64,000 nt of DNA from Eledone cirrhosa (lineage: Eukaryota): contig OZ024750.1 of assembly GCA_964016885.1 (NCBI GenBank), forward strand, positions 20,522,001 to 20,586,000, written 5' to 3'. The notes beneath the pieces were generated by a model. That model did no database searches. It saw nothing but the letters and a program-made list of their open reading frames with translations, and was not told the DNA's origin. How positions within the stretch are numbered: position 1 is the first letter of the stretch; each line of letters starts with the position of its first letter. Shown piece after piece: positions 1-64,000 of this stretch. A program made the position numbers and the translations under genes.

Positions 1-929
1 TTTTTACGTTTACTTTCCCTCCTATATAATTATTACGTTATATATTTATGCGCATTCGTTTATAATGTTATCATATCAGTTTCCTTTTACTATAATACAA
101 TACAATGTAATAATTATATTACACCGTGTCAAATGTTTACAGGAACATGGATTTCTGTGCCAGCGGCTTTAGTCGGAGAAGGAAGCTGAAACAAACTAGG
201 ACATGAACCTTTCAGATTATCTATGTGACAATGACTATCAGACAGCTTCCTGATGAGTTCTATAGAAATGTTTTTACTGTTCAGCTAAGGTGACACTAAC
301 TAATAAAATAGTGAGAGATGTTGACCGGCGCTGTATTTCTACAGCCTAGCTATGGCGGCACAGACATACAAATGCTGACTGTTGAGGGCCAAATGTGTAC
401 TTTCTCTATGAAGCTCAGTCTAGTTACGTATTTTCCCTAAACGTTTCAATTAGTTTTACGTGGCAATTTTCAGCTTCATTTTAAGAAAAACAGTGGCCCA
501 AAGCCCACTTCTAAAATGCCTGTAGGGAACGTCAGTGAGCATGGCACTTCTCAAAAGACATCCGAAAAACAAGATGCATGCCAGCTAGAATTCTAGAAAA
601 GGACTGAAAAAAAAAATATATATGGATATAGATATTGATATAGATATTGTAGTTCAAACATGGTATAGATATCCAAAGGTTTAGGGCAGATAGTTTGTAT
701 ATATACACACGGCAAGATATGAATCTCTTTAACCTAGGACTTGCTCTGTGTATTTTGATTGCCATCAAGGTGAGTCTCTCTCGTGTCTGATCAGACGGTG
801 AGTACACAGATGAAACACCAGAGTAACAGGTCTCATCTTTGGCCATACGAAGGTAAACACATATCACGACAATTTCATGCTGTACTAATTGCCGTAACCC
901 GCCCTATATATATATATGTATATATACAC

Positions 930-994
<65 letters not shown>

Positions 995-1605
995 TGTGTG
1001 GGGGCATATACTGTGTTTACTTATTGTGGTAGTGCATAATCATGAGATTGTGTTAGAATTAATGTGCTGTAGCTAACGGATCTGACGCCTTGTCACCTCC
1101 CTGTAGCGAAGAACTTAATTATATGGAGAATATCTTAGTTTTAGAAATTATAGAAATTATTTCAAAGAACAGAACACGTCACCTGTGATTCTCAAATATA
1201 AAGAAGCCATCAAATTCAAGATCCAGTTCAGTATCAATGCGCATTGGTATCCGCAGTTCAATCAATGATAAAAATATTTTAAAGCTAGTGACCTCAACTG
1301 GAAACATTTTAATGGAGAAAAAGCACTTCAATTCATGCCACCTGAAAGAATGTTCCTTGTCACAGATACTGGAGCTGATCAATTGAAAATATCAACGACA
1401 TCTGCATATTTCCAAACTTATCTTTTTCCTTCGTCTTTTTGTCTTTACTTATATTTATATTCCATTTTTTCCCCTCTTTACATATCTCACCTTATAAACC
1501 AATCTTAGGTTTCTTTCTTTCTACAACATCTCTATATTTATATATATTCAAGAATTTTTTTCTAATGAAGGCACATGGTTTAGTCATTTGGATAACTGAA
1601 TTACG

Positions 1606-1746
1606 TCTATGGTTTCGATTCCTAGCGGCGATTTATGCGCTTTATTTGGACATATTTCACGTTGTTCCGTTCCACTCTATATTATGCGATTGATTAGAGT
1701 GTCCTAATCAAGCGCATAATTTGCCGCTAGGAATCGAAACCACAGA
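1606..1746. mobile_element. MITE-like element with ~47-bp imperfect terminal inverted repeats
   Basis: ctatggtttcgattcctagcggcgatttatgcgctttatttggaca / tgtcctaatcaagcgcataatttgccgctaggaatcgaaaccacag. Confidence 0.7.
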
Positions 1747-2490
1747 GAAAATGAATTATTCTTACTAGTCAAAGAAAGGGGAACATTTTCATACACACTA
1801 TTTCACTGGATATTTCTAAGAACTAACTTCAACATGCTGAAATGTGTAGTCCTTTCCGCTATTTGCTTTTTACATTCGTGAGCAAGACTTTCGTGTTTCG
1901 AACAGTTGGATGACTTCCTATGATAACCGACGGATGTACAATTTACACACGGACACAAATCCGTAGACACTACACGTATAATTTATTTACATATGCTTGG
2001 TTTTGTAACACTGACTCCTGACTATTCTAATATTATGAAATTTATCACATTTCAACTGTGACGGAATTGTTTATCGATTCAGAAATAATGTTACTTTTAA
2101 ATTAACATTATTAACATACTTTTTTTTTTTTCATTTTAATAGTACTTATAAAAGAAATATTATTAGCATTTAACATCCGCACTGCAGATTTAATATTTTC
2201 TATTTTAAGAACATGGATATTTAATTCTTTCATTATTTTGGATTTTTTTTTATTTCATGAACATTTTACAGATTTCAATAATTAGACTAAATGATACACC
2301 ACTTTGATACTGTCAATAAGATCGATCTGGTGATTTAATTTTTCGTGTCTACTAATTATTGTATAAAAAGCCTTGGTCAAACCACTAACTTATGTTTCAT
2401 TAACAGACGCATGCGGATAAACGTAAACACTCGCAGACAGACAATAATATAAAAATGGCGTAGACATACAAAACAGGAGGAAACATAATA

Positions 2491-2536
2491 TTACCACTGA
2501 TGATGTTGCAGGTGTGCAACAAAAGAACTTTGATAG
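2491..2536 (+). ncRNA. minimal hammerhead-like motif (G12 mutated)
   Basis: uuacca-CUGAUGA-u-guugca(ggug)ugcaac-AAAAG-AA-CUU-ugauag. Same architecture as 3568/6282 but with a different, still paired stem II. Confidence 0.68.
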
Positions 2537-2552
2537 ACTATATATATATATA

Positions 2553-2872
2553 TTGAAAACAGCTGGAGATATTGATGTAAGTAAATATTCTCTTTATCTG
2601 ATATTTTGTAACTAACCTTACATAGATCAATAACGAAGTATAGCTACAATGTATTATCATCACCTATAAACGATCGTAAAACAGTGAAGTATATATCTAA
2701 TGACTTGATTTTTTATTTCATTGTTTTAACTTATATCATGACTCTGTTTTCCTTTTAATGTTTTATTGTTTTCCGGGATTTATCTTAACCTACAACATTT
2801 TCAACATATGGATTACATTTAGTTTTTCACGCAGAATAGACCCCACAACTTACCTTGGATATCTCTGTGTAT
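2553..2872 (+). mobile_element. degenerate copy of the 52879-53232 HHR element family
   Basis: Shares tctgata.tttgt…ttacatagatc, ccta.aaacgatcgtaaaa, tgactctgttttcct and ttacatt.agtt.ttca with the minus strand of 52879-53232. Confidence 0.62.
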
Positions 2873-3118
2873 ATTTATAACTGAATTTTTAACCGTTGGT
2901 CAATAAATGATACACGTTGATTGCCAAATAAATTAACGGTGGAGATGTAAAAGATACAGAAGCGAAAACCAACCAAACAGTGAAGGTGTTTGGTTATTAT
3001 TTCTGGCAATATTATTACAACAATATGACCCTCCCCATGTATAACAATACATACATATATATATATATATATACACATATATATATATATATATACACAC
3101 ACATATATATATATATAT

Positions 3119-3194
<76 letters not shown>

Positions 3195-3256
3195 GTACGT
3201 ATATATATGTTAACAAATTCAGGACCTCGACAGCAGAGGCTGGCCGTCTCGACCGC

Positions 3257-3819
3257 AAAAGATGCAATATTTAGACAAATCACAGAGGCAATAAACATAA
3301 ATGAACTCCAACCAAAATTAAATAGAAAACATGAGTGGAACAGCAACATCACAACTTACAATTAAGGACAAAATGAAAACACACACGCACATAGAAAAAA
3401 CAACCAACCAGTAACATATAAATAAACAAATAAATAAACGAATATAAACACACACAGAGACCAGGATGTAACACATGCGCAAACTAAGCACACAACACAC
3501 ACACACAAAAACAAGATGGCGTAGGACAGAACAAAGGAGAGGCACAAAAACAAAGAAAAGAATCCCCAGTCACTGAAGAGGTCACATAATGTGTGACGAA
3601 AGAACTTTGACAATATATAAACAATCATCTGGTTGTGGAACCAACCAACGAACCAGAAATGTATAAATTCCTAACTTTATAAATCTATTATAATAAATTG
3701 AAGTGAAAGCATCTGGTGCGTGTGTTTCTTATTGGCAACATGACCCTCCCAACGTATAACAATATCGGTTTCAACACACGTTTTCAGATAAAGAATCTTG
3801 CTAAACAAATTCAGAAACG

Positions 3820-3822
<3 letters not shown>
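3257..3822 (+). mobile_element. shorter copy of the 6067-6960 PLE family (last ~35 codons + 3' UTR)
   Basis: Translates [35 protein letters not shown]. It is a high-identity reverse complement of 6067-6630. Confidence 0.88.
3568..3612 (+). ncRNA. minimal type I hammerhead ribozyme
   Basis: guca-CUGAAGA-g-gucaca(uaaug)ugugac-GAAAG-AA-CUU-ugac. Differences from the 6282 copy fall mostly in the stem II loop. Confidence 0.78.
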
Positions 3823-3885
<63 letters not shown>

Positions 3886-3905
3886 GTATGTACGTATATA
3901 TATAT

Positions 3906-4003
3906 GAACAAATTCAGGACCCCGACAGCAGAGCTCCGGCCGTCTCGACCGCTAGATCCGAACTGGGTTATGGTCCACCTGTTTTTTTACAACAACCTAT
4001 CTG
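3906..4003 (+). mobile_element. family A element, internally deleted (partial duplicate at 3212-3256)
   Basis: caggaccccgacagcagagctccggccgtctcgaccgctagatccgaa…gttatggtccacctg. Confidence 0.78.
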
Positions 4004-4318
4004 ATATATATGTGTGTGTGTGTGTGTTTGTGTGTCAGGATGCATGTACATACCTCCACTCACAAAATATTGGTCACCTTAAGTCTTTGGTAGAATTCAC
4101 ATGTTGAATGTGCTACGTGGTTGGAGCCAGTACCACACGGTGAAGAACCAAGCTCCTTTCAAAAATTAATTGTGGCACTTCATTCACTCAGCAACATACC
4201 CGAAAAATGCTGAATAATTTTTAAAAGCTTTGAATTAGTAGGGACGTTGCGGTGTCAGATATCTTGCTGTGTTCATTTGCCGGAGAATTTAGGTAGTGGT
4301 TTTTACAGCAATAATGTA

Positions 4319-4507
4319 TAATTGTTTCTACTTTTGGCACCAGGCCAGCAATTATCTCACTGCATTACTGGTACTTTATTATATCGACTCCGTAAGGATG
4401 AAAGGCAAAGTTAACTTCGGCGGGATTTGAACTCAGATCATAAAGGGAAGTAACTCTATGCTTCAAAGCATGGCGCCGGACCCTCTACCGATAGTGCCAA
4501 TCCACCG
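4319..4507 (-). mobile_element. tRNA-derived SINE, same family
   Basis: Full-length homology to the 47690 copy. Confidence 0.85.
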
Positions 4508-5339
4508 TGTATAACGAAATGCAGTTTGATGAACAGAACAGCTTTATGAGGGGATTGAGCGTGACACAATAATATGACAATGTTCTTTGAAATATAGGTA
4601 AAGTCCAGACGACAGCCCTCCGAAATTTTCAATCTACACAATGTCGATAACAACGCCTGGGTCGAAGAGCGGCTATGGCAAATGTGATTTACTCGCGATA
4701 GTATGCAATAAGATCGAATGATTGCCAAGCTAAATGTTTAGCCACATGTAAACACATGACAACCGTACCGTTTCATCACTTTATAAAATATCACAGAAGT
4801 GTTGCCTCTTGGAACCAGTGACAATAACTATCATTGTATTACACGGGTCATTGAAAGGGGAATGTGTTGATATAGTCACTCCAATACTACCATCTCGGAC
4901 AGATAGGTGGGTGAGACGTCATGGCTCGAGCGAATCAATTGACGCATCAATCGGGTTTATTTAGTGATTACATGGAATAATATGTTTGTGCCTAATATAA
5001 AAAGGTACCAGTTTTTTTTTGTGTCAGAATATATCAATATTACTAGACGACTAAAAAGACTCCAATTTTAAACAGTGAAGTTGATTTGATACACACTAAT
5101 GAAATAGATTGAAAATTATTCTCCATTATTGCAAATATCTGGAAAAAGAAGTTCAGTGAATATATGTATATATATATATAGAGTTATAGGGAGAGAGAGA
5201 GACAAATGTATCCATATATATGTGTGTATATGTAAATATATATAAATATATGTATAAGAAAATCAAGGGGAATTACAATTGACATTGGAAACAATACAAA
5301 TGTCTTCTTAAATGTAAAGAAAATGAAACATGCATCTAA

Positions 5340-5435
<96 letters not shown>

Positions 5436-6066
5436 CATATATAGGGAAACATACTAATATATAATATATCTCTTCAATAAATAATATGCCTTGTTATCAA
5501 TAACATATCTCATAATATAATATAAAAATGAACGTATCAAAATATATAAAATGAAATTGCTTTCACGCAAGATGATTTCCAGCATATATATGTGTGTAAT
5601 AATAAGATGAAAACATATCTACAATTGATGCTATTGCAAAGCTTAGTGCGTTTTTGTTATTTTCTACGTGATATATCATCTATTATGTTCATACCCAAGA
5701 TTGCAATATTACATTTCAGAGAAATAAATAAATGTAATCACTGCGTAAGTAATAGCAAACCTTGCAATATCTATATACATATATGTATATATATATATAT
5801 AAAGGGATACAATGAAACACAATCGTACGCACACAACAAGCACACACCATCCACATACCTGCTCACACATATATGTTTGTTTTGCGTGTGTGCGTTTAAG
5901 GTAGAGAAAAAGCAATCAAAAGAATAACGTCCAATGAAATGTATTGAAAAATATACGTGTTTAAATGAAACAATTTCTTCTGTATCATATTTTAATGTTC
6001 GAAGGAATACTCTAATACGTCAAACTGTATGATAGAAGCCTGGCTGTATATAATTATATATATATA

Positions 6067-6960
6067 TTTCGTTTCTGAATTTGTTTAGCAAGATTCTTTA
6101 TCTGAAATCGTGTGTTGAAACCGATATTGTTATACTTTGGGAGGGTCATGTTGCCAATAAGAAACACACGCACCAGCTGCTTTCACTTCAATTTATTATA
6201 TATTTATAAATTTACAAATTTATAAATCTATAAATTTCTGGTTGGTTGGTTGGTTCCACAACCAGATATTTGTTTATATATAGTCATAGTTCTTTCGTCA
6301 CACACTCTGTGACCTCTTCAGTGACTGGGGATTCCTTTCTTTGTTTCTGTGCCTCTCCTTTGTTCTGTCCTACGCCATTTTATTTCTGTGTGTGTGTTGT
6401 GTGCTCAGTCTGCGCATGCGCCACATCTGGGTGTCTGTGTGTGTTTATGTTCATTTATCTATTTGTTTATTTACATGGTTGGTTGTTTGTTCTATGTGTG
6501 TGTGTGTTTTCATTTTGTCCTTAATTGTAAGTTGTGATGTTGCTGTTCCACTCATATTTTCTATTTAATTTTGGTTGTAATTCTTTTATGTTTATTGCCT
6601 CTGTAATTTGTCTAAACATTGCGTCTTTTCTGTGTGTAGATTCTATTTTTATTTCTATGTTCTCTAATTTACCCTTGTGTTCTATCTTAGCATGTTGGTA
6701 GAGTACAGATGATTCTTTATTATCTTGAAGGTCTCGCCAGTGTTCATTTATCCGTTCCCCTACACTACGAGCTGTCTCACCTATGTACACTATATGTTTG
6801 TCTCTACATTGTCCTTCAGTACATCTTATGCTATACACTACATTTTTAGTTTTACAGTTAATATGGGGGCTTATTTTACAGGTTACACATTTCTTATCTA
6901 TACATGAGGGTCTTTGAAAAGGGTATGTCTTGCTAATAAGTGTTTTTACAGAGGTACCTA
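6067..6960 (-). mobile_element. 5'-truncated Penelope-like element of a third lineage (GIY-YIG + 3' UTR), flanked by (TA)n
   Basis: ORF 6521-7018 (true coding part ~6521-6960): CIDKKCVTC..NCKTKNVVYSIRC…VYIGETARSVGERINEH…[17 protein letters not shown]. Confidence 0.88.
6282..6326 (-). ncRNA. minimal type I hammerhead ribozyme
   Basis: aguca-CUGAAGA-g-gucaca(gagug)ugugac-GAAAG-AA-CUA-ugacu: 5-bp stem I, 6-bp stem II, 2-bp stem III. Confidence 0.8.
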
Positions 6961-7025
6961 ATATTATATTATATATACATATATATATATGTGTGTGTGT
7001 GTCTGTATGTATATGCATGTGTGTA

Positions 7026-7095
<70 letters not shown>

Positions 7096-8179
7096 GTTGT
7101 GTGTATGTGTGTGTGTGTGTGTGTACTTGTGTATGATTACATTTATGTATCAGCTGTGCTAGGGCGAGAAATAAAATTCAAATTTTATTTTAATATATAT
7201 ATACATAGGCATATATACACATATATGTATATATAATGTTTAATATAGAAATGGCTTCTACGTGACTACAACTGTTTCATTCGAAGTAAATCCTGATTAT
7301 AAATGTGAAGAGCAAACAGATAAAACACACCTATTTTTATCGTCAAAATCCCGACTCTACAGTTATACCGACTGGCATGCAAGCATAGTGGATCTAAAGT
7401 TCACTGGCGCCATGATGTTATCAGCCATTGTGAAATCTTATGCAATAGCCATTTACATTTGTAGACACTGCATGTATAATTCAAAGGATCAAGCTTCTTA
7501 TGCTGGATCTTTGTGGGAATTATTTTATGGATACATGTTTCTGTGGAAAATTCAGCCTCTTATATACCAGTTTAACGCTCATGATGTTTCATTGATTGAA
7601 CAACTGTAACAATCATCGCTGAAACCAATGGATGTCTATTCTACTGACTTGATCAGTCTGCTGTATATTAAAATGTCTGCACTTACGAAATACCAAAGAC
7701 AACTTAAGATATTTTACTTGTCTGACCCCATCTGGATCTGGCATTACATCAGTGATTGAAAATACTGAAATAACAACACCATTACGTTCTATGTATGTAA
7801 TATAAATATGAAATATAGCAATCGATTTAATTAGATTGCAAATATTGGAACATATCTCGAAAATATAGGAATAATACATTGTCTATTTGCTCTGATAGTT
7901 TTGTAATTAATTTCTGGCTTTTCACCAAAGAAAATAGAGAAATTACACCAGACCATATTCGAAAAGTTATTTGATTATATTTCCTACTAAATTTACATCA
8001 GTCAGTGTGAGAGAAAGGTATTGACTGTAAGTAAATTTCTCTATTATCCGAAGAAGCTCAGAATTTCTTAAGTATATGTTATCGATTAAACACTAAATTT
8101 CTCTAAAAGACTGTTTTGTACATTTTCTCGTTATACAATTTAATGCCTATATTTCAGATACCACAAGTATAGCTCATGT

Positions 8180-8430
8180 GTTAATTATTACATACCAACT
8201 GACAAATTAGTATGCACTATGCTTTGCCATGGGTTTAATTACCCATGCGTGACAAGCCGAAATAGATACACTCTCGATCCCCTCTCCCCTTTTATCCAGC
8301 GGAACATCTAGGATATAACAATTCGGAGAGAAGGATACACCAGCATTGGGGTGGGTTATTTTTAACAATCGGGAACCGATGGAACCCAAAGTTTAACCCG
8401 CCGGAATATGAACTCAGAAGTTAATAAAGA
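8180..8430 (-). mobile_element. old degenerate SINE (similar remnants at ~10230-10340 and ~30520-30610)
   Basis: aaagtttaacccgccggaatatgaactcaga matches the reverse complement of the B-box region. Confidence 0.5.
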
Positions 8431-10579
8431 CCCGCCAGATATATTCGATTGTTTAACCAATCTGTAAGTTGTATCTACTTATGTGTCAACATACATTCTA
8501 AACTAATGCAAACATGACTCCTTGGCTATCATAGTACGATATCTTAGAGTTTTGAATATCAATATAGGCTGTTCCATTATAGTTGTGTGATTGCGGATTT
8601 GATAGATAGAAATGGTGGAAATGCACCTAGAATTGATTGAACTAACCGTCACATGTTATCTGTCAAAATGATTCTAACTGAAAATTAAGTCAATGTTAAG
8701 CATTTCTATAGCATCCTTAACCAAGTTCACGTTCCCTTAACAAGGTTAAGACATGAACGAATGGGCATCCATCTGTTTCAACGATGGGTTTCCAAATTGG
8801 TAAAATATTGGAACAGATTGCTCAGATAATTAATGTGTAATTCATTGAACATTCCAGGAGCCCCTGTGCCATTAATGTAATTTACAGGAATATTCAATAT
8901 TTCGAAATATGTAAAAATACCGGTACATTCCAAACGATGCAGTTGGCTTTAGTCAATTCAGTAATATCGTAAATGGCACTTCTTCAAGATGGTGCTCAGT
9001 AAAATAGCGAAACAAGTACTGAGTCTATGGATTTCAAAGTGACATTTTTAGAGATGTCTTCATGCTGCAACTAATCGTAACATGTTTCTTGAAACACTGA
9101 ATCCCTATCGTCGAAACTGACGGAAGATCAACTAATTGTTGCATATCCTTCGTTCATTTGATTTGTTGTATTATTTTACTCGATTCTTTTTCTGTCAGTT
9201 TTGTTTTAATATTGGAATTATTTCCTCGGTAGAATCTATGTAAAGTTTAACGTTTTCAATTTTACGTCGATGTTATTTTTTTCTGCCAGATTTTCTAAAG
9301 ATTTGGTGTCTTCTCATAATTTCTCTTTTGTTGGCATTTATCTCCATATATGTTATATGTTATATATGTTATATAGTTTTCTCGTGTTATTTTTTGTCCT
9401 TGTATTGCATGACATTACATTTAGATGTATGAACAAAGTTCATTTGGTTTGTCAGTATTTTCTACGCGTACATGCTATGATCTAATTTGTTTTTGCTTTT
9501 TTGTTGTTTTGTTTTTCTGGCAATTTTTGGTTGGTCGTTGTTCGTCGTTTTTTTTTACTATGAATAATCGAAGTTTTATTTTTGAAAGATGGTTGTTTTC
9601 CTGACATTTTCCACGACTTTCTAAAAACAAATTTACCAGCATTCACCTTTTTCTCAATGTTATTTTTTTTTATAACTATTCTCCACATTCCTACCAAAAA
9701 GATAATATACTTAGATATGTTTTGCGCACACATACCTTACACAGCTCTATATGCAGAATTGATTGTCCATTGTGGTGAAACATTGTTTTCAGTTTCATCA
9801 TACACTGAGGTAGTCCTCCTGATGTACGCTGTCGAGTGGGCAGAGAGGTATCAATATTGGGTATTTGTTCATATTCTGTGTTCTGAGTTCAAACACCGTG
9901 AATGTCCAGTTTGTCTTCCCTACCATAGGGTTCAAGAAATAAAGTACCAGCCCAGAATTTGTGCTGCAACAAGTACGGGACTAATACATAAACCCCTTTG
10001 CCATATAATTGTTACCATTCCATACCGAATTTTATGTGATGTGTGTATATTTTAGTATTTTTCCTCCAGATGCTTCTACATTTCCTTCACATGTTTACTC
10101 AGCGAGACGGAAAAGTTTACCGTCTACCTCAAAAATGTTTGCAACAGAGTAGACATAAATATAGAAAAAAAAACAAATACATTTTGGTATTTCACCTGAT
10201 AATCTTCCACCTATAGAGTGGTATTTTAAACACGGGACTTTCAATCGAGCGATCTCAGCTGGTAATTTATGTCATCAAAGCCGAAAGGATGAATGACAAC
10301 GTTGACTCCAACGGCATTCGAACTAAGAGCGCAGTGAACCATATGACATTGTGATCTACACGTAAGAGTGTGTGTATAATAATCTGTCACTGTGTATGTG
10401 TGTATAAGTACATATATGTGAACATGTCAAAAGGTTTTTTTAAAGTTTACGAATAACACTAGAACTATATTGCAAGAGAATATTTGTACGTTTCAGATAG
10501 CGTTAAGTTGTCAATACAGAGAAAAGGGTTAGTCTTTCAAACGATAACATGCTTCGACTGATTGAGTGGAAATGGTGGT

Positions 10580-10689
10580 GTAAGGGAATTGTATTTCTAA
10601 TCTGAATGTATAGGGAAACTTAGCAAACATGATGCTGTAAGGGAATTGTATTTCTAATCTGAATGTATAGGGAAACTTAGCAAACATGA
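10580..10689 (+). repeat. tandem duplication, 57-bp period
   Basis: gtaagggaattgtatttctaatctgaatgtatagggaaacttagcaaacatga occurs twice. Confidence 0.9.
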
Positions 10690-11574
10690 CAAGCATAAAG
10701 GTAAACAGATTTGTTAGTCCGAGCCGTAGATTTATGTTTACCTCGATAGTATAGGAATGTATTTGGTGCATCTGTAGAGATCTATTTAGAATGGGGTTAC
10801 ATATATGCATGAATTAATTTAATTGTGATATGTAATGCACTAACCACACCGCACTAATAAAACATCATTTTTTTTTATTTTTAATATTTCCTTTTCTTTC
10901 AAGATTGGTATTTCTATTGATTTTTATAACATTGTTTCAGTATGATAAAGACTTCGATTATATCATCGAATTCTTTTTGTATATAAAGTTACATAAATCC
11001 TAAAACATGAACATTTTGATTGTGTCAGCAATTGTCTCTGTAATATTCTGATTTCATTCATTAAATATTAAAATTATGACTTTTGATTCTTATGTAATGT
11101 TCTGGAATATCCTATTATTTTAAAAGTGTCAGCATTTCTTTGAGTTTCCTCATTACTTGGTACCCATCCCGGTGAGTCAGATATAAATATACAAAATGAT
11201 TTTGAAAGCCTGTCATAATAAAAGTGAAACGCCAGTTATAGAGATGTAATCTACAACACAAAAACAGAATTAATTAATACAAAATTATGGTAGGAAAGAA
11301 ATTACATAATTTAGATTCTTAACTTGCCACGAAATATTATTTACATAGACAATATGAAAAGCTGAATCTATTAAAATAAGATGCCTAGAGCTAGAAAATG
11401 ATTCATTGAGTGTCACATACGAATCCTGAGAGAGTATTGTCACATTTTAACATAAGAAAACCTCTTCAGTATTGAAAATTGTTATACTAATACAACTCTA
11501 GAGAAATTACGTAACCTGAATACATACACACACATGCACGCATAAACACACACACACGCACATACATACACACA

Positions 11575-11693
<119 letters not shown>

Positions 11694-11805
11694 CGTATAT
11701 TTGGCAATATACTGTATGTTTAATTAAAAACATTTTGAACACCATTCGCTATGAGTTTTAAAGTAGTGATGATGTCACTTACTTATTCTCGGCAAAAACA
11801 ATGGA

Positions 11806-11871
<66 letters not shown>

Positions 11872-11879
11872 TTATATAA

Positions 11880-12980
<1,101 letters not shown>

Positions 12981-13489
12981 CTACTTTATTTCAAGAGAAA
13001 GGTTGAATTCTGACACCCTAACGCAACAGCCATATTCACTGAACCAGAACAATTCTCACCAACCCATTTTTTTTGACAATTATCTTTTGTTGGCACAACA
13101 TTTTCTAAAAGGCTACAAAATAAATTCCCAAATACGGGCGCGAATTTAATGTATTTGTTCACGTGACAGCTAAATTTCATTTATAACAAATCAAATTACA
13201 TTTATTAAAAAAAAACCTGCGTGAGCCTACTTTTTTTAAAAGTAAAATTAAATTCAAACATAAACTGGCCCGAAAACTGATGTGCTTATTCACGTGACTG
13301 CATCAACCAACCAAACTTCACTCATATATGAAAAAACAACCTGAGCCCCCTTTTGTTTGAAAAACTTTGTAACGCGGACTGGCGCGAAATTCATTATACT
13401 TACCAACCAACCGAATTACTTCTCTATAAACCTGGTATAAACCGATCAATTTTTTTTCCATATAAAACAAGTAACATTCAAAGACCAGC

Positions 13490-13640
13490 CAGATGTGAGA
13501 AAAACCACAGACCCTCCATCTCAACTCACCTTTTGAAAAGCAGAAGAACTGCGAAATCGGTAAAGGAACCAAATAAATATATATTTAAAACAAAAAAAAA
13601 GACCCCAGTTACATTTTCGATTTCATCTTCTTTTCTTATA
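13490..13640 (+). repeat. interspersed repeat, second copy at ~30838-30970
   Basis: gagaaaaaccaca…cttttgaaaagcagaagaactg..aa.cggtaaagga..caaata…cattttcgatt is shared. Confidence 0.75.
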
Positions 13641-13720
13641 CTTTCACTCGTGTAGGATACCACGGTTATTTTTCCTTTTGTAAAAAAAACTCACTATCTA
13701 ATATATATATATATATATAT

Positions 13721-14411
13721 AAATTTAGCGAGAATCGCATTTCGGCGGGTAGAAATTAGCGAAACGCAACTTCCGTATTGTGCAGACAAGCGCTCCATGG
13801 ATATGAAGAAGATACCAGAGCTATAAACATAAGTTAAAATGGTCAGACACGCTGAGACGATGGTTAAGAAGCCATTAACCACCATAGTCAAAAAAGCGAA
13901 CAAGCTAAACGTGTCAAACAAAATGAGATATGATTGAAACAGTTACCCGGACACGCGGGGAAGATGGAATACACCGAAATTGGGTTTCTGCAACACCTAA
14001 ATCAATAATTCTGTCTGCTTATAAAAAAATAAGCTATTGTTACAATGATCGAACACGGCATCGCTTTATCAACAGGTTTTTGTTCTTCGTGCGCCAGAAT
14101 CTCACAGGTTATGGAAGAACATGTGAGGTTCTAAGGGGAGAAAACCCCTATTTTGGCCAGTGAATTTAGCATGTGTAGTTATTGCAAACAGAGTTGTTTT
14201 TAGAATAAACTTAAGCGAATTAATCAGTCAATAGAATTAACTAAAAAGCCCCCCAAAAATTAAATGGTTAATCGCTTGACTTGGGAGAATAATACAAATA
14301 TAAATTTAGCGAGAATCGCATTTCGGCAGGTAGAAATTAACGAAACGCAACTTCTGTATTGTGCAGACGAGTGCTCCCTGGATATAAAGAAGATACCAGA
14401 GCTATAAACAT
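13721..14411 (+). repeat. ~110-bp direct repeat (13721-13830 and 14302-14411), possibly a duplicated Helitron-like 5' end
   Basis: aaatttagcgagaatcgcatttcggc…gataccagagctataaacat occurs twice; the first copy is preceded by tctaatatata. Confidence 0.75.
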
Positions 14412-14467
14412 GCTGCGTCCTATTTTCCACATCATAGAATGACCAATGAAGAAATCATATATAATCA

Positions 14468-14541
<74 letters not shown>

Positions 14542-14610
14542 TGATTATATATGATTTCTTTATTGGTCATTCTATAATGTGGAAAATAGGACGCAACACA
14601 GCATGTTTAT
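14404..14610. repeat. inverted repeat with ~70-bp arms enclosing a (TA)n core
   Basis: ataaacatgctg..cgtcctattttccacatcatagaatgaccaatgaagaaatcatatataatcattatatg is mirrored on the right. Confidence 0.88.
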
Positions 14611-14699
14611 GAGATTTAGACGAAGAAATATATCATTTGACTAGAAGAATAGAGAAGAAAAATCTATCTTTCGAAATCTATATTTCGAAATCTATCTTT

Positions 14700-15555
14700 C
14701 AAAAGGAGATTAGTGAACAAGCACACCACCAAACTGATTTGAGTATCACAGTTGAAACTCTGAAAGGGCAGGCCAAAAAACTAACCAACTGGAAATCACC
14801 AGGCCCAGATGCTGTGCAGGGGTATTGGATCAAACATATAACATCCCTCCAACCGAACTGACAACCATGTTTAATGACTGCTTGATGTAGGGTGAGGTAC
14901 CAAAGTGGTTGACAAAAGGTACCACAGTTCTGGTAATGAAAGACCGAATCGAGGGTAATGATGTTACCAACTATAGACCTATCACATGTCTGTCCGTAAT
15001 GTGGAAAATTGGTAACAAGCATTGTGTCTGAGGAGATCTACCATCACCTCCACATAAACAACTTGTTACCGGACGAACAGAAAGGATGCCGAAAGAAGTC
15101 CCGTGGTACAAAAGACCAGTCAGTTATTGATAAGATGGCAAGAGGAGACACACTGGTCTTGCCATGGGATGGATATATTACAAAAAGGCATTCGACATGG
15201 TACCTCATTCTTGGATAACCAAAAGCCTAGAGATCTTCAAGGTAGCAGATAACATCAGACAGTTGTTGAGCAAAAGTATGAAGTCCTGGGAAACAGAGTT
15301 AACATCGGGTGGAGAATCCTTGGGAGGCGTGAAGATCAAGAGAGGTATCTTCCAGGGAGATAGTGGGGTCCCCTCTGTTGTGTGTCCTTGCCCTGATACT
15401 CCTGACCATTATACTGCGAAGAGTGAGAGCAGGATACAAGTTGGGAAAGGGAGAGCTTACCATCAATCACCTCCTCTTCAGGAACGATCTTAAGCTCTTC
15501 GGGAAGAGTGAGAAGGATGCGCTTGTTGACACTGTCCGTATTTTAAGCAATGATA
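14700..15555 (+). pseudogene. non-LTR retrotransposon RT remnant, R4/Dong-like
   Basis: NWKSPGPDAVQGYWIK, NYRPITCLSVMWK, EQKGCRKKSRGTKDQ, YKKAFDMVPHSWI, RGIFQGDS, HLLF.NDLKLF across several frames. Confidence 0.88.
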
Positions 15556-15897
15556 CATGTAATAATAATAATAGTAATAATAATATTTATACTTATACAT
15601 ATAATCTATATATAGTTATAGATAAGAGAGGGTAATATTTAGTAATATCTGATCTCATTATGTATCCCTTTTACCTTAATGCATGCTATCATTAACATTC
15701 GGTGTGTAAAATGCTTGATATATTCACCTTTTGTAATGCTCTCTTTATAACACCTTTCAATATTTTCCTCTATTTTCACTGAAATGTCATTTTGTTATTC
15801 TTGCCTTTCAATACAATGTCACTGATATCGTTAATAATAATGTATCTTAACGATTGGTCTAAATACTATGAATATAATTACTTGTTTAAACAGTGTG

Positions 15898-15945
15898 TAT
15901 GCTCCGATGAATCTGACAGTTATTTGGAAGAAACTATTGTCAGCA
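15898..15945 (+). ncRNA. degenerate hammerhead-like motif near the end of an AT-rich segment abutting (TA)n
   Basis: ugcu-CCGAUGA-a ucuga(caguuau)uugga a-GAAAC-UAUU-GUC-agca, with U4>C. Confidence 0.58.
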
Positions 15946-15989
15946 ATTAAATGCATTTAACCAAAATCTGAGTGTTTTATATTTTGTGA

Positions 15990-16047
<58 letters not shown>

Positions 16048-16083
16048 ATGTGTGTGTATACACACACACATACCCGCATATAT

Positions 16084-16142
<59 letters not shown>

Positions 16143-16639
16143 CATACACATATTTGTAGTGATTGTTTCTTCTTATATAGTAAGTATATATAACATAACA
16201 CGAAAGCTAACTGCCGAAAGGGAATATTCAAAATATACTTATTTATATTTGTTTATATACAAACATTTATATACATCATTGATTCATCAATCATAAAATT
16301 TCCACTATTCATTAAAACTTTAACCAGAATTTTATTGCCTAAAATAGTGAAAAATATTCATCCATGCGTCTGTTTTTGTTTTTATGTTTTCTTTTCGTTG
16401 CTGTTCTTTTTCCTAATTTCTTATTTACCTAATTATTAGCTTAACAGTTTGGTTTGATGTTTCAAAATACATTTTCTCTTTTAAATTATTATTTTAAATA
16501 TACTTATGAATATACCGAAAAGATTATGTAGAAAATGATCAAACTTGAAACTTAAAATTTATTTTCCTTGTGAACTGTTCAGTCTTCTCGTTAGGCGATA
16601 GAAGGCAAATGGCTTATTATTTAAGCTCCTCATGTTATG

Positions 16640-16800
16640 ACATTGATTCCAGTCGGTACATACAGTACTTCTGCAAGGCAATATATTTGACGTTTCTCCA
16701 GTCTAACAACCTGGGGAAAAATGATTTATACATGCATTTCACATACAGCGTAAATTTACATTTCTCAGGGATTTCTTTTAACAGTTTACATGGCTGTGAA
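16640..16800 (-). pseudogene. possible LINE (CR1/L2/Jockey-type) C-terminal remnant
   Basis: YKSFFPRLLDW resembles the terminal SFFPRTIRDWN motif. Confidence 0.35.
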
Positions 16801-18677
16801 ATGATCAGTTGCTTCCATGTGACTTTCAGGAATAGGGTCTTTGGTTGTTCAAACGACAAGGTCCCTCCTAGTCGGATACAACAGAGGCGACTAACACGAT
16901 AGAGTAATCATTTTCGCTCTCATATTCCGATGTCATCCATAAAACGTGTGACTGTCAGTGTACTGCATTTAACAGGTGATTAGTTTCCTTTTACCTTCAT
17001 AAGCTTAGCACAATTACTATCATTGGCTGAGTAGCCAATAAGGCGATAAAATTAACCAATAAGACGATACATTACAAAGGATCTTTGGCAGGAATCACCA
17101 CGGCCAGCGAAACACCTTGAATGTTTTATTCACAAGCTACGCATATAAATCAGGAACACGCAGACTTAAAACATTCTGTTGTTAGTCACTGCGTGTCTAA
17201 CAGATAATGGTAAAGTTTGAACACTCTATGACAACTTTAACTTTATCTTATTTCTCATGAGATTCAGTATGACACAGAGTGTGATAATTTGGACCAAATA
17301 AACCAAGGTACAGTGCACTAAATTTGTTTCAAAAATCTTTCCACTCTACAAAAATTCCTTCCCAACCTTATGTTAACCAGAAGGCATGGTAAATGATGAA
17401 ACTTGATCAATAAAGCATTCAGCTCGGACACTGAACCTAAGGTATTTCGAAGCGAGCCGCTTAAACATTCGGCCATATTATCACTGCGCATGTCTATATT
17501 ACTATGGAAAATGTGTATGGAAATATTTTCCAAGATAAATCGTTTTATTTTTTTTTTTGTGAAATAAACATACAACTGGAAAAATATGTCATTGACATAT
17601 TTAGCTATAACATAGAAGTCAGTGAGACTCAGTGCGATACATTAGGTGAGACAGCTGGCCATTTATATTAATATTGCAACTCGTTTTCTTTCCAAACTAG
17701 GTTAGAACGCGGAGTTGGGAATCGAACAATTCTTCAAGCAAATTCTGTGACCTTCTCATTATCGTAAAAGTCAGAATTTTGCCATTATATATTTCCAGAA
17801 TGTCCTTATAAATTTAAATCACTCTCCGTTTCAAACTTTCAAATTGGTTACACTGTATTTCTCCAAATTAAAATAGAATTTGATAGTGGAAATGAAACTA
17901 GTGTTTACTGCAAGAGTAATGTTAATATAATATAATCGTTTAAGAATTATAACAATGTATATTCTGCAAACCTTTGAAAAGAGATATTTAAAAACACCTG
18001 TGCAAATCCAATCAGATGTATGAGAAATATTTACTTAATTGCTGAGAGATTCAAACATAAATACATCACGCATTATTACGATTGAAAATTTGAGACCGCA
18101 ATAACATATCTCCTCAAGATCATACCTTAGGCAATATCAATTCTTCCATTCGAAATTAACAATGAATGCAAAGATATTTGAACAGTAGAATAAATTTAAT
18201 GACTCTCTATGTCACTATATAAACAAGCTTCAAAGAAAATTCGTTGAATTATATTCGAAATCCACATCTTGATATCAACTTCGAGATAATTATCTCACAC
18301 TGTATATATAAATTTTCGAGTTAGTATTTCTCATGTTACTGCTATTTCTCTTGCATTGTTCCAGTGAATCCACATGAATTCACTATTAAGACAATCGTTA
18401 AATACCGCATATGTCACAGCCAATTTCACAAACATATATGCATCCATCCAGTCTGTTTGTCCTATTGAAGTGGAATAATAAGATATTTCAAGCGGCATAT
18501 ATTACCTGCGAAATGTATTGGTAGATGATTCATAGTACAGTTCTCAGTTAAAATTAATATATTTCCAGGATATAACTTGTGTTAAATCGACATTCGAATG
18601 GTTCTTCCTGTTTTAAAAATAAATGGGGGCATGCGTACACAGAACAGGCTTATACATATATTGATATGGCGCCTATT

Positions 18678-18742
<65 letters not shown>

Positions 18743-19266
18743 GTTGGAGCTGTTGTCTTGAAGGTGGCTATCAACAGAATATATACTTTACCCTCCCTCA
18801 GAATTTCGTTTATTGCTTCCACTATCTACTTGATTCTGGCTACGCATAGGCTATCGTTTGATACAGATCAACACAACATACTTGAGTGGTTAACTTTCTG
18901 TTGATTTACGACCCCAATTCTGTGGGGGATGCATGAATACTGATTTCGCTAATTGCAAACGTGGATAGCACTTTACTTCAGTAGCATGACGGCTGGGAAA
19001 GCCATTCACGATCTCATTTGTCTGTTGGAGGCTCCAGCAGAAAGACATGGGCTTTTTCTCCCGGCTGGCGGAATATCACAAAATCGAGTTTCATCTAAGG
19101 TTACCGTTCTCATAACAACAGCAAATGCATATTGATTGTATAGGGGAACCGTTGAAATGAGTATTATGAATAAACGATTTATGTAACTTCAGCATTTTTA
19201 TTATATCTATATATATATGTGGTGTGTGTGTGTTTATTATGCGCTTTATTATGTTTTTATGCGATT

Positions 19267-19316
<50 letters not shown>

Positions 19317-19319
<3 letters not shown>

Positions 19320-19435
19320 AACCAGTAAGACCCCGACAGCTGAGCTCAAGCCGTTTCGACGGCTAATTCTGGACTCAGTATTGAGTACTTTGGTGCGTTA
19401 TGGTCCACCTGGTTCCTTACCACATTTCCTTCGTT
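19317..19435 (+). mobile_element. family A element, internally deleted
   Basis: gaccccgacagctgagctcaagccgtttcgacggcta…gcgttatggtccacctggttccttac, between (TA)n tracts. Confidence 0.8.
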
Positions 19436-19508
19436 ATATATATATATATATATATATAAAGAATGAATAATAACAGGTAGACATCATAAAAAGGTAGTTT
19501 ATTCCGTG

Positions 19509-19620
19509 TGCTTACAAGTGTTTCCACGGTGGTACTGCAACCTAGTTCCGCTACGTGCAAATTCACAAGTATTTGCAGAACTCGAATATCCAATGCTGTG
19601 ACCACTGTTTCCTCAGAGCA
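19509..19620 (-). ncRNA. type I hammerhead ribozyme with intact core and ~85-nt branched stem II
   Basis: Minus strand: ugcu-CUGAGGA-a acaguggu…accaccgu g-GAAAC-ACUU-GUA-agca. Lies in the 3' UTR of the PLE, in its sense orientation. Confidence 0.8.
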
Positions 19621-20113
19621 GAATGGTAAATATACAATGTAAAAACCCTTAAGTGGGGTTGTTGGGGAAGATAGAGTGGAACAGGAAGAGAGAAAAGTAG
19701 GGAAGATGGAGAGAGAAGGAAAGATATGCAGGGGTTGGAGAAGTAGGAGAGAGTGGCTTGTAGATATCTTAATCAAAATGTTATGGTAGGGGTTTTATTA
19801 GTTACTTTTGGAGAGATGCGTAGATAGTTGAGGTCGGAATTATTTATTGCCCCAGAGGTCAAGTTCATAGATGTTGAGAGGGAGGTAGGTCAAAGGTGAG
19901 AGAGAGAGAGTGTAATGGATGTAGAGAGAGATATATAGGTAGAGAGGGGACAGATAAAGTATATGTGGTGAGTGAACTTTTGGTTTTGTAGTAGTAATCT
20001 AGGAATTGTACTGAGTTACCATGTATAGTGATAAGCAGTGTATTGTCTTGTAGTGTGGGGGAGAAGAGAAGGTTGTTAGCTAGAAAGTGGTGTTGTAGTT
20101 ACGGGTTCGAATG

Positions 20114-20605
20114 TTAAGTTATTTTATAGTGAGAGAATTTAGCTTTTAGTTTGTGGTTGCAGTATAATGATCGTTCAATTCTATCGTTAAGTAGTTTGTT
20201 TTGGGATTTTAGTAGGTAAAATAGCTCAAGGTTACATAACCTGCAGTACTTCAAACCACTCCGATATGCATTTGCGCTGGAAAGTATATCCCATTTTAAG
20301 GTGAACTGTTGGTTGTGTTCACGGAGTTGCCAGGTCTTGTTGGCGAGCGTGGTCACAAAACGGTGATTCTGATGTTTGATTGAGAATCGATGACGGTACC
20401 AGCGGGATTTAAACGATGTGGTGGTAGATCCGATATAATACCATTTCTGGTCGTCCGATTCAACCGTGCATTGGTAAACAATGTTGGACTTTAGGCATTC
20501 ATTCTGCAATGGACATCTTTCAGGTAGATGGCAGTTACATGCTTTGTTGTGGGTAGCGGGTATACCATGGATAGGTTGTGATAGCGGTACAGGTGGGTTG
20601 TGCAA
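20114..20605 (-). pseudogene. PLE GIY-YIG endonuclease domain
   Basis: CNC..CPL..CLKSNIVYQCTV…YYIGST..FKSRWYRH…CRLCNLE…LLNDR.E…CNH, a typical PLE endonuclease pattern. Confidence 0.85.
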
Positions 20606-21256
20606 TATCCGTCTCCCATTTAGTGGTTGGGAGGCAGATATTGCGTTCTGCCCACCTGTTACTAAAATGTTTTGTTTTGTAGAGTTGTTTAATTGCCTTA
20701 AGTTAAGTTTTTTTATGTATGCTTCAAGGTGCCGTGGAGTATGATAGTCTAATAGTTTTGGAGTTCAGAATTTTGCTGTACTTATGGGAACTAGGGAAGT
20801 GTTTATTGATTAATTTAAAGAATGAAAGAGATAGTTTTGTACTAATCGAGGCATTAAAAATAGGATTATACCAGATATACTTTCTACAACGTGATTTATT
20901 TGGTGGTGAACTTCTATTATTAGTATGTCTATATATATATATATGTGTGTGTATATATATACATATATATATATGTATATATATATGTATATATATATTT
21001 GTGTGTGTATGTATATATGTATATATATATACATACATAATTCTTGGATAATTTAAAAATAATGGAACGTCTATTTGGAAAACATCACATACCGATGCAT
21101 ATATATATATATATATATATTCATAAAGTGTTCCTGGTTCGAAGCCAAATATATTACATTACAAAGATATTTCCCACTGTCCCTGTTTTTTCTATTGTAC
21201 CATATATGTAGGTATTTTTGGTTGATAAAGAAACAGTTATTTTTCTTTTATTGAAG

Positions 21257-21740
21257 GCATTGGATTGGCAATATCGGTAGACAACTTGCTTTGTAACATA
21301 GTGTTATGGCCCTTTACATTATGAGTTCAAATCCCGCCGGGGTTAGTTTTGCCTTTCATGCTCATGGGGTCGATAAAATAAAGCACCAGTAATGCACTGG
21401 GGTCGATATAATCGACTTTCCCCTCCCCTTCACATTGCCAGCCATTTGCCTAAGGTAGAAACAATTATTATTTTTATTATTGTATATACTATTTGAGTTC
21501 AAATCCCGCCAAGGTTAACTTTCCTTTCATCCTCACGGGGTCGATAAAATAAAGCCCCAGTAACATACTGGGGTCGATTTAATCGACTTTCCCCTCCCAT
21601 CAAATTACTGGCCTTGTTCCTATACTAGAAATCATTATTATATATACTTTGCCTTTCATCCTTACGGGGTCGTTAAAATAAAGTACCAGTAATGTACTGG
21701 GAAATTGCTGGCATTGTGGCAAAAAGTAGAAACAATTATT
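21257..21740 (+). mobile_element. three tandem SINE copies, progressively 5'-truncated (~21257-21470, ~21494-21638, ~21647-21740)
   Basis: tttgcctttcatc..cggggtcgataaaataaag..ccagtaa occurs three times, each copy ending in an att-rich tail. Confidence 0.82.
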
Positions 21741-22639
21741 ATATATACTTTTGGTAATTGATCGATGGGTAATCTTATATTTTCATTACGCAGAGACATG
21801 TCAATCGTTGATGTTACTTAAAAGGTTTCGAATTTAATTCATCAAAATGTCAAGAATTCTCGGATTTTGTTGATTGCTTATTTATAATAAAGTTTAAACA
21901 CTTCATTAATAGAATCTACGTATTGCATCTCATCTGACACTGCATCTAGAATCTAGAGTGTCTGTTTACAATCATTACTATTTAATAAAGGCATGTTGCT
22001 TAGGGGTTTTTAACCATAAGGACATGACTTAGATTCTTTCGTAAAAATTCATGTGGCCCAGTATTTAGTGTGTTGCACTGACAATCGTATCAGCATTGAT
22101 TCGATTTTCGTTTGCGATGGCACATTATTTTCTTTAACAAGACACTTCATTTCGCTGTACTCCACTCCACTTCAATCACATGAAGGAATGTAAACAAGTG
22201 TACTTTCTATGGCTGGAAGTTTACCGGTTCAGATATTTGCAACATATCGTTTCCAGAGATAAAACACCATAGAAACCATTCTATAAATAAAGGCACATTT
22301 ATACATGGGGTGTTTCGAACCTTCTCAATGTTTGAATATAGATAGAGAGAATCAGAAAGAGGGGCTGTGTGTGTGTGTGTGTTTGTGCTCGAGTGAGACA
22401 GAATGAACGATCGAACGAAAGTGAGACAGCGACAGATGGGAAGTGTAAAAGTGATAAAGAAAAAAATCAAAAGCTATATTGATGAGGGAATGTATTCACC
22501 GAGTTTGAAATGATAAAAGACAAAGTTGATTTCTTTGTGAGTTGAACTCACAGCTCAGTAATAAATTAAAAAATCTTATTCTCCTTATCACATTGCATTG
22601 CATATAAATATATATATACAGATAGAGAGAGAGAGAGTT

Positions 22640-22786
<147 letters not shown>

Positions 22787-22879
22787 AATTGGTAAAATGA
22801 CTCCGAAACAAATGCTTGCTCAGTATGTTAACTTGGAAGTCAACTGCAGCTGTCTAATGATGCAAATATTCGTTCAGGA

Positions 22880-23720
22880 CAATACAAAGCAATTAACTTT
22901 TGGTATTGGGGATATTAGAAAGCTCCTGGAGAGCAGTTCCAATCTGGAACGAAGTCCATCACTCATCTACAACGCACTCAACAGATATAATATCGATATC
23001 TATGATATAACTGAAACCCGACTCCCTGACACATCCCAAATGGAAGAATAGGAGAAGAGCACACGTGCTTCTTGTCTGGAAAAAATTGGAGAAGACCACT
23101 GTGAAGCTAGCTTTGGTTTTAACAATAGATCTGTTATTTTAACAATAGATCTGTTGTTTAACGATAGATCTGTAAATCCCTAACACCATTCCTCAAAACT
23201 GTGAGTGATCGTATGATGACCCATTCTCCGGATCTAACAAATGACACCTCCGTTACACTACTCATCTTTTAAGCGCGTTTCTCTATACATCTGAGCAGAA
23301 TATCAAAATATTCTATGATCATTGCACACACTGGCCTCCACTCTTCCATAAATGAACAAGCTCTTGATTATGTATAATTTTAAATCTAGATCTGGAAATC
23401 ACTATCAAATACTTCATGAGGTTATTGTATTTCTTAGAGTCAGAGATAAGCACTCATATGTGTTTAGGTTGCTTTCCCTCTGTGAGGAATTTAATCGTAG
23501 CACCCCTAATACCTTTTTTCAACAACTTGCAAACCAAAAGATAACAGCCTAAATTCAAGGATAGGAAATTGATTATGTCATCAAACAGACTTGCATTAAC
23601 AGATTTCAAAATCACTCGCACGTTTTACTCTTCTTGTTATGTCTCAGATAATTCAATCTTCACAACAAAAGGCATCTTCTGAAGCCACAGATATCATCCA
23701 AGTTCGCTCTGGATGTTTTG
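22880..23720 (+). pseudogene. RTE/BovB-like LINE AP-endonuclease remnant
   Basis: LTFGIGDIRKLL..ER..LI..ALNRYNIDI..ITETRLPDTSQMEE.G..TCFLSGK matches the RTE endonuclease N-terminus; many stops. Confidence 0.72.
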
Positions 23721-24735
23721 AGATCCACTGATATTAGATAGAACTTTTTGCAAAACTTCACTCAACCCAGACGCAATCACAAAAGCAAGAACGAACGCAG
23801 GTAATAGCTAGATGGGGAGAGTCAATGCAGAATGGTAGATTAGGCATTAGTATGCAACGGCAATAGGAAGGACACAGACTCAGAATGCTCAAATGTTTAA
23901 AAAATTCGCTTCACAAACATTAAGACCCGTAGCTTGATAACACTTAATCTCATCTTGTGTGCTTCTCAGTCTCCATAGCTTCGAGTTCAAAAATGCTTAG
24001 GAATGCATTTGGGTTTGCAGAAACTGTCTGGAGCCGGTTTGATAGACTATAACTGTAATTCATAGGACTATTTTCCTCACATGCTCTGCGATATTGAAAT
24101 ACTACGGGAATGTCAAATGCCCATGCCCTCACATATTACTTACATGTTTTGGAGGATCTGTTAGTCGTTCAACTCCTCTACGAACCGACTAAGGTCTATT
24201 CTAGGGGGAAGAATGTGAAGAAGAGAAATGAGTGTTTTGAATAAATGTGTAACAGAACATTTTCGTACAGTACTCTGGAAAATGAATGTTGCTTTTTGCT
24301 TGTTGAATACTATTGGCCGCCATCCAATCTTATTCTCAAATCTTTCTTTGTAGAAATAACTAGTCACATATTTCTCTCCTTATAACTTCTTACTAAGTAA
24401 CTGTTATAGTTATTGTCGGAATAAAACGCTGGCAAACATCCACTCATATATTTAGTGAGTATGAAAGGGAAAACGCACGACTACATATTTGTATAGCTTA
24501 ACACAAATCAAGAAGAAACCATACTTTCTTATAGGTGCCATCTTTCTTGATAGATTTAAATAAATCAGACACATTTTATTGTAGACCTAGTGACATATGC
24601 AATCAATTGAATCGCCTACAACTATATGAATATAAAGTGGTTATTTCCATCTTGGATCACACATGAAATCGCCACCAAACAGATTTATTGGTCATTATTT
24701 TTATAATTTTTATATAGAAATTATCACACAAGAAA

Positions 24736-24767
<32 letters not shown>

Positions 24768-24790
24768 GTATATATATTAATAATAATAAT

Positions 24791-24941
24791 AATAATAAAT
24801 GTGAAGACTAAGATCCGTAGAGGGCTCGATAGGGATATTAAATATATTAAAATATATAAAACCATAGAGCAAATACCTCGGGAAGATCCCGTTAAGGGTT
24901 AAAGAAGAGATTCTTTGCTTAAACTTTAATCTGTTATTTTT
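24791..24941. repeat. internally deleted copy of the 62604 palindrome family
   Basis: tgtgaagactaagatccgtagagggctcgata…gaagatcccgttaagggt…ttctttgcttaaactttaatctgttatttt. Confidence 0.8.
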
Positions 24942-25808
24942 ATATATATATAGATATAGATATAAGTAGTAACACAACAATTAGTTCACCATACCGAGAG
25001 CAATTGTTTCACTTTATGCGGATTTTAAGCTCATACAGTTTGTGGTGCTGTAATCGGTTTGTTCACAACTCAGGACAGTTCTCTATACATGGTAAGAACT
25101 AGAATGGGTATTGATGATGGAATTTCCCACCGCGATACCTTGCGGTTTCGGCTTGTACGTCACAAGTACTTTCAAAACTATACTGTGGTAAACCATTGAT
25201 AAAACATGCTGTATACAAGTCCAAATCACTCGATGTTCGACGTCCAGTTACAAACGAGCATATGATGTACAGACTTTAGCAAGAGGCAACTTAGGTTTGA
25301 TGGATACGACCAGGAAGTAGACAGTGGAAATAGGTTGCCGGACAAAAGATTCAATTTACTAATTCTGCCCATCAGCTACGGTTTACGAGTGGTAATAAAG
25401 CAGGCTGGTAAATTTATTATTTATTTTATTATTATTATTATTGTATACTTACGACCCACTTGGGGTTAGGTCATATATTCAATACGTGCTGTACTGCTCG
25501 TGCCATATTTAAACTCAAAGACGTTTCGTTGTACGGAAGTACTTCATTGCATAGCAGTTCACAATACGCATATATGTAAATATGCGAGTACAAGTAGAAT
25601 AGGCATTGTGCTCACTTACCTGGATAGATACACTGCCAGTAGGTGAAAGCGGGTATATCTATTTATCGCAGATTCCGATTTCATATAGGTAATATCCTAT
25701 GGTGGCCACTTCTTCGGGTGCCTACGCCTGATTACACTACAGTCCGTCGATTGCTTGATCAACCAACACTGATTACTTGGAATTCCATAATTATATATGT
25801 ATATATAT

Positions 25809-25892
<84 letters not shown>

Positions 25893-25899
25893 AGGGCAT

Positions 25900-26222
25900 T
25901 ACTGTTGCAATATCCAGACAGCGGAGGTCCACCTATGGCGCTGACATGTAGCTTATGTGCTAGACTCTGTCTCAGCAAGGCTGGACTTGAAAGTCATTTT
26001 CGCAGTCATAAAGTGAGACCAGTGGTTGACTACCAGGCTGCTTTTGAAGATGCTACTCATCATGCCTGCCAACCATGTGGTAGAGAATGTAAATCAGCAG
26101 GAGGACTCAAAAGACATGCAAAAGTAGATGAACTCCAACCACAGCCGGCTATTCCCACTGAAGGTTTTGGTTGCCAACTCTGTGCAAGACATTTTAGATC
26201 ATTGGCTGGGCTAAAAAGCAGC
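25900..26222 (+). pseudogene. three tandem C2H2-like zinc fingers, probably the 3' end of an RTE-clade LINE ORF
   Basis: CSLCARLCLSKAGLESHFRSH; CQPCGRECKSAGGLKRH; CQLCARHFRSLAGLKS. No TGEKP linkers; flanked by microsatellites. Confidence 0.6.
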
Positions 26223-26375
26223 ACTGTTAATTGTTATCGTCTGTGTGTGTGTGTGTGTGTTTGTATGTGTGTGTGTATGTGTATGTGCATAGATATGTAT
26301 ATGTGTGTGTGTGTATATTTATATATATATATATATATAAATAAATAAATGAAATCATTATTTTTATTCTTGTTA

Positions 26376-26566
26376 GGGCGGAGGATTGGCAGTATCGGTG
26401 GAGAGTCGGACGCCATGCTTTCCAGTATAGTTACGTCCCTTTACGATCTGAGTTCAAATCCCGCCGAGGTTGACTTTGCCTTTCATCCTTACGGGGTCGA
26501 TAAAATAAAGTACCAGTAATGCACTGGGTAATTGCTGGCCCTGTGCCTAACGTAGAAACAATTATT
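26376..26566 (+). mobile_element. tRNA-derived SINE, same family
   Basis: Near-identical to 47690-47877. Confidence 0.88.
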
Positions 26567-28079
26567 CTACGTATAATTGATATATTCAAATGATATCTGT
26601 AACATTGTTATTTCTCTCAGCTCTATTGAAATACAACGCAATTTGTAACAAATAAGACCGAATTAATAACGAATACACAAATATAAAATGTTTGGCCCAC
26701 TTAAAAGATATTTAAGAAGATATAAAAATAGAGAAAGCAAAAACAGTTGTTAAAAAACACGAAAATAGTTTGGGAGGAAATTTATACACAGTGTGTCATG
26801 TGGAAATGAATTTTGAATGTATTGCCAGTGAGGTCAACCAGTGAGGTACAATGCATCAGTTATTTCACCTTATGTGTCTCCTTCCGAACCCCAATTATGA
26901 TCCTCCCTATTTTGCGTAGATTCCCAATACCACGTGGCATAACATGTAAATTAATCCCAATATTTGGCTATGGTGCTCTGATTTGTGACCGAAGTGATGT
27001 GGTTGGCACATGAGGAACGGTCGCAACACGTGGCATCAAAGATTGTGTAATAAGAAATTGAATCCGGAAAGATTTAAGTATATTTTTGTTCAGCACGCGT
27101 ATCTGAGAGGCATATAAAAAATTATTTTGGTTGAAACATACAATAAAGAAATTGTGTATGTCGTCAGCTATGCTGATCACTCGTGATAGGGTTAATTTAT
27201 ATGTTATACGAACTCATCAACATCTTAGCTGGAAAACAGCGGACATATTAATTGAGGGCATCAAATCAGCATCAACAGTAATGGAGGCTTAAGAATACAA
27301 AGATATTCCAAGGTTTCTCTGTCTCTTGACATTCTCTCTTCCTAAAGCATTATTCGATGAGTTAGGGTTATTTTATTTTGTTTGGTTTCCTTTTTACTCT
27401 TACTTTTTTGTTATATATATTTTTTTTTCATTTACTAGGTGCGTAGGGAAATTGCTACTGGTGTACGGACAGTCGAATTTAATCAATATTTTACTGTCAC
27501 TGTTTTCATTCAATGCCTTTACTGTTGGAACTAAGTTGTAATTTAGATCGATCAAAGGACATCCGTGTTTGCGACGATGAGACTTTCAGTTGAATCCTCA
27601 GTATAATTTCCCGGGACATTAAGTATTAGAGAATATTTTGAGAGTAGTCCATTTGAATTAAAGGTACACGCCATCAAACTCGCTTTGAAGCTGATTCGGT
27701 CTACCCATTTTCACTCACGTTGCTAATTGATTCAGGTCCAAAGTGCAACCAGGATATAATGATTGTAAATTGAATGTTATAACCGTTCAGTTATTTCATT
27801 GCTAACCACCTTATACTGAGGTATATTTTAATATGTAATATGTGTTAAGGATAGAGACAGATGTGTAATTAGAATGTCTGTTAAAACGTCGAACAGAATG
27901 ATACGTCTTATATAATTGGAGTTCGATAAATAAATTTCCAGCTTAGTAGTGTTGTCGCTTATACGACGTCCCATCCCTCTCTTTCTATCTCTCTCTCTGC
28001 TTATCCCTCTCCCTCTCTCTCTCTTTCCCTCTCTCTGTCGAATTAATCGGTTATAAGAACTGGATAACAATTAGAAATC

Positions 28080-28770
28080 CCTGGCCTAGCAGTGCTACCG
28101 AGGAGTTTGCCAGTTCGCGATATACTTTACAGGTATGGAAGTGCCATCAGTCGAGCCTGTCTGTGAGGCGCACGAAGCGACTAGACTATCCTATACTCAA
28201 TCATCCAGTGTCCAAGTATCGCTGACTTGTGGGTTTATTTCAAACATCTGCTGTCGCGTGTAGGACGGGTCCTGCTATCAGCTAAGTCCATCACGAAGAT
28301 GGCCCCGCAGCCCTCCTTTGACCAGGAAGTGCAAGCAGATTTTACCTGCCTAGTAGCCATGGTGAAAGGTGTTATGTGGTGGATGCTACGCTCTCATTCA
28401 AATCAGGCTGGAGAAGGAAGTGTTGCTTTCCAGCAAGTTTCTTGAAAGGCGGGTGAGAGAGGGAAGAATGGCCCGAACATGAGCCTGCCATAACTGTGTG
28501 ACCGTAGTATCGAAGAACAACAACTGGGAGAACGCTCTTGCACTACCGATCTTGGTGACCGTGGCTTGTGCTGGCTTTCTCTACCATAAAACTCAATGAT
28601 CTTCCTCCTATTGGAGAATTTGTTTTGGTTTCAATTTTTTTGGTTTTATATTGTGTTATTGTTATTGTCTTTCATTCTGTATACGCACAACCACATAGTT
28701 GTACCATCATGTGCTGTCCTTAATATTTCCTTTATCTAAACCCTTGTGGTTAATAGAGAATCATTACTAT
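28080..28770 (+). pseudogene. L1/Tx1-clade LINE 3' remnant
   Basis: Degenerate zinc-knuckle region (..SD*TILYSIIQCPSIADLWVYFKHLLSRVGR…FTCLVAMVKGVMWW), followed by a T-rich UTR. Confidence 0.55.
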
Positions 28771-30049
28771 TACTTTTTTCTTGGCATTTCTTTAAATGAA
28801 TTGAATAAGATATATTTGTGTTTTCTTTTCATAATAAACATGGAAAACATATTCTTTGACTTGCTGATACAATAGCCCTTAATGAACCAATAGTGGTTAT
28901 GTTGAACATGTTGTATGTATTGTGATGAGCATGTGGAATGCACGTCATAAGAAACTGCGGAGATATAACATCTCTAAACTGTTGTAATTCATCTTTAGCA
29001 CATGATCACTGTGCTTCTTTTACTGTGCTAGAAATAAAACCTTAATTTTTCCGAATCAAAGAGTAGCACTCTTGTTGGTCGTATACAAGAATGGAGCAGA
29101 TCGCTATATAGCTAGGGCTATGGAAACTGTTTCCATTATTGATTCTCTCTGCCGATCTCAAAACCTAACAGACGCCGAGGTTCCAAATTAGAACCTTTAA
29201 TAATTCAACCAATATTGTGGAATCTACGCAGACTGCTTATTACAAGCTTCACGATGAAACGCATAGTAGATTACAGTGATATTTGAACACAGAACAGTTG
29301 GGAGTCCAGGTTTCTCAGAAGGATGATGGGATTCCCATGTGAGTGAGTGTGCTGGGGGGGGGGGGGGGGTTATGTGTGCGTGTATGTGTGTGTGTGAGCA
29401 AAGCTACGTTCAAATCCAGTGAGGTAAGGGCCTCGAATCGAAACGAGATCATCGCTAACAACGCAGAGAGAATGTCGTATTGTTGTGTAACAGCCAGCTA
29501 GAAATTGCAGTTGGGTTGGGTAAGGTTGGATTGGGTTGGTTATCATACCCTTGATGTTTTTTCTCTTCTTTGATTTTATAAAATGAATATCAATTAAACT
29601 TTTCATAAAATGAGTATCAATAAACCTTTTTGTGTATACCATAATTCCCTTGGTGTACTTACTTTTCGATTGTCGTTTATCGTTTTCCTGTAATGCACGA
29701 AGACACCAACCAACCAGCCAACGAACATCTCTCTTTTTTTATATTATATATAGATATAATGTAGCACTTGGCTCACTTCTTAATATAAATATTAATTAAC
29801 TACCAACACAAAAACAAGTTATATGCAAATTAGTACGTTCATTTCCGGAAAAAAATATGAGCGACTGGGTATATAATCACATCAAAGACGTATTTTCCTT
29901 GTGGTTGTGTAGGTTATATACACACCTTATGATGGAAGCCGAAATAGGTCCTAAAATCGAATACAGGTTTGTACTATTGTTAATTTTTCAATTCAGAGAG
30001 AAATTCCTATTTCTGGCATGTTTACATATCTACATATTAAAACTGTATA

Positions 30050-30084
<35 letters not shown>

Positions 30085-30653
30085 CCACAATTGCAGTTAC
30101 CTCTCTTTGTGTGTATATATATATATATGCGGGTTTAATTCTAGGATGATTTAGATAATATTCTTAGCAAAATTTTATTTACATTACCCATATTACGTTT
30201 ATCGTTGAACATAATGCAGAAACAACTTCAGTTCTTCGTTTAACATGTTTTCTTTACTTGTTTTATTACCACCACTTATTACTACTTCCCACCACCAATG
30301 CGCTAACCACTTATTATCAATGCTTCTTTTTATCTCTTGTTCCTCTATCTTACTAAAATTCTATATTGGCTGCTTTCCATGATGAAGAGCCGGGCATCAG
30401 TTCTTTGAAATTATATTCCGCTGTCTATCTTTACCGTCCATATAAGCAGCGACATAGTTTCACTTTCATACTACCTCCGTTTCCTCTTTTCTATCACTCG
30501 GTCACCTATTAGTAGAGTTATTAGAATGCTTCGCAATATTTTGTTCGTGTCTCTGCGCTTTGAGTTCAATTCACGCTGAGTTCTGATATATCTTTCATTC
30601 TTTCAATTTCAAGAAATAAAGTATCTGCCTAGTACAGAGATCGATTCTTCTAT

Positions 30654-30713
<60 letters not shown>

Positions 30714-32189
30714 ATAAGAAAAGAATTTTGTTTTTCTAAATGAAAAAAAACAAGATGTCATACACGAGTGAAAATATAAGGAAAAAAGATGAAATGGAGA
30801 ATGCAAATGGAGTCATTTTAAGAATTGAGATGGTGGGATGCGAGAAAAACCACAAACACTCCATCTAAATTCTACTTTTGAAAAGCAGAAGAACTGTGAA
30901 TCCGGTAAAGGAAACAAATAGATATTCTTAAAAGGACTGAAGTTGCATTTTCGATTCCATCTTTTTGCCTTATATATATATATATCGCACTCTCACTTTT
31001 GAAGAATCTGCTTATGTTCCTAATGTAGTCAAATGAGTTACGTCTCGGTTAAATTCCCAAATCATGCCGTAGGTTTTAATGGTAATGCTTCGGCTGCATT
31101 TAGTGTTAAGGATGTTTGGCATGACTTGTCTAATTCACTATTTCCTTCCTATTCCTCCATTGTCATTTTCTCATCCTGCTCTAAACAGGCTTTGATTGAT
31201 ATTTCAATTTCAGTTATTTGCTTCCCATCCTTCGAAGCACCTTCCTTCTCATATGTATCTCAATCAGCATCAAATAACTTACAAAGGCTCATTTAGTATA
31301 TTTACCGCAAACTGTCGTGTCATGTGCATACTGTTTCATATTTAGAGTGGATCAGCTGTATGCCTATGTTGCTTAAGAGGTGACTAGAGATATTGAAGCC
31401 AGGAATATGAGCAAGCCGTAAAACATTTCCTCTGAAAGAACAGCATGTTTCATACGAATAGTCTGTAATTCTAGCCAATGTTTAATCAGGAAAAACGACC
31501 TAAAAATACAAGCTGTTTTATTCTGTTTAATTACCGCATTCAAATACGGACCCCCTCCCCTTACGAGCAGCTGTTAGAAGATTTCACGTCATAAATTAAA
31601 GTATGTGTGGACATCCCCAAACACCGTTAGGACATTCTACGGCTTTTGTTGAAGACATACACACAAACCTTATATCCTAATCGATTGCAATACTCGAACG
31701 AAAATTGTTTATCGATTTCCAAAATTGAAAATCAAATCTAATCTCAGTATAATTTGAATTCTGGTTGCTCTAAGCTGGGGAAATGTATTAAACCGTCCTA
31801 TCCAACGTTGTAACCATCTGCAAAATCCTCAAACCTTCAAGTTGTAAAATGGGAGGTGTTTTTTATTCATTGGAGTTTTCTGTCCAGGAACTAACATAGT
31901 AGCTAAATAATCGCCAAAATAGCAGCTAAATAATCGCCACCCTCATTCTTTTGTCTTTAAGAAGAGAGGAAACACTGTAAAATGTAATATTACATAAGCC
32001 AAGCCAACTGATGTGATTTTGCCTGTTATCGTAGTTCTGTCAAGCGTTTGATTACTGCACAGTCGGTTTCATACTCATTCTTGATACAGAAATTAAACAT
32101 TAACTACAAAGAAATCAACGATAGATTATTTATACATGTTTCTCTTGACATACCATATATGATATATTAATATGACATGTGTACCAGCA

Positions 32190-32272
<83 letters not shown>

Positions 32273-34351
32273 TTTACCATTCAATAGTTTCCAGGCAATG
32301 TTTCTTCAATCTGCAATCCGTATTTAATATAATCTCAATGATAACTTATTGTATATATTTGATGATATAAATCATAACGATACATATACTGAGATAAAAT
32401 CCTACAAAGGAAATACTAGAGCTTTAAACAAAACTAACAACATTTTATTGTCAGATACATCATGTAATGAAATGACCCTGTAATGTTGGCAGTAAAATAT
32501 GGATAGTTTTCAATCTTCAGAACAAAATATAACAGAATCTCTTGTTATATCTATGTATTATTAGGCTTCTCATGTTTATGAGATGAATATTGTATTGTAT
32601 TTATTGCATTGCACTGTAAATAAACCATGTATAATTGGGTTCCACGGTCACATATTAGCATACGGAATTTCTCGCATCTTTCTCCAGTTAAGTTGAATCG
32701 TAATCTCATCAAAATAATTCATACAGCCATCATATATCCGAACTGACATTACGAGTTGAAACATAGCAAGGTTTCGTCAACCCATCATTTACGTCGTATG
32801 TACACATGTATTATTATATAACTTTATTTAATCTAAGGAAAAATATCGATATAGCAAGAAAGAAAGACTCAGAATAGTATGTAAAATCTCAAAATGTTCA
32901 CTGAGAAATTATATATAAAAGTACTAATTATCAGATTCGAATCACTTAAATCTCAATGGTGGAATACTAACCAAATAAGGAATAAGGGAGGTAACCAAAC
33001 TGACAAAGTTTATACATTGTACATATTTACAAACATAAATTTACAAAATCAAACTAACACGAGATGCTTTCTGTTCCTAAGGTATAGTAAAGCCGTGCCA
33101 CACTTTATATTACTTAGTGTTAACTGAAATGAATTTAGGATACATTGGTATATTAACATTTCATTATATATTTATATGTGTGCGTATATATGTATAATAT
33201 ACACACAAACATACATACACACACACATACGCACACACACAGTATATATATATAACATGCACACAGACACACACACACATATATACACACACATACCCAC
33301 ATATATATATATATGTATGTGTGCGCACGCGTGTGTGTGATGAAATTGCAATATAAAAAATTGTAATGTACTTCATGTATATAAACAATAAGAACAAGTA
33401 AAGTGTATATTGCGTACATATCAATACAAATATAATAGTGAAGATGCCAGATTACAAAAGTTCATCTTGTTACGGACTATTCATTTATTGAGGTATGAAA
33501 ATCTGATGTTAAAATGGTACGAGTGAGGGATTCCTTGATATGGCAATGCGAAAAGAAGCGAGAAGTTGAGTAAATCTGAGAAAGCAAATGAGGTGTATCA
33601 AGGTTTCTGATAACCAATCCACGATACATTTTATTTATATTTCAAATCTTATTCATTTCTATATATTTACGGTAAAATATTACATTATTACGAATCGAAA
33701 TGGATGTAGAGATTGAAGGACGATGATGCAGAGACTGCAAAGGAAGCAATGTCTGAACAACAGAACTATGAAATAATTAGGGTTTGAAAAGTTGCTGATT
33801 TTGATGTAGTGCTCGAATGAAATACGATTAATTAGATTAATATATCTACAAACCATTTATGCAAGCTGGGCGAACGCAAGAAATAATCGAATGAGATAAT
33901 TCCATATATGTTTGGAATATACAGAAGAGGCATAAAATTAACCATCATATAACATCACGAAAATTATTCTTCTATTGTACTTTCCATTGCTGATAAGTTA
34001 ATATGGAATGTCGCTCTCTCCATTGCGATGAAGAATGGTTCAGTTGTTCAAACAAAGATATAGCCCCGTTCACCATTAATGTACTTCCCAAACAGCCTGA
34101 CAAATTTAAAGTGAGACAGTAAGCTACAAAGCTGGTCATTTGAATTACTGTTACGACTCATTGTTGCCACCTCAGCTGATTGGTGCAAGGTTAAATAAAT
34201 CGCCGGATATCGAGATGATGATCGTTCGATTTTGAGTCAAACAGTCTAACCAATATGACCCGTTCTTTCATATATACATAGTCTTGCACACTTATATATA
34301 TAATTACATTCGGGCAAACACACACATATACGCACCCGCCCCCCCACACAC

Positions 34352-34382
<31 letters not shown>

Positions 34383-35149
34383 ACATCCCTGAGCAAGGCA
34401 TTTTGCTATGTGTTGCTTCAGTCCACAAATCTAGCAAAACTGAGTTGTATATTTAGTTAGATGACCCAACGCTGAATCAACTTGATCACGCTGAATCTAC
34501 TTGAGATATTTGATACGATTACCCTTTGAAATGTTCTACGAATTATAGGATAATTTCATGAGTAGTTTGTTCCGTATATAAAACATATTGAATACACATC
34601 ATGGAACCGATTGATGCCCAAAATAGAAATTGTATACATGATTATAAGTAGCATCACCAATGGATAAACCAACAAAAATATAGTTTCCTTGTTACATTCA
34701 GACACACAACTTCTTTCCTATGAATATTCCTTCATATATAAAATATAAATGCAATATCTATGATATCAAAGTATTATACCGAGCTTTGTGTCCGATTTGC
34801 ATGTATTAATGATTCACTACCGACCTAATGCCATTACGGTATACATTCATAAATGAAACTGCTGAAAGAATGTGCCTTCCTTTCTAAAACAAACATTGAG
34901 CCAACATCTAAATAGTATTGTAATCGTAGTACATAGTATGTTCTGTGAGTGCACTGTCGGTATTAAAAAACCCATTACTGGAAAAACGAACTGTATTAAT
35001 TCGGTTAATAATTATAGCAAACAGCTTCCAGTCAATGTTTAGATCCTTTCACATTCTCTCACACAATCTCCTGCTATCTTCCCCTCTCTCCTTCTCTCTC
35101 TATTCCATTTGTTTTCCATTTTAATTATCTTATTCTATATTATGTGTAT

Positions 35150-35164
35150 TTACACATGTGCGTG

Positions 35165-35257
<93 letters not shown>

Positions 35258-35262
35258 GTTTG

Positions 35263-35309
<47 letters not shown>

Positions 35310-35326
35310 GTATTTATATGTATGTT

Positions 35327-35363
<37 letters not shown>

Positions 35364-35467
35364 TTATATATGTATATATATGTGCAGGTATATATATATA
35401 CATATATACCTCCACATATATATACATATATAAATACATACATATATATGCATATATATATATATAT

Positions 35468-35511
<44 letters not shown>

Positions 35512-35566
35512 GATACATATATATAAATAAATATATATATATATATACATAGATACATATATATAA

Positions 35567-35605
<39 letters not shown>

Positions 35606-35675
35606 GATACATATATATAAATACATATATATATATGTATATATATATTTATACATACATATATATATATATACA

Positions 35676-35738
<63 letters not shown>

Positions 35739-35750
35739 ATGTGTATCTGT
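35150..35750. repeat. compound (TA)n microsatellite field (similar fields at 36110-36370, 38820-39305, 50300-50620, 63500-64000 and dozens of shorter tracts)
   Basis: Direct reading. Confidence 0.98.
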
Positions 35751-36110
35751 CACATATGATATCGTAATTATATAGATTCCAACCATCATTTTAGATATAA
35801 TTACCAAACTCTTGTATATTTTATAATCTCTTTAGCTTTTTTTATTTTACTTATAATCATTATTTTGTGTTTTATATATTATTGGTGGGAATTATTTTAA
35901 GCAGCTTGTAGAAAGTACGAGAGAATAGATAACGATGAAATAATGAAAGTAATGAAATAAATGAAACAAGAGTTTAAGTAAATATATTTAATATTTATTC
36001 AGTTTTGAGTATACTTTTAAATTGCATAATCTGTAGCAAACAATGCTGCAACTCATCGCGATATGAATCGTTGTAGCCTACAATCCATCTATAAATACAC
36101 AAAGACACTC

Positions 36111-36143
<33 letters not shown>

Positions 36144-36165
36144 GCGTGTCTGTGTGCGTGATCGC

Positions 36166-36206
<41 letters not shown>

Positions 36207-36216
36207 TATATGTATA

Positions 36217-36263
<47 letters not shown>

Positions 36264-36266
36264 GAC

Positions 36267-36363
<97 letters not shown>

Positions 36364-36440
36364 CATATATTTATAATAATAATAATATTAGTAATAAACG
36401 AAAGATATACACTTCATATCATCTGTATTTATTTCATTTT

Positions 36441-36590
36441 GGCAGTATCGGTAGAGAGTTGGACACCATGCTTTCTAGAATAGTTACGTCCCTTTACAGT
36501 CTGAGTTCAAATCCTTACGGGGTCGATAAAATAAAGTTCCAGTAATCTACTGAGTAATTGCTGGCCTTGTGCCTAAAGTAGAAAGAATTA
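36441..36590 (+). mobile_element. SINE, same family, internal deletion
   Basis: ggcagtatcggtagag…ctgagttcaaatccttacggggtcgataaaataaag. Confidence 0.82.
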
Positions 36591-36718
36591 TATATAATTA
36601 GATGATGCAAAGTTTTATGTATAACATGTCTTCTCAAACAAAATTCATAATAAATGTATAATTGTTTTCCTAGTACGCTGGTAAAAAAACGAACTGAACA
36701 GATCGATGGCCACTAAAT

Positions 36719-36787
<69 letters not shown>

Positions 36788-37734
36788 TATACATATATAT
36801 ATATATATATATTATATATAAGAAATTAAAAACGCAACTGGAAACCTTTCAGAATATGTATTCACTATAGCCGTTTCACATTACTTATAAATTTCAAAAG
36901 TAAAATTGTGATGGAGACTTTGTGTATTTGTTATATATATATATATGGGTGTATGCACGTACATATATCTGTGGTTGTGTTTGTTAGTGGTGGTGAGAGG
37001 GGGGGGGGGTTCTAATGAAACTACGCCGTTTCCAACGACGAATGAACCCTTTGTCTGAACAACGTCATATTCTGGTCATGAAATTAATGTGGTGATGATA
37101 AGCTTGCTACATGAACGTGACCACTGGGTGCGACATACTTGTGACAAGGCTATACATTTGATTTACAAGTACAGAGCATTATTGCTGGAGCCAAGTGATT
37201 GTCGGACATTCAACTCGCGCATTTACAACATGAATAGTTAACCCTTATGTATATGTTGATAACTGCATCAGCTAAAATTCCAATAATTTCAACATAATTA
37301 AACTGAAGATTATGAGATCGAAACTTCATATTCAGTAAGGGCATATATGTGATATCATAATGTTTGTTCAGAATAGATAAACCGGAGAGGTTCACTCAAT
37401 AAATCAATGCTTTTCAACGCTTATCTTATACTAATTAAAAACTTAATACGTATATACTTATGTTTAATTACATATTATCATCGATTTAGATATATTAGAT
37501 ACACAGTCATTAAGATGCTTGATGTGCTGTCTTGAAATATTTGCTTCGCTCATATATTACAATTTAGTAAACAATATAACGAATAAGACCCCTATTTCTC
37601 TGAAACATTAACTCCAATCAGTATGCCGTGCCATTAATTGGTTTTCAGGTCTGGTACATATGTTATGGATCTTTTTTGCCAAACTCTAACCCCACTGACA
37701 AGATGCAGATGCACAGACATACATAATTAGTGAA

Positions 37735-37881
37735 ACTAGCAGAAAGGCCCGGCGTTGCTCGGGATTAGCTCTAGGGTTATTATATATTTGATATATATTT
37801 ATCCTTATCGAGCCTCGTGAAATAAATACGTTTGTTTATATTTTGTTACTGTGTATGCAAAAATCGGTGTACGCGAATGTA

Positions 37882-37937
<56 letters not shown>

Positions 37938-38049
37938 CAACAGATTGAAACTTAAGCAAAGAATCGGTGATTTCACTCTTAACGGGATCTTCTGAAACTA
38001 AAAAAATAAATTTGTGAACGCAGAAGTAAATATTTCGAAAAACGTTACA

Positions 38050-38113
<64 letters not shown>

Positions 38114-38447
38114 ACACTATATATGTATATACATACACACAACCCCCCCCCCCACACACACACAGATAGCGTAATAATGTCGTAATGCAGACAGTCAGAC
38201 ATACAGACAGATAGTATTAGGGCGCGACGTCGTAGCAATGTATCAATTACAAAGAAAGACTAAGCATTATAGAGAGAGATCGCTAACTCGTATAATGCGG
38301 TCACTGGGGCATCGAACATTTGAAATATGTTTAGCTCAAAACACTCACACGCCCATAAGTATTACATGTGTAAAGTTCAAAAAAATCGGTTGGGTGGTTC
38401 TCGAGTTTTAGGGAGTCAGGTAGACAGTCTGTTTTAGATATATAGAT
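37735..38447 (+). mobile_element. probable non-autonomous Helentron/DINE-1-like pieces with nested insertions
   Basis: 5' actagc..cccggcgttgctcggg hairpin; (GACA)n; 3' aaaatcggttg…ttttagatatatagat. Confidence 0.5.
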
Positions 38448-38463
38448 AGCACAAGGACACAGA

Positions 38464-38519
<56 letters not shown>

Positions 38520-38819
38520 TGGAATCTGCTAATATGCAGATCTGACTGATCAGCCAATCTACTAATATGCAAATCAGGCCGATCAGTCACTGTATATTTT
38601 AGAAAATATCATATATTTTCTAAAATTGGCAGATGAACAGCGAACTGCATTGATGAAGGGTAACACCCAGAAATATTAGCGTCTGCAGTTCTATTTACAT
38701 GCCAACACAAGAGCAACAATGAGGGGCTCATTCTACATACATTGTTTTTAAAATGCGGTTGTTTGTATAATTGAAAACTAATCGAATATAATTGTTTATA
38801 ATCGAAACACACAGATTAG

Positions 38820-38892
<73 letters not shown>

Positions 38893-38969
38893 TTATATAT
38901 ATATATATATATATATTATATATTATATATATATATATTATATATATATTATATATATTATATATATAT

Positions 38970-39001
<32 letters not shown>

Positions 39002-39025
39002 ATATTATATATATTATATATATAT

Positions 39026-39056
<31 letters not shown>

Positions 39057-39075
39057 ATATATATTATATATATAT

Positions 39076-39110
<35 letters not shown>

Positions 39111-39118
39111 ATATATTA

Positions 39119-39167
<49 letters not shown>

Positions 39168-39195
39168 ATATATATTATATATATATGATATATAT

Positions 39196-39227
<32 letters not shown>

Positions 39228-39306
39228 ATATATATTATATATATATATATATATTATATATTATATATATATTATATATATATTATATATATATATTTAT
39301 TTATAT

Positions 39307-39535
39307 AAACAACACAGTATGGTTATTCCATTACCAAAGTGTTCAGGAAAGTAGACGATTGTATATGTGCGCTAGTATTTGCATATACATTCTATTTCTA
39401 TCTTAATAGATTTTAATTTCAAATCTAACATCCATAACATACATACTTCATCTGTCGAGCGTACTGGACGTTTCTGATATGATCGTCTAGTTTCCTGAAA
39501 ACTTTGGTAATGGAATAATTGTATTGTGTTGCTTA
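39307..39535 (+). mobile_element. fold-back element (arms ~39309-39360 / ~39482-39531) with degenerate HHR at 39447-39514
   Basis: Arms ttattccattaccaaagtgttcaggaaagtagacgat / atcgtctagtttcctgaaaactttggtaatggaataa. HHR parse: uucau-CUGUCGA-…acuggacg…cgucuagu…-GAAA-ACUUUGG-UA-augga. Confidence 0.7.
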
Positions 39536-39662
39536 TTATGTAATTAATTAGCTCTGTACTATACATACAACACCCTTGTTTCCTTTACCTTGTATACAGA
39601 AATACATAACACACACACAAACACACACAAACACACACACACACAACCCTCCTCCCCCCACA

Positions 39663-39733
<71 letters not shown>

Positions 39734-40489
39734 TAGTTTATTGGTAGCTTCTTAGGCAGCTAGAAGGAAAGGAAGATCGATAGGTAGATAGATAGATGAA
39801 TTGCAGTACGCACATACCTATTTATGAAGTTTTATATAATATAAACTCATGTTCATTACAAATGTTTGCTATACGAATCGGTGAAAAATATTGCGATATT
39901 AAATTTATTGCTTTTTTTTTTAAAGGAAGACATTTAACCATCAGAATTTTTCTTGAGGCATATCATAGAATTTCGCAGTAATAACGATGTATGAATGATT
40001 AATTGAATATCAATGCTGCCAAGATTCATGCATCATACATACGTGATCATGTGCAATGCTCGTCGACATCTTAAATTAGAATGGAAGAAAGGAAAACACT
40101 TTAGAGTACAGGCTAACATATGTTTGACATGATAAATACAGCAACAACTAAATGATAAATAGCACAGCTATACACTTGCATCAACGCCCTGTCATACGCA
40201 TACAATACGACTTCGTTGAATCTACACAGGTTTCGTGTATGTGGCTGTGTATCCATTACTAACGCATATCCTGAACATATTCTCAGGGAGCTAAACTATT
40301 AAACATTGTGTAGCAATGCTCGCAATTTTAAACAGTTTCTTTCTATACGATTTCCTTTAGAATGCATGAGTCAATCCGAGGCTTTGATAAAGGGCAATTC
40401 TCCATATTCCGAATTCTTGACTGAATGATTGCGATGCAAAATCCTGAAACATACGTCCATACTTGGTTCACTTATGAACAAAAGCACAT

Positions 40490-40650
40490 TGGACCTTCAT
40501 CGGTTTCGACGGCGAGTGTTCAATTCATTCGATGAAACGATGCAGCCTGCTCATAAATGAGGGTCAGCATGTGGGTGAGCATTCAACATTACACGTGAAT
40601 TCTGAACCTTCTTCTCGTGGTGGTTAGTCATGACATAATAAACAGGGTTG
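40490..40650 (+). mobile_element. degenerate SINE-like interspersed repeat of a second family (related piece ~37020-37150)
   Basis: cggtttcgacggcgagtgttc…cagcctgctcat…atgtgggtgagca; recognised from memory of cephalopod SINE bodies only. Confidence 0.4.
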
Positions 40651-43600
40651 TCTCCCGGATATCCATGCACCATATATTGCTGTTGTCGAGTGCTAAAATG
40701 CGAGCTTTTATTTCACAACCTATAATTTATTTGCTCGAAGAGATTAGTTTATAAATACTTTCATTAAACATTTGATTGATATCAATCATGAAAACAGCGT
40801 ATGTATAATATAGTAAAACTATGTAAAATCCTTTCTGAAATAATCGAGGTGATTTAACACTTTTCATACCAAATCACCTGGTATGTTGCATGGTTCTACG
40901 ATACAAATCTCTTCATTAAAATATATTTATATTCATCTAAATTCTTCAGCTTAATTTTATGGAAAAACTATGTTACGTCTAGTTCCAGACAACAGTTTAA
41001 TACTAAGAAATTAAATATTACTAAAACACTCCAAATTCCTGAATATTCGTAATATTATTAGAAAATTATTGGCAGTAATTTTCATTAGGTATATGATAAG
41101 GAATGGGTTAATCATGCTTTTGAGAATAAGTTTTCAGTTTTTGTTTTCGACAACGATTGTAGATATATATCAATTAAAAGCAACGATGTCATATTTTAGT
41201 ACAAACCCAGTCTCAATGGCTGTCAATTGATGCATAGTGTACACAAACATTGACCATACTCAAAGTGCATTTCATAATTAAAGAATGGTTCGCTGGTTTG
41301 GAGTCAGGTGTCAGTACTTCATGTGGTACATCGATATAAAACTGTTAAATTTCGGATATTTGATGAAATGCTGTTATGACCATCACGTCATAATAAACAA
41401 GTTATTATGAGAATAATTTTACGATAACCGACAATGTTTTAGATTTCATATAAATTATGTGTTGTACTTCTATATATTTATTGCCGTCTATATTGTAAAT
41501 ATGGCGATGAAATGGCAGTCTTCATGATGTGGAATATAGAATGATCTGCAGTATTCGTTCTAACTTTCTACCGCCTAAGTTCAAATCATTTCAGGAACAT
41601 GTTTCTCTGTATCTACACCCCAATCGCAATTAAGGGATCGTGGTTGCGTAGATATCATATATCACTAGAAATAGATTTATTATTGAATGGTTGATTTGCA
41701 TTAAATCTCATATATAATGAACTATGGGTTACTGAGAGCTGACAACAATATTGAATGCAAGATGAGAAGGATATCAACTTAGAACTAAATCTTGCATGCA
41801 TTATGCCATTGTGCTTCTACAAAATTTTGCTCTAAAAAAACAGGCACAAATTACCCCTTTGTGTACAACTATTCTTATGTACATATGTTTCGAAAACGTG
41901 TGCCCTATTATCTGTTGATATTCAGATCTGACTATATTTCAGTACCATTTCTGTTCCTGGTGACATTAAAAATGTACAATAATCGGATTTATAGCCCTAT
42001 TTTTAGAAGCATCCATTGAGTGTGTTTAAAATATTCCATTTGAAATTATTATTTCCAACTAGGTAACTATTCTTCCCAAACACTTTTACTCATATATAAT
42101 ATGTCTGTCTATAATTCCAGCTCAACATTATTTATATTATATAATTATGGCAGTGATTCTACCTTGCGCTAAATAAGCCAAATTTGTTTTTATTATTAAC
42201 ATTAAGTAGTGATATTTGTGGATCGGCATAGTCCTTTGCCTAGGCAATTGACATCAGCAGATATTTTTATCGTTGTAATAATCTATGCTGCAGTTCGAAA
42301 CTGTTATTCAGCTTGAAAATTACTTCACATCCTGGTTCAGAACTTTTTGGCGGGTTCCAATTCCTGCCATCAACGGAAAAGTGTGCTCGTGAAACTAACT
42401 TACACGTATTGTGATTTTGAAGTCTTGAAATAATATTTCGAGTCTGGCGGTCATTCAAATAAATAAATGAAAAAATATATGTGTGTGTGTGTTTGTTTTT
42501 TGTGTATGTGACTGTGTGTCTGCTTATATATGTAGTTTGTATTGCTAAATAATTCGCTATATTTATAACAAAAATGTTGTTGGTTTTGAATAACACATCG
42601 ATGAATAATCAACTGATATAAAGACGTAGCAATAAGCGTAGAAAATACACAATATATGTTATTGAATGTAGTAAATAAAGTCATTTTAGATTTAGAGAGG
42701 GTGGAACAAAATGGTGATAGATATTTAATTCTCACTCTGTGTTTTATCTACACATTTATTTTTCTATCATCCATCCATCCTTATCTCCCTCTCTCTCACG
42801 TACACACACACACACACTGACTTTGTTTAGAAACGGCTAGCAAATTTAGAAATTAGCTATAGCATGTACATAGAATTAGTCTGTTAGTTGAGATTTAAAA
42901 AAAAAACTCTGAATGAAAAGAAGAATGAGTATTGACGTAGATGGGAAACGGACCCACATCTGTTTACATTATACATATATATATATCTTGAAATTTGCAA
43001 ACATGACTGTCACCAGACAATATGAACCTGAAGATTACTAAAGCATGAAAGTATTGTTCAATTAACACTTAACATTTAATATTCTACCATACTATTTCAT
43101 TCTAATACCATTATAAATTTTAAAGGATTGTAAATAAAACGAGTAAATCAGACAAAGTTGGAATTCCTTTTATTAATATAATGTTCTATACACAATCATA
43201 CACACCCGTGTATATATATATATATATATATATTGAATAAGGGACCAATGGTGTAGGGGGAAAAACTTCATTTTAGTTTGTTTTACTTACGTTTCAAGAA
43301 TAATACGAAACATCAAATGCGAGTTATAGATTCATTTGTGTTTAAAGTGAAAATATCTGAAAAAATTTGTCATTTCAATTTATAGATGTATTTGCTATAA
43401 AAACAAATGTATATTTCTTAACACATATTTCTTAAATTTTACATGTAGGGATAGCAAATAGAACCACTTACTTTTCCTATACTATTGCTACAATTTGAAT
43501 TTACCCTTCCGAATTTTACCATGTACGTATATTCTGTGCACAATTGTTAATAACACATTGTAATTTGTATTTTCTTGTCATTTAATAATAAATTAGATAT

Positions 43601-43989
43601 TTCTAATTATAAAATTTGTTCATATGAAAATAAATCCTGCGGTGAGGAATGACATTGAGTTTACACAGAACGTTTCCTCTGGTCTACACAGCTGGGTATG
43701 CAGTGCTCGTGGAAGACAAGAAGACGCTTATGCTTGGCAGTTCCACTCACCACAATATAGATGTTGCCCAAAGGAAACACAGACCCTGAAAATATTTGAG
43801 ACAAATGGCGCCAAGACAAAATTCTAAGTTGAGTGAAATAAAGAAACGTACAATAAAGACATCCACTTAGGGAGATAAAACGGACAGGCCTGTTCGAAAA
43901 TCGAACTCACCAACTCATGATTTTGAAATCAAAGCCCTCACCACTAATTTATACGTTTAAATATACATATGTATATCGATGAATATATC

Positions 43990-44035
<46 letters not shown>

Positions 44036-44149
44036 TTGTGTGAGTGTGTGTATATACATACATATATATATATGTGCATATATATACATATTTACATGTA
44101 TTTATATATAAGTATATATGTATGTGTGTTTATTTTATATCTATCTATC

Positions 44150-44181
<32 letters not shown>

Positions 44182-44654
44182 GGTGGGGTGTAGATATAGG
44201 TGTTTATTTATTTTCTCACATTCTATAAGGATACACCTATGGAAAAAGACAATTTTTTCTGATATCTGCCTATAAGTTTAATCTATACACATGCTGACGG
44301 AAGCCGATATTCCACACAAAAAGAAGGAAACTAAGCCAAGGAAATATATTGGAATTAAAATACACACCATACTTACATACTTGTATATATATATATATAT
44401 ATTATATATATATATATGTGTGTGTGTGTGTATATATTTTTTCGGTATAATTTCCTTGGCTTATTTTCATTTCATTGGTGAAAATATTATATTAACGTAT
44501 CTAGAATATTTGCGAAGTCACAGTCATATATACACTCACACACACACACGCACCTAAATATATATATATGTCGGATGTGTGTGTGAGTGTATATATACAT
44601 ATATATGTATATATACATATATATATATGTGTGTGTGTATGTATATGCATATAT

Positions 44655-44730
44655 GTGTGGATATGTGTATTGTATGATTATATATATATATATAAATATA
44701 TATATAATCATACAATACACATATCCACAC
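44655..44730. repeat. short palindrome with a (TA)n core
   Basis: gtgtggatatgtgtattgtatgatta…taatcatacaatacacatatccacac. Confidence 0.85.
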
Positions 44731-45299
44731 GTAATTTATACAGATGATTTATACATTCCGGGTATAATAAACACATACTATTATATATGTATATATAATA
44801 CATACATTTAGAACGCTTTCATATAAGACACACATACACACATACTCGCATACACACACACATACACACGTCCAAACACACACATATACATACACACGCA
44901 CACATCCGCACACAATCAAACACACACACCACACTGATACATACACACACAGCATGAGTTTTTTCAAAAGAAACATAATCAAAACTTCTATTGAAATCTC
45001 GTACTATGTGAACAATAACTTACTTCCTCTATTACTATAATGAATAATGTTACTGTCATATAGAAGACAGATAATGTTATTCTACGGGCAGCTCTTTAAA
45101 CTATTTCGATTGTCTACTAAGATATTTCATCTCCCATCATATCTAATAGAATTTTCTATTTCAAAATCAATCTCATTTTTTTTTTCTTAAATTCATTGAA
45201 TTTACACAATTTCTACATGATATGCCTATCTGAACAGTATGAAACCTAAGGTAGATACTCGAAGTAAAATCAGCAGTGCGTAGTTTCTTCTCAGATAAT

Positions 45300-45540
45300 T
45301 TATAATATAATATAATATAATATAATATAATATAATATAATATAATATAATATCATATAATATCATATAATATAACATAATATAATATAGAATTAAATAG
45401 TATAATATAGAATTAAATAGTATAATATAAATTAATATCAATGTAATACAATAGCAATGTAATACATTATAATATAATATAATACAATATAGAATTAAAT
45501 AATATAATATAATAAAACAGTATAATACAATAAAATATGA
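45300..45540. repeat. (TATAA)n pentanucleotide satellite
   Basis: Direct reading. Confidence 0.9.
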
Positions 45541-46291
45541 ACGTGAAAAATTATAAAAATATTCACACATACATTCTTACATGCATATATATATATATAT
45601 ATACGTATGTGTTTGTGTGTGTTTACAGTGTGAGTGCGCATGCGCGCGTGTGGGTATTGTTCTTCTGTTCCTATTACAATATATGCACCTGCTTAGTAAA
45701 TTAATTCCAAAGAAAGTTACAAGAGAAAATTTACAAAAGACATTTTAAAAACCATCACCTCGATGTGATTTGGTTGGCTGGTGTCTCCAGCAACTAAAAT
45801 ACAAGTATATGTTGAAAATTATATGTATTGATTAGAATGAAAGGTTCTCCGTTGGATTCGCAGATGAGCATTCAGACATGCAATCTAGTGAACGTCTAAT
45901 GCCTGTACCGTGAACATAATTTCCAAACCAAATCAGTCACAACATATATAACTAGACCATTACATTGAAGGTAAACCCTCATCTTGTATTATAGTGTCAG
46001 TGTTTAATAATCCCACAAACACGTCTATATTTAAAGACGACCTGCATGTATGAAAAGAACTGCTGGAAGTATGCAAAAGTTTAACATGATGTGTTGGGAA
46101 CGTATATGCACACATATATATATACAATCAAATTATAAACGTAAACATGTAAGTATGTTTGTGAAACGGTGCGCGAGTTTGAAATTAGAAATTAGAAATT
46201 ATAAGCTTTCACCGTATTTTAGACTAAAGAAATTTCTAGCCTGATAGTGGGGTTTATAACCCTCGGAGAAATGGAAAAAGATGAGTGTTGC

Positions 46292-46376
<85 letters not shown>

Positions 46377-46377
46377 C

Positions 46378-46548
46378 AAAGTGAAAAACATAAAATATAA
46401 CTACTCCATTACCAAAGGTTTCTGGATCACAGACGATAATAATATACGCCTGGATCGGTCGTTAGACAGAGATGTTGACCGATCCAGACGTATATTATTA
46501 TCGTCTGGATCGGTCAACATCGTAGTTATATTTTGTGTTGTTCACTTT
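46378..46548 (-). mobile_element. fold-back element of the same family as 39307, with nested hairpins and a degenerate HHR at 46404-46471
   Basis: 27-bp outer inverted repeats. Minus strand: cucugu-CUAACGA-ccgauccaggcg…cgucugugaucca-GAAA-CC(UUU)GG-UA-auggag. Confidence 0.72.
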
Positions 46549-46628
46549 CTAATTAAATAGCTCTGTTCTATACATAGAGCACTCTTTTATCCTTTGCTTT
46601 CCCTTCGGAAATACCTAACACACACATA

Positions 46629-46680
<52 letters not shown>

Positions 46681-46701
<21 letters not shown>

Positions 46702-47144
46702 CGATAAATTAACGGAGGCATAGGCCCTCGCTATTCCCTGTAAATAATGTGCTCAAAGGAGAAGAGATCCTGAGCTCTTCAAAATGCAATATGTTGAAAA
46801 GGTCACACACGAGAGAAAGAGATATACAGTGCGTTATCAATAGAACAGGGGAAAAAAAACACCAGTGTATGGGATCTATGACCTATGAAAGGCAGACTAT
46901 AGACACGATAATTAAAAATATAAATTAAGGCGTAAATAAATACCTCTATAACTATATAACACACGTACAAATCCAAAGACACTAATCCAAAGATATGTTT
47001 CACCAATAATTTGTTGAAAGAAATGGGTTAGCCTCGGTTCATCAGCGTGTGTAAGGCTATACATTTCAGACAACACTTTCTTTTCCCTGTTTTATTGAAA
47101 CGCACTGTATATCACTCTCTCTGGTGTGTTACCTTTTTCAACAT

Positions 47145-47150
<6 letters not shown>
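46681..47150. mobile_element. fold-back element with ~75-bp imperfect inverted arms (~46785-46860 / ~47075-47150) between (TA)n tracts
   Basis: caatatgttgaaaaggt…gatatacagtgcgttatcaatagaacaggg versus ccctgttttattgaaacgcactgtatatc…acctttttcaacatattg. Confidence 0.7.
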
Positions 47151-47223
<73 letters not shown>

Positions 47224-47689
47224 ATGGTTGGGTGTGTCTGTGTTTGTGTGTGTTAAAGTTTTTAAATATTAAATATATGCTTACACCATAGACATAGACA
47301 AACACACCCAATGTATACGAGCATATACACGTACACACAGACACACAAACACACATGTATATATGTGTGTGTGTATGTGTGTGTATATATATATATATAT
47401 ATATGTGTATGTGTGTGTGTACATGTATATGTGTATGTATGTATAGATGCATACATTGAGTGTATATATATATATATATGTATATACATACATATATATA
47501 TGTATAATATGAATAATGTTTTACACAATTATCTTGTATGTGCGTCCACAGACTAGGGGGTCTAGTTATTGCCGCCATCGTATATTGGAGTAGGTTTTTC
47601 CAAATTGACCCCTCATTAGCCACGAGGTAAATATACGCGAAGTTACTTCGACTGGGATTTCTCAAATAAATAATGGAGAGAACTATAAT

Positions 47690-47877
47690 TGTTTCTACGT
47701 TAGGCACAAGGCCAGCAATTACCCAGTGCATTACTGGTACTTTATTTTATCGACCCCGTAAGGATGAAAGACAAAGACAACCTCGGCGGGATTTGAACTC
47801 AGATCGTAAAGGGACGTAACTATGCTGGAAAGCATGGCGTCCGACCCTCTACCGATACTGCCAATCCACCGCCCTCA
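47690..47877 (-). mobile_element. tRNA-derived SINE with 14-bp target site duplication
   Basis: A-box-like tggcagtatcgg and B-box gagttcaaatccc. TSD gagagaactataat at 47676-47689 and 47878-47891. Confidence 0.9.
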
Positions 47878-48444
47878 GAGAGAACTATAATGGAAACAAG
47901 GGAGATAATTCTGGTGTGTTGAAACTGTCAGCCGTATTTTATCTTTGTTTAATTTAAGATGCGTCCTAAGTATCTAAAATATTTGATTCTCTCGACTGTG
48001 TCTGGGGAAATCAAGGGAGGTAACGAAGGGGTTGCTAATGTCCTGATGATTCTGTAAATGTACAGACAAACATGACACTACTTAGCCACAATAAACAATA
48101 TGTTATCCCTTCTTAGACATTGTGTATTCATTTTCAGCGTCTATAAGCGTCTGTGTGTCTGTGTTGAATCATGTATAAAACTCATGACTTAAACAGCAAT
48201 AATATTGCGGCCTATTGCGGTAGTGTATTTGCATTGAAATGCCTTTATAGTTATTATCTAATGCGTCTGTAATGTTTTCTTTCTCAAGTTGTTTACCTAT
48301 ATTTTTTTTATTCCTGTGTTGGGTATTTTGTCTGTTTCATTCGCTGTCAGTTATTTGCCTGTCTATGTTTGGTCTCTTTCTTTTATCTCTATATGTATAT
48401 TAGCTTAGTTCTTATCATCATCGATGTTGTGATTATGATTATGA

Positions 48445-48477
<33 letters not shown>

Positions 48478-48486
48478 AAATCATCA

Positions 48487-48548
<62 letters not shown>

Positions 48549-48587
48549 ATATATATACAGATAGATAGATAGAGCTATAAATACACA

Positions 48588-48639
<52 letters not shown>

Positions 48640-48704
48640 ACAAAACCAATGTTTAGACATAATAAAAAATATATATATATATATATATAATAATTATTAT
48701 ATTA

Positions 48705-48872
48705 CCAGCAGTATCGGCAGAGGGTCGGACCCCATGCTTTTGCACATACATTCTGAGTTCAAATCCCGCTGTGGTTAACTTTGCCTTTCATCGACAGGGG
48801 GGGTCGATATTATAAAGTACCAGTAATCCACTGATAATTGCTGGCCTTGTGCCAAAGTAGAAACAATTATAT
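48705..48872 (+). mobile_element. SINE, same family
   Basis: cagtatcggcagagggtcggac…gagttcaaatcccgc…aattgctggccttgtgcc. Confidence 0.8.
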
Positions 48873-49117
48873 TACATTGGAAGTAAAGGATGTCATGAAT
48901 GATATCAAAATAAAACATATGTCTCTCTCTATATATATTGTTTTTAGAGAAAAACGAGGAGGTTTCGATTACATGTTCTTCTACTTTTATTGAGGATCGA
49001 CCTGTTACGAGCATTTCGCTGATGATTGGCTGAAAGTAACCTATTGACGGTACGGAACCGAGTCCTGCATCGACCTGTTAGTCAAACTGATGAGTCAACA
49101 AGCAATTAAAGTGTCCT

Positions 49118-49170
<53 letters not shown>

Positions 49171-49172
<2 letters not shown>

Positions 49173-49369
49173 GAAAAGAGTTAGGATCTCGGAGGCTGAC
49201 CTCCGGCCGTTTCGACAGATAGATCCGAACAGATCGGATCTAGCTGTCGAAACGGCCGGAGCTCAGCCATCGGGTTCCTGACTCTTTTCCTATTACCAAC
49301 TCTACTACCCTGAGCATCGAGTGGTGTAGTGCGTTATGGTCCACCTGGTTCCTTACAGCACTTTCTTTG

Positions 49370-49372
<3 letters not shown>
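49171..49372 (+). mobile_element. short fold-back element, family A (palindrome 49172-49290 + tail), in (TA)n
   Basis: ~57-bp arms around loop acaga. Each arm carries a 3' half of an HHR (gucGAAAC-GGC…GCC-RUC). Tail gcgttatggtccacctggttccttac. Confidence 0.85.
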
Positions 49373-49427
<55 letters not shown>

Positions 49428-49731
49428 ATATATATGGATGTGTATGTGTGGGCGTTTCAATTGCAGAATTGATGCAGCTGTAAAGTTACTAATATATCCT
49501 GTACATACCTCAATTGCCATCATAAACTATACACTTCAGTGCACAGCTGTGACATGAAAGTCGCAAGCGCGCACTCACGTAGACTCACGGACACAAATAC
49601 ACAAGCAGTCCCACGAAAATACCAATAGAAACATCTCTACCTGTCTAACGGCCTGCCAACTTTACTTTCCCTCTACCAAATACACTTCTTAATGCTTCCC
49701 TTTCTTCATTGTAACTCCCTCTTTGTCTCTC

Positions 49732-49773
<42 letters not shown>

Positions 49774-49780
49774 AGTGTGA

Positions 49781-49854
<74 letters not shown>

Positions 49855-49892
49855 GCGTGTGTTTGTGTGAATATATATATATATATATATAT

Positions 49893-50047
49893 GTAACGAA
49901 GGTGTTGTGGTAAGGAACCGGATGGACCGTAACGCACCAGGGTACTCAATACTTAGAATAGTAGAGTGGGTAATAGGAAAATGTATGACCCTGACGGCAG
50001 TAATAGCCGTCAAAACGGCTTGAGCTCGGGGGTCATACATGTTCCTG
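49893..50047 (-). mobile_element. family A element
   Basis: Same tail on the minus strand. Hairpin aggaaaatgtatgacc…ggtcatacatgttcct encloses ctgacggc(agtaata)gccgtc-aaaacggcttgagctc. Confidence 0.8.
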
Positions 50048-50054
50048 TATATAC

Positions 50055-50088
<34 letters not shown>

Positions 50089-50352
50089 TGAAAGAAAGAA
50101 AGAAAGAAAGAAACAAATAAACAAGGAAATAACGAAATGGACAAAAGATAATCTGATAGGTAGCCAGATACGCAAATGCATACATACACACACACACACA
50201 CACATATAGTTATATAGACATATACGTGTGTGTGTGTGTTTCTGTCTGTTTGTGTGATTGTGGGTATTCGTGTGTGTCTCCGTGTAGGGGTCTCTCTGTA
50301 TGTGTCCGTATGTATGTACGTATGCATATATATGTATATATGTATGTACGTA

Positions 50353-50393
<41 letters not shown>

Positions 50394-50408
50394 TTATGTA
50401 TGTACGTA

Positions 50409-50466
<58 letters not shown>

Positions 50467-50494
50467 CGTATGCATATATATATATATATATGTA

Positions 50495-50525
<31 letters not shown>

Positions 50526-50530
50526 CTATA

Positions 50531-50622
<92 letters not shown>

Positions 50623-51346
50623 CCACTAAAGAGCCAGTAAACCACTAAACCGATTCGATGGAAAAAAATAGATTGATTGCCCAACACGGTACTACACAAC
50701 AACTGAACGTCTATATTCATTGAACTGGTATGAGTAATTAAAACATTTATGTAAGTTTCATATAAGATAACTTGTCTTTTCACTCGATTGGAAGTATGAT
50801 GAATTTCCTAAATCACCTTGTCATAAGAATGGGAAATATTTACGCCATAAATTTAATATCTATTTATTATATAAATTATGTATGAATGTCTAAAATGTAG
50901 ACGTTTAATTTGTTTTGATTGGTAGAATATTACACGCCATTAAGGTTATTAAAGTCACAACACAACATCGACTTAATATTGCTGTGTATTTACTTTTCAT
51001 TTTTTTCTCTATATATATTTAAAGATTGGTGGTTGGTGTTGGTGCTTAGCGTTGGTGTTAGTGGTTGGTGTAGGTGGTTGGTGTTGATGTTCTCGTATAT
51101 TGCTATTGGTCTCTCTGAACAAGCGAAGGTTAGCAACGCTGTGACAGATGCTACTCTTTTGAAATTATTCTGAGAAAAACAAATTTTAGAATGTCAGACA
51201 TAACGTATAAATAACCAGTATATATGTAAGTATATATATATATATATATATATATATACGTGTGTGTATTTATATATATTTATATATCTATATATATATA
51301 TATATGTGTGTGTGTATATTTATATATACATATTTATATTTACATA

Positions 51347-51379
<33 letters not shown>

Positions 51380-52631
51380 TACAGGAAATACAGGATTTTG
51401 TTACATGTTTACAAGGGAATAGGAGCCAAATGAGTGACTGATTGACACTGGTTAGTCCCAACCTCTTGTGTTCACGGCTTCATCTTAGTCGACATTCAGA
51501 TTATCGGAAATCCGATAATCTTTTACAGTTGAGGGAAATATAATTACACGACTCTTTACACGGTCTGCGAATTCTAACTGATGAGTACCAAAGGTGTGTT
51601 TTTACTGCACAGTTATCAAAGAATCAACGAATGAACCCACCATTTATCTGATACATTTAACAAAGTTTTATGTGAGAGACGTTTAACATGATTTCAATAA
51701 AACAACATTTGAGACATTTGTGTTGATAAATCCCTTAAAATGTACAATTATTTTCAAAATCAATTCAAAACTATTGGTACGGATTTTCATATTAAGTATT
51801 GCAATTTGACGGAAGAAGTGTGGCGAACATCTGTAGCCGTATTTGAACTCATATTTTGATATGTAAGGCTATAAGTAATGTTATAAGTAATGCTATGTAA
51901 TGCTATAAGTACTTTCATATGGAAACTAATTGCTCTTAACTCAATAACCATATTTACACAATAAGTATTTAAAGTATGAGATTGCACGCTTGAATGATAT
52001 ATTAAAGACAGTAGAAAAAAAGAACGTGATATTTAAAGAAAATATTAAACATTATATATATATATGTGTGTGTCTGTGTGTTAGTGTGTGTGTGTGTATA
52101 GCCATATACAGAAACATTGCCATCAAAGAAAATGGTTTAATTCTATAGACATCTTAAGGAGATATCAAAACATCTTACACATGAAAAGCAGAGAAATATA
52201 TTGAATACTGCTGATTAGAAATTAAATGATCAGCGAAGTTTCATTGATTGTTAATATGTGAAAAGATAACTTTGTCGAGATATAGTTTCTAAAGCTCTTT
52301 GACAAGATATTATACTAGAAATCTTTGATAAATCTTCAAACAGTTTTATTAGAAACGACACCGAAATGAGAGAGTACCATAGACACACATAAACATACTT
52401 ACAAACACGCTTCCTTTGTTGGCTCAAACACTTATCTTACTTACGTATTGAAATTTACATATGGCCAGGTATATTTTGACATGTTTACTTTTCATATTAA
52501 ATATGTATATTTTGGAAAGCATATAAGATGTATATATATACAAACATTCGTCTACATCTGTTTAGAAGTATGTAAGAGAGTATAGACAGTATATAATTGC
52601 TGGTATATTGGGAATAAACACGAAGAAAGTG

Positions 52632-52675
<44 letters not shown>

Positions 52676-52778
52676 AATGTAAATAATTTTGAAAACCAAA
52701 ACAATGCGTTAGTAAGAAATAATTTAAATTTCTGTACCCTATTCAACAATGCTTCAAGAGAGGTACAAAAGTCTGTGA

Positions 52779-52870
<92 letters not shown>

Positions 52871-52878
52871 GAGAGAGA

Positions 52879-53232
52879 AATCTACCAAAATACACGGTAG
52901 TGTCGAATCCGCATGAAGAACTCAATGTAAACCAAATATCATGAAAAGAGAAGACGCATTCAAAAATGTTCGATAAAAATCATAGGAAAACAGAGTCAAG
53001 ATAAATTAATAAAAACAATGTAATAAAAACAAAGAACAAGTTCCTTATATTAAAAAATGCATCATTTTACGATCGTTTCTAGGATGTATATGTGTTTTGG
53101 TATGTATATCATATAGATCTATGTAAACATATCACAAATTATCAGAGGAAATATACATGCCGTCCTCAGAAATATTTTTTTAATATAAGGAACTTGTACT
53201 TTGTTTTTATTCCATTGTTTTTATCAATTTAT
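52879..53232 (-). mobile_element. fold-back element: ~58-bp inverted arms (53001-53058 / 53175-53232) enclosing a hammerhead, plus tail; flanked by microsatellites
   Basis: ataaattaataaaaacaatgtaataaaaacaaagaacaagttccttatattaaaaaa versus its reverse complement, with ~3 mismatches. Confidence 0.82.
53063..53174 (-). ncRNA. type I hammerhead with intact core and ~83-nt stem II
   Basis: uauuu-CUGAGGA-cggcauguauau…auauacauccua-GAAAC-GAUC-GUA-aaaug. Stem III is palindromic (ACGAUCGU). Confidence 0.75.
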
Positions 53233-53444
53233 ATATATATATAATGCACACACACTGATACACACACACACATGTTTTATTTTATTTTTCTAATGCGTAT
53301 TCCTTGGAGGGGGGGGGGGGGGGCACGGTCCTCAAACACTAAATCCAGCGAGTACTGTTAGAAGCTACCCTAACCAACTGATCTGTTTAAATCCCCAAGC
53401 GTGATGAGCCAAGTTTATGGATATGCTATCTCAATTCGGAGATG

Positions 53445-53615
53445 TAGACGACGAATGTCTCAGTTTTCGTGGTACTGACATTCATTGCAGCCGTGGAGCA
53501 CTCGGCATCATCCCTATCCAGTGCGAGTTGGTCATTACCTTCTGTCGATTAAGTAACACCATGTCTTCTGCAAACTCCAGCCAACTGACTTTATACCTGT
53601 CAGTTACGATACCGT
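53445..53615 (-). pseudogene. RTE (Expander-like) LINE RT fragment
   Basis: VSWLEFAEDMVLL / QLALDRDDAECSTAAMNVSTTKTE resembles the FADD-containing RT region. Confidence 0.6.
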
Positions 53616-53644
53616 TTGGAACCCGGCTGCACCTGTTAGTCGAT

Positions 53645-53687
<43 letters not shown>

Positions 53688-53696
53688 GTATATATA

Positions 53697-53745
<49 letters not shown>

Positions 53746-53940
53746 GTATATATTTATGTATAAAGCTGCACACTTAGAAGCCGAAGTAGATGATATGTAA
53801 CCAAGAATGCGTGAATATGTATATACTCCTTTTCTATTATATAGTTATCTAAATATACCTGAAATGCCAATTATTTTCCTGACAATTGATAAACTCTATC
53901 ATTTTCAGGAATATAATTTAATATCTTGAAAAATTATAGT

Positions 53941-53975
53941 GGTCTGAGGGGATTTGGTATCGAAACGTTGAACTC
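53941..53975 (+). ncRNA. degenerate minimal hammerhead-like motif
   Basis: CUGAGGG-gau(uuggu)auc-GAAAC-GUU. Palindromic ACGU stem III, but A9>G and a poor stem I. Confidence 0.42.
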
Positions 53976-54926
53976 ATTCATTGCTTTATTTCTAAACAAA
54001 GTCATTGCCTATATTTAAATTCATGACAGAAGTTTTGTATTGTAAAATTGGGGACAATTTAATTCAATTTAAAATGAAATGGGTTAATACAAATATGAAG
54101 AATAGTAATAAACCTAACGAGATATTGATTACAAATTTTATAGCAATAACTTTATATAACCAGGTTTTGTAAAACTGTTGTATTTTCTTTTTAACACATT
54201 ATTCACCCGCTTGCTTATAAACATATATTGATCAAACAGTGTAGGATTTGTGATATGAGATATATTTTCAAACATTATAAAATCATTAATAACATTACAT
54301 TATGTTTTTTTTTTATATTTTATAATCTAATGCTTTTAAGATATAATTAATCTCTTTGATCGTACTGAAATAAGTTAAAATCTCTTTCCCCTTTAGACAT
54401 GGATGACAATTATGAATTATTCTCTTCTTCTTACCTTCGGAAATAAAATATTGAATGATTAAATATAAAATCTTGCCCATAAATTTTGATAAAGTATTTA
54501 ACACTGATAACGCCGACTAAAACTTATCGTGTGTGCCGGCAATAATAGCGAGAGGTTAAGCATTAGTTCATTACGCACACTTATGCGCATGCGCATATAC
54601 TCTCACACATACATGCATACACACACACATACACATTTAATATATATATATATATACACATATATATATATATATAGACACATACAAAATTGCGTCCGTA
54701 GGCGGTATGCCGGTCGAGCACTCGATGCTCGCGTAGAACAGAGTATGATAGTATAATAATAGAGGAACAAAGAATCAGTTTTGCATCATAACATATTTGA
54801 TTAAATATTGCATATGTTTCACTGTCGATCAGCTCGAGGATCGATCTATTATTGACCGAACCAGAATCTGGATTCGAACGATCCTCTGATATGCCACAGT
54901 ATGTAAGCACGTATCGGATGTTGTGC

Positions 54927-56385
<1,459 letters not shown>

Positions 56386-56599
56386 AATTGTCATAAAATA
56401 TAAACACACATACGCACGGAATCACTACTATTAAAGACCAGAGACCAATTCTGTAGAATCAGGTTTATTCATTGACAGACCATGCCTTTGTGTGACCAAC
56501 ACATCCATGTTAAACCCTGCACGTGCACACACGTATATCTATATATATATGCGCACACAGAATTATTTTAATTTCACTGCCCCAACTTCTTATATTATG

Positions 56600-56810
56600 G
56601 AAAAAATATATGTGTCTGTATGTATATATATATATATATATTTGAAGGCCATTTCTCTGTGTGTGGGTGTATGTATGTATGTGTGTGTGTGTGTGTGAGT
56701 ATGTGTGTGCATGTGGATGTATGTATTGTGTGTGCGTGTGTGTGTGTGTGTGTGTATGTATGTGGGTATCTGGATGTATGCGTATGTGTATATATATATA
56801 TATATATGCA

Positions 56811-56842
<32 letters not shown>

Positions 56843-56941
56843 TGTGTGTATGTGTGTATATATATGTGTGTGTGTGTGTGTGTGTATGTTTGTATGTGTG
56901 TATGTATATATATATATGTGTGTGTGTATGTATGTGTGGGG

Positions 56942-56979
<38 letters not shown>

Positions 56980-56984
56980 GTGTG

Positions 56985-57027
<43 letters not shown>

Positions 57028-57058
57028 GTGTATCTGGATGTATGTGTATGTATATATA

Positions 57059-57113
<55 letters not shown>

Positions 57114-57260
57114 ATGTGTATATATATGTGTGTGTGTGTGTATGTGTATATATATGTGTGTGTGTGTGTATGTGTGTATGTATATGTATGTGTGTGTGTA
57201 TGTATGTGTGTATATGTATATGTATGTGTATGTATGTGTGGATGAAGGTATGTGTGTGTA
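56600..57260. repeat. compound (TG)n/(TA)n field inside the PLE 3' region
   Basis: Direct reading. Confidence 0.95.
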
Positions 57261-57493
57261 TATTGCTTCCACCCCCTCACTGACCAGCAGCTGGCTATTG
57301 CTAAATCTGACCTTTATAAAATAACCCACACCCCAAATAACTTCTCATTCACTACCAGAAAGGGACACAGCAGTCAACCTGTTGTTGCTACCTAGATGAA
57401 AACTGCTATGAAATCCCACAATGAATTTTATACTTGAATTTTCAAGTCTCAAATTTTAACTCTTCGTATTATTAATTTTTCTTAATATTAATC

Positions 57494-57541
57494 AACATTT
57501 GAAAAGATGGCTTTTGCAGACCCATCGAAACCGGTCATTTT
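57494..57541 (+). ncRNA. degenerate minimal type I hammerhead ribozyme in PLE 3' region
   Basis: aacat-TTGAAAA-gatgg(cttttgcagac)ccatc-GAAAC-CG-GTC-atttt. Stem III is palindromic (ACCGGU). The core has 2 substitutions versus CUGANGA. Confidence 0.65.
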
Positions 57542-57677
57542 TTATACCCTTTATTATTTCCTTACCTTATAAAATTATGTTTTTTCACAAAAAAGTATTC
57601 TGTCTCTTATATATTCCATGTGCCATTACCAACCTCAATTTTCTCTATAACCTTCGTTTTGTGTAGAAAATTACACT

Positions 57678-57780
<103 letters not shown>

Positions 57781-59174
57781 TGTGTGGGGGGGGGGGGTAT
57801 ATGTGTGTGTGTGTGTTTATATATATATGCCTGGTCCTGCAACTCTAGGGACTTCTAGGGGCACCGTATTGAGATACATAATTCGTAGCTCACTTTTTTA
57901 ACATGGTAGAGCCCATTTACTCTCCAGGTCTGAATTCACAAGTTTTCCACTAGAGGAGGATAAAGAGTGCGGGAATGGAAGTGTATAGTTGAATAATGAC
58001 CACCAGTACTTTACAGGTGTATTTTTACCGACATCGAATGGATGAACATTTAAGTTGACCGTGGTGGTATTTGACCCTTGTGTGTTATTATGATAGACAA
58101 TGGATGATAGACTCATCCGTGTCTGTGAATTCAACAAGCAAATGTACTCCTAATGTCAACCTCAATGAGCAAGTTAAGTTTACGAATTTTACTAATATAA
58201 ATAGTTCTCCATCCTAACTTATTGGAAATTATTCTATTCATCATGATAAAGGAGTTGTACACCTATATACAACCTACCAAGATGTTAATATATTTTCATA
58301 TGAGTTCCATTCTTATTCAGATATATTTTGTAACGTAGAAGCTGGATTTGAAGATGATTGCAACTCTGTTCACTCCAGGTAAGGAAAGGTTTCTTAAACT
58401 CAAATGTAATTGTATGTCCACACCCCGCCGGACGCATGACATGCGTTAGAAAATTTAAACCTTCGTGGATCCCAACCCTTTTCATGTCTGAACATATATG
58501 ATCTCTTACAGGGAAAAAGAGACAGTTGGCCCCAGTAATAAACTGGTACTTTTTCAAAAGACACCTATATTTAGAGCAGGAATAATTCCGTTCGTGAGAA
58601 TCAATTTAGAGCATATTAAACCGTAATAAATACCACCATTTAAATTGACGCCATAACGACTTTGCCAATTCACTATATTATTATTCATTGTACATCAGTT
58701 TAATCACGGCTGGCGTTGGGCTGAACTATTAAAACAGACATTCAATGCACACAGTCTGGAACCAGGAATAGGAGAACTCAACGATGCACAAACATACTTA
58801 TTCACCATATTCTGACAAAACAGAGTAGCAACAACACTAATCTATAATCGATATATTAAAACCATCTAAGATTATGGCACCTGTGGAATTGAAATCACTC
58901 CACACCAGATCATAACAATTTTTTTTTTTTCATAATTTTGATAATTTACAAATCATTGAGGAAATATACGTCACAATGCAGATAACTATAAATAATAATT
59001 GAAGAAATCTCAGAGTGCAAATACGGAAACAGAAGAAAGTGGGCGGATTCATGAGTAAGTCGAACCACGCATTATTCGTGCGGCATATGTGTGGGTTGAT
59101 TCCCATGTCTCTGTCGACATTCCTCCATCGATCGGAGTGCATTCTCCGACGTGCATGGAGGGAAGCATTTTCAA

Positions 59175-59226
<52 letters not shown>

Positions 59227-60844
59227 TTTATCTTGCACAAAATGATGCTTAAACGCTTGATAAGTCTCGGGTAGTTTTATTTTTATTTTTATGTAATTCA
59301 AACTCTGGATGGTCTAAACATCTTGATTAAGTCAATCATATCTTACAGCAGTGTATGTTATTCAAATATGACAATAAATTCATCGATCACATTTGTTAAA
59401 CTGCAAATTTATGACGCAAACACATAAACACATAAACATACACATATGTGCGTATAAGCACATATAGATGCACATACATATATACCTCACCCCATATATA
59501 TATATATATATATCGACTACGGAATGTAAATCAAATAATTGAATGTGGTTCATCAAACCCACCACGCTCATTAAATAAAATATATTTCCGTTTGTATTTA
59601 CTATCAAACGACTTGAAAGCGCATCTGGTTCTACGATGCAATTTGGTTGTCAAAAATATTTATATTCATGTAAAAAGCTTCCATCCTAATTTTACATGCG
59701 ACCTTTTATATATTATGTTCCATACGCCAGCCTAATAATGATAATGTTTGTTGTTTTAACTTCTTTGAATTTACTTCAAAGGCATCAAACAAAATTAGAT
59801 ATAAGAACCTTTGTAAAAGGATGTTCCGTTCTGCAATTAAATATTAATTAAAATTATATATTTTACTAAGTCACTTTATCGTCTTAAATAATTTCAAAAT
59901 TATATGAATATCATAGTTTTAACTGTAATTCAGAAACCCAAATTTTACGTTCATTTAATAGAGCTCAGGCTCATCTCCCTCAGAGATAATTTAAAGCGGC
60001 ATGTGTCTGTAGAATTCTCACCTGCTTGCACGTTACTTTTATGGACAAGCTGTAAAATTGTTTGAACAACAAGAACGCAAAGGACGGTTGCTACGAATGT
60101 CCACCACGAATAAATATAACTGCTTCTTTTGTTTGTGTCTTTGTAGTTATTTATTACGCAATGTTCAATTCCTTATATATGAGTATTGGCAAATTTTATG
60201 TAATAAAAAATAACAGAAAAAAGAGGCAGCGTATATGATGGAAACGGCAGCAGAATTCACATACCAGTTAAACTTAGAATTCACATACCCGTTTTGGTAC
60301 CAGGCCGCTTACAACCGACTTTTGATGCAAGGCTATTTATTTTATAAACCACCTATTATAATTTCAAATAAAAACAAAAACATTTGTAAAGTGGTATTCT
60401 AAACATCAGCTTTGTAATCAGAACTTTATTTTGCTTAATCTCTTCAAATTTTGGATTAATTTCAAAATAATTTGAAATGTATAAACAGTGTCTACCGTTA
60501 AATATATGGTAACAAAATGTTTATAGGAGTTAAATACAATTAAAACTATTCCTTTATATTCATAAATATTCGAATAGTATTTGAAATTATTCAACAGTTA
60601 TCTTGCATTCTATTCTCATGAATGGCCAACCCAATAAAATACCTCGAAAGACACGACAAATATTAATTTTCTTTTTTCAGATGCCTAAAAGGTATTGACA
60701 AATGGAAGTATTTCATTACTTGAAAGCATGAATGATATGTTATGCTAGCTGAAATTATATCACAATATAAAATTATATCTCAAAATTATATCACAATATC
60801 TCAAGGATATATTGTAAATTTACAAACACCTTGCTCATATGACA

Positions 60845-60935
60845 GTGCGTGGATTACTGGTTAGTGTGTTAGACGTACACTTGTAAGGATGTAAGTTGAA
60901 TTTCCAGCGGTAAATTGTGTCCTTGAACAACATGA
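60845..60935 (+). mobile_element. degenerate tRNA-headed SINE (related core pieces ~22130-22200 and ~34385-34450)
   Basis: A-box-like tggattactggttag, followed by tgtgtccttgaacaa. Confidence 0.4.
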
Positions 60936-61520
60936 CTGTAGCTCAAAAAAACAGTTATATGGCCAAGCCAAATGGCCAGACACGTCGATTAATGGGTGAA
61001 ACACTCACTTACATACAGGCTCTTCTTTTCTACTAACAACTAGAACATTTGTCGTCAGAAGCGACAGAATTAGAGCCCATATGTGGTCTGTTTTCTTGTT
61101 CACTATCAAATAAAATATTCGTTTAAATGTAGCTTTCATATTATTTATTCAACAATTTTGACTCAATAAAATATGAGTATTGGCAAATGTACATTACAGT
61201 GAAAAATAGACACAGACTGAAAGCCGTTCATATAATGAAAGAGACAATATTCAAATGTCGGAGTAAATTTTAATCAAAGATAAGCCGTGAAACACCAAAG
61301 CTAAGGCTCCAAAATGTCGGTATAACAAATGGAAATACGATGCCTGGATAAAGACTAAAATTCAAATTCCTTTCGAATGGTCTCGAACAGACGATCAATG
61401 ATCCAAATCTCATACATACTTGCAAACACACACATACAGCACGCACACACACACACTCACACACACACACAGCGACGCAGACAGAGACATGCACACACCC
61501 CCACACCCACACACACACAA

Positions 61521-61550
<30 letters not shown>

Positions 61551-61551
<1 letters not shown>

Positions 61552-61640
61552 AATATTTGCCCTACGGTTCTTATATATTTGATATATATTTATCTTTATC
61601 GAGCCCTCTTTGGATTTTAGTCTTCAAATTTATTATTAGT
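61551..61640. repeat. single-arm fragment of the 62604 family
   Basis: Near-identical to 62834-62921. Confidence 0.8.
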
Positions 61641-61783
61641 ACTATATATATATATATATGTAGGAAGTGAGTTTTATTGTAGTACAATAAAGCAATGCAG
61701 ATATCGGATAAGAAGCACTCTACAGTTTGTAGGACTGGAGTATGCATAATATAAGATCAAAAGATGGTTAAAGGAGTTCCATG

Positions 61784-61854
61784 TATTTTATTATGCGCAT
61801 TTCAAAAACAAACATCATCATGCAATAATATTTGTGTTTTCATCAGATAAAACA
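61784..61854 (-). ncRNA. intact type I hammerhead ribozyme (mirror copy)
   Basis: Exact reverse complement of 61956-62026. Confidence 0.88.
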
Positions 61855-61955
61855 GGAGAACATTATATGAAGGCTAAAAAACACTTGTGGATAGTGCAGT
61901 TGATTTAAAACTTCACTATCCACAAGTGTTTTTTAGCCTTCATATCATGTTCTCC

Positions 61956-62026
61956 TGTTTTATCTGATGAAAACACAAATATTATTGCATGATGATGTTT
62001 GTTTTTGAAATGCGCATAATAAAATA
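61956..62026 (+). ncRNA. intact type I hammerhead ribozyme
   Basis: uguuuuau-CUGAUGA-aaacacaaauauuauu(gcau)gaugauguuuguuuuu-GAAA-UGCGCA-UA-auaaaaua: 8-bp stem I, 16-bp stem II (one C/U mismatch), palindromic stem III. Predicted cleavage after 62018. Confidence 0.88.
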
Positions 62027-62056
62027 CATGGAACTCCTTTAACCATCTTTTGATCT

Positions 62057-62136
<80 letters not shown>

Positions 62137-62603
62137 TTATTTATATATTCGTATATACATATATTCGTGTTGACACAGGCACAGAAAGAGATATTTATAT
62201 ATGTGTGAGTGTGTATATTTATGTATGTTTGTGGTTATGTATGTCTCTAAGTATATAAAAGTTTACTATATCATTTACTTTAAACGAAATGCATGGACAT
62301 TCTATTTCGAACTTTCCAATATAGGAAATACGTAATAGAATTTTTATTATTCATTGGAAATTTCGAAAATAATCTCATAAAAGTCTACTTCAGAACATAT
62401 CACTATCTCTAAGTGAAAAGAATGACATGATTTACTCATGTGATTATTTTAAAGTCTTTGCTTTTGCTCCTTTGCATTGTCTTCGGAAACTTTTAATCTA
62501 CTCAAATAATAAATATTTTCACTATATAGAAAGGGATTTATGTATATATATATATATATATACATACATACACACACACACTCAGATATATATATATATA
62601 TAT

Positions 62604-62921
62604 TAATAATAATTAATGTGAAGACTAAAATCCGAAGAGGGCTCGATAAAGATAATATATATACAAAAATATATAAAACCATAGTGAAAATATTTATTAA
62701 AATAACAGATTGAAGTTTAAGCAAAGAATTGCTGCTTTCACCCTTAACGGGATCTTCTGAAACTAGTTTCAGAGGATCCCGTTAAGGGTGAAAGCAGCGA
62801 TTCTTTGCTTAAAATTTAATCTGTTATTTTAATAAATATTTGCTCTACGGTTCTTATATATTTGATATATATTTATCCTTATCGAGCCCTCTTTGGATTT
62901 TAGTCTTCAAATTTATTATTA
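62604..62921. mobile_element. ~160-bp-arm imperfect palindrome centred on ACTAGT (62762-62767), in (TA)n
   Basis: The arms are reverse complements with scattered mismatches. Partial family copies at ~24791-24941, 37780-37815, 37931-38000 and 61551-61640. Confidence 0.85.
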
Positions 62922-62964
62922 TTACTATATATATATATATTTATATATTTATATATTTATATAT

Positions 62965-63165
62965 AGGGCGAGTAAAAATCCCGAGATCCATGGACGAGTT
63001 CTCTCCAGCGGTCTCTGTCCCTCATTATCGCTGCCATGTCCTTCGTCTCCAACAGACCAGTGTATGTCCTTAGGGCATCAACATACGTTAACCTTGGTCT
63101 TCCTCTTCTAGAGTGTTCATGTAGGGGCTCCCACAGGAGCACTGAGTGCAATGTCTTCCATTCGT
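62965..63165 (-). pseudogene. RTE-clade LINE 3' end
   Basis: SVLLWEPLHEHSRRGRPRLTYVDALR.YTGL….M.DRDRWRELV. Confidence 0.8.
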
Positions 63166-63201
63166 TCATACACACACATACAAACACTCACACACACACT
63201 T

Positions 63202-63302
<101 letters not shown>

Positions 63303-63541
63303 GAGGGTAGAACACTAGTGGGTTAAATATATAGTCGCAGAACACTCACTCCATGGTACGAGTTTAGTAGAAGTAGTTCAACGGATCATCAGTCGGCTTA
63401 AATGTGATTATAAGTATTAATCTCATTTAGACCTAGATGATGATATGTGTAAGGTGAAACAATTCATTTCGGAAATGTTGAATTAATTGTGGTGGAACTA
63501 CTTATATATATATATATATGTATATATATATGTATATATAT

Positions 63542-63675
<134 letters not shown>

Positions 63676-63681
63676 ATATAA

Positions 63682-63713
<32 letters not shown>

Positions 63714-63810
63714 GTTTGTATATATATGTTTGTATATATATCTATATGTATATATATGTATATATATATATGTATATATATATATATGTATATATATGTA
63801 TATATATATG

Positions 63811-63865
<55 letters not shown>

Positions 63866-63930
63866 GTATATATATATATATGTATATATATATGTATATA
63901 TATATATGTATATATATGTATATATATATG

Positions 63931-63968
<38 letters not shown>

Positions 63969-64000
63969 TAAATAAATATATATATATATATACACATACA

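Follow-up and report, generated by a model that had tools for sequence, protein, structure and literature searches.

A hammerhead motif beside a locus-specific inverted arm, most likely part of a Penelope-like 3' end, in Eledone cirrhosa

The 64-kb window analyzed here, meaning the whole stretch of contig OZ024750.1 under study, has ~23-40% GC, with tandem-repeat masking over 18% of its length. On its minus strand, 52879-53232 forms a long hairpin joined to a hammerhead motif and set between microsatellites. The flank outside the arm is an (AT)n run followed by a (CA)n run (53233-53272; like the other microsatellite, recognized from sequence and given no strand). The arm (53176-53232) is a 57-nt inverted copy of 53001-53057 and stops at the short 3' end of the repeat family described below. 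It is followed by the 5' strand of stem I, UAUUU (53170-53174), approximately where the direct copy starts; the core box CUGAGGA, C3 to A9 (53163-53169), outside the family's read coverage; an 83-nt stem II made of a basal helix and an insert that varies among subfamilies in the reads (53080-53162); the GAAA box, a 2-bp stem III with a GAUC loop and the GUA triplet (53068-53079), in the deepest read bin; and, from sequence and pairing, the 3' strand of stem I, AAAUG, with a 5-nt bulge (53058-53067). The arm's partner (53001-53057) is the element's 3' region as far as the short 3' end. Beyond it lies a tail, an extension of ~123 nt to the family's long 3' end (52878-53000), which is carried by the direct copy only, is seen in reads and is kept in a relative. 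A (TC)n(TA)n(GA)n microsatellite (52779-52877) flanks the tail. When 53232-53176 is set against 53001-53057, the 57 positions comprise 54 Watson-Crick pairs, one G.U pair and two mismatches, in agreement with the initial annotation, which had described inverted arms of ~58 bp running directly into stem I. Within stem I, UAUUU (53174-53170) pairs with AAAUG (53067-53063), and the bulge (53062-53058, 5 nt) faces a single unpaired A. The inverted copy starts ~10 nt downstream of the predicted cleavage site, and the few core-proximal bases of the arm may be native distal stem I.

The elements of the motif follow the order of a type I hammerhead: CUGAGGA (53169-53163), 83 nt, GAAA (53079-53076), AC-GAUC-GU and A17 at 53068, with cleavage predicted between 53068 and 53067. 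By the core definition of PMC3088659, all 13 core letters are present, namely C3-U4-G5-A6-N7-G8-A9, G12-A13-A14-A15, U16 and H17. Stem III is an 8-nt palindrome, ACGAUCGU, with a computed self-duplex energy of -10.0 kcal/mol, and lies 67 and ~190 nt from the family's two 3' ends. The core-adjacent pairs 1.1-2.1 and 15.1-16.1 are present; 10.1-11.1 is a C.A opposition, which the criteria of PMC3088659 would reject and which differs from the consensus G10.1-C11.1 of PMC4209133. C.A or U.U does occur at the stem II base of listed hammerheads of Penelope-like elements (PLEs), as in PLE-X1_cBra and Penelope-1_HM (PMC8557442 File S2). The basal helix of stem II (53162-53152 with 53090-53080) reads C.A, G.U, G-C, C.C and then 7 bp, with 9 of 11 positions paired. 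The core had been called intact, which is accurate for its 13 letters and inaccurate for the stem II base, where the first opposition is C.A and the fourth C.C. The dyad attributed to the stem II insert is present as a perfect 10-nt palindrome (53113-53122, no strand assigned) within the 14 nt originally proposed, and is broken in the relative.

Further head-to-head structures lie in the window. At 61660-62064, two 154-nt arms, identical at 152 of 154 positions, face each other across an 11-nt spacer; both ends are (TA)n, an 86-nt tail extends one arm, and each arm carries a hammerhead (61964 on the plus strand, 61846 on the minus strand) with an 8-bp stem I, a 36-nt stem II (z -3.39) and the stem III palindrome AUGCGCAU. 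Judged by sequence, this pair appears young, its type I hammerheads look intact, and a cleavage assay would be better directed at it than at 52879-53232. The element at 49172-49372 is likewise head-to-head, with a palindromic junction, (TA)n ends and a tail of ~80 nt on one arm; its hammerhead-like motif consists of the GAAA half and has a GGCC loop, and related fragments lie near 3212 and 3907. At 62616-62912, a head-to-head element with (TA)n ends has its junction just before a hammerhead-like motif. This element and the fragments at 37933-38000 and 61557-61629 read CAGA(A/G)GA, not CUGANGA, in all three copies holding the motif. Two PLE 3' ends with an ORF tail and a common (TA)n end occupy 3271-3821 (plus strand) and 6068-6970 (minus strand); the compact hammerheads behind their GIY-YIG-type ORF ends, at 3573 and 6321, have an 18-nt stem II and were missed by Rfam.

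The 354-nt element folds at -98.7 kcal/mol (z -8.68), a value equalled by none of 100 shuffles. The fold exceeds the shuffles so far because of the arm: without it, the ribozyme part has a z of -1.17 and 20 of 200 shuffles do as well, and the stem II insert alone has a z of -1.80, with 11 of 200 as good. The rod takes in only the first 232 of the 354 nt and leaves 122 nt of tail outside. The hammerhead fold lies 6.8-12.4 kcal/mol above the minimum; among control hammerheads the values are 4.9-7.8 (61964) and 1.3 kcal/mol (6321), and the control weakens the test. Nothing in the window reached an Rfam gathering threshold, and no hammerhead was found at 52879-53232 at E up to 10, a negative that is uninformative because Rfam also failed to detect the control hammerheads at 61964/61846 and 6321. 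The type I motif with a palindromic stem III exceeds chance, with three occurrences in the window where 200 block shuffles averaged 0.035 (at least one in 7 of the 200, three in none); a looser hammerhead scan gave six matches against a mean of 0.33 over 200 shuffles. A second box, CUGAUAA at 53145-53139, which the relative keeps, could in principle be the true core instead; this was rejected because it has no in-register stem II (z -0.63) and no stem I.

The relative, at 2553-2872 on the plus strand, begins at a (TA)n run and is homologous to the element (nhmmer E 7.6e-10; blastn 71% over 169 columns). As had been recognized from the letters, it keeps the block around the palindrome (AAACGATCGTAAAA, 14 of 14 letters) together with the insert and the tail. 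Its stem II is 97 nt long. It reads CUGGAGA at 2563-2569, where A6 is changed, and UAAA at 2667, where G12 is changed; on its letters, the hammerhead is a dead motif. We found no 5' strand of stem I and no arm at 2553-2872. A second PLE-like 3' fragment, at 2873-3045, abuts the relative and has 29 nt in common with the family at 3271-3821; it stops ~57 nt before the end of that family, which suggests short and long ends again.

Sequencing runs X1, X4, X5 and X6 of one animal, four of the seven listed, were aligned at 80% likeness; none of the seven is recorded as RNA, which says nothing about expression, and X4 was not treated as RNA. At most 0.18 of the stretch's words occur in any one run, and none of the listed pieces covers it in full; the animal may belong to a related species or may lack the insertion at 52879-53232. 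X5 and X6 are RAD libraries, and their reads therefore represent a biased subset of loci. The repeat family is abundant, matching 1,799 of 17,142,217 contigs in X1, 35 of 762,587 contigs in X4, 4,403 of 12,467,656 reads in X5 and 4,091 of 12,785,554 reads in X6. Pattern scans for the family gave no match in metagenome, genome or viral contigs. The proposal that a hammerhead motif resides in a repeat family is borne out. Coverage is deep over 52875-53160 and peaks at the block holding GAAA and the palindrome. In the bin connecting stem I and the arm with the core (53161-53173), depth is 43 in X1, against 13,637 in the adjoining bin and 763,734 in the core; it is 0 in X4, and 1.15 and 1.85 in X5 and X6, where core depth is ~2,650 and ~2,500, respectively. 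Expressed as a share of the adjoining bin, the junction holds 0.3% (X1), 0 (X4), 0.7% (X5) and 1.3% (X6), and none of the 16 pieces listed, out of 1,849, bridges the arm-core junction. Alignments would have been extended across the junction by the 57 matching bases of a constant arm, so the nearly empty bin shows that the arm is no constant part of the family. The low depth on the arm itself played no part in this argument, since a read matching both arm and partner is assigned to just one of the two. Summed contig depth was not taken as a measure of copy number.

The 5' arm had been taken as a constant part of the element, and the transcript as a viroid-like rod topped by a ribozyme. Neither view is supported: the arm is absent from the relative, and junction depth is at most 1.3% of the adjoining bin in all four runs, so that, as far as could be tested, the arm is unique to this copy. 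A native rod with a constant arm, whose annealed cleavage products favour religation or priming, is largely refuted and retains a negligible probability, even though the hairpin at the locus is real and in register with stem I, and even though a few native pairs beyond the bulge are plausible, the 61964 hammerhead having a distal stem I helix. Besides the missing arm and the near-empty bin, it has to contend with the tail left outside the rod, with differences between arm and partner that lack compensation, with 3' ends that run into (TA)n, and with the absence of any tandem head-to-tail unit (the window holds single copies, the 3' loose ends are (TA)n, and the only back-joint has 2 reads). 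Hammerhead viroids and viroid-like rods have a long duplex beside the hammerhead, as does 52879-53232; unlike hammerhead viroids, this locus is genomic and linear, with one ribozyme on one strand and a partial rod that is not conserved in its family. A single type I cut that is re-sealed restores a linear RNA, not a circle, which needs two sites. If the 52879-53232 copy were cut, the duplex would, on the modelled fold, hold the products, and re-sealing would restore linear RNA. The earlier idea of a rod transcript that would hold its cleavage products is right for a long hairpin at this one locus and is not supported as a trait of the family.

The two halves of the core differ in their coverage: CUGANGA lies outside the reads, and depth is greatest over the GAAA-stem III-UH half. 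Alignments could be clipped by a few mismatches near the junction, so the nearly empty bin does not show a family without CUGANGA. Were the CUGAGGA box peculiar to the copy at 53163-53169, by chance or as a by-product of fold-back, the family would have a half core only. This is improbable, though several observations fit it: the box is uncovered by reads; at the single loose end listed at 53158, from an X4 contig, stem II is preceded by GA and not by a full CUGANGA; the box segment and the GAAA side show near-complementarity and are paired in the predicted fold; and HHR_half_core motifs are reported in cephalopod Naiad PLEs (PMC8557442). However, the relative matches the box at 6 of 7 positions at the corresponding place, the box lies in register directly beside the stem II basal helix, and the motif is rare in shuffles. 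Moreover, among the 40 of 96 rows listed, position 17 is A or U only, both of them allowed (U in 23% of X1 depth and in 53-55% of reads). No substitution falls in 53069-53085 among those same rows.

The reads place two 3' ends in the family. The short end, at 53001, runs into (TA)n in 7 X1 contigs, and 233 of 427 and 250 of 438 reads end at 53007; the long end (52878-52896) runs into (TA)n in 11 and 13 contigs and in 260-680 reads, the (TA)n loose ends at 52878 itself numbering 11 X1 contigs, 260 X5 reads and 275 X6 reads. The arm stops at the short end and the direct copy at the long end. In the reads, the (AT)n run at the long end (52878) is preceded by a perfect 6-bp inverted repeat and CTAC. 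CTAC is also the terminal sequence of the 61660 family, and the end of the 52879-53232 copy is now (TC)n. Eight joints were listed, and six of them are inversions or fold-backs at points other than the arm junction: four sense fold-backs (53010/53013, 53014/53020, 53051/53063 and 53058/53059, one X1 contig each), an unequal inversion (52980/53082, one contig) and a fold-back at 53158 (1 + 4 reads). The remaining two were left out of the count, being interpreted as alignments that jump between arm and partner. An inverted 5'-truncated copy with variable junctions is seen at 52879-53232 and in six of eight joints, with one contig or 1-4 reads per joint; two 3' ends, a tail on one arm and a microsatellite target are also present.

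These ends bear on whether the arm came later at the DNA level, by a template switch in repair or replication, or is an assembly artefact, or whether the locus is a 232-nt MITE with 57-bp TIRs. The AT-rich microsatellite flanks are unstable, and arm and partner do resemble terminal repeats, but a random DNA event would not know where the family's recurrent short 3' end lies, and the arm stops exactly there. The three differences and the 5-nt gap argue against a chimeric-read palindrome, and a MITE is excluded by a partner that is internal to the family and an arm-core junction that is not amplified. Taken together, we consider explanations of this kind very unlikely. On the features tested, a retrozyme array, a MITE and a viroid-like rod were rejected (no tandems, an unamplified junction and an arm absent from the relative). 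Arm and partner both have the less common state at 53037-38, where other letters make up 61-62% of X1 depth and 77-81% of RAD reads. Near-fixed differences from the reads number 10 in 296 nt of the direct copy and 2 in 57 nt of the arm (~3.5% each, among the 40 of 96 rows listed). This equal divergence and the common state at 53037-38 are as expected if the two pieces arose together and decayed neutrally.

We therefore regard the locus, with good though not full confidence, as a decayed PLE-type 3' end with an inverted 5'-truncated copy and a copy-specific arm. It is similarly probable that the 57-bp rod belongs to the 52879-53232 locus only and has decayed neutrally. Membership is assigned by architecture, no ORF being linked to the family and both copies in the window being truncated at the ribozyme; the locus works like, and most likely is, a PLE-type 3' end with an inverted truncated copy. 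Structurally, a direct, 5'-truncated 3'-end piece stands head-to-head with a shorter inverted piece, and both outer ends lie in microsatellite of this AT-rich animal genome. The similarly built head-to-head elements of other families in the window support this reading, as do the hammerheads behind PLE-type ORFs there and in two PLE loci fetched from genome bins. The target and the ends are observed; a PLE reverse transcriptase/GIY-YIG protein would have nicked the (TA)n target, and copying would have proceeded from the long 3' end through the hammerhead to stem I. That target-primed copying would have used two start sites. The inverted piece, itself observed, would stem from the same event, arising either through fold-back self-priming or through priming on the other strand. 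We infer, at somewhat less than even probability, that the self-complementary stem I supplied the short homology for fold-back of the cDNA. An arm in register with stem I would then need no selection for a long stem, because a self-complementary stem I lets the cDNA snap back. The 5-nt bulge and the few pairs beyond it may be native, by analogy with the 61964 hammerhead. In the parent RNA the hammerhead, if it acts, would do so by dimerizing at the ACGAUCGU palindrome, by analogy with PLE hammerheads (PMC4209133).

Against a PLE origin, the tail is ~123 nt long, compared with 30-40 bp in PMC8557442, and stem II exceeds in length any in File S2 of that paper. In addition, X1 depth drops ~300-fold within 13 nt, which gradual 5' truncation alone does not explain; a short element that is non-autonomous, or sequence divergence at this point in the 52879-53232 copy, may account for it. 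A possible though doubtful alternative is a non-autonomous parent of ~300 nt whose start is the hammerhead and which relies on a PLE for mobility in trans, the arm being copy-specific all the same; it differs from the PLE-type 3' end in the parent only. Both copies in the window begin within ~10 nt of C3, depth collapses at 53160, and animal retrozymes have been proposed to derive from PLE pLTRs and to occur as monomers (10.64898/2026.07.22.740005). Tandem arrays were not seen, however, and the loose ends at 53127 are heterogeneous (agreement 0.41-0.43), fitting variable truncation. Native sequence upstream is absent from the alignment reference and would be invisible under either parent.

The locus resembles several described systems. 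PLE hammerheads have a short palindromic helix III, act as dimers with low activity and occur in opposite-strand pairs 100-700 bp apart (PMC4209133), and a hammerhead dimer model has been described (PMC6765202). Like those of the Hydra, Neptune and Penelope/Poseidon clades (PMC4209133, PMC8557442), the present motif is type I with a 2-bp stem III and a palindromic loop; unlike those in File S2 of PMC8557442, where stem II spans ~10-55 nt, it has a stem II of 83-97 nt. EN+ PLEs similarly have (TA)n-biased targets, heavy 5' truncation, an inverted 5'-truncated copy at the 5' end and a one-sided extension of 30-40 bp (PMC8557442), and a tail at one end only is the PLE pattern (PMC8557442, PMC3846280, PMC11167929), the tail being defined by two reverse transcriptase start sites (PMC11167929). 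The locus is also like the inverted pLTR of Pen2a_Av in Adineta vaga, where direct and shorter inverted pieces stand head-to-head with a tail on one and self-priming is proposed (PMC3846280); that inverted copy is 37 bp shorter, whereas the one at 52879-53232 lacks the whole ribozyme. In contrast to the PLEs of PMC4209133 and PMC8557442, the inverted piece here begins downstream of the ribozyme, and the junction is unequal by ~115 nt. The microsatellite flanks leave no target-site duplication readable. Animal non-LTR retrozymes (PMC7229834; 10.64898/2026.07.22.740005) are likewise ~300 nt, low in GC, non-coding and type I, probably acting as dimers; retrozymes are tandem, however, and the present family differs in having no tandem repeats, (TA)n ends and no small loop II for loop-loop contacts. 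Cephalopod Naiad PLEs with HHR_half_core (PMC8557442 File S1) have the same (TA)n preference and widely spaced core halves, the reported spacing being 35-50 nt (PMC8557442). Three short family motifs had no match in the supplementary file of PMC8557442, in which line breaks could hide one, and the cephalopod Naiad 3' ends in that supplement did not, by eye, resemble the family. In the literature searched, which left figure-only supplements, Repbase and Dfam outside, we found no description of the family or of a PLE hammerhead with so long a stem II, a weak negative.

All four head-to-head junctions in the window lie in, or within ~55 nt of, a hammerhead or hammerhead-like motif. A speculative and, in our estimate, unlikely extension is that the family is abundant and PLE-dependent with a working dimer-type hammerhead and an 83-97-nt stem II insert, and that ribozyme stems prime the fold-back and set the inverted junctions. 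If so, such loci would yield ribozyme-capped long double-stranded RNA as a by-product. As it stands, 52879-53232 is unremarkable repeat DNA among thousands of PLE-type ends, with a copy-specific inversion that mimics a designed rod, and the 83-97-nt stem II is its one unusual trait. If confirmed, hammerheads with a very long stem II would escape present descriptors and Rfam, and their numbers in such genomes would consequently be undercounted. Unequal junctions in register with a ribozyme stem would likewise, if confirmed, offer a genome-wide test of self-priming, a step in the formation of PLE inverted repeats that PMC8557442 and PMC11167929 leave open.

PLE coding remnants are also present in the window. 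PF01541 was found in two of the seven window proteins scanned, the GIY-YIG ORF remnants at 55048-56382 (plus strand) and 20117-20764 (minus strand); a GIY-YIG-like stretch at 6524-6970 (minus strand), recognized by eye, has no Pfam match. The 55048-56382 protein has RT/GIY-YIG homologues, the named ones mostly from molluscs or mollusc symbiont bins, which points to a probable molluscan host. The surrounding 54907-56630 is a PLE ORF remnant of ~445 aa between (TA)n runs, with the C-terminal part of the RT, a CX4CxxC linker as in Neptune-type elements, and GIY-YIG; a motif scan found no hammerhead in its 3' UTR. This nearest PLE ORF is on the other strand from 52879-53232, and its 3' UTR is unlike the family there. 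When PLE loci were sought with the window PLE protein, none of 55 candidates was confirmed; an alignment of 16 of at least 120 homologues gave 6 confirmed among 11. Nothing like the 52879-53232 family was seen in the six fetched loci beyond a 15-nt match. Two of the six (L002 and L006) have, downstream of the stop codon, a minimal hammerhead whose stem III is palindromic; a further match within an ORF was taken as chance. The six loci (L001-L006) are animal-type PLE contigs within bacterial genome bins and are probably host contamination. Imperfect inverted repeats outside microsatellites occur at 1606-1746 and 46425-46511, with no hammerhead motif seen in them. Finally, a dispersed repeat of ~190 nt is present in at least six copies at 72-90% identity (4317-4507, 21237-21743, 26375-26565, 36439-36592, 47685-47875 and 48708-48871).

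Follow-up and report, generated by a model that had tools for sequence, protein, structure and literature searches.

The palindrome at 61662..62064 of the window (the whole 64,000-nucleotide stretch of Eledone cirrhosa DNA analysed here) is one of thousands of stubs, which form the class of shortest insertions made by a young Penelope-like retrotransposon (PLE) of the Hydra clade. The shape has already been published, judging by the available text of PMC8557442, PMC3846280 and PMC2377424, and the object in the window is an ordinary truncated PLE insertion. The stubs are of interest as evidence on how PLEs form inverted repeats and tails. We consider it likely, with a probability of about 0.7, that a stub is built during insertion, when two cDNAs, each primed from a different side of a (TA)n cut, are joined head-to-head near the RNA 5' end. 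At odds slightly better than even, the thousands of stubs from two Hydra PLE families would record a specific form of PLE insertion: with one capped, uncleaved sense RNA as template, a pair of RTs would start cDNAs from both strands of a single (TA)n break; each cDNA could run to the cap and copy it, and the two would be fused by their ends, head-to-head. Three marks make this reading testable: in each of two unrelated families +1 is sharp and preceded by an extra G, the 3' ends fall at two fixed sites of which each arm uses one, and the tail-less arm is biased toward being complete.

Structure of the palindrome

Two 151-bp arms (61746-61896 and 61914-62064) with a single mismatch (61864/61946) enclose a 17-nt spacer. 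A tail of 88 nt is attached on one side only (61658-61745), and (TA)n flanks the palindrome on both sides. The sequence thus confirms the geometry described in the initial annotation. Transcript positions are given 1-based, with +1 being the A of ATATGTTG.

61643..61659, no strand: left (TA)n target tract, terminating a remnant (61542-61642) that derives from a second family of Hydra PLEs
61658..61745, minus strand: tail, PLE transcript +171 to +258, ending at putative RT start site 1
61673..61691, no strand: 9-bp hairpin within the tail, 15 nt ahead of the tail end (sequence and fold)
61746..61901, minus strand: left arm, PLE transcript +15 to +170, running unbroken into the tail
61784..61854, minus strand: type I hammerhead motif (fold), predicted cut after 61792
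61899..61901, no strand: 3-nt microhomology (GTT) linking both arms (sequence)
61899..62064, plus strand: right arm, PLE transcript +5 to +170, without tail, ending at putative RT start site 2
61956..62026, plus strand: type I hammerhead motif (fold) whose stem III is palindromic; cut predicted after 62018 (+124)
62061..62131, no strand: right (TA)n target tract (sequence)

What looks like a spacer is the 10 extra nt (+5 to +14) of the farther-reaching arm. Comparison with 30 sister copies revealed that the irregularities at 61864 and 61913 are private to the window copy; hence, the sister copies have arms of 156 bp and a 7-nt loop. The window copy is without +1..+4 on either arm and is probably dead. 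No long ORF was seen near the locus. The hairpin at 61673-61691 is a possible RT-binding or start signal.

Searching with the 401-bp unit returned 697 candidates in the 3.0-Gb genome, and all 40 that were scored match over the whole length at 96-100% identity. The young age proposed in the initial annotation is upheld. These matches lie on many contigs and all 30 that were examined have different flanks; the palindrome is thus neither a chance product nor the assembly fold-back that had been named as a possible refutation. Contigs from other sequencing runs also contain the family; among those listed, none spans the window junction by 31 nt on each side.

A Hydra-clade PLE as autonomous parent

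Long head-to-head pairs contain an ORF, which at one locus (L061) comprises 821 open codons with RT (YRDD) and C-terminal GIY-YIG-like motifs. The latter region reads LIYECK..FTYFGST, as judged by eye and from an alignment. Pfam reported no domain in three ORFs, that of the parent included. We found 25 homologues of the parent ORF, the single named one coming from Argonauta hians, and by eye the protein resembles published Hydra proteins. The DKG motif is altered to DKT (HSDKTNN), the linker CxCX5C is CNCRIKNKC, the terminal CxxC and CxH are CNLC and CLH, and CCHH is absent. At the RWK position RW is retained and the third residue is T or I (RWT/RWI), where homologues carry K, R, M or F. A (TA)n target and a hammerhead in the pLTR are both present. 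Judged by sequence, the parent is a Hydra-clade PLE.

According to the available text of Craig et al. 2021 (PMC8557442), Hydra-clade EN+ PLEs share with this element the C-terminal GIY-YIG-like EN, DKT, CxCX5C, CxxC and CxH without CCHH, as well as the pLTR hammerhead, the (TA)n target, the inverted 5'-truncated copy and the one-sided tail. They differ in having RWK rather than RWT/RWI, a length of 'generally <3 kb' rather than ~3.9 kb, and a tail of 30-40 rather than 88 nt; a stub class ending at +1 with G was not found described in that text. The parent is distinct from the Hydra-1_Obim family: four motif look-ups gave nothing, and the sequence is unlike ours by eye. The initial annotation was right to connect the palindrome with the type I hammerheads that PLEs carry in their terminal repeats, and with an inverted 5'-truncated copy.

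The unit of ~3.9 kb includes a long 3' UTR. In tandem copies, 208 in number, arm and tail lead on through a 5' UTR to the start codon (ATG) at +337, which makes the tail the beginning of the transcript body. Elsewhere in the window, a 216-codon frame at 20764-20117 (minus strand) carries CNCHLPERC, which is like the linker of another Hydra-clade PLE.

Copy number, geometry and target

Genome-wide, a 22-mer of the arm has 4,853 + 4,874 = 9,727 matches. Among the first 100, 76 make up 38 head-to-head pairs at distances of 26-5,078 bp and none is in a tail-to-tail pair. The spacings are 190-220 bp in 14 pairs, other short distances in 7 and 0.8-5.1 kb in 17. All 30 top loci lie in TA tracts. The arm and locus samples behind the counts in this study were targeted and mostly come from one contig, and exact-match patterns overlook diverged copies. 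Older copies, whether of this family or of the second, also receive new insertions in their TA tracts, and nested clusters build up (L019:1966-2338; L097).

Several known element types were considered and rejected. A MITE or fold-back DNA transposon does not agree with two unlike ends, variable junctions and the existence of an RT-encoding partner, and a Helitron reading was dropped given this partner and the continuum of sizes. A non-LTR retrozyme requires at least two head-to-tail ribozyme units, as opposed to the one inverted pair found here. Nor do the ends coincide with the ribozyme cut, as expected of a retrozyme: the actual ends are +1, +170 and +258, and the cut at +124 is seldom a junction.

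Arm ends and the extra G at +1

Across 240 arms, 109 terminate at +167/+170, a further 13 at +166..+177, and 107 at +258/+260. Exactly one tail is present at 120 of 124 loci. At the other extreme, at least 1,654 stubs are joined at about +1, with varied junctions. The initial annotation had asked how many copies exist and whether their inversion point is fixed. Beyond the 697 candidates, the answer is that inversion points are not scattered at random, nor is there a single one; they cluster at +1.

This position sits in an initiator-like TCA/T context, and 4,356 arms read through it into the source context TTTTC. In the 4,262 arms with a base other than C ahead of +1, that base is G in 2,111, T in 1,581 and A in 570; the G share is 0.50, as against 0.19 expected from window composition. 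An excess of G is as expected if the mRNA cap had been copied, and from these sequences we infer that +1 is a capped Pol II start. An untemplated 5' G has been tied to cap copying for L1 (PMC9341517 and PMC11702581, available text). In this family the G may be templated otherwise, either by the cDNA end pairing at +47..+51 or by realignment at +9/+10, which give the same next base. A T precedes the G in 54 of 70 G-arms, as both templated routes predict.

Palindromes joined near the ribozyme cut (+124) number at most 41, most of them centred on the upstream stem III palindrome, which makes it likely from the junction sequences that the RNA template is uncleaved. The ends of short arms are AT-rich and target-like, and RT site 2 (+170) may be a microhomology point instead of a dedicated start. 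At two loci (L061:1415 and L078:1622) the long arm halts just past the upstream pLTR tail end (+260), as if at the other start site. Three junctions (G000:C1:53125150, C1:56027188 and C1:95831538) contain 2-3 repeats of the RNA's first 8-17 nt and resemble telomerase-like realignment or re-copying at a template end.

The two arms are not equivalent. The tail-less arm is usually the one that reaches +1, and by hand count the G-arm is without a tail in 49 of 70 cases. Where the partner is clearly truncated, this rises to 28 of 31 (hand count), and 10 such partners end at +166..+225.

Two primed cDNAs or a fold-back

Under the favoured reading, the PLE protein would cut (TA)n and extend both strands. 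Reverse transcription would start internally, at +258 on one side and at +170 on the other, with one capped, uncleaved sense RNA serving both RTs as template. Starting nearer the cap, the RT from +170 would get there first and often copy it as an extra G, while the RT from +258 would stop short. The two cDNA ends would then be joined bluntly or through microhomology. Were these two starts to be taken from the downstream pLTR instead, the outcome would be inverted copies of kb length that include the ORF.

Alternatively, one cDNA running from +258 to the RNA 5' end could fold back and self-prime, copying its own strand up to the point where an AT-rich stretch anneals to the opposite (TA)n end. 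Self-priming has been proposed before (PMC3846280, available text), a 5' hairpin (+1..+5/+47..+51) exists, and the scheme accounts for the AT-rich ends of short arms and, equally well, for the haplotypes shared between arms that are described below. However, the tail-less arm would be the product of such self-priming, yet it more often reaches +1 and bears the G. Of 70 G-arms, just 1 has its junction at the +47 hairpin site. Moreover, the commonest junction has zero loop, and in both families G occurs on both arms 1-2 nt apart, so two independently ended strands are needed. We therefore regard the fold-back as unlikely.

Recurrence of the window junction

The exact junction of the window copy, in which a +5 arm meets a +15 arm via GTT, is present at 83 other loci. 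The tail is on the +15 arm at 65 of these, on the +5 arm at 11, on neither at 6 and on both at 1. The six commonest diagnostic haplotypes, defined on 312 arms that were targeted rather than random samples, each occur both in stubs and in long read-through arms. Since same-junction stubs are found on the haplotypes of long copies and in both orientations, the junction must recur. At L018 (G000:C7:8142058) both arms are tailed, forming a full 490-bp palindrome, and the arms differ at diagnostic sites.

Within a locus, both arms carry an identical diagnostic haplotype in 98 of 124 cases, compared with a mean of 26.8 and a maximum of 42 after shuffling; the arms differ at two or more diagnostic sites in 8 of the 124. 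On this sequence evidence, both arms appear to have been made at insertion from one template. The arm homogenisation suggested by the initial annotation is superfluous, because the arms within kb-long copies are likewise 97-100% alike and share haplotypes, as if both had been made at insertion.

That annotation also raised the possibility of a replicating palindromic unit. A whole palindrome multiplying as an ambisense ribozyme element, or as a MITE-like unit with homogenised arms, could explain why one exact junction recurs at 83 loci with a 65:11 orientation bias and why many copies are 99% alike. The same junction, however, sits on many source haplotypes (the six commonest, all of them found in long copies too) and in both orientations, with the tail on either arm. 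Sizes are continuous up to ORF-bearing copies, the ends are asymmetric, and the ribozyme core would be buried in read-through RNA (see below). We judge this reading very improbable.

Still less credible is a later origin of the junction, in which a perfect palindrome already inserted lost the sequence between two GTT repeats at its tip, or an assembly artefact. The junction does equal the perfect form minus the 17 nt between two GTT. Nevertheless, a later deletion should affect either side equally, and the observed 65:11 departs from this (p = 2e-10), the bias pointing the same way as the asymmetry of insertion; an artefact is opposed by the many loci whose flanks are distinct and whose arm mismatches are private.

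A SINE-like cycle, in which an internal promoter drives outward transcription of stubs retaining +1 and the resulting RNA, one capped arm of 260 nt, is re-mobilised in trans and rebuilt into a palindrome each round, is compatible with two-primer formation of each insertion. The +1, the ribozyme and both start sites all lie within one arm, Penelope promoter elements reside in the pLTR (PMC2377424, available text), and stubs are many relative to the 208 copies continuing into the ORF. Against it, no stub-only haplotype is present among the six commonest, captured flank beyond +258 was not seen, and the window copy is without +1..+4. A cycle of this kind seems rather improbable.

A second Hydra PLE family

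Because the G in the first family could be templated, we tested a second family. The neighbouring palindrome at ~62620-62930 belongs to this second Hydra-clade PLE family, as does the remnant at 61542-61642. A 23-mer gives 25,882 matches, and ORFs reach 645 codons (L329). Its sequence is unlike that of the first family, with its own sharp start (AGTTT) and T at -1, and the window palindrome of this family is joined at its own +1. Arms terminate at +75, +112 or ~+165.

Read by eye in the first 100 of 2,734 non-T matches, the base at -1 is G in 56, A in 23 and C in 21, with a G share of 0.24 expected (p = 1e-11). This G occurs in many upstream contexts. Among the loci of 30 arms examined, two have G on each arm, separated by a single base. 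A pattern search of second-family arms found no CUGANGA core, and such palindromes therefore seem able to do without a canonical ribozyme. Just past +1 in this family there is a hammerhead-like stretch with CAGAAGA in place of CUGANGA.

The hammerhead motif

Folding places the type I core CUGANGA, GAAA and NUH together with helices I-III in each arm. On the plus strand, stem I is 61956-61963/62019-62026, CUGAUGA is 61964-61970, stem II (61971-62006) has 15 pairs plus one C.U mismatch, and GAAA is 62007-62010. The palindromic AUGCGCAU at 62010-62017 is followed by AUA, with the predicted cut after 62018; the opposite strand carries the mirror image, with its predicted cut after 61792. The initial annotation of an intact hammerhead on both strands stands insofar as each arm has a type I motif; its stem II is not the 16 clean pairs claimed, and the cuts are predictions. 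A search with hammerhead models had also been suggested, and Rfam scans listed no hammerhead match at E<=10.

The variant set comprised 18 of the 19 variants occurring at least twice, one with an indel being excluded. Pairing is kept in 98.9% of cells over these 18, with six pairs varying one-sidedly and none two-sidedly; covariation shuffles say nothing here since all changes are one-sided. Pair 10.1-11.1 is A-U in 18 of 18 variants, in contrast to the usual G-C. In computed folds, the 2-bp stem III of the monomer costs +2.9 kcal/mol and the self-duplex of the 8-mer yields -10.5 kcal/mol. As stem III is unfavourable in the monomer and the self-duplex favourable, the hammerhead is predicted to act as a dimer. 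PLE hammerheads are described as dimer-acting (PMC4209133 and PMC7761336, available text).

A switch between self-cleavage and a double-stranded rod, as the initial annotation envisaged for RNA read from either direction, is not favoured by our folds. The antisense arm is transcribed first on either strand. In folds of the growing plus-strand read-through RNA, the CUGAUGA core has an unpaired probability of at most 0.002, the one exception being a terminal base (0.285) when the prefix is at its shortest; the rod comes to -265 kcal/mol versus -16 kcal/mol for a single arm. Read-through RNA would thus be predicted to bury the ribozyme core, leaving no switch, and according to the same folds the ribozyme could be freed only in RNA that begins at the palindrome centre. 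In the window copy, the ribozyme is a passenger.

Relation to known systems

In mechanism, the favoured reading resembles the Anolis Poseidon PLE studied in vitro (Frangieh et al. 2024, PMC11167929). Its available text describes two internal RT starts bounding the tail, cutting and extension of both strands, a predicted dimer, an AT-rich target, an uncleaved RNA template and a tail that is the start of the transcript body, features with which the favoured reading agrees. That element belongs to a different clade, the text leaves joining and the second strand open, and head-to-head stubs and cap copying were not found described in it. The Penelope of Adineta vaga (Arkhipova et al. 2013, PMC3846280) shares the inverted pLTR, optional tail, palindromic junction and Inr-like pLTR motif. 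In its available text self-priming on an antisense template is put forward, whereas a capped sense template with two primers is indicated here; the same text leaves sense versus antisense template open.

Animal non-LTR retrozymes (PMC7761336 and bioRxiv 10.64898/2026.07.22.740005, available text) are likewise short, non-coding and PLE-related, with a type I hammerhead and a weak palindromic helix III. There, head-to-tail repeats are cut to monomers or circles, in contrast to one inverted pair with ends off the cut site here. L1 twin priming (PMC11702581 and PMC9341517, available text) also involves two primers on one RNA, joining through microhomology and an extra G ascribed to the cap. The inverted pieces of L1 are non-overlapping, whereas here one stretch would be copied into both cDNAs, with a palindrome as the result.

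In the available text of PMC8557442, the process that gives PLEs their inverted repeats and tails is termed undefined, and PLE stubs ending at a start site with a cap G were not found described in the open-access literature searched. If true, the favoured reading would replace antisense self-priming as the origin of PLE inverted repeats. PLE start sites would become mappable from DNA alone, and it would follow that copying requires an RNA whose hammerhead has stayed intact. Being young and having an open reading frame, the family suits a direct in vitro test. The many perfect palindromes of 150-170 bp may, in addition, supply double-stranded RNA when read through.

Further observations

We considered whether genomic arms bear an A-to-I signature. 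This was rejected: 347 arms have 108 T>C and 71 A>G changes on a T-rich reference, and strand bias is absent. The most diverged arms are older subfamilies. A contig of depth 3 over L076:5869-5998 has 12 clustered T>C changes, 8 of them at second codon positions, at a depth too low to rely on; were the source RNA, the cluster would be in keeping with A-to-I hyper-editing on the antisense strand.

Other families contribute CUGANGA-type motifs at window positions 250 (plus), 3573 (plus), 6321 (minus) and 49089 (plus). Those at 3573 and 6321 are minimal and hammerhead-like, and point apart with 2.7 kb between them.
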